Shown: one piece after another, positions 1 to 52,607 of the stretch | How positions within the stretch are numbered: position 1 is the stretch's first letter | Layout: each line of letters starts with the position of its first letter | NCBI GenBank assembly: GCA_919903025.1 | Contig: CAKKSE010000040.1 | Coordinates: forward strand, 1-52,607 | DNA length: 52,607 nt | DNA from: Nitrospiria bacterium | Lineage (GTDB): Bacteria > Nitrospirota > RBG-16-64-22 | Direction: 5' to 3' | Translations under genes and position numbers: made by a program | The notes under the pieces: generated by a model | The model's input: only the letters and a program-made list of their open reading frames with translations | Told to the model about the DNA's origin: nothing | Database searches by the model: none

Positions 1-1314
1 CATCTGGTCGAAGAGGCGCAGGAGCGCAAAGGCAAGGCGCAGCAGTGGATCGAGCGCTTCGGCCGGCGCTACAGCCCGGCGGTGCTGGCGGGCTCGGCTT
101 TACTTCTGGTCGTGCCGTGGGTCTTGGGATGGTCTCTTGCCGAATGGTCACTGCGCGCGGTGGTGCTGCTCGTGGCCGCCGCGCCGTGTGCGCTCATCAT
201 GTCCACGCCGGTCGCCATGGCCGCCGGCATCGGCTCCGGCGGGCGGCGCGGCATCCTCATCAAGGGCGGCGCGCACCTTGAACACTTGGGCGCGATCCGC
301 ACGGTCGCCTTCGACAAGACCGGCACGCTCACTCACGGCGAACCGGTCGTCACCGAGGTAGTCATGCTCGATGGCACGGAGCAGGAACTGCTCGCGATAG
401 CCGCGGCCCTCGAACACTACTCCGAGCATCCCCTGTCGCGGGCGATTGTCGCGCATGCACAGGCGACCGGCGCGCAGGCCGTTGCGGTCGAGGCCTTCGA
501 GGCGCTCGCCGGCGCCGGTGCCAAGGCCCGAATCGGGAATCAGACCTGGTACATCGGCAGCCCCGCGCTCTTCGAGCGACTCGGCGCCGGACGCAAGACT
601 GCCGAGACGCGCATCACCGCGCTCCAGGAACAGGGCAAGACCGTGGTGCTGGTCGGGAACGAAAACGGCGTGCGCGGGCTCATCGCCCTGCAGGACCACG
701 TGCGCGCCGGAGCAAGAGAGACAATCGCGCGGCTGCACGCGCACGGCCTATGCACCGCCATGCTCACCGGTGACAACGCGCGTACCGCCCACGCGGTTGC
801 CCGCGCGCTCGGCATTGACGACGTGTGCGCCGATTTAAAACCCGAAGACAAGGTCGCCGCCGTGCAGCAACTGGAGAAACTCCACGGCGCCGTGCTCATG
901 GTGGGCCACGGCGTCAACGACGCGCCGGCGCTCGCTGCCGCGACCTGCGGTGTGGCCATGGGCGCGGCCGGCACGGATGCCGCCATCGAGGCCGCCTACG
1001 TCGCGCTCATGGCTGACGATATCGGGAAGGTGGAGGAAGCGCTCGCGCTCGGCCGCAAGGCCCGGCGCATCTCCGCACAGAACATCGTGTTCTCGCTTCT
1101 CGTACTGGCCGCCATGATCCCGCTTGCCGTCCTCGGAGTCATTGGAGTGGCAGTGACGGTGCTGGTGCACGAGGCGAGCGAGCTGCTCTCGGTCGTCAAC
1201 GGACTCCGCGCTGGACGTCTTTCAAACCTGACCCGGCCGCGCGCCGGCCCCACCTCGTCGTCTTCCGCTCGCATCCGCGTCGATTCGGAAGCGCGCCGCA
1301 CAAGGATCTCTTGA
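1..1314 (+). CDS. Heavy-metal-translocating P1B-type ATPase, 5'-truncated by window edge (P1B-4-like APC/HE signature)
   Basis: Frame open from base 1 (HLVEEAQERKGKAQQWIERF...). Motifs AAPCAL, FDKTGTLT (phospho-Asp), SEHP, MLTGDN, GHGVNDAPALA (normally GDG), VHEAS in last TM. Confidence 0.92.
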   Translation, partial: HLVEEAQERKGKAQQWIERFGRRYSPAVLAGSALLLVVPWVLGWSLAEWSLRAVVLLVAAAPCALIMSTPVAMAAGIGSGGRRGILIKGGAHLEHLGAIRTVAFDKTGTLTHGEPVVTEVVMLDGTEQELLAIAAALEHYSEHPLSRAIVAHAQATGAQAVAVEAFEALAGAGAKARIGNQTWYIGSPALFERLGAGRKTAETRITALQEQGKTVVLVGNENGVRGLIALQDHVRAGARETIARLHAHGLCTAMLTGDNARTAHAVARALGIDDVCADLKPEDKVAAVQQLEKLHGAVLMVGHGVNDAPALAAATCGVAMGAAGTDAAIEAAYVALMADDIGKVEEALALGRKARRISAQNIVFSLLVLAAMIPLAVLGVIGVAVTVLVHEASELLSVVNGLRAGRLSNLTRPRAGPTSSSSARIRVDSEARRTRIS

Positions 1315-1529
1315 TTGCACCTCTTCACCTCCGCACTCAAACAGCCCCTTCTTGGCACCGGAGGACAGCTGCTGGATGACCACATATAAAACGACCCCCA
1401 GAGGAGCAAAGCCTGGGTGGACACACCGGATGAATCGCCCGCTCGCCTCTTCGAGGAGCAGTACCTTGAGACGCTTGCTCATGTGAACAAACACAAGGAG
1501 CAGTATGCGGCCACGGAGTGAGTCTAGAC

Positions 1530-2039
1530 TCAATTCCCTTGTTCCTCCGGTGCGGACTGTCGCGCCGCCCTACGCCAGATCCCCCAGAGGACGAGGCCCA
1601 GGAGAATGGCAAGCGACCCCTGCAGAGAGAGAAAGGCCGCGATCTTCATATACGCAAACCCCGGATGCACGAACCGCACGAGCCATCCCGCTCCCTCGTT
1701 CAACAGGGCCGAGAGGAACGGCACGGCGACCCCCACGGCCTTCCATCCGTTGCGGAGCGGAACAAACAGGAGCAGATGCGTAAGGAGAAGAAGGACCATC
1801 CCCATGATCGGCAGGTGGAAGTGCGTGACCTCCAGCATCCCCTGATACGTCCGGGGCGCCGTGTACTGCGCTTCGGAGCCGAGGTAGTACCCCACGACGG
1901 CTTCGTAGGAAAGCCCCATCTTCAGGAAGAAGAGGAGGAAGTTCGTCACCCACAGTCCCCCGAGAAACACAAAGGCCCAGGAGAGCGTGAGGCGCATCAG
2001 AGGAGCACCCTTCATCTCCCCGTTTGCCAGGTATTTCAT
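1530..2039 (-). CDS. Conserved ~4-TM membrane protein with His residues (THFHL, LTHL); third gene of porin/FMN operon
   Basis: 169 aa with hydrophobic segments; ATGA overlap with upstream FMN-binding gene. Confidence 0.8.
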   Translation of the reverse strand: MKYLANGEMKGAPLMRLTLSWAFVFLGGLWVTNFLLFFLKMGLSYEAVVGYYLGSEAQYTAPRTYQGMLEVTHFHLPIMGMVLLLLTHLLLFVPLRNGWKAVGVAVPFLSALLNEGAGWLVRFVHPGFAYMKIAAFLSLQGSLAILLGLVLWGIWRRAARQSAPEEQGN

Positions 2040-2575
2040 CGTCGATCCTCCGCAAGCTTCACCCGGTAGATCGCCAGCAGGCGGCGCACGGCATCGGAAA
2101 TGGCCCTTGACGAGAGCGTGGCCCCGCTGATCCCGTGGATTTCCCGCCCAACCCGAAGGTCCGGTGTCAGCCTACACCCTGCAAACTGCCCCAGCCACCG
2201 GGAAGAGGGCAGGTACTCGAGCGGCTCATGGAAGGCCAAGACATGGACGGCCCGCACCCTCCCCTCCGGGGTCAGGACAATGAGGACTGTCTCCGGCATC
2301 GTCCGCACGACGTGTGTTTCAATGAAGGCGTATCCCAGAACGCCCCCTGCTTTCCTGCCGACATAGACCGTCACGAGCCGGGATTCCAGGCGGCTCTGAG
2401 CCAGATCTTCGATCCGTCGAATTTCCCCCGGTGCCAGGAAGATGGTCCGGGCTTCCACGGACTCCGCCTCAGGAAAGGCGAGGCGGAGAGCCGCTTCCTT
2501 GCTGTGGAACACCGCAGCCCCCGCCTCCATCACACTACATACCAGCAGTACTAGTGCCAAAATAGCGCTTCGCAT
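2036..2575 (-). CDS. Exported FMN-binding domain protein (RnfG/NqrC-like flavinylation substrate)
   Basis: N-terminal signal peptide; C-terminal ISGATLSS flavinylation motif; V-x-V-L-A-F-H-E-P core. Confidence 0.85.
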   Translation of the reverse strand: MRSAILALVLLVCSVMEAGAAVFHSKEAALRLAFPEAESVEARTIFLAPGEIRRIEDLAQSRLESRLVTVYVGRKAGGVLGYAFIETHVVRTMPETVLIVLTPEGRVRAVHVLAFHEPLEYLPSSRWLGQFAGCRLTPDLRVGREIHGISGATLSSRAISDAVRRLLAIYRVKLAEDRR

Positions 2576-2595
2576 GACGGCTTAATCCCTGACTC

Positions 2596-3876
2596 TTAGA
2601 ACATGTAACTCATTCCCACGTTCCACTGGTTGATTCCGGTCCCCGCCGCGTTCCGCCGGTCCTGGTAGTCGAACTTGACGGCCACGTTCGGGATCGGCTT
2701 GTACGTGAGGCCCATCGTCCAGACCTGGCGATCGTTGGCCGGATCGGCCTGATATCCCGCCGGCACGGCAGCCTGCGTGTTCAATTGCTCGTAGCGGACG
2801 AAGGGGGAGAGGGCGTGCGTCGTCCTCGGCCGAAAGAGGGGCAGCACGTCGTAGGCGCCTTGCAGATACCACCCTTTCATCCGCGAGCCTACTGAGGCCT
2901 TCCCCGTGACCCCTTTCAGGAGGTTCACCCGGTCGGCCTCCCCCACGCATCCCTCGGCATACAGCGCCCGGAGGTCGATCCCCCGCCATCGCCATTGGGC
3001 ATGGAGGTCCCAGAGCGTGACGGGCGCCTCAAGCGTCTGCCCGCCGACCTGATCCCCCTGCCCCGAGTTCCCGGCGAAGAACGAGGCGCCCAACGTGAGT
3101 CCGGGCACTCCTTTGTAGTCCAGGCGGCCGGTGAACGCCAGGTCCTCGGCCAGGCTCCGCGCCCCGCTCTGACGCCCGCCACGCACCCCCTCGGCCGCCG
3201 AGAACCCCGAGGCTTTCAACCCGGCTGTGACGTAGAAGCGGTAGTCCAGACCCGGAAGCGGCTCGCCGAACACCCCGACGCCGTTCTCCCGCCACGTCGT
3301 GGGGAGGATGAACCGCTCCACGTCCGGACGGAGGACGCCGTGGAACGTGACCGGCTCATGCTGCTCGTTCACCCATCCCATGGGGATGAGGACCATCCCC
3401 ATGCGGAGATTGGCGGCCGGGTGCAGGAGGAAATCGAGGTGGGCGAACTCCACCGACGCCTCCCCGCCCTTCCCCGTGCTCGCATGCTCGAACTCCAGCT
3501 CCGAGTTGAAGATCACCCGGTCGGAGAACTTGTATCCTAGGTAGATGACGCTCCGGAGGAAGTCGGCTTGGTCCCGCTTCCCCGAGGGGGTGCCGTCGTC
3601 CTTCGTCCCCTTGAAATTCTCGTACGTCAGCTCGCCGTAGCCGGCCAGCGAAACGCCCCGCGTGATCCCGTAGACCCTGGAGGCCGCCGGCCCCAGGCCG
3701 AAGTAGGGCTTCAATTCTTCCTTCTCCGGCAGCACGAGTTGCGTCTTCAGCTTCTCGATCTCCTCGGCCAGGATGCCGATCCTCCGCTCGACCTCCCGTG
3801 AAGCCGTCTCTTCGGCCGTTGCGGGACTCCCCGCGAGCAGGATGCCCAACGCCAACACCATCCATCGTGTTCCCAT
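2596..3876 (-). CDS. Outer-membrane beta-barrel porin with N-terminal coiled segment (OprO/P-like)
   Basis: Signal peptide MGTRWMVLALG after GAGGAGGA RBS; amphipathic strands, ELEFEH motif, C-terminal Phe (GMSYMF). Confidence 0.82.
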   Translation of the reverse strand: MGTRWMVLALGILLAGSPATAEETASREVERRIGILAEEIEKLKTQLVLPEKEELKPYFGLGPAASRVYGITRGVSLAGYGELTYENFKGTKDDGTPSGKRDQADFLRSVIYLGYKFSDRVIFNSELEFEHASTGKGGEASVEFAHLDFLLHPAANLRMGMVLIPMGWVNEQHEPVTFHGVLRPDVERFILPTTWRENGVGVFGEPLPGLDYRFYVTAGLKASGFSAAEGVRGGRQSGARSLAEDLAFTGRLDYKGVPGLTLGASFFAGNSGQGDQVGGQTLEAPVTLWDLHAQWRWRGIDLRALYAEGCVGEADRVNLLKGVTGKASVGSRMKGWYLQGAYDVLPLFRPRTTHALSPFVRYEQLNTQAAVPAGYQADPANDRQVWTMGLTYKPIPNVAVKFDYQDRRNAAGTGINQWNVGMSYMF

Positions 3877-3896
3877 GACGTGTCCTCCTCTGGTTG

Positions 3897-3916
3897 CCTG
3901 CCTGCCAACAGGCAGG
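3897..3916. repeat. Short palindromic element CCTGCCTG-CCAA-CAGGCAGG
   Basis: Perfect 8-bp inverted repeat between terminator and porin RBS. Confidence 0.6.
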
Positions 3917-3921
3917 GATGT

Positions 3922-3975
3922 GAAACAAAAAAAGCCCACAGGGGTCCGGGATCAACCGGACCGCGCCGTGGGCTC
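3922..3975 (-). terminator. Intrinsic terminator/attenuator in the porin-operon leader
   Basis: Minus strand AGCCCACGG..GGTCCGG-TTGATC-CCGGACC..CTGTGGGCT followed by a T7 run then GTTT, ~45 nt before porin start. Confidence 0.85.
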
Positions 3976-4032
3976 TGGGCTCAAACATCCTCGGGCCTCT
4001 TACATCTGATTACTGACTCGCGTCTACCATCA

Positions 4033-4085
4033 AGGCTAAGGTTGAGGTTCAGAAAATCCTAGACCTCGACCTCAGCCTCAACCTC
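4033..4085. repeat. Hexamer tandem/inverted repeat (AGGYTN)n...(RRCCTC)n
   Basis: aggcta aggttg aggttc ... gacctc gacctc agcctc aacctc; overlaps stop of zinc-ribbon ORF. Confidence 0.65.
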
Positions 4086-4251
4086 GTGCCTTCTGACTCC
4101 CGACTTCTGTTCCCAGCGGGATCCGCCACACCCGCTTGCACCGGCGGCACTTCAGCTCGACGGCGCCGTCCACCAGCCGGGCGATGAGCGAACCGCAGGG
4201 GCAGCGGAACTCGTCGCATTTTGTATGATTATGACATTCATTTTCAATCAT
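4078..4251 (-). CDS. Small Com-like (Mu Com family) zinc-ribbon protein; start uncertain
   Basis: EFRCPCGSLIARL...VELKCRRCKR: CxC + CxxC knuckle pattern typical of Com-family proteins. The in-frame ATG lies within the predicted promoter. Confidence 0.65.
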   Translation of the reverse strand: MIENECHNHTKCDEFRCPCGSLIARLVDGAVELKCRRCKRVWRIPLGTEVGSQKARG

Positions 4252-4256
4252 GTCAA
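4228..4256 (-). promoter_or_regulatory. sigma70 promoter TTGACA-N17-CATAAT with Fur-type box in spacer (4232-4246)
   Basis: Minus strand ttgaca tgattgaaaatgaatgt cataat; TGAAAAT-G-AATGTCA resembles the box upstream of fur. Confidence 0.75.
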
Positions 4257-4265
4257 GCAAAAATC

Positions 4266-4421
4266 TCACCCCCTCCGCTCGAAGACCACCGTATGGAGCA
4301 CGTCGGCCCAGACCCGGCTGCCGACCTCCAGCACCGTCGTGGAAGACTGCGTGCTGTGGACGACCTGGCCGGAGGGGAGCGCGACAGCGTAGAGGTTCTC
4401 CGACCCGTTCTCGGCGGCCAC
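4266..4421 (-). pseudogene. Remnant of ABC ATPase C-terminal TOBE domain (FbpC/PotA-like)
   Basis: Own translation: VAAENGSENLYAVALPSGQVVHSTQSSTTVLEVGSRVWADVLHTVVFERRG*. An in-frame TAG lies just upstream and there is no ATPase domain. Confidence 0.5.
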
Positions 4422-4474
4422 CCGCTAGCGGGAGCCGTCTATCAAACCGCGCCCAGGCACGTGCCTTGCGCGCC

Positions 4475-5167
4475 TCACCCTCCCACCCGCTTTACGAATA
4501 TCTCCTTCGCGATCTCCTCGTCCACGGCGAGGGTCGTCTCGCCGATCTCGAGGACGATCGAAGGCTGTTTCTGGACGAGCCGGACCGTGCTCCCTGGCAC
4601 GAGCCCCATCGCGCCCAGCTTCGGCAGGCGAGACGTGAACCCCGGCGTCATGAAGGCGACGCGCCCCGCCTCTCCCGGCGAGAGGTCCGACAGGCGGGAG
4701 ACGAGAGGCTTCAGGTCGCGCCGGTACTTGGCGCAACAGTCCCCTCGCGGGATCGGCTTGCCGTCCGGCGTCGTCGTGGGATGGCCGAGGAAGGCGCAGA
4801 CGGAGTCGGTCACCTGGGGCGAGAGGATGTGCTCGAACTCGCACGCGTGCCGAGTCGCCTCCTGGTCCCCCAGGTCGAAGACGTCCACGAGAAGGCGGCG
4901 GGAGAGCCTGAACCGCCGCACGATCCCCCGGGCCCATTCGTCGCCCGTCTGGGTCAGGGCGATCTCCTCTCCGGCGATCTTCAAGTGTCCTTCGCGGACA
5001 AGATGGTCGAGGAGCGAGCGCGGATCCGGCTCCAGCGTGACCGCCAGCGCGTCGGCGAGACGCGTCTTTCCCTCTTCCCGGAGAGTCCAGATCTGCTCCA
5101 GAATCTCCTCCAGCTTCTGCTTCTTGACCTGTTCTTCTTCGCCGTGCGGGGGGCAAAGCTCAACCAT
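4475..5167 (-). CDS. DtxR/MntR-family metal-dependent regulator with C-terminal FeoA/SH3 domain
   Basis: EEILEQIW, ACEFEHIL, FLGHPTTTPDGKPIP, then FeoA-like LSDL..G..LGAMGLVPG; AAGGAGG RBS. Confidence 0.9.
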   Translation of the reverse strand: MVELCPPHGEEEQVKKQKLEEILEQIWTLREEGKTRLADALAVTLEPDPRSLLDHLVREGHLKIAGEEIALTQTGDEWARGIVRRFRLSRRLLVDVFDLGDQEATRHACEFEHILSPQVTDSVCAFLGHPTTTPDGKPIPRGDCCAKYRRDLKPLVSRLSDLSPGEAGRVAFMTPGFTSRLPKLGAMGLVPGSTVRLVQKQPSIVLEIGETTLAVDEEIAKEIFVKRVGG

Positions 5168-5193
5168 GACGTTCCTCCTTCAAACAAGGCTTC

Positions 5194-5282
5194 ACCGCAG
5201 AGAACGCGGAGCACGCCGAGAAAATCGTTCTTTGATCTCAAGTGTAGCCCTTTTTCTCTGCGCCCTCCGCGTTCTCCGCGGT
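5194..5282. repeat. 9-mer-periodic inverted repeat element
   Basis: accgcagagaacgcggagcacgccgaga ... tctctgcgccctccgcgttctccgcggt between feoB and the DtxR gene. Confidence 0.7.
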
Positions 5283-5297
5283 CCAGGATGTTTCGTA

Positions 5298-7271
5298 CTA
5301 CAAGACCGGAACTAGGTTCAGAATCCAGTGCACTATTCCTCCAACAACGAACGCGAAGGGAAAGATGAACGCCGCCATTCCCAGGGCGGGCCTCAGGCCC
5401 CTCTCCTTGATCATCATGAAGAAATTCGCGATGCACGGAACGAACAGCGTGATCGTGACGAGCGACACGACGACCTGGTGCGCGTCCATCTGACCGGCCT
5501 TCTGGAGGGCGAACAAGCCCGCCGCGCCGTAGTCCCGCCGGAGGAACCCGACGAGAAACGCCTCGGTCGCGCGGGCCGGAAGCCCCAGGAAACCCTCCAC
5601 CAAGGGGGAAGTCACGCCGGTGAGCCACGCGAGGACGCTCATCCGGTCGAGGACGAACAGGACCAGCGTCCCCAGGATGAAGAGGGGAACGGCCTCCCGA
5701 AGGTACCACTCCACCCGTCCGGCGGTCTTGACGAGGATGTTGGAGAGGAGGGGACGGCGGATCGGGGGGATCTCCAGCATGAACTCCGTGTCGTCCCCTT
5801 TGAAGATGCGCGCGGAGAGAAAACCGACGAGAAAGATCACGCCGACGAGCGTCCCCACCCAGACCGCGATGCCAGCCCAGGGAAGCGTGGCGGCCATGCC
5901 CGTTACGACGCCAAGCTGGGCCGAGCAGGGAACGCCGAGGGCGAGGAGAAGCGTCACGATCATCCGCTCCTTCCGCGTCTCCAGGATCCGCGTCGTCATC
6001 GTCGCCATCGTGTCGCACCCGAGGCCGAGGATCATTGGAAGGACCGCTTTCCCGTTGAGCCCCATCGCCTTGAAGATCTTGTTGAGCATGACGGCCAGGC
6101 GGGGGAGGTATCCGGTGTCTTCGAGAACGGCGAACGCGATGAAGAACGTCGTCGTGATTGGAAGAACGATTGCGATGGCGTAGGTTAACGCCATCGTGAC
6201 GATCCCGTATTCCCCCACGAACAGATCCTGGAGGGGCTTCCAGGGAACGAGAAGAGTAATGAGGCGCGTCGCCCACGGGTTCAGGAACTGGCCGAAGACC
6301 GTTTCCTCGAAAAAATCGACCAGGACGCCCGCCCCGAGCTGGCCGACGAAATAGTAGATCAGAACAAGGACAAGGAGAAGGATCGGCACGCCCCAGACCG
6401 GGTGCATGGACCACTCCCCGAAGGCCCGGACCCACTGCGAACCGGCCGGGGGGAGCCGCGTCATCACGGATTGGAGGAGCGTATCCACGGTCCGCAGGCG
6501 CTGTTCGCCGATCACGTAGGCGAGCGGGAAGCCGTACCTGCGCTGGACCTCTTCCCGGACCTCTTCGAGGCGTTGGACCGCCGCCGCGTCAAGGCGGGCG
6601 TTCAGCCACTGTTTGAGGGAGGCGTCCCCGGCGAGGACCATCAGGGCGATCGACTCACGGGAAATGGGGGCGTCCGGGAGAAGCGCGGCGATCCGATCTA
6701 TCCCGTCCCGGATGGGCGCGTCGTAAACCGCCCGGAACGACGACGGCCGGGCGCCGCCGACCGCTTCCCTGAGCGCGTCGATCCCCTGCCGCTGAACGGC
6801 GACCGTCGTCACGACCGGAATTCCCAGTCTCCCGGCGAGGAGTCCCGCGTCCACGAAGACTCCCCGCGAACGGGCCTCGTCGTCCATGTTGAGGTCGAGA
6901 GCGACGGGCAGTCCCATCTCGATGAGTTGGATCGTCAGGAGGAGGCTGCGGCGGATGTTCTTCGCGTCCGCGACCTGGATGACGGCCCTCGGCGTCTCGG
7001 CTAGCAGGATGTCGCGCGTCACGAGCTCGTCCTCGGACGTCGGAACGAGCGAGTTGACGCCCGGCGTGTCGATGACGACGGCCCGGCGTCTGCCGAAGAC
7101 GGCGTTGCCCGTGCTCACTTCGACCGTCGTCCCGGGGTAGTTGGAGACGGTCACGTACTTCCCGGTCAGGAGACCGAAGATCGAACTTTTGCCGACGTTC
7201 GGATTGCCGAGGAGAATGACGCGGTCAACTCCCTCGTGGACAGCGGACGCGGAGACACCATGCTCGTGCAA
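5298..7271 (-). CDS. feoB: Ferrous iron transport protein B
   Basis: GNPNVGKS, VSNYPGTTV, DTPG, NMDD G-domain; LEDTGYLPR, GLGC, VPC gate motifs. Confidence 0.97.
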   Translation of the reverse strand: MHEHGVSASAVHEGVDRVILLGNPNVGKSSIFGLLTGKYVTVSNYPGTTVEVSTGNAVFGRRRAVVIDTPGVNSLVPTSEDELVTRDILLAETPRAVIQVADAKNIRRSLLLTIQLIEMGLPVALDLNMDDEARSRGVFVDAGLLAGRLGIPVVTTVAVQRQGIDALREAVGGARPSSFRAVYDAPIRDGIDRIAALLPDAPISRESIALMVLAGDASLKQWLNARLDAAAVQRLEEVREEVQRRYGFPLAYVIGEQRLRTVDTLLQSVMTRLPPAGSQWVRAFGEWSMHPVWGVPILLLVLVLIYYFVGQLGAGVLVDFFEETVFGQFLNPWATRLITLLVPWKPLQDLFVGEYGIVTMALTYAIAIVLPITTTFFIAFAVLEDTGYLPRLAVMLNKIFKAMGLNGKAVLPMILGLGCDTMATMTTRILETRKERMIVTLLLALGVPCSAQLGVVTGMAATLPWAGIAVWVGTLVGVIFLVGFLSARIFKGDDTEFMLEIPPIRRPLLSNILVKTAGRVEWYLREAVPLFILGTLVLFVLDRMSVLAWLTGVTSPLVEGFLGLPARATEAFLVGFLRRDYGAAGLFALQKAGQMDAHQVVVSLVTITLFVPCIANFFMMIKERGLRPALGMAAFIFPFAFVVGGIVHWILNLVPVL

Positions 7272-7324
7272 GAGGAACCTCCGGCCGGCGCGCGGGCCTG
7301 TGGCGCCGCACCGGGAAGAATTCG

Positions 7325-7432
7325 TTGAAGAACCCCGCCTTGAAAGGCGGGAATTCTTCGACCTCCAAGGTGCTTTTCGATATTTGCATTCGTTCGCCGT
7401 AATCCCCGCCCCAAGGGGCGGGGATTACGGCG
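7325..7432 (-). mobile_element. Candidate IS200/IS605-derived non-autonomous element (two CCCGCC hairpins, ...TTCAA end)
   Basis: Perfect 18-bp IR at 7395-7432, plus GAATTCCCGCCTTTCAAGGCGGGGTTCTTCAA on the minus strand, resembling IS605 right ends. Confidence 0.45.
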
Positions 7433-7443
7433 CACTGCGCGGT

Positions 7444-8268
7444 TCAGTTGTGCGCGGATGATTTTCCGGCCCTGTGCACCAGGAGACTCGCCACCGTGAG
7501 CGCCGCGGCGTAGGCCAGAACTTCCGTCAATGCCGGGTTGGCCCGGTAGCCCGTGAGCGTCCGGACGGCCGTCCCGGCTAGGCTCTTGTGGTCGAGAAGC
7601 CATGAAGTGTTCCAGAGCGGCTTGACGATCGCCGGGACAAGACCGAGTTCGACCGCCTCGTGAACGGCGCTTGAGGCAAGCCCCGCAATCAACATAACGA
7701 GCAGGACCGTCGAGACCCGGAAAAACCAAGCGACAGGCAGGCGGGAAATCCCGGCGAAGAAGAGCCACGCAAGCCCCGCCGCAAGAACGATCCCGCCGGC
7801 GCCCGCCGCGAGCATGGACGCGTGGCTCACTGTCTCCGTCTGTTGAAGAACGATGCTCCAGAGGAACAAAACCGTCTCGGCCCCCTCGCGGAGTACTCCC
7901 AGGAAGGCGATCGCCGCCACGCCGCCCCAGGCCCCCCGCGTCAGGACCTCCTCCGCCCGCCGCTCGATCTCTCCCCGAAGAACGCGCTTGTTTCTCTGCA
8001 TCCAGACGAGCATCTGCGTGAGCAGGACCGCCGCCACGGAGAAGACGCCCAGTTCCATCCACTTCTCGGCCGGCCCTTCCCATGCGAATCCGTACGCCTT
8101 CACGATGCCGCCCAACGCCAGGCTCGCGATCACCCCCAAGCCCGCCCCCGCCCAGACGCCGGCGACGGCCCTCGGCTCCCCCAGCCTCCTGACCGCCGTC
8201 AGGAGTATCCCAATAATGATCGCCGCCTCCAGCGACTCACGCCATGTCACGAGCATTACGCTTGCCAT
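7444..8268 (-). CDS. FTR1/EfeU-family iron permease
   Basis: Two RExxE motifs (RESLE, REGAE), ~7 TMs, C-terminal LTGY. Confidence 0.93.
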   Translation of the reverse strand: MASVMLVTWRESLEAAIIIGILLTAVRRLGEPRAVAGVWAGAGLGVIASLALGGIVKAYGFAWEGPAEKWMELGVFSVAAVLLTQMLVWMQRNKRVLRGEIERRAEEVLTRGAWGGVAAIAFLGVLREGAETVLFLWSIVLQQTETVSHASMLAAGAGGIVLAAGLAWLFFAGISRLPVAWFFRVSTVLLVMLIAGLASSAVHEAVELGLVPAIVKPLWNTSWLLDHKSLAGTAVRTLTGYRANPALTEVLAYAAALTVASLLVHRAGKSSAHN

Positions 8269-8293
8269 TGCATCCTCCAGGCAAATGCAGTGC

Positions 8294-8367
8294 GTAGTTC
8301 AGAGTTCAGAGTTGGGAGTCGAGGCAGTGGAAAGAACGCTCCGAACTCCACACCCCGAACTCCGAAC
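8294..8367. repeat. Heptamer tandem/inverted repeat (AGAGTTC)n...(CTCCGAA)n
   Basis: Between fur and FTR1. Confidence 0.7.
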
Positions 8368-8374
8368 CGACTCT

Positions 8375-8830
8375 TCATTTCCTCCGCCGTGCCCCCGGCT
8401 TCACTTTCCGACAGCCCCGGCAGACCCCGTACAGTTCCAGCTTATGGTCCTGGATCAGGAATCCGTGCTCCGCCGCCACACGGTCCTGGAGGCCTTCGAT
8501 TTTCACGTTCTCGAACTCGAAAATCTTCCCGCAGATCTTGCAAATCATGTGATCGTGGTGCCCGCCCGCCGCCGCCGGCTCATAGCACGACTCGTTCGCC
8601 CCGAACCGCCGCTCCTTCGCCACGCCCGCTTGGGCCAAGAGCTTGAGCGTCCGATAGACCGTGACCAGCCCAATCGCCGGGTTCTTCCGAGAGACGGACC
8701 GGTGAAGGCCCTCGGCGGTAATATGCCTGTGGGACGAGAGGAACTCCCGCGCGATCGCCGTCCGCTGACGGGTCGTCTTGAGCCCCTGACGCCTCAGATA
8801 CGCCTGGAATGTCTCTTCCCCGCTCGCCAC
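8375..8830 (-). CDS. fur: Ferric uptake regulator family repressor
   Basis: TRQR, TVYRTL, HHDHMICKICG, CRGC. Confidence 0.93.
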   Translation of the reverse strand: MASGEETFQAYLRRQGLKTTRQRTAIAREFLSSHRHITAEGLHRSVSRKNPAIGLVTVYRTLKLLAQAGVAKERRFGANESCYEPAAAGGHHDHMICKICGKIFEFENVKIEGLQDRVAAEHGFLIQDHKLELYGVCRGCRKVKPGARRRK

Positions 8831-8857
8831 CGGGCATCCCCCCAGCGATATTATTAT

Positions 8858-8872
8858 TGAAAACGATTTTCA
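8858..8872. promoter_or_regulatory. Fur-type operator TGAAAAC-G-ATTTTCA (autoregulation)
   Basis: Near-perfect 7-1-7 palindrome in an AT-rich patch just downstream of the -10. Confidence 0.8.
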
Positions 8873-8878
8873 TGTTCT

Positions 8879-8907
8879 TTTATACGCCTCCCCTGGTCCC
8901 GTGTCAA
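8879..8907 (-). promoter_or_regulatory. sigma70 promoter TTGACA-N17-TATAAA for fur-FTR1-feoB-dtxR
   Basis: Consensus hexamers with 17-bp spacing. Confidence 0.75.
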
Positions 8908-8997
8908 GAGCAATGTCGGGACTTGCGGCAGTCCGGACAAGACCCGGAAACGCCGCTCTGGGAATCGATCTTCCTACCCCGGCAGAGGCCGCTCCCA

Positions 8998-10197
8998 TCA
9001 GACGGCCCGTTTTCCTTCCCTGACAACGACGAAGAACGCAGCGGACGAAAGGACGAGAACGACGGCGAGGGCGAGGAAGGCCGTCCGGTAGCCGGCTGAC
9101 GCGACGAGAAGGCCGGCCGCGATCGGTCCCGATGCGTGGCCCACGTCCATGACCGTCCCGAAGACGCCCATGGCCGAACCGTAGTGCCGCTCCCGGCAGA
9201 AGTCGGCCACGAGCGCCGGCACGGATGACGTGACGGCCGCCACGCCGATCCCGAAGACGGCGAGAACGGCCAGAAGAAGCTCGATTGACGAGAACCACGG
9301 AATCGCCGCGAGCGAAGAAGCCGTCACGAGGAGGCCGCCAGCGATGAAGGGCCGGCGCCCCATGCGGTCGGAGAATCGTCCGAGGATCGGTTTGGAGAGG
9401 ACGGTGACGGCGAGTTGTACGCCGAACAGAACCCCCACGTGGGCGCTGTTGAGCCCCACCGAAAGGGCGTAGAGAGGGAGAAACGCCTGGATCGCGCCCG
9501 TCGCCAGGAACTGCGCGGCTTGCGCCGCAGACGTCACGAGAACGTTCCGATCTCCCGCGACTTCCCGCAGGCCGGCGACAAGCTTGGGCCACAGAGGGTC
9601 CCCGGCCGCCGAAGGGGAAGCAGGCCTCGGCGGAAGATCCAGCCGAAGGACCACGAGGACCAGGGCCAGGGATCCGGCCGCCCCCGCGCAGAGAAAAGCC
9701 GGGGAGAAACCGGCGCTGTAGACGATCGCCCCGCCGATCACGGGGCCGAGCAGGCCGCCCGTCATCTGGATCGAGGAGTACCACGACATCGCTTCCGCCC
9801 GCTTTTCGCGGAACATGTCCGCGATCACGGCCAGGACAACGGGGGACGTGACCGCCGTCGCCAGACCATGGAAGAAGCGGACTACGGTCAGTACAATCTC
9901 GTTCGCCGCCAGGAGGTAGACGAAGGGCGTGAATCCGAAGACCGCCATTCCGAACAGAAGGATGCGCTTCCGAGGCAGATGGTCGGAGAGGGCGCCGGCG
10001 GGGAACTTGACGAAGATCCCGGTGATCGTCGAGGCGGCGACGATGAATCCGATTTCGGCGGGCCCCACGCCGAGCGACCCCGCGTAGAGCGCGAGGACGG
10101 GGCTCCGGATCATCTCGTACGACATCCAGGCGAGGAATCCGGCGGAGGAGAGGAGACCCAGCGTCCGGAGGGGTGAAAAATCTCCTTGTGTCGCCAT
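8998..10197 (-). CDS. MFS transporter (12 TM)
   Basis: Motif A GALSDHLPRK and GRFSDRMGRR; start taken at MATQ. Confidence 0.92.
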   Translation of the reverse strand: MATQGDFSPLRTLGLLSSAGFLAWMSYEMIRSPVLALYAGSLGVGPAEIGFIVAASTITGIFVKFPAGALSDHLPRKRILLFGMAVFGFTPFVYLLAANEIVLTVVRFFHGLATAVTSPVVLAVIADMFREKRAEAMSWYSSIQMTGGLLGPVIGGAIVYSAGFSPAFLCAGAAGSLALVLVVLRLDLPPRPASPSAAGDPLWPKLVAGLREVAGDRNVLVTSAAQAAQFLATGAIQAFLPLYALSVGLNSAHVGVLFGVQLAVTVLSKPILGRFSDRMGRRPFIAGGLLVTASSLAAIPWFSSIELLLAVLAVFGIGVAAVTSSVPALVADFCRERHYGSAMGVFGTVMDVGHASGPIAAGLLVASAGYRTAFLALAVVLVLSSAAFFVVVREGKRAV

Positions 10198-10250
10198 CGC
10201 CTGGCCTGCTATCAAGACCTCACCTCGGGGCAAAGCGGATGGAGGTTGCC

Positions 10251-10403
10251 GTGACGATTGGAAAGATTCGGACTCTCCTTTACGGGGCGGCGAAGATTCT
10301 GGGCGACATCAGCGCCGTCCAGAGGGGAAAGGCAAAGGAGCGGATCGCCCGCCGCCTCGCCGGCAAGGTCACGGGCCGCCTCCTGGGCCGGATCTTCAAA
10401 TGA
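10251..10403 (+). CDS. Small basic amphipathic protein (50 aa), unknown function
   Basis: GGAGG RBS plus GTG; TIGKIRTLLYGAAKILGDISAVQRGKAKERIARRLAGKVTGRLLGRIFK. Confidence 0.6.
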   Translation: MTIGKIRTLLYGAAKILGDISAVQRGKAKERIARRLAGKVTGRLLGRIFK

Positions 10404-11598
10404 GCGCAAGGGCCAACCCCGCGGCGGCCGCGGCTGTTGCTCCGACCACATAGACGGGCGGCGCCTTCCAGAGAACCAGCGCTCCGAATCCCCCGATCGC
10501 CAGAATGAAATCGGAATGAGAGCGGATCGTCGTCGTCCAGATGGGATCGTAGAGCGCCGCGAGCAGGATCCCGACGACGGCCGCGTTCACCCCGCCCAGC
10601 GCCGCGGCTGCGGCCTTGCGCCGCCGCAGTTCCTCCCAGAACGGGAGCGCGCCGACCACGAGGAGAAACGCGGGAAGGAAGATGGCCGCCAGTCCGATGA
10701 GTCCGCCGGCCCATCCCCGCAGGTCCCCGTTCATGACCGCGCCGAGATAGGCGCCGAAAGTGAAGAGAGGACCGGGCACGGCTTGGGCCGCCCCGTACCC
10801 CGCGAGAAAATCCACGTCGCTCACCCACCCCGGGGGCACGACCTCGGCCCGGAGAAGCGGAAGAACCACGTGCCCCCCGCCGAAGACGAGTGAGCCGGCG
10901 CGGTAGAACGCATCGAAGAGCTTGAGCGCCCGGCTTCCGTCGGCCGCCGCGAGTCCCGGAAGGAAAACGAGCAGTCCGAAGAACAAAGCCAGGAACGCCA
11001 GGCCCGCTCTTTTCGAGACCGGAACCTCCAGCGGCTCATGCGCTCCGTCGCTCGGAGTCGGAACCACCCGCCACCCGACGAGCCCGCCGCCCGCAATGAC
11101 GAGGACCTGCACGAGCGCGCCGGGCCACGCCAGCGTGAAAATCGCCGCCGCGATCGCAAGCGTCGCCCGGGGGCGGTCCGGGCAGAGCGCGTTTCCCATC
11201 CCCCAAACTGCCTGCGCTACCACAGCCACGGCCACGACCTTGAGACCGTGGACCCAACCCGACGCCGCGGCATCCGGATAGTGCGCCATGCCGTAGGCGA
11301 ACGCGATCAGAACGAGCGCCGAGGGCATGGTAAAGCCGGTCCAGGCCGCCAAGGCGCCCGGAAGCCCCGCGCGCCTTATGCCGAGAGCGATCCCCACCTG
11401 ACTGCTGGCCGGCCCCGGCAGGAACTGGCACAGGGCCACAAGCTCGGCGTACGCCTTCTCTCCCAGCCACTGGCGCCGCTTCACGAACTCCTCGCGGAAA
11501 TATCCGAGGTGGGCAATCGGCCCGCCGAATGACGTCAGTCCCAGCTTGAGAAAGACGAGAAACACTTCCAGAGCGCTTCGGGCTTGAGTCACAGCCAA
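10396..11598 (-). CDS. chrA: Chromate efflux transporter (long-chain CHR)
   Basis: SFGGPIAHLG, QFLPGPASSQ, VFGGGHVVLP, AQAVPGP. Confidence 0.95.
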   Translation of the reverse strand: MAVTQARSALEVFLVFLKLGLTSFGGPIAHLGYFREEFVKRRQWLGEKAYAELVALCQFLPGPASSQVGIALGIRRAGLPGALAAWTGFTMPSALVLIAFAYGMAHYPDAAASGWVHGLKVVAVAVVAQAVWGMGNALCPDRPRATLAIAAAIFTLAWPGALVQVLVIAGGGLVGWRVVPTPSDGAHEPLEVPVSKRAGLAFLALFFGLLVFLPGLAAADGSRALKLFDAFYRAGSLVFGGGHVVLPLLRAEVVPPGWVSDVDFLAGYGAAQAVPGPLFTFGAYLGAVMNGDLRGWAGGLIGLAAIFLPAFLLVVGALPFWEELRRRKAAAAALGGVNAAVVGILLAALYDPIWTTTIRSHSDFILAIGGFGALVLWKAPPVYVVGATAAAAAGLALALI

Positions 11599-11620
11599 CC
11601 CCCAAAATTGTCCTTATGAA

Positions 11621-12643
11621 TCACGGCCGCCGGGCTTCCATCGCCTTGCCCGGCATGTCCTGGTACGCGAACTTCCTCTCTACTTCGGCGTGCGCCTTTC
11701 CGTCCACCTCGACGTACGGATAGATGAAGTAGTTCAGGCGCTCCCCCTGCTGGGCTGGAGAGAGAAGGATGTCGCGCCCCGTCGTGAACTCGATGCGGTT
11801 GGGGTCCAGAGTCCCGAAGAAGTAGGTCTTCTTCGACTTGTCCTTCGCGGCCTCCGAAGTGTCGACAGGGACCCATCCGAATCCGTCCAGGTGGAACTCG
11901 GCCCAGCAATGGTACCCGGCGACAGTCCCCTTCCCCTTCTCGGGAGGAATCGGGAAACCGATCACGAACTTGGCCGGGATGCCGGCCGCCCGCGAGAGGC
12001 CGATGAAGAGGGCGTGGAAGTCGGTGCAGTTGCCCCTGCGGATGTCGCAGGCGTAATACAGATCGCCGTTCCCCCAACCCGTTCCGCTCTTGTCGTACTT
12101 CATCGTTTCGACGGTGTAGTCGTAGATCGCCGCCGCCCTATCGAGCGGCGTGCTCTTCCCCCGGACCACCTCGTCCGCGATCGACTTGACGAAGTCGTCG
12201 ATCGGGACCAGCCGGTCTCCTTGCAGGAATCTATCCAGCGCGGAGGATTGTCCCGCCCGGCGGACGCCCCCCTCCCCCGGGGAGCGTCGGTCTTCTTTTC
12301 GCCGGACCGTATAGGAGACGCGGACTCGAAGGTTTTCCGCCCCCTTTGGATCGAGAACCATGTTGAGGATCTTGTTGCCGTATTCGGAGTCGCGGTGGAA
12401 GGACACGCCCGATGGCGCCTCGACTCTCAGATCCGCGATCCGCTGGACATCTGTCTCGGGGGCGACTGGAAGCCAGACTTCGACCCGCCGCGCCGAAGAA
12501 GGGATCTTCGACACGACGGCTTCGTATGAGAAGCGGAACGATCGTTCGTTCAAAAACGGGGACGACGCCACGGCCGCCGGGCCGTCGACAAACGGGACCG
12601 CAAGGAAAGCAAACGCAAGAAAGAACGCGGATGCGCGCGTCAT
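11621..12643 (-). CDS. Exported transglutaminase-like domain protein
   Basis: Signal peptide; Cys-His-Asp triad GNCTDF, YHCWAEF, WVPVD. Confidence 0.88.
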   Translation of the reverse strand: MTRASAFFLAFAFLAVPFVDGPAAVASSPFLNERSFRFSYEAVVSKIPSSARRVEVWLPVAPETDVQRIADLRVEAPSGVSFHRDSEYGNKILNMVLDPKGAENLRVRVSYTVRRKEDRRSPGEGGVRRAGQSSALDRFLQGDRLVPIDDFVKSIADEVVRGKSTPLDRAAAIYDYTVETMKYDKSGTGWGNGDLYYACDIRRGNCTDFHALFIGLSRAAGIPAKFVIGFPIPPEKGKGTVAGYHCWAEFHLDGFGWVPVDTSEAAKDKSKKTYFFGTLDPNRIEFTTGRDILLSPAQQGERLNYFIYPYVEVDGKAHAEVERKFAYQDMPGKAMEARRP

Positions 12644-12701
12644 GTGCGATTCCCCCGCCCCTCGGCACTGAGGGGCGGGGCCTCCGTGGACGGTTGGGGA
12701 A

Positions 12702-13190
12702 TCAGTTCACGACGACAGGCTTGTCGCCGTCGAAGTTGTAGCGCTCCTTCTTGGCCCACTTGCCTCCGTTCTTGACCGGAACCTTGTGGACCTTTGTCTC
12801 GGTCACGACGAGCTTCCCGTCCTTCGGCGCGAGCCAGAAGTCGATGTCGTAGAGCTGGTCCATCGCGCCGCCGGCGGCCTGGAAGTCGATGCAGGCGAAG
12901 TATCCCTTCCCAGCGATGTTGCGGACGGGATCGTGGATCTGGACGAACTTGAGCGAAAGCTCCTTGCCGCCGTCGTCGGCGTCCTTGAGCTTGAACGCGC
13001 CTCCGCCGGCTTTGGTCCCCTTGTTGATGTGGTCCATCATCGCCTTCTTGATCTCCGAGGCGGTGAACTCCTTCGCCTTGGCGCCCGGATGCTCACCCGG
13101 GTGCTCGTCGGCGATGCCGGAAGCGAATGTGCCTCCGACCACGAGGAAGAGAGCGGCCACCAGAACCGCGGCATTGCGAAACCGATCCAT
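12702..13190 (-). CDS. Secreted protein with EHP-EHP motif, unknown function
   Basis: Signal peptide followed by DEHPGEHPG; AAGGAGG RBS; strong GC3 bias. Confidence 0.8.
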   Translation of the reverse strand: MDRFRNAAVLVAALFLVVGGTFASGIADEHPGEHPGAKAKEFTASEIKKAMMDHINKGTKAGGGAFKLKDADDGGKELSLKFVQIHDPVRNIAGKGYFACIDFQAAGGAMDQLYDIDFWLAPKDGKLVVTETKVHKVPVKNGGKWAKKERYNFDGDKPVVVN

Positions 13191-13311
13191 GACGCCTCCT
13201 TCTGCCGGCCCCCGGAACAGTTTTGAGATACTCTCCGGGACCGCCGGGGGACTACGGTCCGGAGTTCGGATTTAGAGGATTAACAACTTGTCGACGGCCC
13301 TTATTCCCTCA

Positions 13312-13340
13312 TTGACACGCCCCGCGCCGTCCCCTACGCT
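13312..13340 (+). promoter_or_regulatory. sigma70 promoter TTGACA-N17-TACGCT for antiporter operon
   Basis: Consensus match ~80 nt upstream of 13419. Confidence 0.6.
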
Positions 13341-13418
13341 GGGGAAAAATCGGGCAGAGGATACCCCATCCTCTTCGCGACCCGCCAGAGTTCTTTTCGT
13401 CCTCGAGGAGGTCCCGCC

Positions 13419-13898
13419 GTGAAGATGCATGAAGCCGAACTCCCCGGCGTGGGGAGGAAGTTCTGGATCCACACGGACGTGGGCGAGAAGCTCACGGTCA
13501 TCCGCCACTCCGCCGGAAAGCGCGAAGTCTACCGCTTCCAGAAGGGCGAGGAGTTCCCATCGTCGGTCATCGAATTGTCCGAGGAGGAGGCCAGGGAGGT
13601 CGGCGCGGTGCTCTCCGGGGAGTTCCGCCTCCGCACGGTCGAGCGGATGGACGTGATCGTCAAGGAGATGTCGCTCGAGTGGGTCAAGGTCGAGCCGGGC
13701 TCGCGCGCGGACAGCCGGACGATCCGCGAGCTGGCGATCCGCACGAAGACGGGCGTCTCCATCATCGCGATCCTCAGGGAAGACCTCTGCGTCCCGGGTC
13801 CCGAATCGTCCGAGGTCCTCAAGGGTGACGACGTCCTCCTCGTGATCGGCCGCCCCGAGCACCACAAGCGGTTCCGCAAGGTCCTGGCCGGGGAGTAG
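13419..13898 (+). CDS. KhtT-like cation:proton antiporter regulatory subunit (RCK_C)
   Basis: ELPGVGRKF N-terminus; IRTKTGVSIIAILR TrkA_C domain; GAGGAGG RBS. Confidence 0.9.
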   Translation: MKMHEAELPGVGRKFWIHTDVGEKLTVIRHSAGKREVYRFQKGEEFPSSVIELSEEEAREVGAVLSGEFRLRTVERMDVIVKEMSLEWVKVEPGSRADSRTIRELAIRTKTGVSIIAILREDLCVPGPESSEVLKGDDVLLVIGRPEHHKRFRKVLAGE

Positions 13899-13906
13899 CG
13901 GTCCCC

Positions 13907-15061
13907 GTGTCCCAATCCCTTCTCGAACTGGGCGTCATCCTGGCCGTCCTCTTCGCGGGCGGGCTCATCGCCTCCCGCCTCCGGCAGTCGGTCATCCCCG
14001 CCTACATCCTCGGCGGCATCCTCCTCCACAACTTCGTCACGAACGTGGAACTGATCCATCTTCTGTCCACGATCGGTCTGATGCTCCTCCTCTTCTTCAT
14101 CGGCCTGGAGTTCTCCACCTCGTATCTCCGCCATCACGTCCGCCCCATCACGCGCGCGGGGGCCATCGACCTCGCGGTCAACTTCCCGCTCGGGCTGTTC
14201 ATCGGGCGGGCGATGGGATGGGACTGGCTTGCCTCGGCGTACCTCGGGGCGATCGTCTACATTTCTTCCTCCGCCGTCGTCACCAAGGCCATGATCGACA
14301 ACCGCCAGGTCGCCAACCCCGAAGCCGACACGATCGTCGGCATCCTCGTCTTCGAGGACCTCGCCATCGTCCTGATCCTCGCCCTTCTCACCGGCTTTCA
14401 GTCCGGCAGCGTAGAGGCCGCGAGTCTCTCCTGGACGCTTCTCAAGATCGCTCTCTTCATCACGCCTTTCCTGCTCCTCCCGCCATCCGTTATTCCCCGC
14501 CTCAACCGGCTCCTGCACGTGGAGTCCACGGAGCTTTTCCTCCTGATGGCGCTCGCCGTCGTGCTGTTGGCCTCCGCTCTCTCGACGCGCCTCGGCTTTT
14601 CGGAGGCGGTCGGGGCGTTCCTCGTCGGGCTCCTCTTCTCGGAGACGGCCCACCGCCAGAGGATCATCGACCGTCTCGCCCCCTTCCGGGACCTCTTCGC
14701 GGCGATCTTCTTCCTCTCCTTCGGCCTGATGATCCCGTGGGAAGGCTGGAGCGGCACGTCTCTCCCGATCGCAGGGCTGGTCCTCCTGGGCGTCGCGGGC
14801 AAGATGGCAACGGGCTATCTGGTCTGCCAATCCTCGCGCCTGTCCGGACGGGCGTGCGCGAGCACAGGGATCGCCCTGATCCCGCGCGGCGAATTCTCCA
14901 TCATTCTGGCCGTAGCCGCGGCTGGGGGGCTCCCGGACGGCCCAATCAAGGAGACAATCCTCCCTATTTCAGCCGGATTCGTTCTGGCCACGGGCGGGAT
15001 CGGCGTGATTGGAATGCGGGAGTTCCCGGCGTATTGGATCAGAAGGAAGAAGAAGGGGTAG
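13907..15061 (+). CDS. KhtU-like CPA2 K+(Na+)/H+ antiporter
   Basis: LFFIGLEFS, ISSSAVV, LVFEDL, IPRGEFSII. Confidence 0.92.
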   Translation: MSQSLLELGVILAVLFAGGLIASRLRQSVIPAYILGGILLHNFVTNVELIHLLSTIGLMLLLFFIGLEFSTSYLRHHVRPITRAGAIDLAVNFPLGLFIGRAMGWDWLASAYLGAIVYISSSAVVTKAMIDNRQVANPEADTIVGILVFEDLAIVLILALLTGFQSGSVEAASLSWTLLKIALFITPFLLLPPSVIPRLNRLLHVESTELFLLMALAVVLLASALSTRLGFSEAVGAFLVGLLFSETAHRQRIIDRLAPFRDLFAAIFFLSFGLMIPWEGWSGTSLPIAGLVLLGVAGKMATGYLVCQSSRLSGRACASTGIALIPRGEFSIILAVAAAGGLPDGPIKETILPISAGFVLATGGIGVIGMREFPAYWIRRKKKG

Positions 15062-15064
15062 GGG

Positions 15065-15409
15065 CTACCTCGGCGAGACGTCCCCCGCCTCGTGTAGAAG
15101 GTCCAGGAACTCGTTGAACTCGTCCGGCGTATGGTCGATCGCCTCGCCGCTCTCCTTGAACCTCAGGAACGCCTCGATAAAAGAGAAGAGCCGCTCGACC
15201 GCCTTGCAATCCTCGTCGGGAAGCTGTTTCCGGACGTTATAAAGCGCCTTGTAAGGGAACCGGCCGTTCCCCTTGTACCGCTCCATGGCCTGCATGAGAT
15301 CGAGAGGATACCCCGCGATCTTTCCGTAGTCGATCGAGCCGTAAAGGAGCTTGCGGCGAAGCTGTGCGTAGTCTTCCCAAATCCGGGTGATTCGTTCGGA
15401 CCGGAACAT
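15065..15409 (-). CDS. Hypothetical helical protein (114 aa)
   Basis: Coding-like ORF with GGAGGG RBS and an upstream TTGACG-N17-TAACGT promoter. Confidence 0.65.
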   Translation of the reverse strand: MFRSERITRIWEDYAQLRRKLLYGSIDYGKIAGYPLDLMQAMERYKGNGRFPYKALYNVRKQLPDEDCKAVERLFSFIEAFLRFKESGEAIDHTPDEFNEFLDLLHEAGDVSPR

Positions 15410-15786
15410 GACCTGCCCCTCCCTGGAATCCCTAGGCTGTCTCAACGTTACCCGCATCGCGCGGATGCGTCAAGCCTTGCAGCGAACAGATCCTAGACGG
15501 CCAGGGATGAGATGTGACGCTCGGCGAGAATGCGGTGGAGCGGAACGTGAAGTGCGGTCCGGCAGACTGCCGCATGGCCTCTGAGGCCATCGCTGAACCA
15601 ACACGGCGCCTATCGTTCCTTGAACCTCGGGGTCCGATATGGTAGGTTCCAACCCGCTGGAGTTCGAACTTGTGCGTCCGAAGCATCGGCCCAAAAACCC
15701 GGAGGCGACGTCACAGAGGCTTCAACCAGCCGCGAGCCGTCATCCGTTGGATTCCGGACCCTGCACTGCACACACAGGAGACCTTT

Positions 15787-17229
15787 GTGCCTGCACCGCT
15801 GGTCGCTCTCGTCGGCCTTCCAAACGCCGGCAAATCGACGCTCTTCAACCGGCTAGCGCGCAAGTCGCTCGCGACCGTCGATGCCACGCCCGGCGTAACG
15901 CGGGACCGGCGCGTCGCGCTCGCCCAGTGGGACGAACACCGGTTCCTCGTGGCCGACACGGGAGGGCTCACCTTCGCCGCCGAGGATGACCTCGCGCGCC
16001 AGATCCAGGCCCAGGCCGGGATGGCGATCTCCGAGGCGGACGTCATCATCCTAGTCGTCGACGCCGCCGCGGGGCTGACGCCCTTTGACCGGGAGATCGC
16101 CCTGCGCCTCCGGCGAACGGACAAACCGGTCCTTGTTGCCGCCAACAAGATCGACGGACCGAGCATGGAGAACGCGGCGGCCGAATTCCACGCCCTGGCT
16201 CTCGGCGTCCCCATTCCCCTTTCCGCCCGGAACGGGTACGGATTCGACGAGTTTCTGGAAGCCGTGCTCGCCGCCGTTCCGGGACAGGCCCAGCCGGCCG
16301 GTGAAACGCTTCTTCCCGAAGTCCCGCGCGTCTCAGTCGTCGGCCGTCCCAACGTCGGGAAGTCGTCTCTCCTCAACGCTCTCCTCGGACGGGACCGGTT
16401 CGTCACGAGCCCCTTGCCCGGGACGACGCGCGACGCCGTCTCCGAAGAAGCTGTTCTGGACGGCCGGACCTATCTTTTCGTCGACACGGCCGGCGTCCGA
16501 AGACGGGGACGGATCGAGCGGGGGATCGAAAAGTTCTCGATCGTTCAGACGATGCGGGCGATCGAGGAATCCGACGTCGTCCTCCTCCTCGTGGACGTGT
16601 CGGAAGGGCTGACGGAACAGGACCTCAACCTCGCGGGCGCCGTGGCGGAAGCGGGCCGGGGCGTGATCGTCCTGCTCAACAAGTGGGACCTTCTTCCCAA
16701 GGAAAAGCGCGAAGACCCCCGGTTCCTCGAACCCATCCGGTACCGCCTGCGCTTCCTCTCCTACGCGCCGCTCCGGACGATCTCGGCGACGCGGCGCCAC
16801 GGCCTCAGGCAGATTCCCGCCGAGATCCTCAAGGTCATGAACTCTTACTCCCAGCGCGTTCCCACGCCGAAGATCAACCGCGTCATCTTGGCGGCGGCCG
16901 AACGCCATCCGCCGCCCCGGTCCGCCCGGGGCGCCGTCAAAATCAAGTACGTCGTCCAGACCCGCGTGCGCCCCCCCTCTTTCGCCCTGTTCACGAACCG
17001 GCCCGGCGAGGTCCCGGTCTCGTACCGGCGCTTCCTGGAGCACGCCCTCCGCGAGGCGTTCGGTTTCGAGGGAACTCCGCTCCGCCTGACATTCAGGGCC
17101 TCGCAAAGGGAGAAGCCCGGAAGAAGGACCTCTTCCCGAGGACGCCGCCCGCATCCGGCCCCGGGAGAGACGGCGGAAAAGTCCGCGCCCGTGATCCCGT
17201 CCGGCGGCGGAAAGGAACGACGGCGTTGA
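15787..17229 (+). CDS. der: Ribosome biogenesis GTPase Der (EngA)
   Basis: Two G-domains (GLPNAGKS/DTGG/NKID; GRPNVGKS/DTAG/NKWD) plus KH domain; AGGAG plus GTG start. Confidence 0.96.
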   Translation: MPAPLVALVGLPNAGKSTLFNRLARKSLATVDATPGVTRDRRVALAQWDEHRFLVADTGGLTFAAEDDLARQIQAQAGMAISEADVIILVVDAAAGLTPFDREIALRLRRTDKPVLVAANKIDGPSMENAAAEFHALALGVPIPLSARNGYGFDEFLEAVLAAVPGQAQPAGETLLPEVPRVSVVGRPNVGKSSLLNALLGRDRFVTSPLPGTTRDAVSEEAVLDGRTYLFVDTAGVRRRGRIERGIEKFSIVQTMRAIEESDVVLLLVDVSEGLTEQDLNLAGAVAEAGRGVIVLLNKWDLLPKEKREDPRFLEPIRYRLRFLSYAPLRTISATRRHGLRQIPAEILKVMNSYSQRVPTPKINRVILAAAERHPPPRSARGAVKIKYVVQTRVRPPSFALFTNRPGEVPVSYRRFLEHALREAFGFEGTPLRLTFRASQREKPGRRTSSRGRRPHPAPGETAEKSAPVIPSGGGKERRR

Positions 17230-18098
17230 GCCGCGGAAGGCGGGACGGGACCGCCCGGGCCCTGCGCCTGGTTCCACGGATCTTCGTCAGCCTGTACGAT
17301 AACCACGGCGTCTACCACGCCGCCGCGATCGCGTTCTATATCATCCTCTCGACCCCGGCGCTCCTCCTCGTCCTGATGACGTCGCTCGGCTACTTCCTGG
17401 GAGACCGCCGGACGTTCTACGACGTCACTCTCCACTACCTCCTCTCGATCTACCCCCAGATGGACGACAAGATCATCCGAGAGCTCGAATCGATCATCGC
17501 CCACCGCCACATGACGCTCCTGACGTTCGGGGTCTTCCTCTGGACCGCCACGCTTGCCTTCACCTCGATCGAGTTCGCGGTAAACAGCATCTTCCGGACT
17601 CAGCGGCGGCGCCATTTTCTCGTCACGACGCTCATCTCGATCCTCTTCATCACGATCCTCGCGGCCCTGATCCTGGCGACGACGTTCGTCATGTCCGCCG
17701 CGAGGTTCCTGATGGCCCATCCGCTCGTCGTCTCTTCCACGAACCTGACGGCTCTCCTCATCGACAACCCGTTCGTCGGGGGCGTCATCCCGGTCGTCCT
17801 GAGCATCGGCGCGCTCACGTGGCTCTACGCCGTCCTGCCGAACCGGCCGATCCGCCTGGGGCACGCCCTTCTGGGCGCTCTCCTGGCCACGAGCGGGTGG
17901 AAGGGAGCGCAGTACGGATTCGCGTGGTACGCCCGCGAGGTCGTCGACTTCGGAAGCATCTACGGGTCTCTGACGGCCCTTATCCTGCTCCCGTTCTGGG
18001 TCTTCTACCTCGCCCTGACGCTCGTGGCCGGAGCGGAGTATGTGTCGCTTCTCAGCGGAAACGGGCGGAAAGGAGAGAGCGCTGACCGCCCATCCTGA
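17226..18098 (+). CDS. YihY/BrkB family membrane protein
   Basis: AAAIAFY, LYAVLP, IYGSL, GAE motifs; TTGA overlap with der. Confidence 0.88.
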   Translation: MSRGRRDGTARALRLVPRIFVSLYDNHGVYHAAAIAFYIILSTPALLLVLMTSLGYFLGDRRTFYDVTLHYLLSIYPQMDDKIIRELESIIAHRHMTLLTFGVFLWTATLAFTSIEFAVNSIFRTQRRRHFLVTTLISILFITILAALILATTFVMSAARFLMAHPLVVSSTNLTALLIDNPFVGGVIPVVLSIGALTWLYAVLPNRPIRLGHALLGALLATSGWKGAQYGFAWYAREVVDFGSIYGSLTALILLPFWVFYLALTLVAGAEYVSLLSGNGRKGESADRPS

Positions 18099-18156
18099 CC
18101 CCGATGGACGGTCTTAACGAGGGTTTTCTCGATCGTCGAACGGGAATGGGAACGGC

Positions 18157-19680
18157 TCAGGAAGTGACCCGCTCCGAGAGGTCCCCCTCTTTCCGGGACA
18201 GGACCTTCTCGAACGCCGCGACAACCCTGGGATCGAACTGCCTCCCCGACTGGCGGCGCATCTCGGCAAGGGCCGTGCTGATTGGAAGGGCCTTCCGGTA
18301 GGGACGGTCCGTCGTCATGGCGTCGAACGTGTCGAGGACGGCGACGATCCTGGCCCCGAGCGGAATGGCGTCCCCCAGGAGGCCGTCCGGATAACCGCTT
18401 CCGTCGAACCACTCCTGGTGGTGGTAGATGAGGGGAATGACCGGCGAGAGGAACTTGACCTGGGAGAGGATCTCGGCCCCCTTCCGAACGTGATTCTTCA
18501 TCACCTCGTATTCCGCGGGGGTGAGACGCGCCGGCTTATTGAGAATCGTCTCGCTGATCCCGATCTTGCCGATGTCGTGCAGGGCCGCCGCGTATTTGAG
18601 ATGATCCGTCTCGTCGGTCTTGAGGCCAAGCTCCAGGGCCATATCGAGCGCGAAGTCGATCAAGCGGTCGCAATGGCCGCCGGTGTAATCGTCCTTGGCC
18701 TCGATCGCCTGGGCCAGCGATTTGATGGAATCGAACTGCGATTCCTCCAGCTCCCGGCTCTTCTCGACGATGGCGCTGTAGAGACGCGTATTGGCGATCG
18801 CGGCCGCCAGCTGGGCGCAGACGATCCCCAGCATCTCGACGTCGCTCCTGGCAAAACCGGGCCCGCCCCTGAGCCGCCCGACGTTCAGAACCCCCCGCAT
18901 CGCCGAGATGGGCAGGACAAAGGGAAGGCAGATCGCCGAGCCGAGCTGGCCGTCGCGCATGAGCCTCCGGAGCTCGGGAGGCGTATCGTCCTCCCCGTTC
19001 AAGAGGACGCCGCCTGGGCCGAGCGCCACCCGGCCCGAGATTCCATCTCCGAGCTTCATGCGCGTCGACCGGGCGATCGTGTCCGGAAGGCCGACGGACG
19101 CGCGGATCAGCAGGACGTCTTCTCCCGGCTCCTCCAGCATGATCGAGACGCGATCGGCGGCGGCTTCGTCCCGTGCGATCCGGACGGCCCTCTCGAGGAT
19201 CGTCTCCTCGCGCGTCTCCGAGAGCAGAGACCGGCCGATTTCGATCAGGGGAAGGAGGGATTTGAGGCGGATGTTCTCGCGGATGAGAGCTTGCTTCTTG
19301 AACGCTTCCTGAATGACGAGGAGGAGCTCCTGCCGGGTGAACGGCTTGAGGACGAACCCGCTAGCGCCGCTTCGAATCGCGTCGATGACGAGGTCCATCG
19401 AGCCGTGGCCGGTCATCACGACGGCGGCCATGCCCCTCTGCAGGAGGGATGCCTCGCGGAGGAAGGAGAGACCGTCCATGGCCGGCATCTTCACGTCCGT
19501 CAGGATCAGGTCGAACCGGTGACCCGAGAGCTTCTCCAGGGCCTCCGCGCCGCTCGATGCGGCCGAGGTCTCGTATTTCTCTTCCCCGAGAATCTCCTGA
19601 GTCAGCTCCCGGACGACGGCTTCGTCATCGACAACGAGAATGCGCTCTCCGGACACGCTCCGCCTTTCGCCGTCGGCCAA
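18157..19680 (-). CDS. REC-GAF-HD-GYP response regulator (cyclic dinucleotide phosphodiesterase)
   Basis: VVDD..DVKMP..KPF; GAF; EAKDDYTGGH, HDIGK, GSGYPDGL, RPYR. Confidence 0.93.
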   Translation of the reverse strand: MADGERRSVSGERILVVDDEAVVRELTQEILGEEKYETSAASSGAEALEKLSGHRFDLILTDVKMPAMDGLSFLREASLLQRGMAAVVMTGHGSMDLVIDAIRSGASGFVLKPFTRQELLLVIQEAFKKQALIRENIRLKSLLPLIEIGRSLLSETREETILERAVRIARDEAAADRVSIMLEEPGEDVLLIRASVGLPDTIARSTRMKLGDGISGRVALGPGGVLLNGEDDTPPELRRLMRDGQLGSAICLPFVLPISAMRGVLNVGRLRGGPGFARSDVEMLGIVCAQLAAAIANTRLYSAIVEKSRELEESQFDSIKSLAQAIEAKDDYTGGHCDRLIDFALDMALELGLKTDETDHLKYAAALHDIGKIGISETILNKPARLTPAEYEVMKNHVRKGAEILSQVKFLSPVIPLIYHHQEWFDGSGYPDGLLGDAIPLGARIVAVLDTFDAMTTDRPYRKALPISTALAEMRRQSGRQFDPRVVAAFEKVLSRKEGDLSERVTS

Positions 19681-19753
19681 GGAGGTTTGGCCTCAATGAC
19701 TGAAGAGCATATCAAGAAAACGCCGAAAAAACCACTCATCAAGCGGATGATCG

Positions 19754-20485
19754 TTACAAAAGATCGCCGAACCGGCTCTGAAGGAGGGCCAGAAAGACCA
19801 CGGCGGCTGTTTCGACGCGGAGCGTCCGGGGCCCGGCTCGAACGATCCTGAACCCGTTTCCGCGCGCAAGAGCGAGCTCCGAGTCCGTCCATCCCCCTTC
19901 CGGGCCCACCGCGAGGAGGAAGGCCGCGCCCCGGCCCGCGCCGAGGTCCCGCCAGGCCTCTTCTCCCCGGGGATCCAGCCAGAGACGCAAGGCCGCCGAC
20001 TCGCCGGAGAGAACGAGCGCTTCGACGGTCATTGGCGTACCGATCTCAGGCACGCGGACTCGTCCCGACTGCTCGGCCGCCTCCCGCGCCACCGCCTCCC
20101 ATCGCTTGAGTCGGCGGGTCTGCCGTTCGGCCGGCAGGCGCACCTCGGACAGCGCGGAGAGGACGGGAACGATGCGCGCAACGCCCAATTCGGTCCCCTT
20201 TTGAACGATCCATTCCATCTTGTCCCCTCGCGGAATCGCCACGGCGAGCGTTATGGAAAGGGGGGACTCGACGCTGGGCGTCCGGGGCTCGACGAGCTGG
20301 ACCAGGAGCGACTTTCCCCGGAACCGGAGGGTCCCTTCCCATTCCCGGCCGGAGCCGTCGAATACAAAGAGGGTATCCCCCGGGCGGCCCCTGAGAACGT
20401 TCGTGATGTAGTGGGATTGTTCGGAATCGAGAACGGCTTCGCCGTCGCGAATGCGCTCAGGGAAAACGAAGAGGCGCGGGGTCAC
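19754..20485 (-). CDS. rsmE: 16S rRNA m3U1498 methyltransferase
   Basis: HYITNVLR, KGTELG, EQSGR, VGPEGG, LRVETA; follows dnaJ. Confidence 0.95.
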   Translation of the reverse strand: MTPRLFVFPERIRDGEAVLDSEQSHYITNVLRGRPGDTLFVFDGSGREWEGTLRFRGKSLLVQLVEPRTPSVESPLSITLAVAIPRGDKMEWIVQKGTELGVARIVPVLSALSEVRLPAERQTRRLKRWEAVAREAAEQSGRVRVPEIGTPMTVEALVLSGESAALRLWLDPRGEEAWRDLGAGRGAAFLLAVGPEGGWTDSELALARGNGFRIVRAGPRTLRVETAAVVFLALLQSRFGDLL

Positions 20486-20492
20486 AGCGGTT

Positions 20493-21605
20493 TTACTCGA
20501 ACAGGTCCCGCACCCGCGACAGGAAGTTCTTCTCCACACCGCCGTCTTCCCCGGCCAGCGCGGCGAATTCTTCCAACAGCTCGCGCTGGCGCGGGGCGAG
20601 CTTCTGGGGCGTCACAACGACGATGCGCACCTGCTGGTCGCCCACGCCCCGGCCGCGAACGTCCGCGATCCCTTTCCCCTTGAGCCGGAAAACTCTTCCG
20701 GTCTGTGTCCCGGGCGGAATCTTGAGCGGGGCCGCGCCGGCGAGCGTAGGAACGTCGATCGTCCCTCCCAGGGCGACCCTCGCAAAACTGACGGGGACAT
20801 CGCAGACCACGTCGTTTCCCTCCCGCCGAAAGAGGGGATGAGGGGTTACGTGAACTTCGATATAGAGGTCGCCCGGCGGCCCTCCCCGCCGGCCGTGTTC
20901 CCCTTCCCCCATCAGGCGGAGACGCCCGCCGTCGTCGATGCCGGGCGGGATCTTCACGGAGATCGTCTTTTCGGACGGGACCCGTCCGTGTCCCCGGCAT
21001 GTCTCGCACGGATGGGAAATGATCCGCCCCTCGCCGTTGCAATGGGAACACGTCCGGCGGATCGTGAAGAAGCCCTGCTGGTAGCGGACTTCTCCCATCC
21101 CGCGGCACGTCGGACATTCCGCGGGTCCGCTCCCCGCACGGCCGCCGGACCCGCGGCACGTGCCGCAGGTCTCGGAGCGGTTGAGGCGGATGGTCGTCTC
21201 CCTGCCGAACGCCGCGTCTTCGAACGAGACTTCGACGGACTGGAGGATATCGGCCCCGCGCTCCGCCCGCTGCCGTTGCCGCCGCCGGCCGCCGCCTCCG
21301 AAGAAGTCCGAGAAAACCTCTTCGAAAATGTCCCCGACGCCCCCGAATCCGCCGCCCCCCCCGAACCCCTCGAAACCGCCCGCTCCCGGAGCTTGTCCGT
21401 ATCGGTCGTAGAACTCGCGCTTCTCCTGGTTGGACAGGATCTCGTACGCCTCGTTCGCTTCCTTGAACTTTTCTTCCGCCGACTTGTCGCCGGGGTTCTT
21501 GTCCGGATGATGCTTGACGGCCATGCGCCGGTAGGCTTTCTTGATCTCGGCCTCGCCGGCGTTCCGGGGAACGCCCAGGACTTCGTAGTAGTCGCGCTTA
21601 GACAT
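20493..21605 (-). CDS. dnaJ: Chaperone DnaJ
   Basis: HPD J-domain, G/F region, four CxxCxGxG. Confidence 0.98.
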
Positions 21606-21653
21606 CGGTGAGACGGTGAATGGGTGAATCGGTGAATGGGTGAACGGGTGAAA
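21606..21653. repeat. Octamer tandem repeat (SGGTGAAT)x6
   Basis: cggtgaga cggtgaat gggtgaat cggtgaat gggtgaac gggtgaaa abutting dnaJ ATG. Confidence 0.85.
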
Positions 21654-21769
21654 GATTCATTGTGCCATGGCCGCCGCAATTTGCCGATATGCCGAAGAAA
21701 AGGGGGCAGAAAGCGGTCCGCTTCCTGCCCCCACCGTCCCGCGCCCCCGATCCGCGTCTCGGCACGCGC

Positions 21770-23674
21770 CTACTTCTTCTCCTTGTCGACTTCTTCGAAC
21801 TGCGCGTCAACGACGCCCTCGTCTGTCGGCCGGGATCCCGCGGAGCCGCCCGCCTCGGCCCCCTTCCCGGCCATCTGCCCGTAGATCTCTTCGGCGAGCT
21901 TGTGCGACGCGCGGGAGAGCTCGGTGGTGGCCGCCCGGATCTTTTCGATATCGTTCTCGTCCATCGCCTTCCGCGCGGACTCGATGGCCTTTTCGATCTC
22001 CGCCTTCTCGCCGCCGGAAAGCTTGTCACCGTAGTCCTTTATCGATTTCTCGACGCTGTAGATCAGGTTGTCGGCCTCGTTCCGCGCCTCGGCGAGCTGT
22101 TTCTTGCGGCGGTCTTCGTCGGCGTGCGAAGACGCCTCGGAAACCATCTTCTTGATCTCCTCCTCGGTGAGGCCGGAGGAGGCGGTGATCTTGATCGACT
22201 GCTCCTTCCCCGTCCCCAGGTCCTTAGCCGAAACGTGGACGATCCCGTTTGCGTCGATGTCGAACGCCACCTCGACCTGCGGCACGCCGCGCGGCGCGGG
22301 CGGAATCCCGACCAGCTCGAACCGGCCCAGCGTCTTGTTGTCGGAGGCCATCTCCCGCTCGCCCTGGAGGACGTGGATCGACACCGCCGGCTGGTTGTCG
22401 GACGCGGTCGAGAAGATCTGGCTCTTCTTCGTCGGGATGGTCGTGTTCCGCTCGATGAGCTTCGTGAAGACGCCGCCCAGCGTCTCGATCCCGAGGGACA
22501 GCGGCGTCACGTCGAGGAGCAGGACGTCCTTGACCTCTCCCTTGAGGACGCCCGCCTGAATCGCGGCCCCGATCGCCACGACCTCGTCCGGGTTGACGCC
22601 CTTGTGCGGCTCCTTCCCGAAGAACTCCTTGACGACCTGCTGGACCTTGGGCATCCGCGTCATCCCGCCGACCAGGACCACCTCGTTCACGTCCTTGGCC
22701 GAGATGCCCGCGTCGGCCAGCGCCTGCCGGCAGGGCCCGATCGTTTGCTGGACCAGGTCGTCGACGAGCTGTTCGAGCTTCGACCGGGAGAGCTTCAGCG
22801 TCAGGTGCTTGGGTCCGGTGGCGTCCGCCGTGATGAACGGCAGGTTGACGTCCGTCTCCATCACCGTGGAGAGCTCGTGCTTGGCCTTCTCGGCGGCTTC
22901 CTTGAGGCGCTGGAGGGCCATCTTGTCGTTGCGGAGGTCGATCCCCTGGTCCTTCTTGAACTCGTCGGCGATCCAGTTGATGATCCGCTGGTCGAAGTCG
23001 TCTCCGCCGAGGTACGTGTCGCCGTTGGTGGATTTGACCTCGAAGACGCCGTCGCCCAGCTCCAGGATCGAGATGTCGAACGTCCCGCCGCCCAGGTCGT
23101 ACACGGCGATGGTCTCGTCCTTCTTCTTATCCAGGCCGTAGGCGAGCGACGCGGCGGTCGGCTCGTTGATGATTCGCAGGACTTCGAGTCCCGCGATCCG
23201 CCCCGCGTCCTTCGTCGCCTGCCGCTGGGAGTCGTTGAAGTACGCCGGCACTGTGATCACGGCCTCGGTCACCTTTTCCCCCAAGTAGTCCTCGGCAGTC
23301 TGCTTCATCTTCTGGAGGACCATGGCGGAGACCTCGGCGGGCGTGTAGCGCTTCCCGCGGATCTCGACCGCGGCGTCCCCGTTCGGAGACAAGCTGATCT
23401 TATACGGCAGGACCTTCTTCGCCCGCTCGGCCTCCGACGACTCGTACTTCCGGCCGATCAATCTCTTGATGGAAAAGATCGTGTTGTCCGGGTTCGTGAT
23501 CGCCTGGCGCTTCGCGATCTGCCCCACGAGACGCTCCCCGCTCTCCGAAATGGCCACCACCGACGGGGTTGTCCGGCTCCCTTCGGCGTTGGCGATGACG
23601 ACCGGATCTCCCCCTTCCATGATGGCGACGCACGAGTTCGTCGTCCCCAGGTCGATCCCGATGACCTTTGCCAT
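21770..23674 (-). CDS. dnaK: Chaperone DnaK (Hsp70)
   Basis: [34 protein letters not shown]. Confidence 0.99.
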
Positions 23675-23694
23675 GATTTCCTCCTGCTCAAAGA

Positions 23695-23785
23695 CGGTGG
23701 ATGGGTGAATCGGTGAGTCGGTGAATCGGCGGGATCCCGTTCATCCATTCACCCATTGACCCATTCACCCATTCACCTGTTCACC
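23695..23785. repeat. Octamer tandem/inverted repeat (GGTGAATS)n...(ATTCACCC)n
   Basis: Between dnaK and grpE; contains the grpE stop. Confidence 0.85.
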
Positions 23786-24439
23786 ATCGCCCGAGATCTC
23801 TCTCCCCGTGGACTCGGGGGTCTCCCCCGTCTCCGGGGAGAGAGACGGCCTCTTCGACACGATCACCAACGCGGGCCGAAGAAGGCGGTCATTATACTTG
23901 TATCCTTTCTGGATCTCCTGCACGACGGTGTTCTCAGGGGCGTCGGCGGCTGTGATCTGGCTCATCGCCTGCTGGCAGGCTGGATCGAACGGTTTTCCGA
24001 GAGACTCGACCGGCGTGACGCCGAAACGGGCGAGCGTGTCCAGAAGGTGCTTGTAGGTCAGATCGACTCCCTGAACGAGCCCGCCGGGGGAGTCTCCCCC
24101 GCCTTGCCCCGCGTGAGAGAGGGCGAAGCCCAGGTTGTCGGCGACCGAAAGGATCTCCCGCAGGATCGACTCGTTCCCGTAGCGGATCGCCTCGGCCTGT
24201 TCGCGCGCGATCCGCTTCTTCGTGTTATCGAAGTCGGCCGCCGCTCGGAGGAGTCTGTCTCGCGCCTCCGCGGCTTGGGCCTCCGCCTGCGCCAGCGCCT
24301 CCCGGAGAGCGTCCAGTTCTTCCTCGGGGGAAAGCTCCGCGGGAGGCTGACCGGTCGCCCCGGCCGCTTCGGCGATTCCCTTCTCGTCAGACGTGTCCAT
24401 AGGCCCCTTTGTAATGGGTTCGTGCTCCTCGGTTGTCAA
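23765..24439 (-). CDS. grpE: Nucleotide exchange factor GrpE
   Basis: ADFDNTKKR, FDP, QKGY..DRLLRPALV. Confidence 0.96.
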   Translation of the reverse strand: MTTEEHEPITKGPMDTSDEKGIAEAAGATGQPPAELSPEEELDALREALAQAEAQAAEARDRLLRAAADFDNTKKRIAREQAEAIRYGNESILREILSVADNLGFALSHAGQGGGDSPGGLVQGVDLTYKHLLDTLARFGVTPVESLGKPFDPACQQAMSQITAADAPENTVVQEIQKGYKYNDRLLRPALVIVSKRPSLSPETGETPESTGREISGDGEQVNG

Positions 24440-24545
24440 GAGGGTGCCGCCATTTTTTCCTGGAATCGCCTGACCTTACCAGCCGCTTCGAAAAAGCGTC
24501 AAGGAAAAACCATCCCTTCCCCCCGGCCGGAATGGGGTCCGCGGG

Positions 24546-25343
24546 TCAGGTCCGTCTTTGCGCCACGAGCCGCTTGGCCCCGGCCCGGACCGCTTCGGAC
24601 ACGTTCTTGTTCTTCTCGAGGTTCTCAAGATCCTTTTTCTTCATCTGATTGAGGAGCGGCAATGCGACCCCCGGCGGCGTCTTGGGGTTCCCCGTCAGGG
24701 CGGCGACGATTCCGTAGCTTCGGCACCACTCTCTGTTCTTGGCGATCTCCCTCAAAACGTCCTCCCCGACCTGCTTGGACTTGGCGAACTGCTCGATTTC
24801 TCCTTCGCTGAGCCGCGGGTTATCGAGAACGTTCATGGCGACGGTCCGAGCGCCGTCGCGGATGAGGATCGACCGGACTTCCTTGTTCCCCCGCAGAGCG
24901 AGTCTCAGCCGCTCCCCGACGGACAGGCGCTGAACGAGCTGGAGCGCGGAGCGGCCATGCTCCCCGCCCGCCTCATCGGCGGCACCCTCTTCCTCCGCCC
25001 CATCCCCGCCCACGAGGGCCATCTCTCCCCGCACCGCCAGGCCCAGTCGGGCGGAGAGAAGCGAGAGCACTTCCTGCTCCCCGACGCTCGACAGGAACCG
25101 GACGGTCTCCGGCGGAAGCGCCGGATGGGAAAGAATGAGGTCGAGGAGGTCCGGATCGTCGAGGGCCGAGACCGCCATCCGGTCCAGGATCCAGCCGGGA
25201 GTGGCCGGAGAGCGCGCAAGGTCGCGCGCGACGTGCGGCTGAAGGTTGGGAACGTCGAGGGGAAGAAGCGGCGGAACGGCCCGGAGGATTTCCCGCCAGA
25301 GGCGGAGTGCCCGGATGAGAACGCCGGTCGGCGCAGTCGTCAT
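24546..25343 (-). CDS. Conserved helical-repeat hypothetical protein
   Basis: ALRGNKEVRSILIRD, NPRLSEGEI, NPKTP repeats (LRV/HEAT-like). Confidence 0.75.
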   Translation of the reverse strand: MTTAPTGVLIRALRLWREILRAVPPLLPLDVPNLQPHVARDLARSPATPGWILDRMAVSALDDPDLLDLILSHPALPPETVRFLSSVGEQEVLSLLSARLGLAVRGEMALVGGDGAEEEGAADEAGGEHGRSALQLVQRLSVGERLRLALRGNKEVRSILIRDGARTVAMNVLDNPRLSEGEIEQFAKSKQVGEDVLREIAKNREWCRSYGIVAALTGNPKTPPGVALPLLNQMKKKDLENLEKNKNVSEAVRAGAKRLVAQRRT

Positions 25344-25346
25344 TCC

Positions 25347-26153
25347 CTATGCATCCTTGCGGAGAACGAGAAATATCTCCCGGTTTCCGGCCGGTCCCGG
25401 AATGGGAGATGGAATCTCCCCGACGATCCCAAACCCCAGGTCCCGCGCCTTCACGGCGACCTTGTCGACCGCCTCGCGGATCGCCGCGGGGTCCCGGACG
25501 ACGCCTCCCTTCTCCACGAACTTCCGCCCCGCCTCGAACTGGGGCTTGACGAGCGCGAGGACCCATCCCCCCGGCTTCAGGAAGCCGTGGACCGCCGTCA
25601 GCACGAGCGTCAGAGAAATGAAAGATACGTCCACCGTCACCAGGTCGACTGGCGGGCCGTCCGGCCCCACGAGATCATCCAGGCGCATGTACCGGACGTT
25701 CGTCCGTTCCCGCAAGACCACGCGGGGATCGGACCTGAGCCGGGCGTGAAGCTGGCCGTACCCGACATCGACCGCGTAGACCCGTGCCGCTCCGTGCTGA
25801 AGAAGACAATCCGTGAACCCGCCCGTCGACGCTCCGACATCCACGGCGACGCACCCCTCGACGGGGATCGGAAAGGCCGCAAGGACCGCCGCGAGCTTGA
25901 CTCCCCCGCGGCTCACGTACGGGTGATCGGGGGATTCGATCGAGACCGGCGCGTCCCCGGCGACGGACGTCCCGGGCTTCTCGACGCGCCTCCCGTCGAC
26001 CAGCACCTTGCCCGCCAGGATCAGGGCGCGGGCCCGCTCGCGGCTCTCGACCAGACCCCGATCGAAAAGGAGCTGATCGAGCCGGCGGCCGGACGCGCCT
26101 GACCCTCTTCCGCCCCTGGCGCTTTTCTCCGCCCCGCTACGGAACGGCCTCAT
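25347..26153 (-). CDS. tlyA: TlyA family rRNA methyltransferase
   Basis: S4 domain RLDQLL; YVSRGG, DVGASTGGFTD, DVSFIS, KPQFE. Confidence 0.95.
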   Translation of the reverse strand: MRPFRSGAEKSARGGRGSGASGRRLDQLLFDRGLVESRERARALILAGKVLVDGRRVEKPGTSVAGDAPVSIESPDHPYVSRGGVKLAAVLAAFPIPVEGCVAVDVGASTGGFTDCLLQHGAARVYAVDVGYGQLHARLRSDPRVVLRERTNVRYMRLDDLVGPDGPPVDLVTVDVSFISLTLVLTAVHGFLKPGGWVLALVKPQFEAGRKFVEKGGVVRDPAAIREAVDKVAVKARDLGFGIVGEIPSPIPGPAGNREIFLVLRKDA

Positions 26154-28038
26154 GCCACTGGATCGTCCGAACGGAGAGCATCGACCGGACAGCGGCGGCG
26201 ATCCCCTCCGCGTCGAGGCCATACGCCCGCCGGAGAAGATCGATCTCGCCGTGCTCCGAGAACCGGTCGGGAAGGCCCACGCGCTTGACGCGGACGCCGG
26301 AGATCCCGGCGGTCTCTAGGAACTCGAGGACAGCCGAACCAAAGCCGCCGGCCAGTTGATGGTCCTCCACTGTCAGCCAGAACGTCCCTTCCCTCGCCAT
26401 CTCCTTCAGGAGATTCTCGTCCAGCGGCTTGACGAACCGGGCGTTCACGACGCCCACGGCGTGTCCCTCCGCGGCCAGCGTCTCCGACGCCTCCATCGCG
26501 GCCTGGACGGCCGGACCGACGGCCAGGATCGTCCCTTCCCGACCCTCCCGGAGGACCTCCCACGAGCCCACGGGGAGCGGCTGGATCGTGGGATCGAGCG
26601 GAACGCCCGCCGCCGCCCCGCGGGGATACCGAACCGCAGCCGGACCGGGGTGATCGACCGCGGTCTTGAGAAGTCGGCGAAACTCGTTTTCGTCCTTCGG
26701 CGACATGACGATCATGTTCGGAAGGACGCGGAGATAGGCCAGATCGAACGCGCCGTGATGCGTCGGGCCGTCCTCCCCCACGAGGCCGGCTCGGTCCAGG
26801 GCGAAGACCACCGGAAGGTTCTGGAGACAGACGTCGTGGACGATCTGGTCGTAAGCCCGCTGGAGAAAAGTGGAATAGACGGCCACGACAGGCTTCAGTC
26901 CGCCCGCGGCGAGACCCGCGGCGAACGTCACCCCGTGCTGTTCGGCGATCCCCACGTCGAAGAACCTCTCCGGAAACTCGCGGGCGAACGGGGCGAGCCC
27001 CGTGCCGTCGGCCATGGCCGCAGTAATCGCGACAATCGACTGGTCCTGCCGGGCCAGGTCGACCATGGCCTGACCGAAGACTCCCGTGTATGTCGGCCCC
27101 GAAGACGAGGCCCTCTTGCCCGTGGCGATCTCGAAGGGGGGAGTCCCGTGGAACGGTCCGGGAGCGTCCTCGGCCGGCTTGTATCCCTTTCCCTTCTTCG
27201 TCACGACATGGACGAGCGTCGGTCCCGACAGGCGCTTCACGTTTTCCATCGTCGCGAAAAGAACGTCCATGTCGTTGCCGTCGAGTGGGCCCACGTACTG
27301 GAATCCCATTTCTTCGAAGAGAATCCCCGGTCCGACCATTCCCTTGACGCCTTCCTCCATCGTCTTCGCCATCCGGATCATGGGGAGGCCCAAGCGGGGA
27401 ATCGCCTTGAGGAAGTGCTCCGTCTCTTTCCGGACGGTCGTGTAGAAGGGTCCGGTCATGAGGCGGGAGAGGTAGGCCGAGAAGGCGCCGACATTGGGCG
27501 AGATCGACATCTCGTTGTCGTTCAGGACGACGATCAGGTCCTTCTTCAGGTGGCCGGCGTTATTGAGCGCCTCGAACGCCATCCCCGCCGTCATCGCCCC
27601 GTCTCCGATCACGGCGACGATCCGCCGCGCTTCTTTCTTCAGGTCCCGGGCGCAGGCGAGTCCGAGGGCCGCGGAAATCGACGTGGACGAGTGCCCCGCC
27701 CCGAACACGTCGAACGGGGACTCGTCGCGGCGGAGAAACCCGGAGATCCCCCCCCATTGGCGGATCGTCTCGAAGGCCGCCCGGCGCCCCGTGAGGATCT
27801 TGTGGGCGTACGCCTGGTGGCCGATGTCCCAGACGATCAAGTCTTCGGGCGTATCGAAAATGGCGTGGAGGACGATGGAAAGCTCGACGACGCCGAGGGA
27901 CGGGGCCAAGTGCCCGCCCTGGCGCGCGCAGACGCGGATCATCTCGGCCCGGATCTCCTCCGCCAGCGCGGGAAGGTCCTTCCGGGGGATCTTGCGGAGA
28001 TCGGCCGGAGAGTTGACGGAATCAAGAAGTGGCATCAC
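26137..28038 (-). CDS. dxs: 1-deoxy-D-xylulose-5-phosphate synthase
   Basis: GGHLAPSLG, GHQAY, GDGAMTAG, NDNEMSI, IAEQH, DRAG. Confidence 0.98.
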   Translation of the reverse strand: MMPLLDSVNSPADLRKIPRKDLPALAEEIRAEMIRVCARQGGHLAPSLGVVELSIVLHAIFDTPEDLIVWDIGHQAYAHKILTGRRAAFETIRQWGGISGFLRRDESPFDVFGAGHSSTSISAALGLACARDLKKEARRIVAVIGDGAMTAGMAFEALNNAGHLKKDLIVVLNDNEMSISPNVGAFSAYLSRLMTGPFYTTVRKETEHFLKAIPRLGLPMIRMAKTMEEGVKGMVGPGILFEEMGFQYVGPLDGNDMDVLFATMENVKRLSGPTLVHVVTKKGKGYKPAEDAPGPFHGTPPFEIATGKRASSSGPTYTGVFGQAMVDLARQDQSIVAITAAMADGTGLAPFAREFPERFFDVGIAEQHGVTFAAGLAAGGLKPVVAVYSTFLQRAYDQIVHDVCLQNLPVVFALDRAGLVGEDGPTHHGAFDLAYLRVLPNMIVMSPKDENEFRRLLKTAVDHPGPAAVRYPRGAAAGVPLDPTIQPLPVGSWEVLREGREGTILAVGPAVQAAMEASETLAAEGHAVGVVNARFVKPLDENLLKEMAREGTFWLTVEDHQLAGGFGSAVLEFLETAGISGVRVKRVGLPDRFSEHGEIDLLRRAYGLDAEGIAAAVRSMLSVRTIQWHEAVP

Positions 28039-28086
28039 CGCTCCTCAGCGATTGCGGATTGAAATACACCATTGCATTCCACATTT

Positions 28087-28254
28087 CTAGTGTAGTGTCC
28101 CTAACGCTTCTTTACATAGAAAGAGAGATGTCATTCCCGCGGAAGCGGGAATCCAGAGCAAGAAGACTGGATTCCCACGCATCAAGTGCGGGGCAGGCTC
28201 CGTCAAGCCCGGAATGACAAACAAAGTAAATGGACTTATGGGACACCACGCTAG
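28087..28254. mobile_element. MITE-like element with CTAG-bounded terminal inverted repeats and internal REP-like palindromes
   Basis: ctagtgtagtgtccc ... gggacaccacgctag (13/15 IR); internal gtcattcccgcggaagcgggaatccag ... ctggattccc ... ggaatgac; lower GC. Confidence 0.7.
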
Positions 28255-29150
28255 CGCTTTCGCTCAACGATGAACCGGGCCATCGACCTGAGCGGCCCGG
28301 CCCGTCCGCCGAACCGATCGATGTCCTCGATGGCCTTCTCGACGAGCTCCTTCGCGAGTCCCCGAGACTCGACCAGGCCGAGGAGGCGCGGGTAAGTCTG
28401 CTTCTGCTTCCGGTTGTCGCCGCCGACGCTCTTTCCCATGACCGCCGGATCTCCTTCGACGTCCAGCAGATCGTCGGCGATCTGAAAGGCAAGGCCGACC
28501 TTCTCGCCGAAGCCGGAGAAGGCCTCGAAATCGGTCTCCCCCGCTCCGCCCACGATCGCGCCCGCCCGAACGGCGGCCCGGATCAGGGCCCCCGTCTTGT
28601 GCGTGTGGATGTACTCGAGGACGGCCATGTCCGCGTGGAGCCCTTCCGACGCGACGTCGACGGCCTGCCCTCCGACGAGGCCGCCGTGGCCCGCCGCCCG
28701 CCCGATCTCCTGGATCACCCGGATCCGGTCGGGAGCGCCCAAGTTCGGGTTGAGGCCGTCGTCGGCCAGCACGTGAAACGCGAGGGTGAGAAGCGCGTCC
28801 CCCGCGAGGATCGCCATGGCCTCGCCGAAAACCTTGTGGTTCGTCGGCCGGCCCCGGCGTATATCATCGTCGTCCATCGCCGGCAGATCGTCGTGGATGA
28901 GCGAGTAGGCGTGGATCAGCTCGAGGGCCGCCGCTGCCGGGAGAACGGCGTCATCGTCCCGCCCGCACGCTTCGGCCGAAGCGATCGCCAGGGCGGCCCG
29001 CACCCGCTTTCCGCCGGCCAGGGTGGAATACCGCATCGCTCGATGCAGGACGTCCGGGAACGCTCCCTCGGGGGGAAGGACACGGTCGAGCTGACGGTCG
29101 ACGCGGCGCCGGCAGGTCTCCAGATACGGGGCGAGGTCGACAGCCGTCAA
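28251..29150 (-). CDS. ispA: Farnesyl/geranylgeranyl diphosphate synthase
   Basis: GGKRVR, HDDLPAMDDDD, GQ, KT, FQIADDLLD; TTG start overlapping xseB stop. Confidence 0.95.
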   Translation of the reverse strand: MTAVDLAPYLETCRRRVDRQLDRVLPPEGAFPDVLHRAMRYSTLAGGKRVRAALAIASAEACGRDDDAVLPAAAALELIHAYSLIHDDLPAMDDDDIRRGRPTNHKVFGEAMAILAGDALLTLAFHVLADDGLNPNLGAPDRIRVIQEIGRAAGHGGLVGGQAVDVASEGLHADMAVLEYIHTHKTGALIRAAVRAGAIVGGAGETDFEAFSGFGEKVGLAFQIADDLLDVEGDPAVMGKSVGGDNRKQKQTYPRLLGLVESRGLAKELVEKAIEDIDRFGGRAGPLRSMARFIVERKR

Positions 29151-29407
29151 ATCTCCTTCTCCTCTTCGGACCCCTCTCCGCCCACCGTTTCGCCAAACGG
29201 CTGAACAGTCTTCTTCCCCGCGGCGTCGGTCGTGAGGATCTCCACCTTGCGCTCCGCTTCCTCCAGTCTCTTCGTGCACAGGCGCGCAAGTTTGACCCCC
29301 TCTTCGAAGACCTTGAGCGACTCCTCGAGGGACAGCGTTCCTCCCTCAAGCGAGTCTACGATCTGTTCGAGCCGCTTGAGCGCTTGTTCAAACTTCGGTT
29401 CGGCCAT
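29147..29407 (-). CDS. xseB: Exodeoxyribonuclease VII small subunit
   Basis: FEQALKRLEQIV..LE...LEESL..FEEG. Confidence 0.96.
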   Translation of the reverse strand: MAEPKFEQALKRLEQIVDSLEGGTLSLEESLKVFEEGVKLARLCTKRLEEAERKVEILTTDAAGKKTVQPFGETVGGEGSEEEKEI

Positions 29408-29473
29408 GCTCCGGTTCCGGGGATTCGGGATCGTTATTATACTCCGCCGCCCCAGGGATTAAAACCTTCTTAC

Positions 29474-29508
29474 TTGGGTGGCTGGGAACTTCCTATCAAC
29501 CATCAACC
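29474..29508. repeat. Short copy of TGGGTGGC/CCATCAAC repeat element
   Basis: Shares core ggaacttcc(t/c)atcaacc with the 51171-51248 element; contains xseA stop. Confidence 0.55.
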
Positions 29509-30839
29509 TTTCGGTCCACGGTGGCGTCGACGGACCCCTCCCCGAGCCGGACGCGGATCCGGTCCCCCGGGGAGAGAGCGGCGGCGGAACGGACGACCGC
29601 CATTTCGGGCAAAGCAAACGTCAGGCTGTATCCCCGGGAAAGAACGCCCAGGGGAGACAGAGCCGCGAGGCGCTCGGACAGCCGCCGGAGGGTCTGCCGG
29701 CGAACCCCCAGGCCGGTCCGCATGGCCGGCGCGAGGATTCGACGCGCCGTCTCGAGCCGTCCCCGCTGACGCGCAAGCCCGGCCTCCGGATGGCGCCGCA
29801 TGAGCCGGCGAACGACAGCCTCCAGCTCCCGCCGCCGTTCGTTCCCTCTCTCGCGCCAGGCGCCGCGGAGACGTCCGGCCAGATCGTCCACCCGCTGGGC
29901 GAACCGTTCCAGCAGGACGGTCAGATCGCCCAGATCGCGCGAAGCATGGCGCAGGCGGGACCGCTGTTCCCGGAAAACGGCGCGCGCCCCCATTGCCAGG
30001 CGCCGGGCCAGGAGGTCGATCTTCTCGTGGAGCTCGATCTTCGATCGAACGATCATGGACGCGGCCGCCGTAGGCGTGGGCGCCCGCACGTCCGAGGCGA
30101 AGTCGGCCAGCGTGAAGTCCGTCTCGTGCCCGATCCCCGTGACTACGGGGACGCGCGACCGGACGATCGCCCGGACCACTTCTTCCTCGTTGAAAGCCCA
30201 GAGGTCTTCCAGCGAGCCGCCGCCCCTCACGAGGAGGAGCACGTCCGGGGAATGGCGGTTCATCTCGTCGATCGCCCGGGAAACGGCCCGCGCGGCGGCG
30301 GGGCCCTGGACCGGCACTGGATGGATGAGGATCTGAAGGTCGGCGAAGCGGTCGCGGAGGACGCGCAGGACGTCGCGGATCGCGGCGCCAGTGGGAGACG
30401 TGATCACGCCCACCCGGATCGGAAGGAACGGGAGCGGTCTCTTCCGTCCCTCGTCGAAGAGCCCCTCGGCGGCCAGCCGCTTCTTAATCTGCTCGAACGC
30501 GAGCTGGAGCGCGCCCCGCCCGCACGGGTCCATCGTCTCGACGACGATCTGATACGTCCCCCGCGGCTCGTAGACGGTGAGCCTGCCCCGGCAGATGACC
30601 TTGAGTCCGTCGGCGGGACGGAACTTGAGGAACCCGACGGCGGCGCGGAAAAGAACGGCTGAGATCTGGGCCGACTCGTCCTTGAGCGTGAAGTAAACGT
30701 GGCCCGAGGAGGGAATCTTGAGGTTCGCGATCTCCCCCTCGACGATGACGCGCGAGAACTCGATTTCGAGCGATTCCCGCACGCGGCGGGTCAGTTCAGA
30801 TACTGTCAGCGGAGTCTCTTCTCCGATTCTCCTATTCAC
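29496..30839 (-). CDS. xseA: Exodeoxyribonuclease VII large subunit
   Basis: SGHVYFTLKD, RGGGSLEDLWAFN, GIGHETD, PTPTAAA. Confidence 0.97.
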   Translation of the reverse strand: MNRRIGEETPLTVSELTRRVRESLEIEFSRVIVEGEIANLKIPSSGHVYFTLKDESAQISAVLFRAAVGFLKFRPADGLKVICRGRLTVYEPRGTYQIVVETMDPCGRGALQLAFEQIKKRLAAEGLFDEGRKRPLPFLPIRVGVITSPTGAAIRDVLRVLRDRFADLQILIHPVPVQGPAAARAVSRAIDEMNRHSPDVLLLVRGGGSLEDLWAFNEEEVVRAIVRSRVPVVTGIGHETDFTLADFASDVRAPTPTAAASMIVRSKIELHEKIDLLARRLAMGARAVFREQRSRLRHASRDLGDLTVLLERFAQRVDDLAGRLRGAWRERGNERRRELEAVVRRLMRRHPEAGLARQRGRLETARRILAPAMRTGLGVRRQTLRRLSERLAALSPLGVLSRGYSLTFALPEMAVVRSAAALSPGDRIRVRLGEGSVDATVDRKVDG

Positions 30840-30857
30840 CTATTCACCTATTCACCG
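30823..30857. repeat. Octamer repeat (CCTATTCA)n overlapping xseA start
   Basis: ccgattct cctattca cctattca cctattca ccg. Confidence 0.75.
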
Positions 30858-30861
30858 GCTT

Positions 30862-31650
30862 CTATGGATGGTCGCTGTGAACCTGGATCCGCGTAATGGA
30901 GCGCGCGAGGCCGGATCCTTCGTCGACGTCGAGCAGGACCGCCGCCAGCTGGGTGGGACCCGTCGCGGGATCGAACTTCTGCGGCATCTGTTTGAGAAAA
31001 CGGTTGATCGCCTGCTCCGGCTTGACGCCGATCACGGAATGTGTCGGTCCCGTCATTCCGACGTCCGTGATGAAGGCCGTCCCTTTCGGAAGAATTCTCT
31101 CGTCGGCCGTCTGGACGTGCGTATGCGTCCCGACGACGGCCGCCACATCCCCGTCCAGGTACCACCCCATGGCGTTCTTCTCGGAGGTCGCCTCCGCGTG
31201 CATGTCGATGATGACGACGCGAGCCTCCCTCTTCAGGCGGGCGACCTCCGTCTTGGCCGCGCGGAAGGGGCAGTCGATGGCCGGCATGAAGGCCCGCCCC
31301 TGCAGGTTGAGGACGCCCACCGTCTCCCCCGACCGGGACTCCACGACGGCGCTCCCGCGGCCGGGAACGTCCGGCGGATAGTTCGCCGGCCGGAGGACCC
31401 GGCTCTGAACGTCCAGATAGTCGAGCGCCTCTTTCTTGTCCCAGATATGGTTTCCGGACGTGAGGAGGTGGATCCCCGTCTCGAAGAGGGACTCGGCCAC
31501 CTTCGGCGTGATTCCGAAGCCGCCCGCCGCGTTCTCGCAGTTGCCGATGACGAGGTCCACGTCGTGACGCTCGGTCAGCCCTTTCAGATGATGGACCACC
31601 GCCGCCCGGCCCGGCTCCCCCACGATGTCGCCGATGAAGAGAATTCGCAT
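30862..31650 (-). CDS. ymdB: YmdB/TIGR00282 metallophosphoesterase
   Basis: GDIVG, NCEN, SGNH, HAEATSEK, GTHTH, DVGMTG; follows rny. Confidence 0.93.
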   Translation of the reverse strand: MRILFIGDIVGEPGRAAVVHHLKGLTERHDVDLVIGNCENAAGGFGITPKVAESLFETGIHLLTSGNHIWDKKEALDYLDVQSRVLRPANYPPDVPGRGSAVVESRSGETVGVLNLQGRAFMPAIDCPFRAAKTEVARLKREARVVIIDMHAEATSEKNAMGWYLDGDVAAVVGTHTHVQTADERILPKGTAFITDVGMTGPTHSVIGVKPEQAINRFLKQMPQKFDPATGPTQLAAVLLDVDEGSGLARSITRIQVHSDHP

Positions 31651-31657
31651 CCGCCGG

Positions 31658-33226
31658 CTACCGCGCGTACTCGACGTGCCGCATCTCGCGGATCACTGTC
31701 ACCTTGATCTGGCCCGGATAACTCATCTCCTTCTCGATCTTCTTCGCGATGTCTCGGGAGATCTGCGCGGAGAAGATGTCGGAGACCTCATCCGGCCTGA
31801 CGATGATCCGGATCTCCCGGCCGGCCTGGATGGCGTAGGCCTTCTCGACGCCCTTGAACGACTGGGCCACCTCTTCGAGCTTCTCCAGCCGCTTCACATA
31901 AGTCTCCAGGATGTCTCGCCGCGCCCCCGGACGCGCCGCCGAGATGGCGTCGGCCGCCGAGACAAGGACCGCCTCCACGCAGCGGGCTTCTTCCCCCTCG
32001 TGGTGCGCGCCGATACAGTTGATGACGGCATCGGACTCGCCGTACTTCCTGGCCACCTCGGCGCCGATGGCGTCGTGTCCCCCCTCCACCTCGTGGGAGA
32101 TCGACTTGCCCAGGTCGTGCAGGAGCCCGACCCGGCGGGCGAGTTTCTCGTTCGCTCCCAGCTCGGCGGCCATCATCCCGCAGAGATAGGCGACCTGCTT
32201 CGAGTGGTCGAGCACGTTCTGGCCGTAGGAGGTGCGGTACTTGAGCCGCCCCAGGATCTTGATGACCTCCGGGTGCAGGTCGTGAATCCCGAGGTCGAAG
32301 GCGGCCTTCTCCCCCTCCTCGCGGATCGTCTGGTCGACCTCGCGCCGGACCTTCTCCACCACTTCCTCGATCCGGGCCGGGTGGATCCGCCCGTCGGCCA
32401 CAAGACGGCCGAGCGAGACCCGGGCGATCTCGCGCCGGACCGGGTCGAAGCAGGAGATGAGGACGGCCTCGGGCGTGTCGTCGATCACAAGATCGACGCC
32501 CGCCGCGGTCTCGAACGCGCGGATGTTTCTCCCCTCGCGCCCGATGATCCGCCCCTTCATCTCGTCGGACGGGAGGCTCACCGCCGAGACCGAAATCTCG
32601 GCCGCGTGCTCGCCGGCGACCCGCTCGAGCACGATCGTCACGATGTGGCGGGCCTTCTTCTCGGCTGTCTCGCGGGCCTCATCCTCGATCCGCTTGACGA
32701 GGAGCGCGGCGTCGTGGCGCGCCTCCTCCTCGAGGGAGGCGATCAGGTGCCGCTTGGCCTCCTCGGCCGTCATGCCCGCCGTCTCCTCCAGGCGCCCGCG
32801 GGCCTCGGCGAGAAGCTTCTCGGCCATCCGGTCCTGTTCCCGGACGTGGGCTTCGAGCCCGGTGACCGCCTGCTCGCGCCGCGCTAGCTCGCTTTCCTTC
32901 TGCTCCATCTGCGTCGAGCGCCGTTCGAGGTGCTCTTCCTTCGCTCCGAGACGCTTCTCGGCGTTCGCGATCTCCGCCCGCTGGGCCTTCATCTCCGACT
33001 CGAAGTCGGCGCGCCCCCGCAGAAGCGTGTCCTTGGCCTCGAGCTCGGCCTCCTTGCGCCGAGCGTCGGCGTCGCGCTGGGCCGATTGCAGAATCCGTTC
33101 GGCCGACTCCCGGGCCTCCTTGACCGCCTGCGTCCCGGCGGCCCCCCGCAGCAGGAATCCGGCAACCAAGCCGGCGGCTAGGCCGCCGACCAACAGACCG
33201 ATGGTGATGAGCATGCTCGTTTCCAT
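31658..33226 (-). CDS. rny: Ribonuclease Y
   Basis: N-terminal TM, coiled coil, KH (MKGRIIGREGRNIR), HD (LLHDLGK). Confidence 0.98.
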   Translation of the reverse strand: METSMLITIGLLVGGLAAGLVAGFLLRGAAGTQAVKEARESAERILQSAQRDADARRKEAELEAKDTLLRGRADFESEMKAQRAEIANAEKRLGAKEEHLERRSTQMEQKESELARREQAVTGLEAHVREQDRMAEKLLAEARGRLEETAGMTAEEAKRHLIASLEEEARHDAALLVKRIEDEARETAEKKARHIVTIVLERVAGEHAAEISVSAVSLPSDEMKGRIIGREGRNIRAFETAAGVDLVIDDTPEAVLISCFDPVRREIARVSLGRLVADGRIHPARIEEVVEKVRREVDQTIREEGEKAAFDLGIHDLHPEVIKILGRLKYRTSYGQNVLDHSKQVAYLCGMMAAELGANEKLARRVGLLHDLGKSISHEVEGGHDAIGAEVARKYGESDAVINCIGAHHEGEEARCVEAVLVSAADAISAARPGARRDILETYVKRLEKLEEVAQSFKGVEKAYAIQAGREIRIIVRPDEVSDIFSAQISRDIAKKIEKEMSYPGQIKVTVIREMRHVEYAR

Positions 33227-34696
33227 TCAACCCTCCTCGCCGCCCGGATCCCGCGGGGGCTCGCCCCGAACGATCCGGCGGAGGTGCTTGAGACGTTTCC
33301 CGATCTCCTCTTCCTCTCCCTGGTCCGACGGAAAGTAGTAGAACCGGCTCTCCGGCAGGTAGTCCTGCCGGGCCGCGTGGCCGGGCGCGTCGTGGGGATA
33401 GATGTACCCCTTTCCGGCGCCGAGGCGCGCCGCGCTTCGGTAGCTCGCGTCCCGGAGATGAGGCGGCACCGCCAGCACCCGGCCCGACTCGATCTCCGAG
33501 AGCGCGGCGTCGATCGCCAGATAGGCCGCGTTGCTCTTGGGCGCGCACGCGATGTACACGGCCGCCTGCGCCAGCGGGATCCGGCCCTCCGGCATCCCGA
33601 TCTCCCTCACGGCGTGAAACGCCGCGACCGCCACCTGGAGCGCCCGCGGATCGGCGTTCCCCACGTCCTCCGCCGCCGAGATCACGAGGCGGCGGGCGAC
33701 AAAGAGCGGGTCCTCGCCCCCCACAATCATCTTCGCCATCCAGTAGATCGCGGCGTCGGGATCGGACCCGCGCAGGCTCTTGATGAACGCGGACGCGGTG
33801 TCGTAGTGCGGATCTCCCGAATCGTAGACCAGCGCCTTCTTCTGGAAAATCTCCTCCAAGACGGCCCGGTCGATGACGAGCGTCCCTTCCGAATCGGGCG
33901 AAGCGACGGCCGTCGCCATCTCCAGGGCGTTGAGCGCCCGCCGCGCGTCCCCGCCGGAGGAGCGCACGACGAATCCGCGGGCCTCCGGCGTCAGGCGCAC
34001 CGGGATCGACCCCAGGCCGCGTTCGCGGTCCGCGAGGGCGCGGTCCACGATCGTCTCGATCTCCTCGTCCCCCAGCGGCCTAAGCTCGTAGATGAGAGAC
34101 CGGGAGGCGAGGGCCGGGATGACGGCGAAGAACGGGTTCTGCGTGGAAGCGCCGATCAGGATCACCGTTCCGCGCTCCACGTCCGGAAGGAGCGCGTCCT
34201 GCTGTGCCCTGTTGAACCGGTGGATCTCGTCGATAAAGAGGATCGTCCTCCGGCCGCCCGTCCGCCATCTGAGACTCGCGTCCCGGATCGCGGCGCGCAG
34301 ATCGGCGACGCCCGACGTGACGGCGTTCAGCGGAACGAAGGCCGCCCCCACGGCGCTCGCGATCACGCCCGCCAGAGCCGTCTTCCCCGACCCCGGCGGC
34401 CCGTAGAAGATGAGCGAAGAGAACCGCTCCGTCTCGACGGCGCGGCGAAGGAGCGCGGCCGGACCGATCAGATGCTCCTGGCCGACGAACTCTTCGAACG
34501 AGCGAGGACGCATCCGCCACGCCAGGGGCGCGGGCGGAGCGTTTTCCGGTTCGGCAAGATCTTCCGGCTTGTTCAGAAGGGGCGATTCGGCGGGTTCCGC
34601 CTCGGAGGATGGAGCGAAAAGATCACCCGTCGCCTCCGCTTGCGGCCGATGAACCGCCCGTTTCTCCTCCGAACGACGGCGTGGAACGGCCGTCAT
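33227..34696 (-). CDS. rarA: Replication-associated recombination protein A (MgsA) AAA+ ATPase
   Basis: MRP, GPPGSGKT, DEIHRFN, GDAR, SAFIKSLRGSD, EDVGNADP. Confidence 0.96.
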   Translation of the reverse strand: MTAVPRRRSEEKRAVHRPQAEATGDLFAPSSEAEPAESPLLNKPEDLAEPENAPPAPLAWRMRPRSFEEFVGQEHLIGPAALLRRAVETERFSSLIFYGPPGSGKTALAGVIASAVGAAFVPLNAVTSGVADLRAAIRDASLRWRTGGRRTILFIDEIHRFNRAQQDALLPDVERGTVILIGASTQNPFFAVIPALASRSLIYELRPLGDEEIETIVDRALADRERGLGSIPVRLTPEARGFVVRSSGGDARRALNALEMATAVASPDSEGTLVIDRAVLEEIFQKKALVYDSGDPHYDTASAFIKSLRGSDPDAAIYWMAKMIVGGEDPLFVARRLVISAAEDVGNADPRALQVAVAAFHAVREIGMPEGRIPLAQAAVYIACAPKSNAAYLAIDAALSEIESGRVLAVPPHLRDASYRSAARLGAGKGYIYPHDAPGHAARQDYLPESRFYYFPSDQGEEEEIGKRLKHLRRIVRGEPPRDPGGEEG

Positions 34697-35052
34697 GAGA
34701 GACCTCCTCGCATCTTTGACATAGGGCGGAGGAAAGCGGCGAAGGAAAGGAGAAGACCGCGGAACGTCGGATCAGGGAATGACGGACGAGCTCACCGCCC
34801 AAGCGAGGAGACGCACCGGTGCAAATCGCCCGGACTCGGGGCCGCCGGGAACCGAGGCCCCCGCATCTCCCCGCCCGGCATCGTCCGGCACAACGTCCCA
34901 AAGAAATCAAAGGCGGCAGCGCCCATCTGTTCCATCTCCCTCGATCGACTCATTCTCCGCGTACTTCTCTCGCGTCTTCGTCCGAATCTCCGGTCACGAC
35001 AGGCCGCATCGTTCCGCGGCCTCATCCTCGTTCCGCGCCACGTCCGGGAACC

Positions 35053-35246
35053 GGGACCCCCGCCTCGGTCGTGTCGACGGAAAATTGAGCCTGGCATTGA
35101 CCAGGTGGGCGCCGTGATAAGAGGATCAGGCTTTCCATCCCGCCCGAGGCGGGACGGACGTGCACACACCCCTTAGGTCACCGCTCCCCTTGCTTGACGC
35201 ACTAGGATCAATTTTTTCAGCCGATCACGCGCCAGGCAGGGGACCC
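35053..35246 (-). ncRNA. ssrS: 6S RNA
   Basis: Canonical position downstream of zapA; terminal stem CCCCTGCC..GGCGGGGG; conserved GGCGCCCACCTG; ~190 nt rod. Confidence 0.85.
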
Positions 35247-35270
35247 CGTTCCCGGCGCAGTTGTCGATCT

Positions 35271-35312
35271 CCAATTTACAATTTGAAATTTTCAATTTTC
35301 AATTTACAATTT
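35271..35312. repeat. AT-rich heptamer repeat (NCAATTT)x6
   Basis: ccaattt acaattt gaaattt tcaattt tcaattt acaattt between zapA and 6S. Confidence 0.8.
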
Positions 35313-35325
35313 TGTATCTTCCGTT

Positions 35326-35604
35326 CTACGAGCCGTCGAGGAGCGCGGCGATCTCCGCCGCTTTCCGCTCGCTCCAGCGGTCTTTCTCCTCCGCCGCCTT
35401 CCTCGCTTGGAACAACTCATCCGCGATGTTGAACGCCGCGAGGACAGCGACACGGACCGGGCTGCCACCGCCCCCCCCGTCGTTCACTTCCCTCATCTTG
35501 CCGTCGACGTACCGGGCCACGTCCTTGACGTAGGCGTCGTCGGCCTCGCCCTTCACCCGGTAGGTCTGGCCCAGAATGCTGACATCGACCGCTTTCGGAC
35601 TCAT
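35326..35604 (-). CDS. zapA: Cell division protein ZapA
   Basis: VSILGQTY, VARYVDGKM, AVLAAFNIADEL. Confidence 0.93.
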   Translation of the reverse strand: MSPKAVDVSILGQTYRVKGEADDAYVKDVARYVDGKMREVNDGGGGGSPVRVAVLAAFNIADELFQARKAAEEKDRWSERKAAEIAALLDGS

Positions 35605-35883
35605 CTACTCCTGCTCCACGCTCTCAAGGTCGCGAAGGAGGTTTTCGATCTTGTCCCGCATCTCCAATCTCTCGGACTCGAAGCGGCCCGCTTCCTCGCG
35701 GCCGCGGCGGAGCATGATCAACTCGTGCTCAAGGCGGTTGATCTCGTCGCTCCGCTGGGTAACCTCCCGCTCCAGCATCCGGACCACCGATTCCAGGTGG
35801 GTTTTTTCCGATCGTGCCTTCTTGTGGGCGCCCATCAGGCGATTGATCTGGTCCTCCAGAGATTGCCGATGAGCGTCGATCAT
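35605..35883 (-). CDS. ZapB-like coiled-coil protein
   Basis: Heptad coiled coil ending MRDKIENLL, directly upstream of zapA. Confidence 0.75.
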   Translation of the reverse strand: MIDAHRQSLEDQINRLMGAHKKARSEKTHLESVVRMLEREVTQRSDEINRLEHELIMLRRGREEAGRFESERLEMRDKIENLLRDLESVEQE

Positions 35884-35952
35884 CGAGTCTCCATTTCCAC
35901 CATCAAGCGGCAAGGGCATCTGCGCGGTCATCGGAAACCTTCTTGTGCTGGT

Positions 35953-35981
35953 ATCTTATCCAGGCTCCCCTTGCGTGTCAA
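35953..35981 (-). promoter_or_regulatory. sigma70 promoter TTGACA-N17-TAAGAT for zapB-zapA-6S
   Basis: Consensus hexamers with 17-bp spacing. Confidence 0.65.
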
Positions 35982-36069
35982 GAAGAGCAACCGGTGAAGA
36001 ACGGGATCAGGGATTGCGATTCCGCCGGACGGATGAATCATCCTCCCCATAACCCTTGCCCCCTGATCC

Positions 36070-38259
36070 CTAATCCACGATACGTCGTATCGGCCGAAAC
36101 GCCGTCGCCGAGAACATGTTCCCCGGCTGCCTTCCGTCCGCGTACGTCGATTGATACCAGGCGTACGACGTCAGGACGCGCTTCACGTATTCGCGCGTCT
36201 CGCGGTACGGAATTCTCTCGACGAACTCGTCGCGCTCCACGGTCCCGAATCGCCGGACCCATCGATCCACGGCGCCCGGTCCAGCGTTGTAGCCCGCGAG
36301 AGAAAGAACGACGTCGCCCGCGTACCGCTGTCTCAGCCTCGCGAGGTACCATGTCCCCAGATCGAGGTTCCTTTCGGGCCGCCGCAAGGACCCCGATACA
36401 TCGGGGCGCTGCTTCATGATCTGGCGCCCGGTTTGCGGCATGATCTGCATGAGGCCCAGCGCCCCGGCCCGCGATACGGCCTCGGGATCGAACCGGGACT
36501 CTTCCCGAACGACGGCCAGAACGAGGTAGGGGTCGATCTCTTCCCGATCCGCGAACCGCTTAAGGTCCTCCCAATAGGCTCTCGGAAAGAACTGCCGCCG
36601 GGCGGACTCCGGAAGGGAGCCGGGGTCGTTCCGCCCTTCGAACGCGAGCACAGCCGATCGGAAGTCTCCGGCTTCGATGAGAAGATCGTTCACCGCCACC
36701 ACGCACCGGATCTCGCCGCCGCATCCCCGGTTCGCGCGGGCCAGCTCGCGCCGGGCTGCGCCCTGAAGTCCCAGCTTCAGAAGGATCTGCGCCCGGCGGA
36801 TGGAATCGTTCCCGCGAAGCCTCTCGGGGATCTGCGCGTTCGCCCGGTCCTCGCCCGACCCGGCATCCCGGACCGGCGTCGTTCGCCCCCGCTCGGCCGG
36901 AATCGGGTCAGTCGAGATCCGGCGCTTCATGCGCTCTTCGGCCAGAAACCCGTAATACGACGGACCCATCCGCACGACGCGGCGATAGTCGCCCTGCGCC
37001 CCGTCGATGTCTCCCCGACGCTCCGCCGCCCGGCCGCTCCAGTAAGCGGCCCGCGGAGCCAGCGCGGATCGGGGAAACTCCGCCGTGAGCTTCTTCCAGG
37101 CGCGGCGGGAGGCGTCCATCGCCCCCGCCTCATACTCCGCCCATCCCCAGAACCAGAGCGCTTCCTCGATCATTTCGTCCTCGGGAAACTCCTCGGTCGC
37201 GCGGCGGAACGAGGACTTGGCTGTCTCCCGGTTCCCTTCGTCCAGGTGGAGCTTCCCGCGAAGGATCAGCGCCCGTCCGTACCAGACCGTTTCCTTCTCC
37301 TCGTCGGCGAACGCGGCCAGAACCCGGTCGACCTTGTCGAGCCGGTCGAGCCTCCCATATGCGCGCATCACCCACCAGCGCCCTTCGGCCCGTGCCTCCG
37401 GCGTTGCGGCGCGCTTCACCCACCGATCGAACAGGCCAGCCGCCTCAGAGTACCTTCCTCGGGCGAATTGCGCCCTGGCCGCGAATCTCAGCGCCGTGTC
37501 GGACGGGATATCCTTGAGCAGGGAAAGAAACTCCTCCGCGGCCGCCGGATATCGCTTCTGGTCGAACAGCCGGCGCGCCCGCGCCAGCCGGTCCGATCCT
37601 CCCAAGGCCGGATCGATTCCCGAGGCCGACAGATTGCGGACGAGGATTTCGGCCTCACGCTCCTCGGGCGAGAGCGGGAACATCACGCGTATCTTCCTCG
37701 CGCGCTCGCCAGCGACGGCGAACTGGCCGCTCTCCGCGGCGATCCGGGCGGAGGAAAGGAGCGCCTTCGCGGCGTGTGGATGATTGGGGTGGCGGTCCAA
37801 GAAGGCGTCGTAGGCGTCCCTCGCGTCCCGCGGCCGGCCCGCCCGCGCCAGCGATTCGGCGGCACGGTATCGCGCGTCGGCCGAGAGGATTCCGTCCGGA
37901 CGAGCCTGGACAGCCCGGCCGAACGCATCCGCCGCCGCTGGCCATGCTTCTCTCTTGGCCGCGCTCTCGCCGATCCAGAAGAAGGCGTAGTCGGCCATCA
38001 GGGGAAGGTCGTCCGCCGCCTCGCGGAAGAGCCTCTCCGCCTCTTCCCAGCGGAGTGCCTCGAGCAACTGCCTCCCAAGAAGGAGACGCGCCGTTCCGCG
38101 TTCCTCCGGCGAGAGCGTCCGTCCGGAGCCCTCTACCGGAAGATGGGAGGTTCCCGCTTGCCCGGCCGAACCAGCGAACAGGAGAAGGAACGCCCCCAGG
38201 CCGAATGCCGCCCCGACGAGTCCGCCGAAAGCGGACCGCCGGGAGGACCTACCGGACAT
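36070..38259 (-). CDS. Slt70-like lytic murein transglycosylase with TPR repeats
   Basis: REESRF, GALGLMQIMP, AGYNAGPG, ETREYV; helical-repeat N-terminus. Confidence 0.93.
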   Translation of the reverse strand: MSGRSSRRSAFGGLVGAAFGLGAFLLLFAGSAGQAGTSHLPVEGSGRTLSPEERGTARLLLGRQLLEALRWEEAERLFREAADDLPLMADYAFFWIGESAAKREAWPAAADAFGRAVQARPDGILSADARYRAAESLARAGRPRDARDAYDAFLDRHPNHPHAAKALLSSARIAAESGQFAVAGERARKIRVMFPLSPEEREAEILVRNLSASGIDPALGGSDRLARARRLFDQKRYPAAAEEFLSLLKDIPSDTALRFAARAQFARGRYSEAAGLFDRWVKRAATPEARAEGRWWVMRAYGRLDRLDKVDRVLAAFADEEKETVWYGRALILRGKLHLDEGNRETAKSSFRRATEEFPEDEMIEEALWFWGWAEYEAGAMDASRRAWKKLTAEFPRSALAPRAAYWSGRAAERRGDIDGAQGDYRRVVRMGPSYYGFLAEERMKRRISTDPIPAERGRTTPVRDAGSGEDRANAQIPERLRGNDSIRRAQILLKLGLQGAARRELARANRGCGGEIRCVVAVNDLLIEAGDFRSAVLAFEGRNDPGSLPESARRQFFPRAYWEDLKRFADREEIDPYLVLAVVREESRFDPEAVSRAGALGLMQIMPQTGRQIMKQRPDVSGSLRRPERNLDLGTWYLARLRQRYAGDVVLSLAGYNAGPGAVDRWVRRFGTVERDEFVERIPYRETREYVKRVLTSYAWYQSTYADGRQPGNMFSATAFRPIRRIVD

Positions 38260-39148
38260 GCCACACCCCCATCGAGTAGATGAAATTCCCGGTGATCGTC
38301 AGGTCCGGCTCCTCCCACGCCTGCGGAAACTGGCCGAACGGAATCGCATCTCGAAGGGCCGCCAGCGCCGCGTCGTCGAGGACGCGGTAGCCGGATGACC
38401 GGAGGAGCGTCACGGGACCGAGCCGGCCGTCGCGCCTGATCGTGAACCGGATGTAGAGGTTCCCCTGCCACCCCTCGTGACGCGCGAGCCTCGGATACTC
38501 CCACGCCGACTCCACCTTCTCCCGGACTCGCGCGAGGTACGTGAGGTACTTGAGCTCCTGCGTGTCCATCGTGATCGACCGGCTCGCCTCGCTTCGCTCT
38601 TCTGGAACGGCTCGGGTAAACTTCTCCAGCGACTGGGCCGACAAGAGGGGAAGAGGCCGCCGTGAGTCGCCGGGAGACGCCGGAGAAGATGCCGGCGGAG
38701 CGGAGGAACGCACGCCCGGCTCCTGCCCGCTGGGAACGGGCGGCGATGGACGGACCGCAACGGGGCCGCGCGCCCGATCGACGGACGGACGGGTTGAAGG
38801 TCCCAGCGGGGCGGGTCTGCCCAAGCCGGGCGCAGAGGGGACCGATCTCGCTTCCGGGGCCGGAATGCGCGGGAGTTCCCACGCTGGCATCTCCACGACC
38901 TCCGCCGTGATCGGTTCGAGGAGCGGCTTGGCCCCCTGTCCCCAAAGTCTGGACAAGACGGCAAGAAAGACGAAGAGGTGGAGCAGGACCGAGAGAGCAA
39001 TGAACCAGCGCAGGGAGAGACCGGACCGCCCCGAAGCGCTTGAAGCGATCGAGGCGGATTCGAGCAGGACCCGCGCCGAAGCGCCCGGAAAGGCGGGGAT
39101 CTCTCCGGCGAAAATGGAGGGCTGAACGTCCGACCGGCCGCGCGACAT
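38249..39148 (-). CDS. TonB-family energy transducer
   Basis: SVLLH TM, Pro-rich linker, TonB_C (W.YP.LA, F.I.RDG, SSG...LD.AA). Confidence 0.85.
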   Translation of the reverse strand: MSRGRSDVQPSIFAGEIPAFPGASARVLLESASIASSASGRSGLSLRWFIALSVLLHLFVFLAVLSRLWGQGAKPLLEPITAEVVEMPAWELPRIPAPEARSVPSAPGLGRPAPLGPSTRPSVDRARGPVAVRPSPPVPSGQEPGVRSSAPPASSPASPGDSRRPLPLLSAQSLEKFTRAVPEERSEASRSITMDTQELKYLTYLARVREKVESAWEYPRLARHEGWQGNLYIRFTIRRDGRLGPVTLLRSSGYRVLDDAALAALRDAIPFGQFPQAWEEPDLTITGNFIYSMGVWHVR

Positions 39149-39300
39149 CACCTCAATAATATACCACTTCGGCCCCAGCCGGTGAAAACCGGATTCTGGT
39201 TGTCACGAAAGCGGGGGTTGTGATTAAATCGGGTCGTAATCGCGAAAAGATCGCCCTCTTTCATCCGGCGCGAATGCGTCCCTCCGCAGGCACACGGACA

Positions 39301-40611
39301 ATGGCAACTCTCTTTCCAGGCGGCTCGCTCCTCTTCGAAACCCTGATCGACTCGCACGCGGTCATCGAGAATCTCCTCGGCGAAGTCAAGAAGACGAACC
39401 TCTCGGGGTTCTGCGAAGTAAGGTTCCCGCAGACGATCGGACTCGTCTTCTTCTACTCCGGCGAGCCCACCAGCGTCATCTTCAAGTCTCCGGGAAAGGT
39501 CTCTTCGGGCAAGGAAGGCCTTACGGACCTCGAGGAGTTCTGCCACCAGCACAAGGGGGGGAAACTGAGCGTCTACGAGCTCCCGAACGACGTGGCCTTC
39601 ATGCTCCGCGGACTCACGAACCGCAAGCAGATCACGGCGGAGGCCGACTGGTCCGGGAGGCTCCGGATGCTCATCGACGAACTGGCCGAGCAGAAGTACA
39701 CGGGGGCCCTCGACGTGATCACGAGCGCCGGCAAGGGATTGATCCTCCTGGTCGGCGGGAAGATCTCGACGACCAGCTTCGAGATCGAGAGCGGAATCGC
39801 TTTCTCGGGAAAAGACGGCCTGGAGAAGATCTACCAGGTCATGGACAAGCCGGGCGTCGCGTGCAAGATCTACAAGTCCGACTTCTCGGCGGAGACGTGG
39901 AAGGAACGCCAGATTCTGGGCATCCCGCGCGAAAGCCGGATATATCAGGTCATGGAAGAGCGGATCCGGGACATCACGCAAGGAGGCGACGCCGCTCCCG
40001 AAGCGCCCGCCCCGCCGGCGGAGCCGGTCTCGAAACAGGCCCCGGAACCCGCGCCCTCACTGCCAGCCCAGGCGCCTCCCCCGCCCCGCGAGGAAGAGAG
40101 ACTTCCGCCCGCCGCTCCCCCGCCCGCTCCCGAAGCCGTCCGGAAAGCGCAGCCGCCCACGCCCCCGCCGGAGGCGAAAGCGCCCCTCGCTCCAACGCCT
40201 CCCTCCGCAGGACCCGCCCGAAGGATCCTGGTCGAGTTCTCCCGTCAGGTGAATCATCTGTCCCTGACGGCGCTCCTCGCCGCCGACGGAACCGCTGTCG
40301 CCAGCGTCGTGAATCAGAACCGATTCCAGGGCCCGCAGACGACCAACCTCCTGTCCATGCTCGCCGACGCCGCCGTGAAAGCGGTGGACCTCATGACGGC
40401 CGGATCGCTGGAAGACGTCCTGGTCATCACGGACACCGACTACATCGCCATCAAGAGGATCGCCGACGGGCGGTACTTCCACACCCTTATCCTGAGACGC
40501 GAGGGGAACCTGACGCAGGCCCGCCTTCTGATGGGGAACTTCGAACCGAAGATCGCGGAGGCGCTCATCGCCGCGCAGGATGCGGCCGTCGCCTCCCGCT
40601 CAGCCGGATAG
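39301..40611 (+). CDS. Tandem DUF4388/DUF2226-like domains, Pro-rich linker and C-terminal Roadblock/LC7-like domain
   Basis: Two similar alpha/beta units (SGFCEV..GLVFFYSG..SGKEGL; TGALDV..GLILLVGG..SGKDGL); C-terminal LLAADG..LEDVLVITD..GNLTQARL. Confidence 0.7.
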   Translation: MATLFPGGSLLFETLIDSHAVIENLLGEVKKTNLSGFCEVRFPQTIGLVFFYSGEPTSVIFKSPGKVSSGKEGLTDLEEFCHQHKGGKLSVYELPNDVAFMLRGLTNRKQITAEADWSGRLRMLIDELAEQKYTGALDVITSAGKGLILLVGGKISTTSFEIESGIAFSGKDGLEKIYQVMDKPGVACKIYKSDFSAETWKERQILGIPRESRIYQVMEERIRDITQGGDAAPEAPAPPAEPVSKQAPEPAPSLPAQAPPPPREEERLPPAAPPPAPEAVRKAQPPTPPPEAKAPLAPTPPSAGPARRILVEFSRQVNHLSLTALLAADGTAVASVVNQNRFQGPQTTNLLSMLADAAVKAVDLMTAGSLEDVLVITDTDYIAIKRIADGRYFHTLILRREGNLTQARLLMGNFEPKIAEALIAAQDAAVASRSAG

Positions 40612-40634
40612 GCGTCAGTCACCCCATCCGGCCG

Positions 40635-41021
40635 CTAGCCTGCTTGCGGAGCGATCCCCTCAAGGAGGTCGGTGGCGAGCTTGACGAGGCTCGAGGTCTG
40701 GATCGGCTTGGTGAGGTAGGCGTTGGCTCCGACGGCGAGACCCCTCTTGCGGTCTTCGTCCGCGCCTTCGGTCGTGATGATGATGATCGGAAGATCGCGG
40801 TGATTCGGGTCCTTCCGGACGAGCGAGATCAACTTGATCCCGTCCATGACCGGCATGTTCACGTCGGTGATGAGGAGGTCGAACCGCCCGCCGGAGATCT
40901 TCTTGAGGGCGTCCACGCCGTCCGACGCCTCCGTCACCTGCGTCCCGGGGACGCGCTTGAGGGCGAAAGAGATGAGCTGCCGCATGGTCGGCGAGTCTTC
41001 CACCACGAGGACGTTCGACAT
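40635..41021 (-). CDS. cheY: CheY-like response regulator
   Basis: VEDS, TDVNMP, TT, KP. Confidence 0.9.
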   Translation of the reverse strand: MSNVLVVEDSPTMRQLISFALKRVPGTQVTEASDGVDALKKISGGRFDLLITDVNMPVMDGIKLISLVRKDPNHRDLPIIIITTEGADEDRKRGLAVGANAYLTKPIQTSSLVKLATDLLEGIAPQAG

Positions 41022-41060
41022 TCTCCCCCTCCGCTTTCCCCCCGCCGCCGGCGGGGCGGA

Positions 41061-41897
41061 TCACTCCCCCGGGCGTTCCCGCAGGAGATCGAGGAATCCC
41101 CGGATCGTTGAGAGCTTCCGAGCCGACTGCGAATAGAGCTTCGAGCTGAATATCGCCGTCGCCGCGTGGCCGGCCAGCATCGAGAAAAGCTCGTAGTCGA
41201 TCGGCGAAAACCCCGGCTTCTGCACCAGGAGCTTGTAGACCGCCAGGACACCGATGACGAGGTCGTTGATCTTGAGCGGGATGGCCGTGAGCGGCTTGTC
41301 GAAGTCGATCCCCTGGAAGACCGGGATAGATTCCTGGTAGAAGCTCTCGCCCGTCTCGCCGACCCGCCCCACGATTCCGCTCCCCACCAGGACGGGCGAC
41401 ACGTCCGCCATGTTCAGTCCCTCCGCCGCGGCGGGGGCCAGCTCGTCCGTCCGTTCGTTCCGAAGGTAGAGGACGAACTTCTCCGCGCCGACCAGGTTGA
41501 TCACGATCTCCTGGACAACTCTGAGGACCTCCTCGAAATCGAGCGTGGAGTGAAGCTGGTACGAGGCCACGTAGAGGTTCGCCAGGTTGTTGTTCTCCAG
41601 CTCCACCTCCAGATACTTGCTGGCGAAGACCTTGTTCTCCTCCTCCACCTCCTTGAACCGGGCCAACAGCCTGTCGCGCTCTTCCTCGAGGAGCGCGAGC
41701 CGCTCCCTGAGGTTCTTGAACGCCAGCTCGTCCGTCCGGCGGCTCGCGACTTCCGCTTCCTCGAGTTGGGCGACGCGGAACCGCAGGCGCTCGTTCTCCC
41801 TGAGAAGCTCCTGGGTGAATTCCTCTCCCTTTCGAAAGATCTGCAGGAACTCCTCCGCCTTCCGTTGAAGGATATTGACTTCGCGCGGCTCCACCAC
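41061..41897 (-). CDS. Coiled-coil + GAF domain protein of che cluster
   Basis: N-terminal coiled coil; LANLYVASYQLHSTLD; GAF (IPL..GVL..DYEL). Confidence 0.85.
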   Translation of the reverse strand: MVEPREVNILQRKAEEFLQIFRKGEEFTQELLRENERLRFRVAQLEEAEVASRRTDELAFKNLRERLALLEEERDRLLARFKEVEEENKVFASKYLEVELENNNLANLYVASYQLHSTLDFEEVLRVVQEIVINLVGAEKFVLYLRNERTDELAPAAAEGLNMADVSPVLVGSGIVGRVGETGESFYQESIPVFQGIDFDKPLTAIPLKINDLVIGVLAVYKLLVQKPGFSPIDYELFSMLAGHAATAIFSSKLYSQSARKLSTIRGFLDLLRERPGE

Positions 41898-41940
41898 GGC
41901 AAACTCCTTATGGGACCCTTATGGAACGATAAACAATGCA

Positions 41941-41969
41941 AATCTACCACACGGCCGCCGGCAAATCAA
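41941..41969 (-). promoter_or_regulatory. Internal promoter TTGATT-N17-TAGATT (extended TG) upstream of GAF-cheY
   Basis: Consensus-like hexamers in the cheB-GAF gap. Confidence 0.5.
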
Positions 41970-42009
41970 CGCACAGAGGTAGAACCCGATCCGCCATCCG
42001 CGCCTTCTA

Positions 42010-42096
42010 CCCCTCCCTGCCTCCCCTTACAAAGGGGAGGAGGATTTTTGCCGATTCACCGATTCACCGATTCACCGATTCACTGATTCCCCGATC
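42010..42096. repeat. REP-like hairpin (CCTCCCCTT-ACA-AAGGGGAGG) followed by (CCGATTCA)n octamer array
   Basis: The octamer array encodes the cheB C-terminus and stop. Confidence 0.8.
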
Positions 42097-43160
42097 AAAC
42101 CGATCTGTTCCACGATCTCGGGAAGATCGAGGACGTGCATCGCCGCGCCGACGCGCGCCGCCTCCCGCGGCATCCCGTAGATCACGGCCGTCGCCTCGGA
42201 CTCGGCGATCGTCACCCCGCCGGCCGCGCGGATCGCCGAAAGACCCGCCGCGCCGTCGTTTCCCATCCCGGTCAGCACCACCCCCGCGGAACGGGGACCG
42301 CAAGCCTCGGCCGCCGATCTCATCAGGTGATCGACCGACGGAACGTAGTGGGCATCCTTCCCTTGTTCGGTCAGCCGCGTCCGGAGGCCGCCCCGGATGC
42401 GCTCGATCCCGAGGTGTTTCCCGCCGGGAGCCACGTAGACCGTTCGCGGATTGATCTTCTCCCCCTCCACGGCCTCCCGCACGGAAACGCGGGAAAGAGA
42501 AGCGAGCCGGTCCGCGAACTGCCGCGTGAACCCGGCAGGCATGTGCTGGGCCACGATCAGGGCCGCCGGAAACGACGGCTTGAGGCGCGTTACGATCGCC
42601 TGGACGGCCGGCGGGCCTCCCGTCGACGCTCCGAGGGCAACGACCTCTAGATCGCGGGGGAACGAGACCGCTCCGGAAGCCTGGGAAGGCGGCGGCCCCG
42701 GCTCGAGCCGCCGGCTCACCTTAGCGGCGTCCAGACCGGCGACCGCGTAGATCTTCTCGAGAAGGTCGTCCGAGATCGCCGCGATCTCCTCCGAGGCCCG
42801 GGCCGTCGGCTTCCCGATGAAGTCGACCGCTCCCAGGTCGAACGCCTTGAGGATCGACGGATCGTCGTCGCGGGCAGAGACCACGATTACGGGCGTGGGA
42901 CGCGTTGCCATCAGCCAGCGGAGAAAGGCAAATCCGTCCATCACGGGCATCTCGATGTCGAGGGTGATGACGTCGGGCTTGTCCCGCAGGACGATCCGCA
43001 TCGCCTCTTCGCCGTTGGCGGCCGTCGCGATCACGTCAAGGTCCGGCGACCGCTCGATCATCCTCCGGAGCGCTCTCCGGCTGAACGCCGAATCATCGAC
43101 GACGAGGACGCGCTTGCGGGTCCGGACCCCGGGGACGGTCAAAGGCGGGGACGGATTCAC
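42072..43160 (-). CDS. cheB: Chemotaxis methylesterase CheB (REC + esterase)
   Basis: DIEMP; GASTGGP, QHMP, GMGNDGA. Confidence 0.97.
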   Translation of the reverse strand: MNPSPPLTVPGVRTRKRVLVVDDSAFSRRALRRMIERSPDLDVIATAANGEEAMRIVLRDKPDVITLDIEMPVMDGFAFLRWLMATRPTPVIVVSARDDDPSILKAFDLGAVDFIGKPTARASEEIAAISDDLLEKIYAVAGLDAAKVSRRLEPGPPPSQASGAVSFPRDLEVVALGASTGGPPAVQAIVTRLKPSFPAALIVAQHMPAGFTRQFADRLASLSRVSVREAVEGEKINPRTVYVAPGGKHLGIERIRGGLRTRLTEQGKDAHYVPSVDHLMRSAAEACGPRSAGVVLTGMGNDGAAGLSAIRAAGGVTIAESEATAVIYGMPREAARVGAAMHVLDLPEIVEQIGLIGESVNR

Positions 43161-44029
43161 GGTTCCCTCCGCGCCGCGCCCGCGGGGACCGGCTTCTGAT
43201 AGACCATGTCGTGGCGGAAGTGCCTCAGCGTAAACGCCGTGGAGAGATTGATCAGCGATTCCGAGTGCCCCAGGAGGAGGAACCCGCCGTCCGCCAGCTT
43301 TTCAAGGAACATTCCGATCACCGACTTCTTCGCCGTCTGGTCGAAGTAGATGATGACGTTCCGGCACAAGATGATGTCCATCGTCCCCACGAGCGCGGTC
43401 TTGCCGGGATCGAGGAGGTTGATGCTGGCGAAGCTCACCAAGCTCCGGACCCGGTCGGCGATCCGGGACCCGTCCCCCTCGGGCGTGAAATAACGGTCCT
43501 TGAGGGCCTCGGGCACGGCGCGGAAGGCGTTCCCCCGGTAGACGCCTTTCCGCGCGGAGGCCAGGACCCGCTGGCTGATGTCGCTGCCCAGGATGTCCAC
43601 CTTCCAGTCCGACCAGATCCCCTGCTCGAGCAGCAGCATCGCGATCGTGTACGGCTCTTCTCCGGTGGAGCATCCCGCGCTCCAGATCGAGAGGGTCCGC
43701 TTGGCCTTGTTGCGCTCCCGGACCTCCGGCAGGATCTCTTCGGTGAGCGCCTTGAGCTGATACTCCTCACGGAAGAAGTACGTCTCGTTCGTCGTGAGAA
43801 CGTCGACGACGGCGGCGAGCTCCTCCTCCCGCTGTTTGTCGTACTTGAGGAAGTGATAGTATTCCGTGAACCGCGAGAACCCGTGCTGTTTCAGCCGCCG
43901 GGCGAGCCGGTGTTCGAGGAGAAAGCGGGACGTCTGGTCGAAGTAGATGCCGCAGTACCCGTGGACGAAATCGCGGAGAAGGCGGAATTCCTCGTCGCTC
44001 ATCGGGGGGGAGGATTCCGGGACGATCAC
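43157..44029 (-). CDS. cheR: Chemotaxis methyltransferase CheR
   Basis: TNETYFFRE, WSAGCSTGEEPY, DIS, CRNVIIYF, GHSE; GTGA overlap. Confidence 0.97.
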   Translation of the reverse strand: MIVPESSPPMSDEEFRLLRDFVHGYCGIYFDQTSRFLLEHRLARRLKQHGFSRFTEYYHFLKYDKQREEELAAVVDVLTTNETYFFREEYQLKALTEEILPEVRERNKAKRTLSIWSAGCSTGEEPYTIAMLLLEQGIWSDWKVDILGSDISQRVLASARKGVYRGNAFRAVPEALKDRYFTPEGDGSRIADRVRSLVSFASINLLDPGKTALVGTMDIILCRNVIIYFDQTAKKSVIGMFLEKLADGGFLLLGHSESLINLSTAFTLRHFRHDMVYQKPVPAGAARREP

Positions 44030-46071
44030 GGCGCCGGCTCGCGCGTTCCTCCTGCCTCCGCGAGAACCCGCCGGGCCTCTTCGCGGACGAGGTCGTCCGG
44101 ATCGCCCTGGGCGATCGGCGCGAGGCGGCGGCGCACCTCCGCGCCCGGCAGACCGCTCCCCGCCACCAGCCCGACGGCTGTCCGGCGGACGGACCACGAA
44201 GGATCGGCCAGCGCGGCGTAGACGGCCTCGCCCACCTCCTCCCAAGGGAAGGGGGAAAGGGCTGATAAGGCGGCCTTTCGTACCTCGGGATCAGGCGTCG
44301 ACAGAAGAGGAATCGCAAGCGACGGAAGACGCGCGTCCGCCCTTTCCCCGAACGCCTCGATCGCGGCCATGATGACAGGCTCCTCGGTCCCGCCGCGCCG
44401 GAACAGGCCCGCCAGGGCGTCCAGCGCTTCCGGCGTTCCGACCCACCCCAGGCTCCGCGCCGCCGCGGCCCGGACCCAGATGTCCTCGTCGGTCAGGAGG
44501 TTCTGAAGACCCGCCTCTGCCGACCGCCGGTCTTCGTCCTTCTCGACGCCCCGGCCGATGGCCCGGGCCGCGAGAAGCCGGACCTCTCCATCCTCGTCCG
44601 TGAGGGCCCGGAGGAGGCTCGAAATCTTGTCCTGGAAATCGCCGCCGGAAAGCAGGGCGAGAGACTCCACGGCGGCCCGGCGGACGTCGCGTTTCTCGTC
44701 CTTGAGCGCGAACACGATTCGCGGTCCCGCGCCCGGGCCGCCGACCCGCCCGAGAATCTCAACGGCGTTCCGGCGGCGGATGGGTGAGGGCGAGGAAAGC
44801 TCGGGATCCAGAACGGAGACGTCCTCCGGAGAAAGCAGGGCCGACAGCGCCTCGACGGCCGCGTCCTGAACGTCCGGGAACGGGTCTCCCAACAGCGGCA
44901 TGATGCCCGGAACCGTCGAAACGTCCCCGATCCGGCCGAGAGCGCGGGCCGCCTGCTGGCGGACATGACCGTTCTCGTCATTGATTCTTTCCATGAGCGG
45001 CGGAACGGCTGACCGGTCCCCTCCGGCCCCCAGCGCGCGCGCGGCGGCCCGCCGCACTTGCTCGTTGTCGTCGGTCAGGGAGCGGAGGAGGGGAGGGACG
45101 GCGGCCGGACCGAACGCCGCCAGGGCGGAGACCAGGTCATCTTCGACCGATGCATCTGAAAGAAGGGAGACCAGGGAATCGACCGCCCGGGGCTCCCGCA
45201 GGACGATCAGCATTCGAAGAGCCGGCTGTCTCGCCTCCGAGTCCTCCCCGAGGACCCGGATGAGAGCTTCGCCCGCCCGGCCCCGGACTTCCGCGGAAAG
45301 GGAGTAGATTTCCTTTTCCAGATCGACCCGGTCCGCGAGACCGGAAAGCGCCTTCAAGGCGGCGTCCCGGATCGAAGCGTTCCCGTCCCACAGTCCCGCA
45401 ATCAGGGAGGGGACCGCGCGCGCGTCCCCCAGCCGGCCCAAGGCCCGGAAGGCCGACTCGCGCAGGACCCTCTCGCCCAGTGCGGCGATGAGGGGATCGA
45501 CCGCCCGGGCGTCCCCAAGATGCCCCAGCGCCTCGGCCGCCGGGTACGCGAGCCATAGGTTCCCCGAACCGAGGATCTCGATCAACGCGGGGACGACGGT
45601 TGTGTCCCCGAGCCTCCCCAGCGCCTCGATCGCGGAAGACCGGACGTTCTCGTCCGGGTCCTTGAGGAGGAGCGCAACCAACCCGTCCGCCGCCCGGCGG
45701 TCTCCGATCTCGCCGAGAATGTCGACGATGAACTTTCGGACGTCTCCCCCGGATCGGGGGAGACGGTCGAGAAGGAAAGGAACCGACGCGGAACCGATGC
45801 GAACGAGCCCCTCCACGGCCGAATTCCGCGCGCCGGCGTTCTCCTCCGACTCAAGGACGGCCGCGAGCCCCTCGATGACTTCCTTCTCCGGTCTCTGAGA
45901 CAGGACCTCGACGGCCGTCTTGCGCACGCGCCATTCGGGGTCGTGGAGCCCGCGGAGAAGGATCCCCATCCCCGATCGGTCCGAAATGCCGGCCGCCCTC
46001 AGCACCGCGTCGCGCCGGACGTCGGGATTTGCGTCGAGCAGATCGCGCTGGAGATCGTCGAGCATGGACAT
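44026..46071 (-). CDS. HEAT/PBS-lyase repeat protein of che cluster
   Basis: Many D....VR..AA.ALG repeats; between cheW and cheR. Confidence 0.92.
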   Translation of the reverse strand: MSMLDDLQRDLLDANPDVRRDAVLRAAGISDRSGMGILLRGLHDPEWRVRKTAVEVLSQRPEKEVIEGLAAVLESEENAGARNSAVEGLVRIGSASVPFLLDRLPRSGGDVRKFIVDILGEIGDRRAADGLVALLLKDPDENVRSSAIEALGRLGDTTVVPALIEILGSGNLWLAYPAAEALGHLGDARAVDPLIAALGERVLRESAFRALGRLGDARAVPSLIAGLWDGNASIRDAALKALSGLADRVDLEKEIYSLSAEVRGRAGEALIRVLGEDSEARQPALRMLIVLREPRAVDSLVSLLSDASVEDDLVSALAAFGPAAVPPLLRSLTDDNEQVRRAAARALGAGGDRSAVPPLMERINDENGHVRQQAARALGRIGDVSTVPGIMPLLGDPFPDVQDAAVEALSALLSPEDVSVLDPELSSPSPIRRRNAVEILGRVGGPGAGPRIVFALKDEKRDVRRAAVESLALLSGGDFQDKISSLLRALTDEDGEVRLLAARAIGRGVEKDEDRRSAEAGLQNLLTDEDIWVRAAAARSLGWVGTPEALDALAGLFRRGGTEEPVIMAAIEAFGERADARLPSLAIPLLSTPDPEVRKAALSALSPFPWEEVGEAVYAALADPSWSVRRTAVGLVAGSGLPGAEVRRRLAPIAQGDPDDLVREEARRVLAEAGGTREPAP

Positions 46072-46646
46072 CAGGCCGCGTCCCCCCCGGGCGGACCGCC
46101 GGTCCGGGGCGGGTTCCAGGACGCCCCCTTCAGGTCGGCCTCTTCCTCGGCCGAGAGAAGAAGATCGACGTCGAGAACGACGACCAGCCGCTCGCCCAAA
46201 CGGGCCACGCGGGCGAGGAACAAAGCATCTCTTCCCTTGATCGCCCGCGGAGCGGGGTCAATCCGTGAGATCGGAATGCGAAGCACCTCGCGGACGCCGT
46301 CCACGATGAATCCCACGATCTGCCCGCGCGTCCGGGCGATGATGATCCGGCGCTCTTCGGCCCGTGCCGGGTCGGGCTCCGCCCCCAGCCGCCGGGACAG
46401 ATCGACGACCGGAAGAACGCGCTCGCGGAGGTTGACGATCCCCTCGATCCAGCGGGGCGCGCGACGCACGGGCGTCACCTTGAGGGGGCGCGTGATCTCG
46501 AGGACCTTCAGAATGTCGATCGCGTACTCTTCGCCGCCGACGCGGAAGGCCACGCACGAGAAGACTTCCTCCCGGCTCTCCGCGAGGTCCGGCCGACGGA
46601 CCCCCGGGCCCCGCCGCCAGGCCCCCCCGGCGACCTGGGGCGTCAT
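46071..46646 (-). CDS. cheW: Chemotaxis coupling protein CheW
   Basis: [26 protein letters not shown]. Confidence 0.94.
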
Positions 46647-49447
46647 GCGCCGCCGCCCGCGTACGTGATGCCGTACAGCTCCCGGACGCTCGTCCGGACC
46701 CCGTCGTAGTCGGCGTCCGCCCCGGCTGCGAAGCCCGTGTAGTCGGACGAGATGCTCTTGAGAATTCGCGCTTCCTCCGGACGCGACGCCGAGATAGCCG
46801 TCAACAGATCCCTGACGCGGTCCGCGAGCGGGGCGGGGGTCGCGGCGGCCGCTACGACGCAGAACTCGGGAATGTCGGGTGACACGGCCAGGATCGCGAG
46901 TCCCCTTTCCACGAACCGCCGGGCGGTGGCCTCCATCATCCCGCCGGCATCGGCCTCGCCGCCGAGGACCGCTTCCGCCACCCGGTCATGGTGGCCGAAG
47001 AAGGAATATTCATCCAGGTCGATCAGGCGGACGCCCGCCCGGGCGAGCATCAGCCGGGGCATCAGGTAGCTGGACGTCGAGCGCTCGTCGCCGAACGCAA
47101 CCCGCTTCCCGGCGATCTGCTCCAGGCGGGAGATCCTGCTGGCCGGCGGGACGACGATCGCCGCGTGATTGAAAGGCAGGCCGTTCCGGAGGGCTTTGGC
47201 GACGAGGCTCACGCCGAACTTGTGGCGGGCCTCGATGTAGGTGGTGGGCGTCAGGTAGGCGAAGTCGGCCTCTTCTTCCCAGATGTCCCTCAGGCACGCT
47301 TCGTAGTGGTCGGGAACCTTGAGGTCCACCGGCCGGCCCAATCCCCGGGAGAGGTACTCCGCCAGCGGCTTGAACTTTTCTCTCATGACGTCCGCCCTGT
47401 CGAGGGGAATCACACAGAACACGAGAGCCGTCCCGCCGGTCCGCCGCTCCGCGGTCCGGTAGGCGCGGACGGTCTCGCGGAACCGGCCGGCCTCCCCAAC
47501 CAGATCGCGGGCCGCCCCGGCCATGACCTTGGCAACGCCGGCGGTCTGGCGGGGGATGCGGGAGATCCGCTCGATGGAGTCCACGATCCGATGGCTTCCC
47601 TGCTCCTGCTCCTTCGTCGCTTCCACGATGACCAACACCTGGTCGGTCGTGGACTCCACGGCCTGGATGATCTGGCGGCTCCCCTGGGCCAGGTCGGACG
47701 TGGCCCGGCCGACCTGATGGGTCAGGTCGCGCATCCGTTCCGCCGTCCTCATGATCGACTCGCTCCCCGACCGCTGTTCCTGCGTCGCCCGGAGGATCTG
47801 GTCGATCATCTCGCGGACGTGCTCCATGGCCACGCCCACTTGCCGGACGCCACGCGCCTGCTCCGCGGTCGCCCGCTCGATCCCCCGCGCCCGCTCGACC
47901 GACTGCCGGGCCCGGTTCACGATCGTCTCCAAGGCCCGCCCGGCCGCGAGCGACAGCCGAACGCCGCCTTCGGTTTTCTTGACCCCTTCTTTCATCGCGC
48001 TCACGGCGTCCGAAGCCTCCCGGCGGACGGCTTCGACGACGTCCTCGATCTCCCGCGTGGAATTGGCCGTCCGCTCGGCCAGCTCCTTGATCTCGTCGGC
48101 CACGACGGCGAACCCCTTGCCGTACTCGCCCGCCTGGGCCGCGAGGATCGCCGCGTTCAGGGCGAGAAGCGACGTCTGGTCCGTCACTTCCGTGATCACC
48201 GTGAGGATCTTGCCGATCTCCTCCGACCGGGCGCCGAGCCGGTTGATCACATCGGCGCCCCGCGTCACCGTCTCCCGGATCGCGGTCATTCCCTCGCGCG
48301 CGGCCTCGACCGCCTGCATGCCGGTCTCCGACGCTTCCTTCATCACCCCTTCGGCCAAGTCGGCCGATTCCTGGGCGGCGGATTCGACCTCGCGGATCGT
48401 CGCGCCGATCTCGTTGACGGCCGCCGCGGTTTCGTGCACGGCCGAGGCCAGTTGATCGACCGACTTTCCGACCTGGCTGATCGACGCCGTCACCTCGACG
48501 ATCGCCGAAGATGTCTCCTCGACGGCCTGGGAGAGCGTGCCCGCGCTCTCCGCCGCGCTCTCGATCGAGGCGGCCATCTCGTGGATCGACGACGCGGTCT
48601 CCTCCGCCGAGGTCGACAGGTTGTCCGCGCTCGCCGCGACATTCTTGATGGAGGCCCCCATCTCGTTGATCGAGGAAGAGGTGCTCTCCATCGCCTCCCG
48701 CTGAACGCTCGTTCCTTCCTCCAACAGCTTGGTGTCCATGGCGACGCGGTCGCTCGTCACCTCGGTCTGGTAGAGCGCCCGTTTCACGTCTCCGAGAAGG
48801 GTCCGGACCGTCCCGATGAGCCCGTTGACGCCCCGCGCCAGCTCTCCGAACTCGCCCCGGTAGCGGGTCTCGTCCAGGCGAACCGTGAAGTCTCCGCCCT
48901 CGGCCACCCGCGTGATCGTCCCGACCGTCTCCGTGAGCGGCCGGACCACGAGGCGGGAGAGGATCATGATCAGGACAACGGAGATCGCGACGACGACGCC
49001 GGCGTCGATCGCCATGTTCTTCAGAACGACGGCCCCGAATCCCTCGCGCGCTTCGCGCGGAACGTAGAGGAGACGCACGGACCCGATCTCCATGCCCTCG
49101 TGCCGGATCGGAACCTCGGGGTTGATCCGGAAGGCGAGATTGTCTGGAGCCGGCTTCTCGACGACCGAGAACCCGTCGCCGGACGGGTCCAGGACCTCCA
49201 GGGTGTAAATGTCGCGGCCGCGCAGGAACGAGATGATGAGGGCGTCCACGTCCCGGATCTGTCCGCGGGACATGAGCGGCCCCACGAGATCGGCCACGAT
49301 CTCGGCCATCTCCCGTCCGCGCGCCTCGGCGGTCTCCAGACGCTCGCGCTTCTCCGACTGGACGCGCCAGAGGCCCACGAGCGACATGCTGACGACCATG
49401 ACGATCGCCACGGTCAGCGTCAGCCGCTGACGGAGCCCCCAGTTCAC
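46643..49447 (-). CDS. Methyl-accepting chemotaxis protein with C-terminal PhnD-like substrate-binding domain
   Basis: 2 TM + periplasmic domain + HAMP + long MA domain ([20 protein letters not shown]); then FCVIP..F.PLAEYL..STSS..GHHD..DADYD. Confidence 0.9.
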
Positions 49448-51120
49448 GTTCCGCCCTCTTTCCCGGCGCCCTCTTCAGGCGCAGTCAGGATCGATCGAAG
49501 ACCCGCGAACTCCTTCTGGAGCGTCTCGATGCTCAGGTCGAGGGAGACGGCCCCGTCGACGCCCTCCTGGGTGGCCTCGCGGATCGATTCGATCGAGTCA
49601 AGGACCTCCCGGCTCCCCATCTCCTGCTCGTGCGTCGCCGTGTTGATCCGCTGGACCTGCTCGGTGATCGTCTCCACGGCGCGCGAAATCTGGTGGCTCC
49701 CCTTCGACTGTTCGGCCATCGCCCGCTTGACGTGGCTCGTGATGTCCCGGACCTGCTCGGCCGAGCGAACGACGGCTTCCGTCCCGGCCCGCTGTTCCTG
49801 GATCGCCCGCGCGATCTGCCCGACCATCTCCCCCACCTGCGTCATCGAATGGAAGACGTCCTGGGCCCCGCGCGCCTGCTCCCCCGCGGCCCGCTCGATC
49901 CAGCCGGCCAGCTCGGACGACTCCTTCGCCGTCTCCATGATCTTCTTGAGCGCGCCGCCGGTCTCCATGGCGAACTTCATCCCTTCCTCGGCCGTCGCCT
50001 GCCCCTCCCCGGCCGCCGAAACCGCCTCGGCCGCCTCGGCCTGGACAGCCTTGATGATCGTCTCTATCTCCTTCGTGGAGGAGGCCGTCCGCTCCGCGAG
50101 CTCCTTGATCTCGTCGGCCACGACGGAGAACCCTTTGCCGTGCTCGCCCGCCTGGGCCGCGAGGATCGCCGCGTTCAGGGCAAGAAGAGACGTCCGGTCA
50201 GTCACCTCCTTGATGACCGTCAGGATCTTGCCCACCTCGCGGGATCGCTCCGAAAGCCGCGCGATGATCTGGGACGACCTGGCGACCGTTTCCTGGATCT
50301 TCTCCATCCCCGCGATCGTGTCGGCGATCGTCATCATTCCCTCCTCGATCGCCGCCGTCTTCACCCGCTCCGCGAGCCCCGCCGATGACTTGGCGCTTCC
50401 TTCCACCTCGCGGATGGACGCATCGATCTCCGTCATCGCCGAGACGGTCCTCTCGGCCGCGCCCGAGAGGCGTTCGACGCTCGCCGCGATTTCCCGGATC
50501 GACGCCCCCATCTGGTCGATCGCCGAGACGGACTGCTCCACGGCCCCGGACAGCGTCTCCGTCGCCTCCGCCACCTGGTCGGCCGACGCCGTCATCTCGA
50601 GGACGGAGGACGACGTCTCGACGGCAGACGACGCGAGAGACCCTGTCGACTCGGCGATATTGCGAATCGCCGAGGCCATCTCGGCGATCGAAGCGCCCGC
50701 CGTCTCGATCCCCTGGAGCTGGATCATCGCCTGTCTGCTGATCTGGGAGGAAACCTGCCTGAGATCGCGCGTCATCCCATCCACCCGCCCGAGGCCGCCC
50801 GCCATCTCCCGGCGGACCCTCTCGACGTCCTGGGCGAGGCGGGTGATGGACTGGACGATCGGCGCGGCCGGCCCCTTCAGCAGGTCCTCAGCCGGCGCCG
50901 GCGTCAGCGTGCCCGATCCGGAGCGAAGGGCCGTCGTCACTCTGTCGAAAGGGCTGGTCATGCGGGCGGCAATCGGCCACGCGGCGGCCCAGACGACCGC
51001 CAGAACAAGGAGGCTCCCCAAGGCGCCCAGTCTTCCGCCGCCGGCCAGCGCGAGAACGATCCAGGCGAGAAGAAGAGATATCCCAAGGAGCGTGACGAAC
51101 CTGGACTGGAGTGTCTTCAT
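49444..51120 (-). CDS. Methyl-accepting chemotaxis protein without periplasmic sensor
   Basis: Two adjacent TMs; MA tip [20 protein letters not shown]. Confidence 0.92.
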
Positions 51121-51170
51121 CGCGCGTCTCCGTCTCGGCAAATAGCCCCAGTGACTCTGGGGCCGGGCAA

Positions 51171-51248
51171 CTGGGTGGCTGTGTGATTGGGTGGCTGGGT
51201 AGTTAGGAACTTCCCATCAACCCATCGACCCATCAATCTGTCAACCCG
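51171..51248. repeat. Octamer tandem/inverted repeat (CTGGGTGG)n...(CCATCAAC)n
   Basis: In the 5' leader of the MCP operon. Confidence 0.7.
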
Positions 51249-51304
51249 ATCTCTGGGATAGTTCTCTTGAGATCATCGGCCAAAACCTTTTGAATAATGA
51301 GGAA

Positions 51305-51332
51305 ATTGTACCGGGCGGCATCGAAATGTCAA
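51305..51332 (-). promoter_or_regulatory. sigma70 promoter TTGACA-N16-TACAAT for che operon
   Basis: Near-consensus hexamers. Confidence 0.6.
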
Positions 51333-51378
51333 GGAAACAACCGCCGGCCGTCTTACCGTTCGGAGGGTGGGCGACAGT

Positions 51379-51717
51379 CTAACGGGATCCGCCGCGAAGC
51401 TTGACAAGCCTTTGAATCTCTCGCAGGTCGGATGGATCGATCTGGCGGAAGCACACGCCGACCTGCGAGTCGAGCCCTTCTTTCTCGAACGGATACTGCC
51501 AGGAGATCTCGCCCCGGCAGGTTATCCGCCGCGCTCCCGGGAGATAGAGAGTGACATCGATCGTTCCGCGCGGAATGCGCCGGCCGATCTTGATCCGACA
51601 GCCGCGCCAGCCGATGTCCTTGACAACGCCCGTATCGACAACGCCGCTTTCCCCCTGGACAAGAAAATCCGCCGGGGCGCTGATGGGAACACGGGGAGAA
51701 AGACGCCGGTCTCGCAA
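51379..51717 (-). CDS. Stand-alone PilZ domain protein
   Basis: RRLSPR (RxxxR) and DIGWRG (DxSxxG variant); GGAGG RBS, TTG start. Confidence 0.82.
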   Translation of the reverse strand: MRDRRLSPRVPISAPADFLVQGESGVVDTGVVKDIGWRGCRIKIGRRIPRGTIDVTLYLPGARRITCRGEISWQYPFEKEGLDSQVGVCFRQIDPSDLREIQRLVKLRGGSR

Positions 51718-51786
51718 GGGGCCTCCGTTTCGCCTCCAGCCGCTCCTGCGCTCGATCAGCGCTCGCGGAGAGAGACGCGGACATGC

Positions 51787-51879
51787 ACCCTCTTTTCGGC
51801 AGCCCGGCCATCCCGATCTTGTCGGGACCCGTTTTCGGCATTCCGGCCCCAGCTTGCGCTGGGTGTGGCTTTTCGGGGT
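51787..51879 (-). promoter_or_regulatory. c-di-GMP-I (GEMM-I) riboswitch
   Basis: Minus strand AAAAG-CC-ACA-CCCAGC-GCAA-GCTGGG-GCC-GG-AATGCC...ACGGGTCC..GGATGGCCGGGCTGCCGAA matches the GEMM-I P2/P3 architecture; TTGACG-N17-GATATT promoter at 51900-51928. Confidence 0.78.
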
Positions 51880-51971
51880 TGGGTGTCTACAGGGGAGTTA
51901 ATATCGCAAATTGCGGCAGGAACGTCAAGGCTCGATCGGATGAATCAATCCGGGCGTATTGCCATACGCCC

Positions 51972-52172
51972 CTACTTCGTGGAAAGGCGCCCCGCCTCCG
52001 TCACGATACGGCCGATGAAGGGACAACTCGACGGATCGGAGTGGCCCGGAAGAACGCGGCATCCCTTCTCGCCGCAGAACTCCCGGAGCATGTTCTCGCT
52101 CTCTTCGGGCGGCAGGGCCCGGAACACCGGACTCTCGATCAATATATCCCAGCACGGGGACCGGGATGTCAT
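51972..52172 (-). CDS. Small 4-Cys hypothetical protein (66 aa)
   Basis: GGAGG RBS; MTSRSPCWD...FCGEKGC...SCPF; follows the 52186 ORF. Confidence 0.45.
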   Translation of the reverse strand: MTSRSPCWDILIESPVFRALPPEESENMLREFCGEKGCRVLPGHSDPSSCPFIGRIVTEAGRLSTK

Positions 52173-52185
52173 GCCGCCTCCGTCC

Positions 52186-52401
52186 CTACGCCCTCTTGTC
52201 CAATACGTAGTTCCGCTTCTCCGCCGACACGGGACGCGTCTGCCGCCTCCGCTCGCCGAACCGGCGGTCGACGATGACCTGCGAGCCGGGCAACTGGTAC
52301 AGAACATCCTTGACGTCGCTGTATAAACCCGCATACCGCCGAGGGATGATCACCTGAAACCGCGCGTACGAAAGCTCCTGCGTCATCGAGATCTGCTCCA
52401 T
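52186..52401 (-). CDS. Small hypothetical protein with VIVDRRxGERR motif (71 aa)
   Basis: Purine-rich RBS; globular N-terminus plus DRR/ERR repeat. Confidence 0.55.
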   Translation of the reverse strand: MEQISMTQELSYARFQVIIPRRYAGLYSDVKDVLYQLPGSQVIVDRRFGERRRQTRPVSAEKRNYVLDKRA

Positions 52402-52607
52402 CTTTTCTTCCCTCCGCCCTTCTCCCTGATGTGCGCCGCCCGACGCCGGCATCTCTTACCCCTTCATCATCGCTCCTCGGCCCTCCATCAGATCGAGAAA
52501 CGATCCCGCCGGTCGGCAAACGCGGCCCGGAAACGGCAGTACTCTACGAAAATGGTCCTTCCGGCTTTCCTGTGGGCATCCCCCGCATGTTGTGGTCTCG
52601 GGATGTC

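Follow-up and report, generated by a model that had tools for sequence, protein, structure and literature searches.

Near one end of the window, by which we mean the whole 52,607-nucleotide stretch of Nitrospiria DNA that was analyzed, a three-gene cluster lies beside iron-uptake genes and raises the question of how an outer-membrane porin, a flavin-binding periplasmic protein and a small inner-membrane protein might work together. The original prediction, made from the letters of the DNA, took the three for a candidate reductive iron-uptake module in which the membrane protein may pass electrons from quinol through heme b to the flavoprotein, which would reduce Fe3+ entering through the porin. 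All three open reading frames are found where they had been placed, on the minus strand: the porin at 2596..3876, a secreted RnfG-like FMN_bind protein at 2036..2575 and a four-transmembrane (4-TM) inner-membrane protein at 1530..2039, whose ATG overlaps the stop of the FMN gene as ATGA. They are preceded on the same strand by a small Zn-ribbon ORF (4078..4269, core CxCG...CRRCKR, start codon uncertain), which gives the order Zn-ribbon ORF, porin, FMN protein, 4-TM protein. The two iron transport genes named beside the trio are both there, namely feoB (5298..7271; TIGR00437, 385.9 bits against a cut-off of 315.65) and a gene for an FTR1/EfeU-type iron permease (7444..8268; PF03239, 1.1e-40), along with genes for a DtxR/IdeR-type iron-dependent regulator (4475..5167; Fe_dep_repr_C 1.7e-20, FeoA/SH3-like 7.7e-15) and for Fur (8375..8830; PF01475, 1.5e-34), all on the minus strand. 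Contigs of the metatranscriptome run X15 span 30 of 30 bins of positions 1-10500, intergenic parts included, and one of them spans the junction of the 4-TM and FMN genes; because these are contigs and DNA carry-over is possible, they show neither regulation nor a single transcript.

We surveyed the gene neighborhoods of 80 related loci from many phyla, and the trio recurs as a unit, with the FMN_bind gene in 78 loci and the porin in 70. In five of the 10 loci that lack a porin match, the available sequence ends within 1 kb upstream of the 4-TM gene. A neighboring ApbE gene is present in 61 of the 80, which makes a conserved four-gene core, and ApbE is also found fused to the 4-TM domain, so the trio is linked to flavinylation. 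A link to iron is likewise seen, as a Fur gene is adjacent in 26 loci and FeoB (nine loci) or FTR1 (seven loci) lies within 8 kb in 16, with neither in the other 64; imelysin, an iron-linked family, is present in seven. When the neighborhoods were clustered, no other gene family occurred in more than 12 of the 80 loci (a count that set aside opposite-strand ORFs of the core genes and one unannotated cluster from 74 loci), no other metal regulator recurred, and the cassette held no inner-membrane protein other than the 4-TM protein. A profile search of genome contigs with a narrower alignment found the cassette in at least 427 species-level genomes from many mostly uncultured phyla. By gene content, then, the trio is the core of a widespread and uncharacterized gene set. 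Full-text searches for a description of it returned only known flavinylation papers, and neither "PF27139" nor "Aq_1264", the Pfam labels of the 4-TM family, was found in literature text.

The control of the cassette appears to run through Fur. A sigma-70-like promoter on the minus strand at 4228..4256 (TTGACA, 17-nt spacer, TG-CATAAT; 11 of 12 hexamer matches) is the sole strong site between 1200 and 4500, where shuffled sequences gave a mean of 0.5 sites. Its -10 element is overlapped by a Fur-box-like palindrome at 4232..4246 with two mismatches to TGAAAATNATTTTCA, so that the Fur-type box foreseen at the promoter is real, though it sits outside the 1530..3876 span assigned to the module; it lies upstream of the porin, 356 nt from its start, and the small conserved ORF falls in between. 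The only other Fur-type box in the window, at 8858..8872, has one mismatch to the same consensus and lies 28 nt upstream of the fur start; shuffled windows held a mean of 0.28 such boxes and reached two in 4 of 100 cases. Among the 60 related loci with usable upstream DNA, 36 have a Fur box within -500..+60 of the porin start, and boxes occur there at 1.31 per kb and elsewhere at 0.09 per kb, an enrichment of about 15-fold. In 18 of the 80 loci a homologue of the Zn-ribbon ORF is found between the Fur gene and the porin gene (phmmer E 1e-9 to 1e-13), and in loci with the small ORF the same class of box lies 290-395 nt upstream of the porin. The ORF has two candidate start codons, GTG 4269 and ATG 4251, neither of them downstream of the predicted promoter. 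None of the 13 members scanned belongs to a Pfam family, and no NCBIfam family matches the ORF. With a Fur box predicted by motif at its promoter, as is expected of a Fur regulon member, the cassette is probably Fur-repressed and switched on by iron starvation, and iron-regulated reductive iron acquisition is well supported as its function by this context. We infer that iron is the substrate and that electrons flow toward it.

The FMN protein matches Pfam FMN_bind (PF04205) at 27.9 bits against a cut-off of 22 and contains GISGATLSS, with Thr153 in H-G-I-S-G-A-T as the candidate flavinylation site. It has four of the five specified positions of the ApbE motif D-x-x-[S/T]-G-A-[S/T] as a review gives it (PMC12052999), with His in place of Asp, and in the same review's treatment of the motif, changing this Asp to Ala had minor effects only. 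Among its homologues G151 is kept in 79 of 79 and T153 in 73 of 79, while the full [ST]GA[ST] is present in just 30 of 79. Among solved structures, the nearest to it in sequence is RnfG (9eri_G, E 0.0017), and the alignment includes the flavinylated motif. The window holds no apbE, as had been noted, and the genome's one ApbE match (307 bits) lies on another contig, C27, between uvrA and an aminotransferase gene; with this single orphan enzyme in the genome, the proposal that ApbE acts in trans is plausible. In five forms (P0136, P0138, P0141, P0189 and P0392) the 4-TM domain precedes ApbE in a fusion, the two being separated by one additional TM helix; the first four come from the 12 long forms scanned.

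The porin starts at an ATG with AGGAGG 8 nt upstream, a longer version from a GTG at 3939 being less likely. It has no Pfam family above its cut-off; phosphate-selective porin O/P (PF07396) does not match the window porin and reaches 13.6 bits against a cut-off of 20.9 in one homologue. Identity across phyla is about 50-57%. The AF2 model (pLDDT 88.4) has 16 strands by DSSP and an N-terminal coiled coil; the architecture reads as signal peptide, coiled coil, 16-stranded barrel and an L3-like internal loop, with a helix-bearing loop at residues 164-195 between strands 5 and 6. Foldseek with this model returned 367 PDB chains at E ≤ 0.001, and among the matches listed all are general or specific porins, including Omp-Pst1 (2.5e-13), OmpM1, OmpF and OprP (3.1e-12); the TM scores against OmpF, OmpC, PorB, OmpM1 and OprP are 0.5-0.57. 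A 16-strand barrel with an internal constriction loop is what defines the general 16-stranded trimeric porins, and the model has both. The MtrB barrel has 26 strands, and an MtrAB-like sheath around the flavoprotein was rejected because of the size of the present barrel, with its 16 strands and internal loop. A role as a DUF3570-like ApbE substrate was also rejected, because inspection of the porin sequence by eye found no [ST]GA[ST] motif.

The AF2 model of the 4-TM protein (pLDDT 94.6) has four long helices, at 13-40, 65-90, 97-123 and 126-160, and the histidines reported in its membrane segments are there, with His73, His75 and His88 in helix 2 and His125 at the turn between helices 3 and 4. 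The group E70-x-x-H73-x-H75 lies near the periplasmic end of TM2 and H88 near the cytoplasmic end. Among representative matches, E70 is kept in 102 of 108, H73 in 95 of 106, H75 in 102 of 108 and H88 in 106 of 111, so the histidines are conserved, on a single helix; H125 is retained in just 46 of 109. On an ideal-helix estimate only, TM2 is conserved on two opposite faces. In 12 tandem forms the N-terminal half keeps H73 in all 12 and H75 and H88 in none, while the C-terminal half keeps H75 and H88 in all 12 and H73 in one. This complementary loss fits one asymmetric site between subunits.

The protein itself has no Pfam match at E ≤ 0.01 and no NCBIfam match, and through the annotation of its homologues in Pfam 38.1 it is assigned to PF27139 (Aq_1264_TM), a family of function unknown: precomputed PF27139.1 stands on every match listed, at least 120 homologues, and the nearest Atlas clusters are Aq_1264_TM (feature score 0.97, structure TM 0.91). 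Searches by sequence, profile and fold linked the protein to none of PepSY, MsrQ, DUF4405 and cytochrome b. The hhalign probability was 0.45% for DUF4405 (E 0.13) and 0.28% for cytochrome-b-like proteins, and the DUF4405 model matches elsewhere in the genome, never at the 4-TM gene. Foldseek of the 4-TM model against the PDB gave nothing at E ≤ 0.001, a profile search of PDB sequences gave nothing meaningful, and the best Z of the wide VIA-align search, 8.8, was reached with four-helix bundles of designed and soluble proteins, an uninformative result. Nor is there similarity to known metal-transporter families or known flavin transporters. A predicted homodimer with two hemes scored 0.11 (mark 0.42) and was given no weight either way.

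A paralogous subfamily, taken from two related families of one phylum, the same phylum as the window, occurs in a second setting. Its members keep the H-x-H, are without H88 and have a periplasmic loop rich in His, Asp, Glu and Met. At 11 of 16 distinct places they lie directly behind CbiQ-CbiO on the same strand, and in one such locus (L109) CbiM is present and CbiN absent. At two more places they lie beside an OprB porin, which in the wider locus L108 is followed by DUF4198. The CbiMQO loci, of about 3.5 kb, have no FMN_bind or ApbE match; an "FMN_bind-like" neighbor at L105 was a weak phmmer match with no Pfam support and was dropped.

Whether the 4-TM protein handles electrons or metal is where the original prediction and our reading part. 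The prediction's conserved unit and its ties to flavinylation and iron control are supported, ApbE in trans is plausible, and its heme-b/quinol donor found no positive support. The form of that donor we weighed is a small homodimeric b-type cytochrome (H75/H75', H88/H88') or another quinol-oxidizing relay, which would draw electrons from the cytoplasm or the quinone pool and pass them to the FMN protein in the periplasm and on to Fe(III), with Fe(II) entering via FeoB or FTR1, which adjoin in the window. An electron donor of some kind is needed, and the 4-TM protein is the cassette's only inner-membrane protein; a cassette in which it handles metal is left without an electron source for its flavoprotein. 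In published flavinylation clusters, as PMC8238504 and PMC11334425 present them, the co-encoded membrane protein is usually an electron carrier, with PepSY, MsrQ, DUF4405 and FezC as precedents, the heme sites of FezC being proposed there to form by homodimerization. The near-invariant H75 and H88 are separated by 13 positions on TM2 and their depths would suit two hemes, as would also be seen in a homodimeric b-type cytochrome such as FezC, and the two opposite conserved faces of TM2 are as for a helix buried in an interface. Against this, there is no second His-bearing helix, since H125 is poorly kept, and the 12 tandem forms have no symmetric His pair. The family and profile searches point away from cytochromes, the fold searches return generic four-helix bundles only, and no fusion to an NAD/FAD or Fe-S domain was seen in the 12 long forms scanned or in three further longer forms. 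The H-x-H paralogues serve CbiMQO metal importers, where a redox step is not expected. Histidines on one helix, asymmetric tandem losses, the lack of cytochrome or redox matches and the CbiMQO paralogues together favor a metal site over a bis-His heme. With no support for heme and with the paralogues in this context, we lean to metal handling by the 4-TM protein, as an Fe2+ acceptor or permease, a role that is itself inferred and to which we give somewhat less than an even chance. An electron-donor role of any kind is less probable, and the specific cytochrome or relay reading is rather unlikely, yet a close rival. Metal handling also has to contend with the lack of similarity to any known metal-transporter family, with ApbE fusions that give no argument for a permease, with paralogues from two related families of one phylum that may differ in function, and with an iron control read from motifs and gene neighborhood.

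Two further readings leave out iron chemistry at the 4-TM protein or iron import by the cassette as a whole. The protein might instead aid flavinylation, for example as an exporter that supplies periplasmic ApbE with FAD, with no part in iron chemistry. The five ApbE fusions speak for this, as does the FAD route to periplasmic ApbE, which by the account in PMC9973259 is established for few systems only. We consider it very improbable, because the 4-TM gene is linked more tightly to the FMN gene (78 of 80 loci, and the stop/start overlap in the window) than to ApbE (61 of 80), stays with the FMN gene in the source genome while ApbE lies elsewhere, and has paralogues in CbiMQO operons that lack FMN_bind and ApbE matches; it also resembles no known flavin transporter. 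The cassette could also be Fur-controlled and yet serve another metal, or periplasmic redox or repair under iron limitation. That iron is a predicted substrate, that the paralogues point to Co/Ni systems and that FeoB and FTR1 are both missing within 8 kb in 64 of the 80 loci all allow for this, but the recurrent regulatory context is Fur genes and Fur boxes, FeoB, FTR1 and imelysin are all iron-linked where present, and no other metal regulator recurs, so we hold it improbable.

Our best explanation, offered tentatively, is a Fur-repressed reductive iron-acquisition cassette in which the 4-TM protein receives Fe(II). The single, separately encoded ApbE would flavinylate the RnfG/NqrC-type FMN protein on Thr153, the porin would let small iron species diffuse into the periplasm, and the covalently bound FMN would reduce Fe(III). 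The 4-TM protein, probably dimeric and translationally coupled to the flavoprotein, would take Fe(II) at the periplasm-facing E70-x-x-H73-x-H75, and from there Fe(II) would move inward past H88 or to the FeoB/FTR1 permeases encoded next to the cassette.

Several known systems resemble this arrangement in part. The PepSY-like/DUF2271/DUF4198/ApbE clusters of Gram-negative bacteria, described by Meheust et al. (2021, PMC8238504) as reported to be Fur-repressed and proposed for assimilatory iron reduction, likewise encode ApbE together with a membrane protein and a periplasmic protein that ApbE flavinylates, and for PepSY-like iron-reduction clusters PMC11334425 cites the FoxB structure. These clusters share DUF4198 with Ni/Co importers, just as the 4-TM protein has relatives in CbiMQO operons. 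The present cassette differs in having PF27139 rather than PepSY_TM, FMN_bind rather than DUF2271 and a diffusion porin rather than a TonB-dependent receptor. The DUF4405/FezC proteins are also small membrane proteins encoded next to apbE, and their conserved His are spaced about 13-14 residues along a helix (Huang et al. 2024, PMC11334425), but DUF4405, as outlined there, has six TM helices and four central His, whereas the 4-TM protein has His on one helix only, no significant DUF4405 profile similarity and tandem forms that lose the symmetric partners. The P19-FTR1 clusters with FMN_bind pair an iron permease with a flavinylated extracytosolic protein and, in the account of PMC8238504, no identified membrane electron donor; they are mostly Gram-positive and contain P19, whereas the cassette is without P19, has the porin and PF27139, and has FTR1 adjacent in just seven of 80 loci. 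The FMN protein aligns across the domain with RnfG 9eri_G, including the flavinylated Thr, but it is a stand-alone secreted protein with no Rnf/Nqr partners, and its 20 bits are well short of the 102-205 bits that the curated RnfG models require.

Two more likenesses concern the porin and the paralogues. A porin called "psp" in Geobacter metallireducens and Desulfuromonas was placed in the predicted Fur regulon with tandem Fur boxes by Rodionov et al. (2004, PMC545781), whose passage on it describes a weak likeness to phosphate porins, names homologues from Aquifex and from uncultured bacteria, and proposes iron transport. It fits the present porin family, by description only, and the Pfam family of the 4-TM protein is likewise named after an Aquifex gene; that passage does not mention FMN_bind, 4-TM or ApbE partners. 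The 4-TM paralogues, for their part, hold the position of the extra membrane component (CbiN, NikN, NikK or NikL) in CbiM-CbiQ-CbiO operons without CbiN (compare the descriptions in PMC2667541 and PMC545781). NikL is described there with just an N-terminal TM segment, and the 4-TM protein is likened to CbiN, NikN and NikL by operon position only. The window's own 4-TM protein stands outside any such operon of ECF-type Co/Ni accessories.

Flavinylated extracytosolic proteins are already known to have links to iron assimilation. The figures of Meheust et al. (PMC8238504) give 6,230 genomes with extracytosolic flavinylation and no characterized system, of which 3,635 were assigned, leaving 2,595 without an identified membrane apparatus. 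The cassette is one system among those lacking such an apparatus, with a membrane component, PF27139, named in Pfam merely after an Aquifex ORF and a porin that is dedicated and highly conserved. One broader reading, which we put forward as possible at low confidence, is that Aq_1264_TM is a new inner-membrane family that accepts divalent metals or acts as their permease, and that it works in two settings: it would be the metal-capturing accessory of CbiMQO importers without CbiN, and, with the porin, the ApbE-flavinylated reductase and ApbE, it would form a self-contained "reduce-and-capture" ferric uptake system of diderms. If true, bacteria would have their own version of the reductase-plus-permease strategy known from yeast and plants, with flavin replacing heme on the outer side. 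Deciding between a minimal cytochrome and a metal permease would establish a new way for groundwater and sediment bacteria to acquire iron, and would give PF27139 a function that also covers its paralogues in cobalt/nickel importers.

A six-frame ORF listing and family scans of the window defined a gene block running from fur to the gene for the 169-residue membrane protein with four transmembrane helices (4-TM protein), all of it co-directional on the minus strand. Both methods called fur (8375–8830), an FTR1/EfeU-type permease gene (7444–8268), feoB (5298–7271), a DtxR/IdeR-type regulator gene (4475–5167), and the FMN_bind protein gene (2036–2575), and the ORF listing gave a 63-codon small ORF (4078–4269), the β-barrel porin gene (2596–3876, with AGGAGG 8 nt before the ATG at 3876), and the 4-TM gene (1530–2039). 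The last three genes in the order of transcription had been described as an operon, and they are confirmed at the coordinates given; a 20-nt gap lies between the porin stop and the FMN gene, and an ATGA overlap joins the TGA of the FMN gene to the ATG of the 4-TM gene. A fragment of a heavy-metal P-type ATPase gene (1–1314, plus strand) is convergent with the cassette, a chromate-transporter gene follows an MFS gene at 10396–11598 (minus strand), and the remaining genes of the window are ordinary housekeeping genes (EngA, DXP synthase, RNase Y, CheB/CheR, TonB). One contig of RNA-library run X15 links 4900 to 5369 on opposite strands, probably because of chimeric assembly.

A pattern scan of one genome per species returned 427 stretches encoding a relative of the 4-TM protein, from which 80 loci were kept, all from metagenome-assembled genomes with labels that include Nitrospirota, Myxococcota, Binatia, Elusimicrobiota, Acidobacteriota, Bacteroidota/Ignavibacteria, KSB1, Calditrichia, and Rokubacteria. 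When the ORFs of these loci were searched with the window's proteins, the 4-TM protein was found in all 80, FMN_bind in 78, the porin in 70, ApbE in 61, Fur in 26, the small ORF in 18, FeoB in 9, FTR1 in 7, and DtxR in 1, so the trio is conserved. In 5 of the 10 loci lacking a porin match, the sequence stops <1 kb upstream of the 4-TM gene. The genes run [Fur]-[small ORF]-porin-FMN-4TM-[ApbE], with optional members in brackets, or Fur-ApbE-porin-FMN-4TM. All-against-all clustering of the 80 loci, after exclusion of opposite-strand ORFs of the core genes and of a 74-locus cluster without annotation, gave no further family in >12 loci; imelysin, an iron-linked family, lies downstream of the cassette in 7. 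Within the phylum, 11 of 31 genomes have a 4-TM match at E≤1e-8, and two same-genus genomes (G006 and G016, 92% and 89% complete) have none at that threshold, which makes the distribution patchy. Relatives are present in more distant families of the phylum, and either gain or loss of the cassette could account for this pattern.

Within 1200–4500 there is a single strong sigma-70-like promoter, TTGACA-17-CATAAT at 4256–4228. A palindrome that overlaps it differs from the Rodionov et al. (PMC545781) consensus for Fur boxes at 2 positions, in agreement with the Fur-type box proposed for this promoter. The window's one other Fur box lies 28 nt upstream of fur; 0.28 boxes are expected in the shuffled window, and two were reached in 4 of 100 shuffles. 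Upstream DNA was usable in 60 related loci, and 36 of these carry a Fur box within −500 to +60 of the porin start, at a density of 1.31 per kb there vs 0.09 per kb elsewhere, and those without a box near the porin start are mostly loci where apbE and fur come before the porin. Judged from these sequence patterns, iron regulation of the cassette is well supported. A Fur-controlled porin, "psp", weakly phosphate-porin-like and with Aquifex homologues, was predicted in 2004 (Rodionov et al., PMC545781), and it probably represents the window's porin family. The small ORF, which lies between Fur and the porin where it is conserved, encodes a Zn-ribbon-like core (CxCG...CRRCKR) and matches no Pfam or NCBIfam family. 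In the window it has just two canonical in-frame start codons (4269 and 4251), and neither lies downstream of the predicted promoter, so one of the two calls, start or promoter, must be wrong; the product could act as a regulator or as a rubredoxin-like partner in the cytoplasm.

The barrel protein matched no family in a Pfam scan. Its AlphaFold2 model (pLDDT 88.4) combines an N-terminal coiled coil with 16 strands, and the loop that joins strands 5 and 6 bears a helix. Foldseek with this model matched 367 PDB chains at E≤0.001, and the matches listed are all diffusion or specific porins (Omp-Pst1 at 2.5e-13, OmpM1, OmpF, OprP). An MtrAB-like conduit was excluded because this barrel, with its 16 strands and internal loop, is too small to sheathe the flavoprotein. 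Residues 124–131 form an invariant N-S-E-x-E-F-E-H on one strand, with the three Glu and the His sharing one face that probably lines the pore, and this hints at cation selectivity.

The FMN protein scores above the Pfam FMN_bind cut-off (27.9 bits vs 22), and its residues 50–171 align with a solved RnfG subunit, flavinylated motif included (E 0.0017). Against the published motif, D-x-x-[S/T]-G-A-[S/T] with FMN on the last residue (PMC12052999), the window's protein reads H-G-I-S-G-A-T. Only 30 of 79 family members have [ST]GA[ST]; 79/79 retain the Gly and 73/79 the target Thr. As predicted, the window has no apbE, which is unusual among related loci. The genome has exactly one ApbE match, an orphan gene on contig C27 (locus L100, 7431–9059, minus strand) between uvrA and a class-III aminotransferase gene and in no flavinylation cluster. 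Two more FMN_bind matches in this genome are on contigs C28 and C12.

The 4-TM protein matched no local Pfam or NCBIfam model. Among the homologues listed, 120/120 carry PF27139, named Aq_1264_TM in the Atlas, and a full-text literature search found neither name. The model (pLDDT 94.6) is a four-helix bundle (helices 13–40, 65–90, 97–123, and 126–160). Both termini are assigned to the cytoplasm because positive residues follow TM2 and TM4 and natural ApbE fusions have an extra TM helix between the 4-TM domain and ApbE. In two database proteins of 417 and 419 aa (P0129 and P0391), an acidic linker connects the 4-TM domain with a complete DtxR/IdeR-type regulator, and in P0131 the domain is fused to PilZ; such proteins may be genuine regulators tethered to the membrane or artefacts of gene calling.

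A paralogous 4-TM subfamily of 185–219 residues keeps the H-x-H, lacks H88, and has an expanded periplasmic TM1–TM2 loop rich in His/Asp/Glu/Met. It occurs in 15 of 201 genomes of the phylum (loci L105–L126; genomes G004, G008, G014, G017, and G023 among them), and at 11 of 16 distinct places it follows CbiQ-CbiO immediately and on the same strand. The operon at L109 reads CbiM-CbiQ-CbiO-paralogue, without CbiN, and its CbiM reaches 195 bits with an NCBIfam cobalt-transporter model whose cut-off is 173. At 2 more places the paralogue is divergent from an OprB porin, followed in the wider locus L108 by DUF4198. ECF-type Co/Ni importers that have no N component depend on additional parts to capture the metal (PMC2667541, PMC545781), and the subfamily is a candidate new accessory component of such importers.

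The original prediction was that the 4-TM protein may be a heme-b/quinol donor to the FMN protein, which would reduce Fe3+ that enters via the porin. The cassette does need an electron source, and H75 and H88 are near-invariant (102/108 and 106/111 representative hits) and 13 residues apart on TM2. E70 (102/108) and H73 (95/106) are also conserved, and none of the other helices has a conserved His (H125, 46/109). In all 12 tandem-duplicated (8-TM) forms, E70 and H73 persist in the first half, which has lost H75 and H88 (0/12 each), whereas the second keeps H75 and H88 (12/12) and has lost H73 (1/12); this complementary decay indicates one asymmetric site across two subunits and does not appear to fit symmetric bis-His pairs. 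Sequence, profile, and fold comparisons gave no link to PepSY, MsrQ, DUF4405, or cytochrome b, and the fusions seen are to ApbE, a DtxR-type regulator, and PilZ, with no NAD/FAD or Fe-S domain among them. With the H88-lacking paralogues behind CbiQ-CbiO, several results speak against a b-type cytochrome or quinol relay, which we keep as a close but somewhat less likely rival.

Taken together, the His conservation, tandem forms, missing cytochrome link, fusions, and CbiQ-CbiO paralogues suggest that the E-x-x-H-x-H common to both subfamilies is a periplasm-facing metal site, and they lead us to rank an Fe(II) acceptor/permease slightly above electron donation. In the iron cassette, the 4-TM protein is the sole inner-membrane protein; docked under the flavoprotein, it would take up Fe(II), and the deep H88 would complete the inward path. 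We favor metal handling tentatively, at somewhat short of even confidence, and its main weakness is that the cassette would then offer the flavin no electron source; one protein could fill both roles. Export of FAD for ApbE is unlikely, since the 4-TM gene is more closely linked to the FMN gene than to ApbE.

The cassette's membrane protein belongs to none of the published NapH-, MsrQ-, PepSY-, DsbD-, NQR/RNF-like, or DUF4405/FezC classes, and its outer-membrane partner is a dedicated porin, not a TonB-dependent receptor. Weaker matches to the Pfam DUF4405 model in the phylum (L089–L099) are mostly cytochrome-b-like proteins of about 210–340 aa with a conserved PWDQ and paired His, so "DUF4405" counts mix two families. 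Our literature search found no description of the cassette; the supplementary tables of PMC8238504 may list such clusters as unassigned. The cassette is real, conserved, and uncharacterised. It falls within a known kind of system, in which ApbE-flavinylated extracytosolic proteins are tied to iron assimilation (PMC8238504; PMC11334425), and its general function is quite probably iron-regulated reductive iron acquisition.

What the first reader, a model, noticed from the sequence alone, without database searches (positions are those of the whole stretch)
3922..4256. Com-like zinc-ribbon leader protein with GAG(G)CCC repeats overlapping a terminator: candidate metal-sensing attenuation system
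Seen on the minus strand, in order: promoter with Fur-type box; small CxC/CxxC ORF; AGAGGCCC (4000-3993) and GAGCCC-A-GAGCCC (3982-3970), the last copy being the 5' base of a strong terminator; T-tract; porin RBS. The first two motifs flank a small weak hairpin. Known: phage Mu Com is a zinc-finger RNA-binding protein that binds short repeats in its own mRNA and remodels a stem to activate mom. Inference: this chromosomal Com-like protein binds the repeats and blocks terminator formation, adding a post-initiation layer of control that may depend on metal loading. I know of no described system of this type for iron operons.
Basis: partly seen in the sequence, partly recalled or inferred. Interest (0 to 1): 0.88.

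Follow-up and report, generated by a model that had tools for sequence, protein, structure and literature searches.

The report
Com-like zinc-ribbon protein with RNA attenuator
A tiny zinc-ribbon protein gene is followed by a conserved RNA hairpin that competes with a terminator in front of an iron-regulated outer-membrane operon, and the pair recurs across several bacterial phyla, which points to an undescribed protein-dependent switch for iron-uptake genes.

Summary
In detail: every listed element is at the stated coordinates on the minus strand.

- **The ORF is real.** The small CxC...CxxC ORF (4269-4078) belongs to an unnamed family with 564 relatives in species-representative genomes (Myxococcota, Nitrospirota, Binatia and others).
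- **Relation to Mu Com.** It misses Pfam Zn_ribbon_Com, but a profile-profile comparison links it to phage Mu Com (96.6%).
- **The "repeats" are a conserved RNA element.** It is 26-30 nt long and lies 11-136 nt after the stop in 49 of 88 loci. It folds as two 3-bp helices around a conserved internal loop, with 99.1% of cells paired and three covarying pairs.
- **It competes with an inhibitory hairpin.** Its 3' strand (GAGCCC) is the 5' arm of an intrinsic terminator in 14 of 59 instances, the window included, or of a hairpin ending at the next gene's start codon.
- **Element and protein gene co-occur.** Counts were 7 of 9 against 0 of 52 genomes, and 33 of 41 against 1 of 60.

Most likely the protein binds the hairpin and prevents termination, adding a second layer to Fur control. 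Binding and any metal dependence are untested. I rate this a new variant of a known kind and of high interest.

The parts
4078..4269 (-). Small Cys4 zinc-ribbon ORF (63 aa from GTG 4269, 57 aa from ATG 4251). Conserved core: RCxCGsLiArlvdGavELKCRRCKR....P.
   Evidence: One search lists the ORF. Homologs appear (564 relatives). Alignment A1 has 12 invariant columns. hhalign against the Mu Com alignment gives 96.6%. No Pfam or NCBIfam family matches.
4228..4256 (-). Sigma-70-like promoter TTGACA-17-CATAAT with TG, lying inside the first codons of the ORF.
   Evidence: 11 of 12 positions match; shuffles gave a mean of 0.1 promoter-like sites for the region. No other promoter-like site was found between here and the porin ATG.
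4232..4246 (-). Fur-box-like palindrome overlapping the promoter spacer and the -10 hexamer.
   Evidence: 2 mismatches to the 7-1-7 palindrome, whose only other match in the window is upstream of fur (8858-8872). Similar boxes lie upstream of homologous ORFs in other phyla.
4033..4084 (-). Strong stem-loop spanning the ORF stop codon. Function unknown, and not seen as a conserved feature of other loci.
   Evidence: MFE and centroid fold. The Rfam match there is only chance level.
3970..3997 (-). Conserved RNA element (candidate protein-binding antiterminator hairpin). Outer helix 3997-3995 with 3973-3971; inner helix 3990-3989 with 3979-3978 (the third inner pair is A.G here); internal loops CCGA and CAGA.
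   Evidence: Alignment A3 of 53 distinct instances. Pair counts: 99.1% of cells paired, three covarying pairs, 0 of 500 shuffles as high. Occurs once in the whole genome.
3932..3976 (-). Intrinsic terminator hairpin whose 5' arm starts with the last GAGCCC unit of the element. It therefore excludes the element's outer helix.
   Evidence: RNAfold gives dG -32.5 kcal/mol. The same hairpin appears.
3927..3933 (-). T7 tract of the terminator.
2596..3890 (-). RBS (3890-3884) and porin-like outer-membrane protein gene (ATG 3876), the first gene under the attenuator.
   Evidence: Pfam gives only weak Porin_4 and IAT_beta hits. The same protein family follows the small ORF in 29 other loci.
1530..2575 (-). 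FMN_bind-domain protein gene (2575-2036) and a 169-aa membrane protein gene (2039-1530), co-oriented with the porin gene and syntenic with it in other phyla.
4266..4421 (-). 51-aa TOBE-like ORF whose stop overlaps the GTG of the zinc-ribbon ORF (GTGA). It is the last-but-one gene of the fur-FTR1-feoB-dtxR/feoA string, which could supply the mRNA for the zinc-ribbon protein.
   Evidence: TOBE_2, E 0.0066. Conserved at 57% identity in 5 Nitrospira loci.

Best explanation
The locus is a two-part post-initiation switch placed after a Fur-controlled promoter.

- **Part 1** is a 57-63 aa Cys4 zinc-ribbon protein, remotely related to phage Mu Com.
- **Part 2** is a 26-30 nt RNA element in the leader of the porin / FMN_bind / membrane-protein operon.

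The element can fold into a weak hairpin: two 3-bp helices around a conserved 4x4 internal loop that carries CC-N-GAG-like motifs. Its 3' strand (GAGCCC) is also the start of the 5' arm of a much stronger intrinsic terminator. Left alone, the RNA forms the terminator and transcription stops 50 nt before the porin start codon.

The inferred step is that the zinc-ribbon protein binds and holds the element, the terminator cannot form, and RNA polymerase reads into the operon. In other lineages the same element is fused to a hairpin that hides the ribosome-binding site instead. There the outcome would be activation of translation, as with Com and mom.

**Shown here:** conservation of the ORF, the element and its pairing; overlap with the inhibitory hairpins; co-occurrence of gene and element.

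**Inferred:** that this protein is the binder, and that binding activates.
For: 1. **The ORF is a real, widespread family.** Searches give homologs with a conserved core. One search found 564 of 589 candidate stretches confirmed as relatives.

2. **The element is conserved next to the gene.**
   - In 49 of 88 loci it lies 11-136 nt (median 42) after the stop, on the same strand.
   - At 4 or fewer mismatches, the reverse strands of the loci gave no background hit.

3. **The pairing covaries.**
   - 315 of 318 cells are paired.
   - Pair 2-28: GC 41, AU 7, GU 5, unpaired 0.
   - Pair 9-21: GC 31, AU 16, GU 5, other 1.
   - Pair 10-20: UA 28, CG 21, UG 2, other 2.
   - 0 of 500 shuffles reach the observed values, and slid controls pair at 7-55%.
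   - Among the listed matches, five genomes change only the outer pair (A-T) and one only the inner pair. That G.U is tolerated while A.C is rare (at most 1 cell of the 106 at pairs 2-28 and 9-21) points to RNA of this strand.

4. **Two expression platforms share one register (59 instances).**
   - 14 have a hairpin of -21 to -32 kcal/mol that starts at the last GAGCCC and is followed by at least 5 T in 9 nt. These fall in about 7 lineages with different stem sequences.
   - In 11 others the 3' partner ends 0-5 nt before the next gene's start codon (read by eye).
   - In 8 of 11 Nitrospira-type loci the element pairs with codons 7-10 of the porin gene, enclosing the RBS.

5. **No promoter-like site** lies between the terminator and the porin ATG.

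6. **Gene and element co-occur across genomes.**
   - The pattern is in 7 of 9 genomes with the gene and 0 of 52 without.
   - In a second phylum sample it is in 33 of 41 with the gene and 1 of 60 without. All 33 lie directly downstream of the gene, and the reversed-pattern control gave 2 hits in 101 genomes.

7. **The protein probably acts in trans.** The element also occurs without an intact adjacent ORF:
   - L109 has an internally deleted ORF remnant beside a porin paralog.
   - L101 lies 33 kb away from the gene.
   - L111 lies on another contig, directly after a Fur box and before an outer-membrane protein gene.

8. **Relation to Com.**
   - hhalign gives 96.6% probability.
   - Nowacka et al. 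[quoted passage not shown]
   - The internal loop here carries CC-A-G(A/C)G and CC-CN-GAG.
Against: - No binding data exist, and no tool here models protein-RNA contact.
- Pfam Zn_ribbon_Com matches only 1 of 23 members (E 0.076), and NCBIfam gives nothing relevant. The first knuckle is CxC, not CxxC.
- 39 of 88 loci lack the canonical element within 300 nt of the stop, mostly Anaeromyxobacter, Sorangium and Manganitrophus.
- In 4 of 5 such genomes the exact pattern is nowhere in the genome.
- In G055 the gene is followed by bfd and bacterioferritin genes, with no element.
- In the window the inner helix has an A.G mismatch and the second unit deviates (GGAT), so its hairpin is among the weakest.
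- The predicted promoter would start transcripts inside the ORF, so how the protein is expressed here is unresolved.
- The sequences are related, so the shuffle statistics overstate support. I also derived the structure from these same sequences.
- The AlphaFold model is moderate (mean pLDDT 68, core about 88) and the fold search found nothing significant.
Confidence: 0.6

Rival explanations
1. The RNA element is a genuine attenuator, but something else reads it: a different protein, a small RNA, or a ligand or metal ion in the manner of a riboswitch. The zinc-ribbon protein is then only a co-regulated iron-stress protein, for instance a rubredoxin-like metal binder or a partner of Fur.
For: Binding by the zinc-ribbon protein is not shown. 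39 of 88 loci have the gene without the canonical element. G055 pairs the gene with bfd and bfr genes instead. A fur gene lies directly upstream in 19 loci.
Against: The element is found almost only in genomes that carry the gene: 7 of 9 against 0 of 52, and 33 of 41 against 1 of 60. A hairpin of 26-30 nt with six pairs is small for a ligand pocket. The protein's nearest known relative is an RNA-binding activator whose target motif resembles the loop.
Confidence: 0.18
2. The protein binds the element but represses. It holds the 5' units so that the terminator or the RBS hairpin is favoured, or it blocks the ribosome directly, giving negative feedback on the iron-uptake operon.
For: The direction of regulation is not given by the sequence. 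TRAP and PyrR are precedents for proteins that promote termination (recalled).
Against: The inhibitory hairpins are already very stable without help (-21 to -32 kcal/mol), while the competing element is weak, so the element is what needs a protein. With no promoter after the terminator, a default-off leader plus a repressor would leave the operon with no way to be switched on.
Confidence: 0.08
3. The element is a DNA operator and the protein is a DNA-binding transcription factor, as the NCBI name 'Com family DNA-binding transcriptional regulator' would suggest for Com relatives.
For: NCBI names for Com homologs. The element consists of short repeated units, as some operators do.
Against: The orientation is fixed relative to the genes, and every credible copy seen lies on the coding strand of the gene downstream of it; all but one (L067) on the small ORF's own strand. 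G.U is tolerated while A.C is rare, at most 1 cell of the 106 at pairs 2-28 and 9-21, as expected for RNA pairing. The 3' unit is in exact register with terminators and RBS hairpins. The element sits after the gene rather than at a promoter.
Confidence: 0.06
4. Control is in cis through translation. The position of the ribosome finishing the small ORF decides whether the element or the terminator forms, as in leader-peptide attenuation, and the protein product itself is irrelevant.
For: In some loci the stop codon is only 11-21 nt from the element (L093, L060, L091, L031, L050, L028).
Against: The distance reaches 136 nt. The peptide has a conserved Cys4 fold with 12 invariant columns. The element is kept where the ORF is deleted or absent (L109, L101, L111).
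Confidence: 0.05

Closest known systems
Phage Mu Com and the com-mom translational switch (Pfam PF10122, Zn_ribbon_Com)
   Same: - A small Cys4 zinc-finger protein of about 60 aa is encoded directly upstream of the gene it would control.
- Profile-profile similarity covers 37 columns: R-C...C-x-x-L-[LI]...[VI]E[LI]KC-x-RCKR.
- The target is a small hairpin next to, and overlapping, an inhibitory RNA structure.
- The reported Com motif CC(N)2-3GAG, with an accessible GA, resembles the conserved loop nucleotides here (PMC6483171).
   Different: - It falls below every Pfam and NCBIfam threshold.
- The first knuckle is CxC.
- It is chromosomal, in Nitrospirota, Myxococcota and Binatia, not in a phage.
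- The controlled genes are Fur-linked outer-membrane and iron-uptake genes, not a DNA-modification gene.
- In 14 instances, including the window, the inhibitory structure is an intrinsic terminator, so the output would be antitermination rather than translational activation.
RNA-binding antiterminators whose target overlaps a terminator (BglG/SacY/LicT with RAT; also HutP and ANTAR proteins) - recalled from general knowledge
   Same: The logic matches: a weak hairpin whose 3' part is shared with the 5' arm of a strong terminator, stabilised by a protein so that transcription reads through.
   Different: The protein fold is unrelated: no CAT, PRD or ANTAR domain was found. The protein is a single 33-residue zinc ribbon. 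The same RNA element is also used with RBS-hiding hairpins.
TRAP and PyrR attenuation proteins - recalled; TRAP's (G/U)AG repeats are named in the abstract of PMC4027176 (search listing)
   Same: A protein reads short GAG-containing units in a leader and so decides between alternative RNA structures.
   Different: Those proteins promote termination when loaded with a metabolite, and they are much larger oligomers. Here the default state is termination.
IRE/IRP control of iron genes in animals, and aconitase-RNA binding in bacteria - recalled; an analogy only
   Same: A small hairpin with a conserved internal loop or bulge sits in the mRNAs of iron-traffic genes and is read by a protein with a Cys-ligated metal site.
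   Different: There is no sequence or fold relation, and no evidence here that metal occupancy changes RNA binding.

Membership tests
Mu Com family (Pfam PF10122 Zn_ribbon_Com) | Scores above the Pfam gathering threshold for PF10122 | tested here: not met
   The window protein has no hit at E <= 0.1. 1 of 23 family members matches, at E 0.076. Bona fide Com homologs all carry PF10122.
Mu Com family (Pfam PF10122 Zn_ribbon_Com) | Detectable homology to Com at profile level | tested here: met
   hhalign of A1 against A2 (15 Com homologs) gives probability 96.6% and a pairwise E of 5.2e-10 over 37 columns. Against Mu Com alone it gives 82.9%. BLASTP aligns only the second knuckle.
Mu Com family (Pfam PF10122 Zn_ribbon_Com) | Four Cys in two CxxC knuckles | tested here: not met
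   The second knuckle is CxxC and is invariant. The first is CxC in all 23 aligned members, which costs a one-residue gap against Com.
Mu Com family (Pfam PF10122 Zn_ribbon_Com) | Binds a hairpin in the mRNA just upstream of an inhibitory structure and activates expression | not testable with these tools
   Only the architecture fits: the element overlaps a terminator or an RBS hairpin.
Mu Com family (Pfam PF10122 Zn_ribbon_Com) | Target carries CC(N)2-3GAG with an accessible GA (PMC6483171) | tested here: inconclusive
   Columns 3-8 read CC-A/C-G-A/C-G, with one spacer base rather than 2-3, and columns 21-27 read CC-CN-GAG. The middle base is C instead of A in many first sites.
Intrinsic (Rho-independent) terminator | A stable GC-rich hairpin immediately followed by a U tract | tested here: met
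   Hairpin of -32.5 kcal/mol followed by T7. The rule-based scanner missed it.
Fur-regulated promoter | An AT-rich 7-1-7 palindrome overlapping the core promoter | tested here: met
   The only other match in the window is upstream of fur. Comparable boxes precede homologous ORFs. Fur binding itself was not tested.
Any Rfam family (riboswitch, leader, sRNA) | A match to an Rfam 15 covariance model | tested here: not met
   The window 3700-4600 at E <= 10 gives only chance-level eukaryotic hits. Fifteen related loci at gathering thresholds give only a tRNA.
BglG/SacY-type antiterminators | A CAT RNA-binding domain with PRD domains | tested here: not met
   No such Pfam domains in the protein. 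Only the RNA logic is shared.

The most novel reading that the evidence does not exclude
The protein could be a metal- or redox-responsive riboregulator, giving a bacterial counterpart of the IRE/IRP circuit. In this reading, occupancy or oxidation of its Cys4 site decides whether it can hold the RNA hairpin. Extra N-terminal Cys/His ligands may contribute: CHxHxxC in the window, CxHCG in Sorangium- and Haliangium-type members. Iron-uptake outer-membrane genes would then be gated twice, by Fur at initiation and by the metal state of a 6-kDa RNA-binding protein at termination or translation.
Probability: 0.15. Interest if true: 0.95.

Novelty: new variant of a known kind. Interest (0 to 1): 0.85.

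Why it matters
- **Reach of the Com mechanism.** Com-type control has been known mainly from the phage Mu com-mom pair and its prophage relatives. This finding would make it a regulator class found in several bacterial phyla, including nitrite oxidisers (Nitrospira) and myxobacteria.
- **Iron regulation.** It would show that Fur-controlled iron-uptake operons carry a second, post-initiation checkpoint.
- **Independent support from the RNA.** One RNA element is joined to two different output modules, terminator and RBS hairpin. This is the signature that identified riboswitch aptamers, so it argues for a trans-acting reader independently of the protein evidence.
- **Annotation.** The protein carries no family name in the sources seen, so these loci are probably under-annotated.
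- **Practical use.** A 57-aa protein with a 30-nt RNA partner would be a very compact, portable switch.
- **Testability.** A gel shift and a termination assay would be enough.

Tried and rejected
- **Rfam.** A search of the window and of 15 related loci found no family.
- **Pfam, NCBIfam and PDB sequence searches for the protein** gave only sub-threshold zinc-ribbon noise. No Com chain matched the Com profile in the PDB sequence search.
- **Structure.** The AlphaFold2 model from A1 has mean pLDDT 68.4, and the core is a three-stranded ribbon. Foldseek against the PDB gave no match at E <= 0.001, so the model is uninformative about function.
- **Public sequencing runs**.
  - The stretch is held by groundwater and aquifer metagenome runs and by one metatranscriptome run (X14).
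  - Contigs of X14 cover 2634-3907, 3992-4261 and 4528-5369 at 100% identity and low depth.
  - Contigs cannot show starts, ends or strand, and DNA may be present in an RNA library. The gaps at 3908-3991 and 4262-4527 are therefore no evidence, and the transcription start remains unknown.
- **Same-genus relatives as a natural control**. The porin was not found with this query in G001, G002 or G003 (92, 89 and 77% complete), so no comparison of leaders was possible.
- **Reading the motif as four independent single-stranded direct repeats.** It is not excluded, but the covariation is better explained by pairing.
- **Literature searches** found no description of such a system. Only search listings were seen for those papers.
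- **Complex prediction** was not used, because no protein-protein claim is made.

Full report
**What is in the window.**

All features below are on the minus strand. The gene order is:
- fur (8830-8375)
- an FTR1 permease (8268-7444)
- feoB (7271-5298)
- a DtxR-FeoA fusion (5167-4475)
- a 51-aa TOBE-like ORF (4421-4266)
- the small CxC...CxxC ORF (4269-4078)
- a 200-nt spacer
- a porin-like outer-membrane protein (ATG 3876 to 2596)
- an FMN_bind protein (2575-2036)
- a 169-aa membrane protein (2039-1530)

- The promoter TTGACA-17-CATAAT (4256-4228) matches 11 of 12 positions and has TG before the -10 hexamer.
- A Fur-box-like palindrome lies at 4246-4232. Its only other match in the 52.6-kb window is upstream of fur.
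- AGAGGCCC is at 4000-3993 and GAGCCC-A-GAGCCC at 3982-3970.
- A hairpin of -32.5 kcal/mol is followed by T7 at 3933-3927.
- The RBS is at 3890-3884.

One correction is needed. The promoter lies inside the ORF, so the predicted transcription start near 4221 is downstream of all in-frame starts (GTG 4269, TTG 4260, ATG 4251). The GTG overlaps the stop of the preceding ORF (GTGA). The protein may therefore be translated from the long fur...feoB mRNA, while the internal promoter would give a leader-only transcript. This remains unresolved.

**The ORF is a real gene family.**

- Nine of 61 related genomes carry clear homologs (E 1e-41 to 1e-7).
- The large protein collection holds 14 word-sharing relatives, all unnamed or 'hypothetical' and without Pfam domains.
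- A scan of one genome per species found 564 confirmed relatives among 589 candidate stretches. The 80 best are from Myxococcota (Anaeromyxobacter, Sorangium, Haliangium), Nitrospirota (Nitrospira, Manganitrophus), Binatia, an Acidobacteriota, a Planctomycetota and a Spirochaetales MAG.
- The core is RCxCGsLiArlvdGavELKCRRCKR....P, with 12 invariant columns.

**Is it Com-like?**

- By curated models it is not. Pfam PF10122 matches 1 of 23 members at E 0.076, and NCBIfam gives nothing relevant.
- By profile-profile comparison it is. Against an alignment of 15 Com homologs, hhalign gives 96.6% probability and a pairwise E of 5.2e-10 over 37 columns, with a one-residue gap at the first knuckle (CxC against CxxC).
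- I therefore treat it as a remote relative, not a member.

**Neighbourhood.**

- tblastn with the window's proteins shows the porin family directly downstream of the small ORF in 29 other loci. In most of these it is followed by the FMN_bind and membrane proteins.
- A fur gene lies directly upstream on the same strand in 19 loci.
- Other genes downstream of the element are MetA-like outer-membrane proteins, a TonB-dependent receptor, cupredoxin-like proteins and ExbB/MotA-type proteins.
- Promoters with Fur-type boxes precede the ORF in Nitrospira and in several Myxococcota and Binatia loci.

**The motif is a conserved RNA element.**

- Downstream of the stop, on the same strand, 49 of 88 loci carry GGCCAG(A/C)GG(Y)C, then 1-6 nt, then GA(R)(Y)CC(M)GAGCCC, or the Nitrospira variant GACCAGAGACC...GAGTCCCGAGTCA. 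The distance from the stop is 11-136 nt, with a median of 42.
- Of 61 instances, 54 were distinct. I dropped one (L002, 849 nt downstream inside another gene, 5 mismatches) and aligned 53.
- The structure '(((....(((.........)))....))).' is kept in 99.1% of cells. Pair 2-28 is GC 41, AU 7, GU 5. Pair 9-21 is GC 31, AU 16, GU 5, other 1. Pair 10-20 is UA 28, CG 21, UG 2, other 2.
- No shuffle out of 500 reaches the observed pairing or covariation score, and slid controls pair at 7-55%.
- Further matches from a second phylum sample show the two helices changing independently among the listed sequences. Five genomes have A-T only at the outer pair and one only at the inner pair. These were read from the listed sequences, not recounted by a tool.
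- Two caveats apply: the sequences are related, and I derived the structure from them.
- The internal loop (C-A-G-M opposite C-N-G-A) is nearly invariant.

**The element is wired to inhibitory hairpins.**

I folded 59 instances from the last unit onward. This is the 61 instances less the dropped one and one locus with too little downstream sequence.
- 14 form a strong hairpin that begins at the last GAGCCC and is followed by a T-rich tail. They are the window, L036, L038, L041, L042, L048, L071, L078, L092 and five second sites in Nitrospira operons.
- The stems beyond GAGCCC differ in sequence between about seven lineages.
- In 11 others the 3' partner of GAGCCC ends 0-5 nt before the next start codon, often ...GGCTCgATG (read by eye).
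- In 8 of 11 Nitrospira-type first sites the element pairs with codons 7-10 of the porin gene, enclosing the RBS (part of that output was cut).
- 9 instances had the last unit unpaired in the minimum-energy fold.
- In the window, G3973, C3972 and C3971 are needed both for the element's outer helix (with 3995-3997) and for the terminator (with 3934-3936). The two structures therefore exclude each other.
- No promoter-like site lies between the terminator and the porin ATG, so porin expression needs read-through.

**Link to the protein.**

- The degenerate pattern occurs once in the window's 2.86-Mb genome.
- Among 61 relatives it occurs in 7, all among the 9 that carry the gene, and in 0 of the 52 that lack it. 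The reversed-pattern control gave 0.
- Among 101 genomes around a myxobacterial locus, 41 carry the gene and 34 carry the pattern. 33 carry both, always directly downstream on the same contig and strand. The one hit in a genome without the gene has an A.C mismatch at pair 2-28. The reversed-pattern control gave 2 hits.
- The element also occurs away from an intact gene:
  - beside an internally deleted ORF remnant and a porin paralog (L109);
  - 33 kb from the gene, before another porin paralog (L101);
  - in Anaeromyxobacter soli on another contig, straight after a Fur box and before an outer-membrane protein gene (L111).
- This fits a trans-acting reader.
- Nowacka et al. [quoted passage not shown] The conserved loop nucleotides here are of that type.

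**Limits.**

- 39 of 88 loci lack the canonical element nearby, and 4 of 5 such genomes lack the exact pattern anywhere. Those proteins may have other targets or another role.
- In G055 the gene precedes bfd and bacterioferritin genes, without the element.
- The window's element is one of the weaker hairpins, with an A.G mismatch at the third inner pair.
- Nothing here tests binding, the direction of regulation or metal dependence.
- Extra Cys/His residues sit in the N-terminal region: CHxHxxC in the window, CxHCG in Sorangium- and Haliangium-type members. A myxobacterial homolog shares the peptide ENE(S/C)HNH with the window and differs mostly at third codon positions (n = 2). Both are hints only.

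**Comparison and verdict.**

- The system works like Com-mom in the loci with RBS hairpins, and like RAT-type antitermination in the loci with terminators.
- It is not a member of either protein family by their defining models.
- I found no description of it.
- Novelty: new variant of a known kind. Interest: 0.85.

Noticed in passing
window 4266-4421 (-): A 51-aa ORF has a weak TOBE_2 match (E 0.0066). It is conserved at about 57% identity in five Nitrospira loci, roughly 3.2 kb upstream of their zinc-ribbon gene. It is an unnamed small protein that travels with this iron locus.
   Followed up: partly
window 4033-4084 (-): A strong stem-loop spans the stop codon of the zinc-ribbon ORF and lies 35 nt upstream of the conserved element. 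It is not obviously conserved in other loci, and its role is unknown (a pause or stability element, perhaps).
   Followed up: no
window 8858-8910 (-): Upstream of fur there is a near-consensus promoter (TTGACA-17-TATAAA) followed directly by a Fur-type palindrome with 1 mismatch. This suggests autoregulation of a long fur-FTR1-feoB string.
   Followed up: partly
window 7390-7440 (-): A GC-rich perfect hairpin without a T tract lies between the FTR1 permease gene and feoB.
   Followed up: no
window 4475-5167 (-): A single polypeptide fuses a DtxR-type iron-dependent repressor to a FeoA domain (Pfam Fe_dep_repr_C plus FeoA), directly after feoB.
   Followed up: no
L109 (G051:C34, about 10.6 kb): A tandem duplicate of the module: Fur-box promoter, a zinc-ribbon ORF with its core deleted, an intact RNA element and a porin paralog. 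It lies 3 kb upstream of the intact module.
   Followed up: partly
L052, L079, L080, L094, L099, about 7470-7580: Nitrospira operons carry a second copy of the element after the membrane-protein gene. It is of the 'standard' sequence type and fused to a terminator, ahead of an HD-GYP-like gene. One operon therefore seems to have two checkpoints.
   Followed up: partly
L030 4022-5509: In one Deltaproteobacteria MAG the zinc-ribbon frame runs without a stop into the porin gene. This may be a real fusion, a read-through, or an assembly error.
   Followed up: no
L045 about 4165-4290; also L054, L064 and other Sorangium loci: Sorangium members have an extra N-terminal CxHCG knuckle and lack the canonical element. 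L045 instead shows a different tandem direct repeat of about 18 nt downstream of the gene.
   Followed up: no
L068 and L082, upstream of 4001: In Manganitrophaceae a terminator-like hairpin with GCCCAA(A)G repeats lies between the Fur-box promoter and the start of the zinc-ribbon gene. The attenuator seems to sit before the gene rather than after it.
   Followed up: no
G001, G002 (same genus as the window): Neither the zinc-ribbon gene, nor the element, nor the porin was found in the two same-genus genomes (92% and 89% complete). The module may be gained and lost as a unit.
   Followed up: partly
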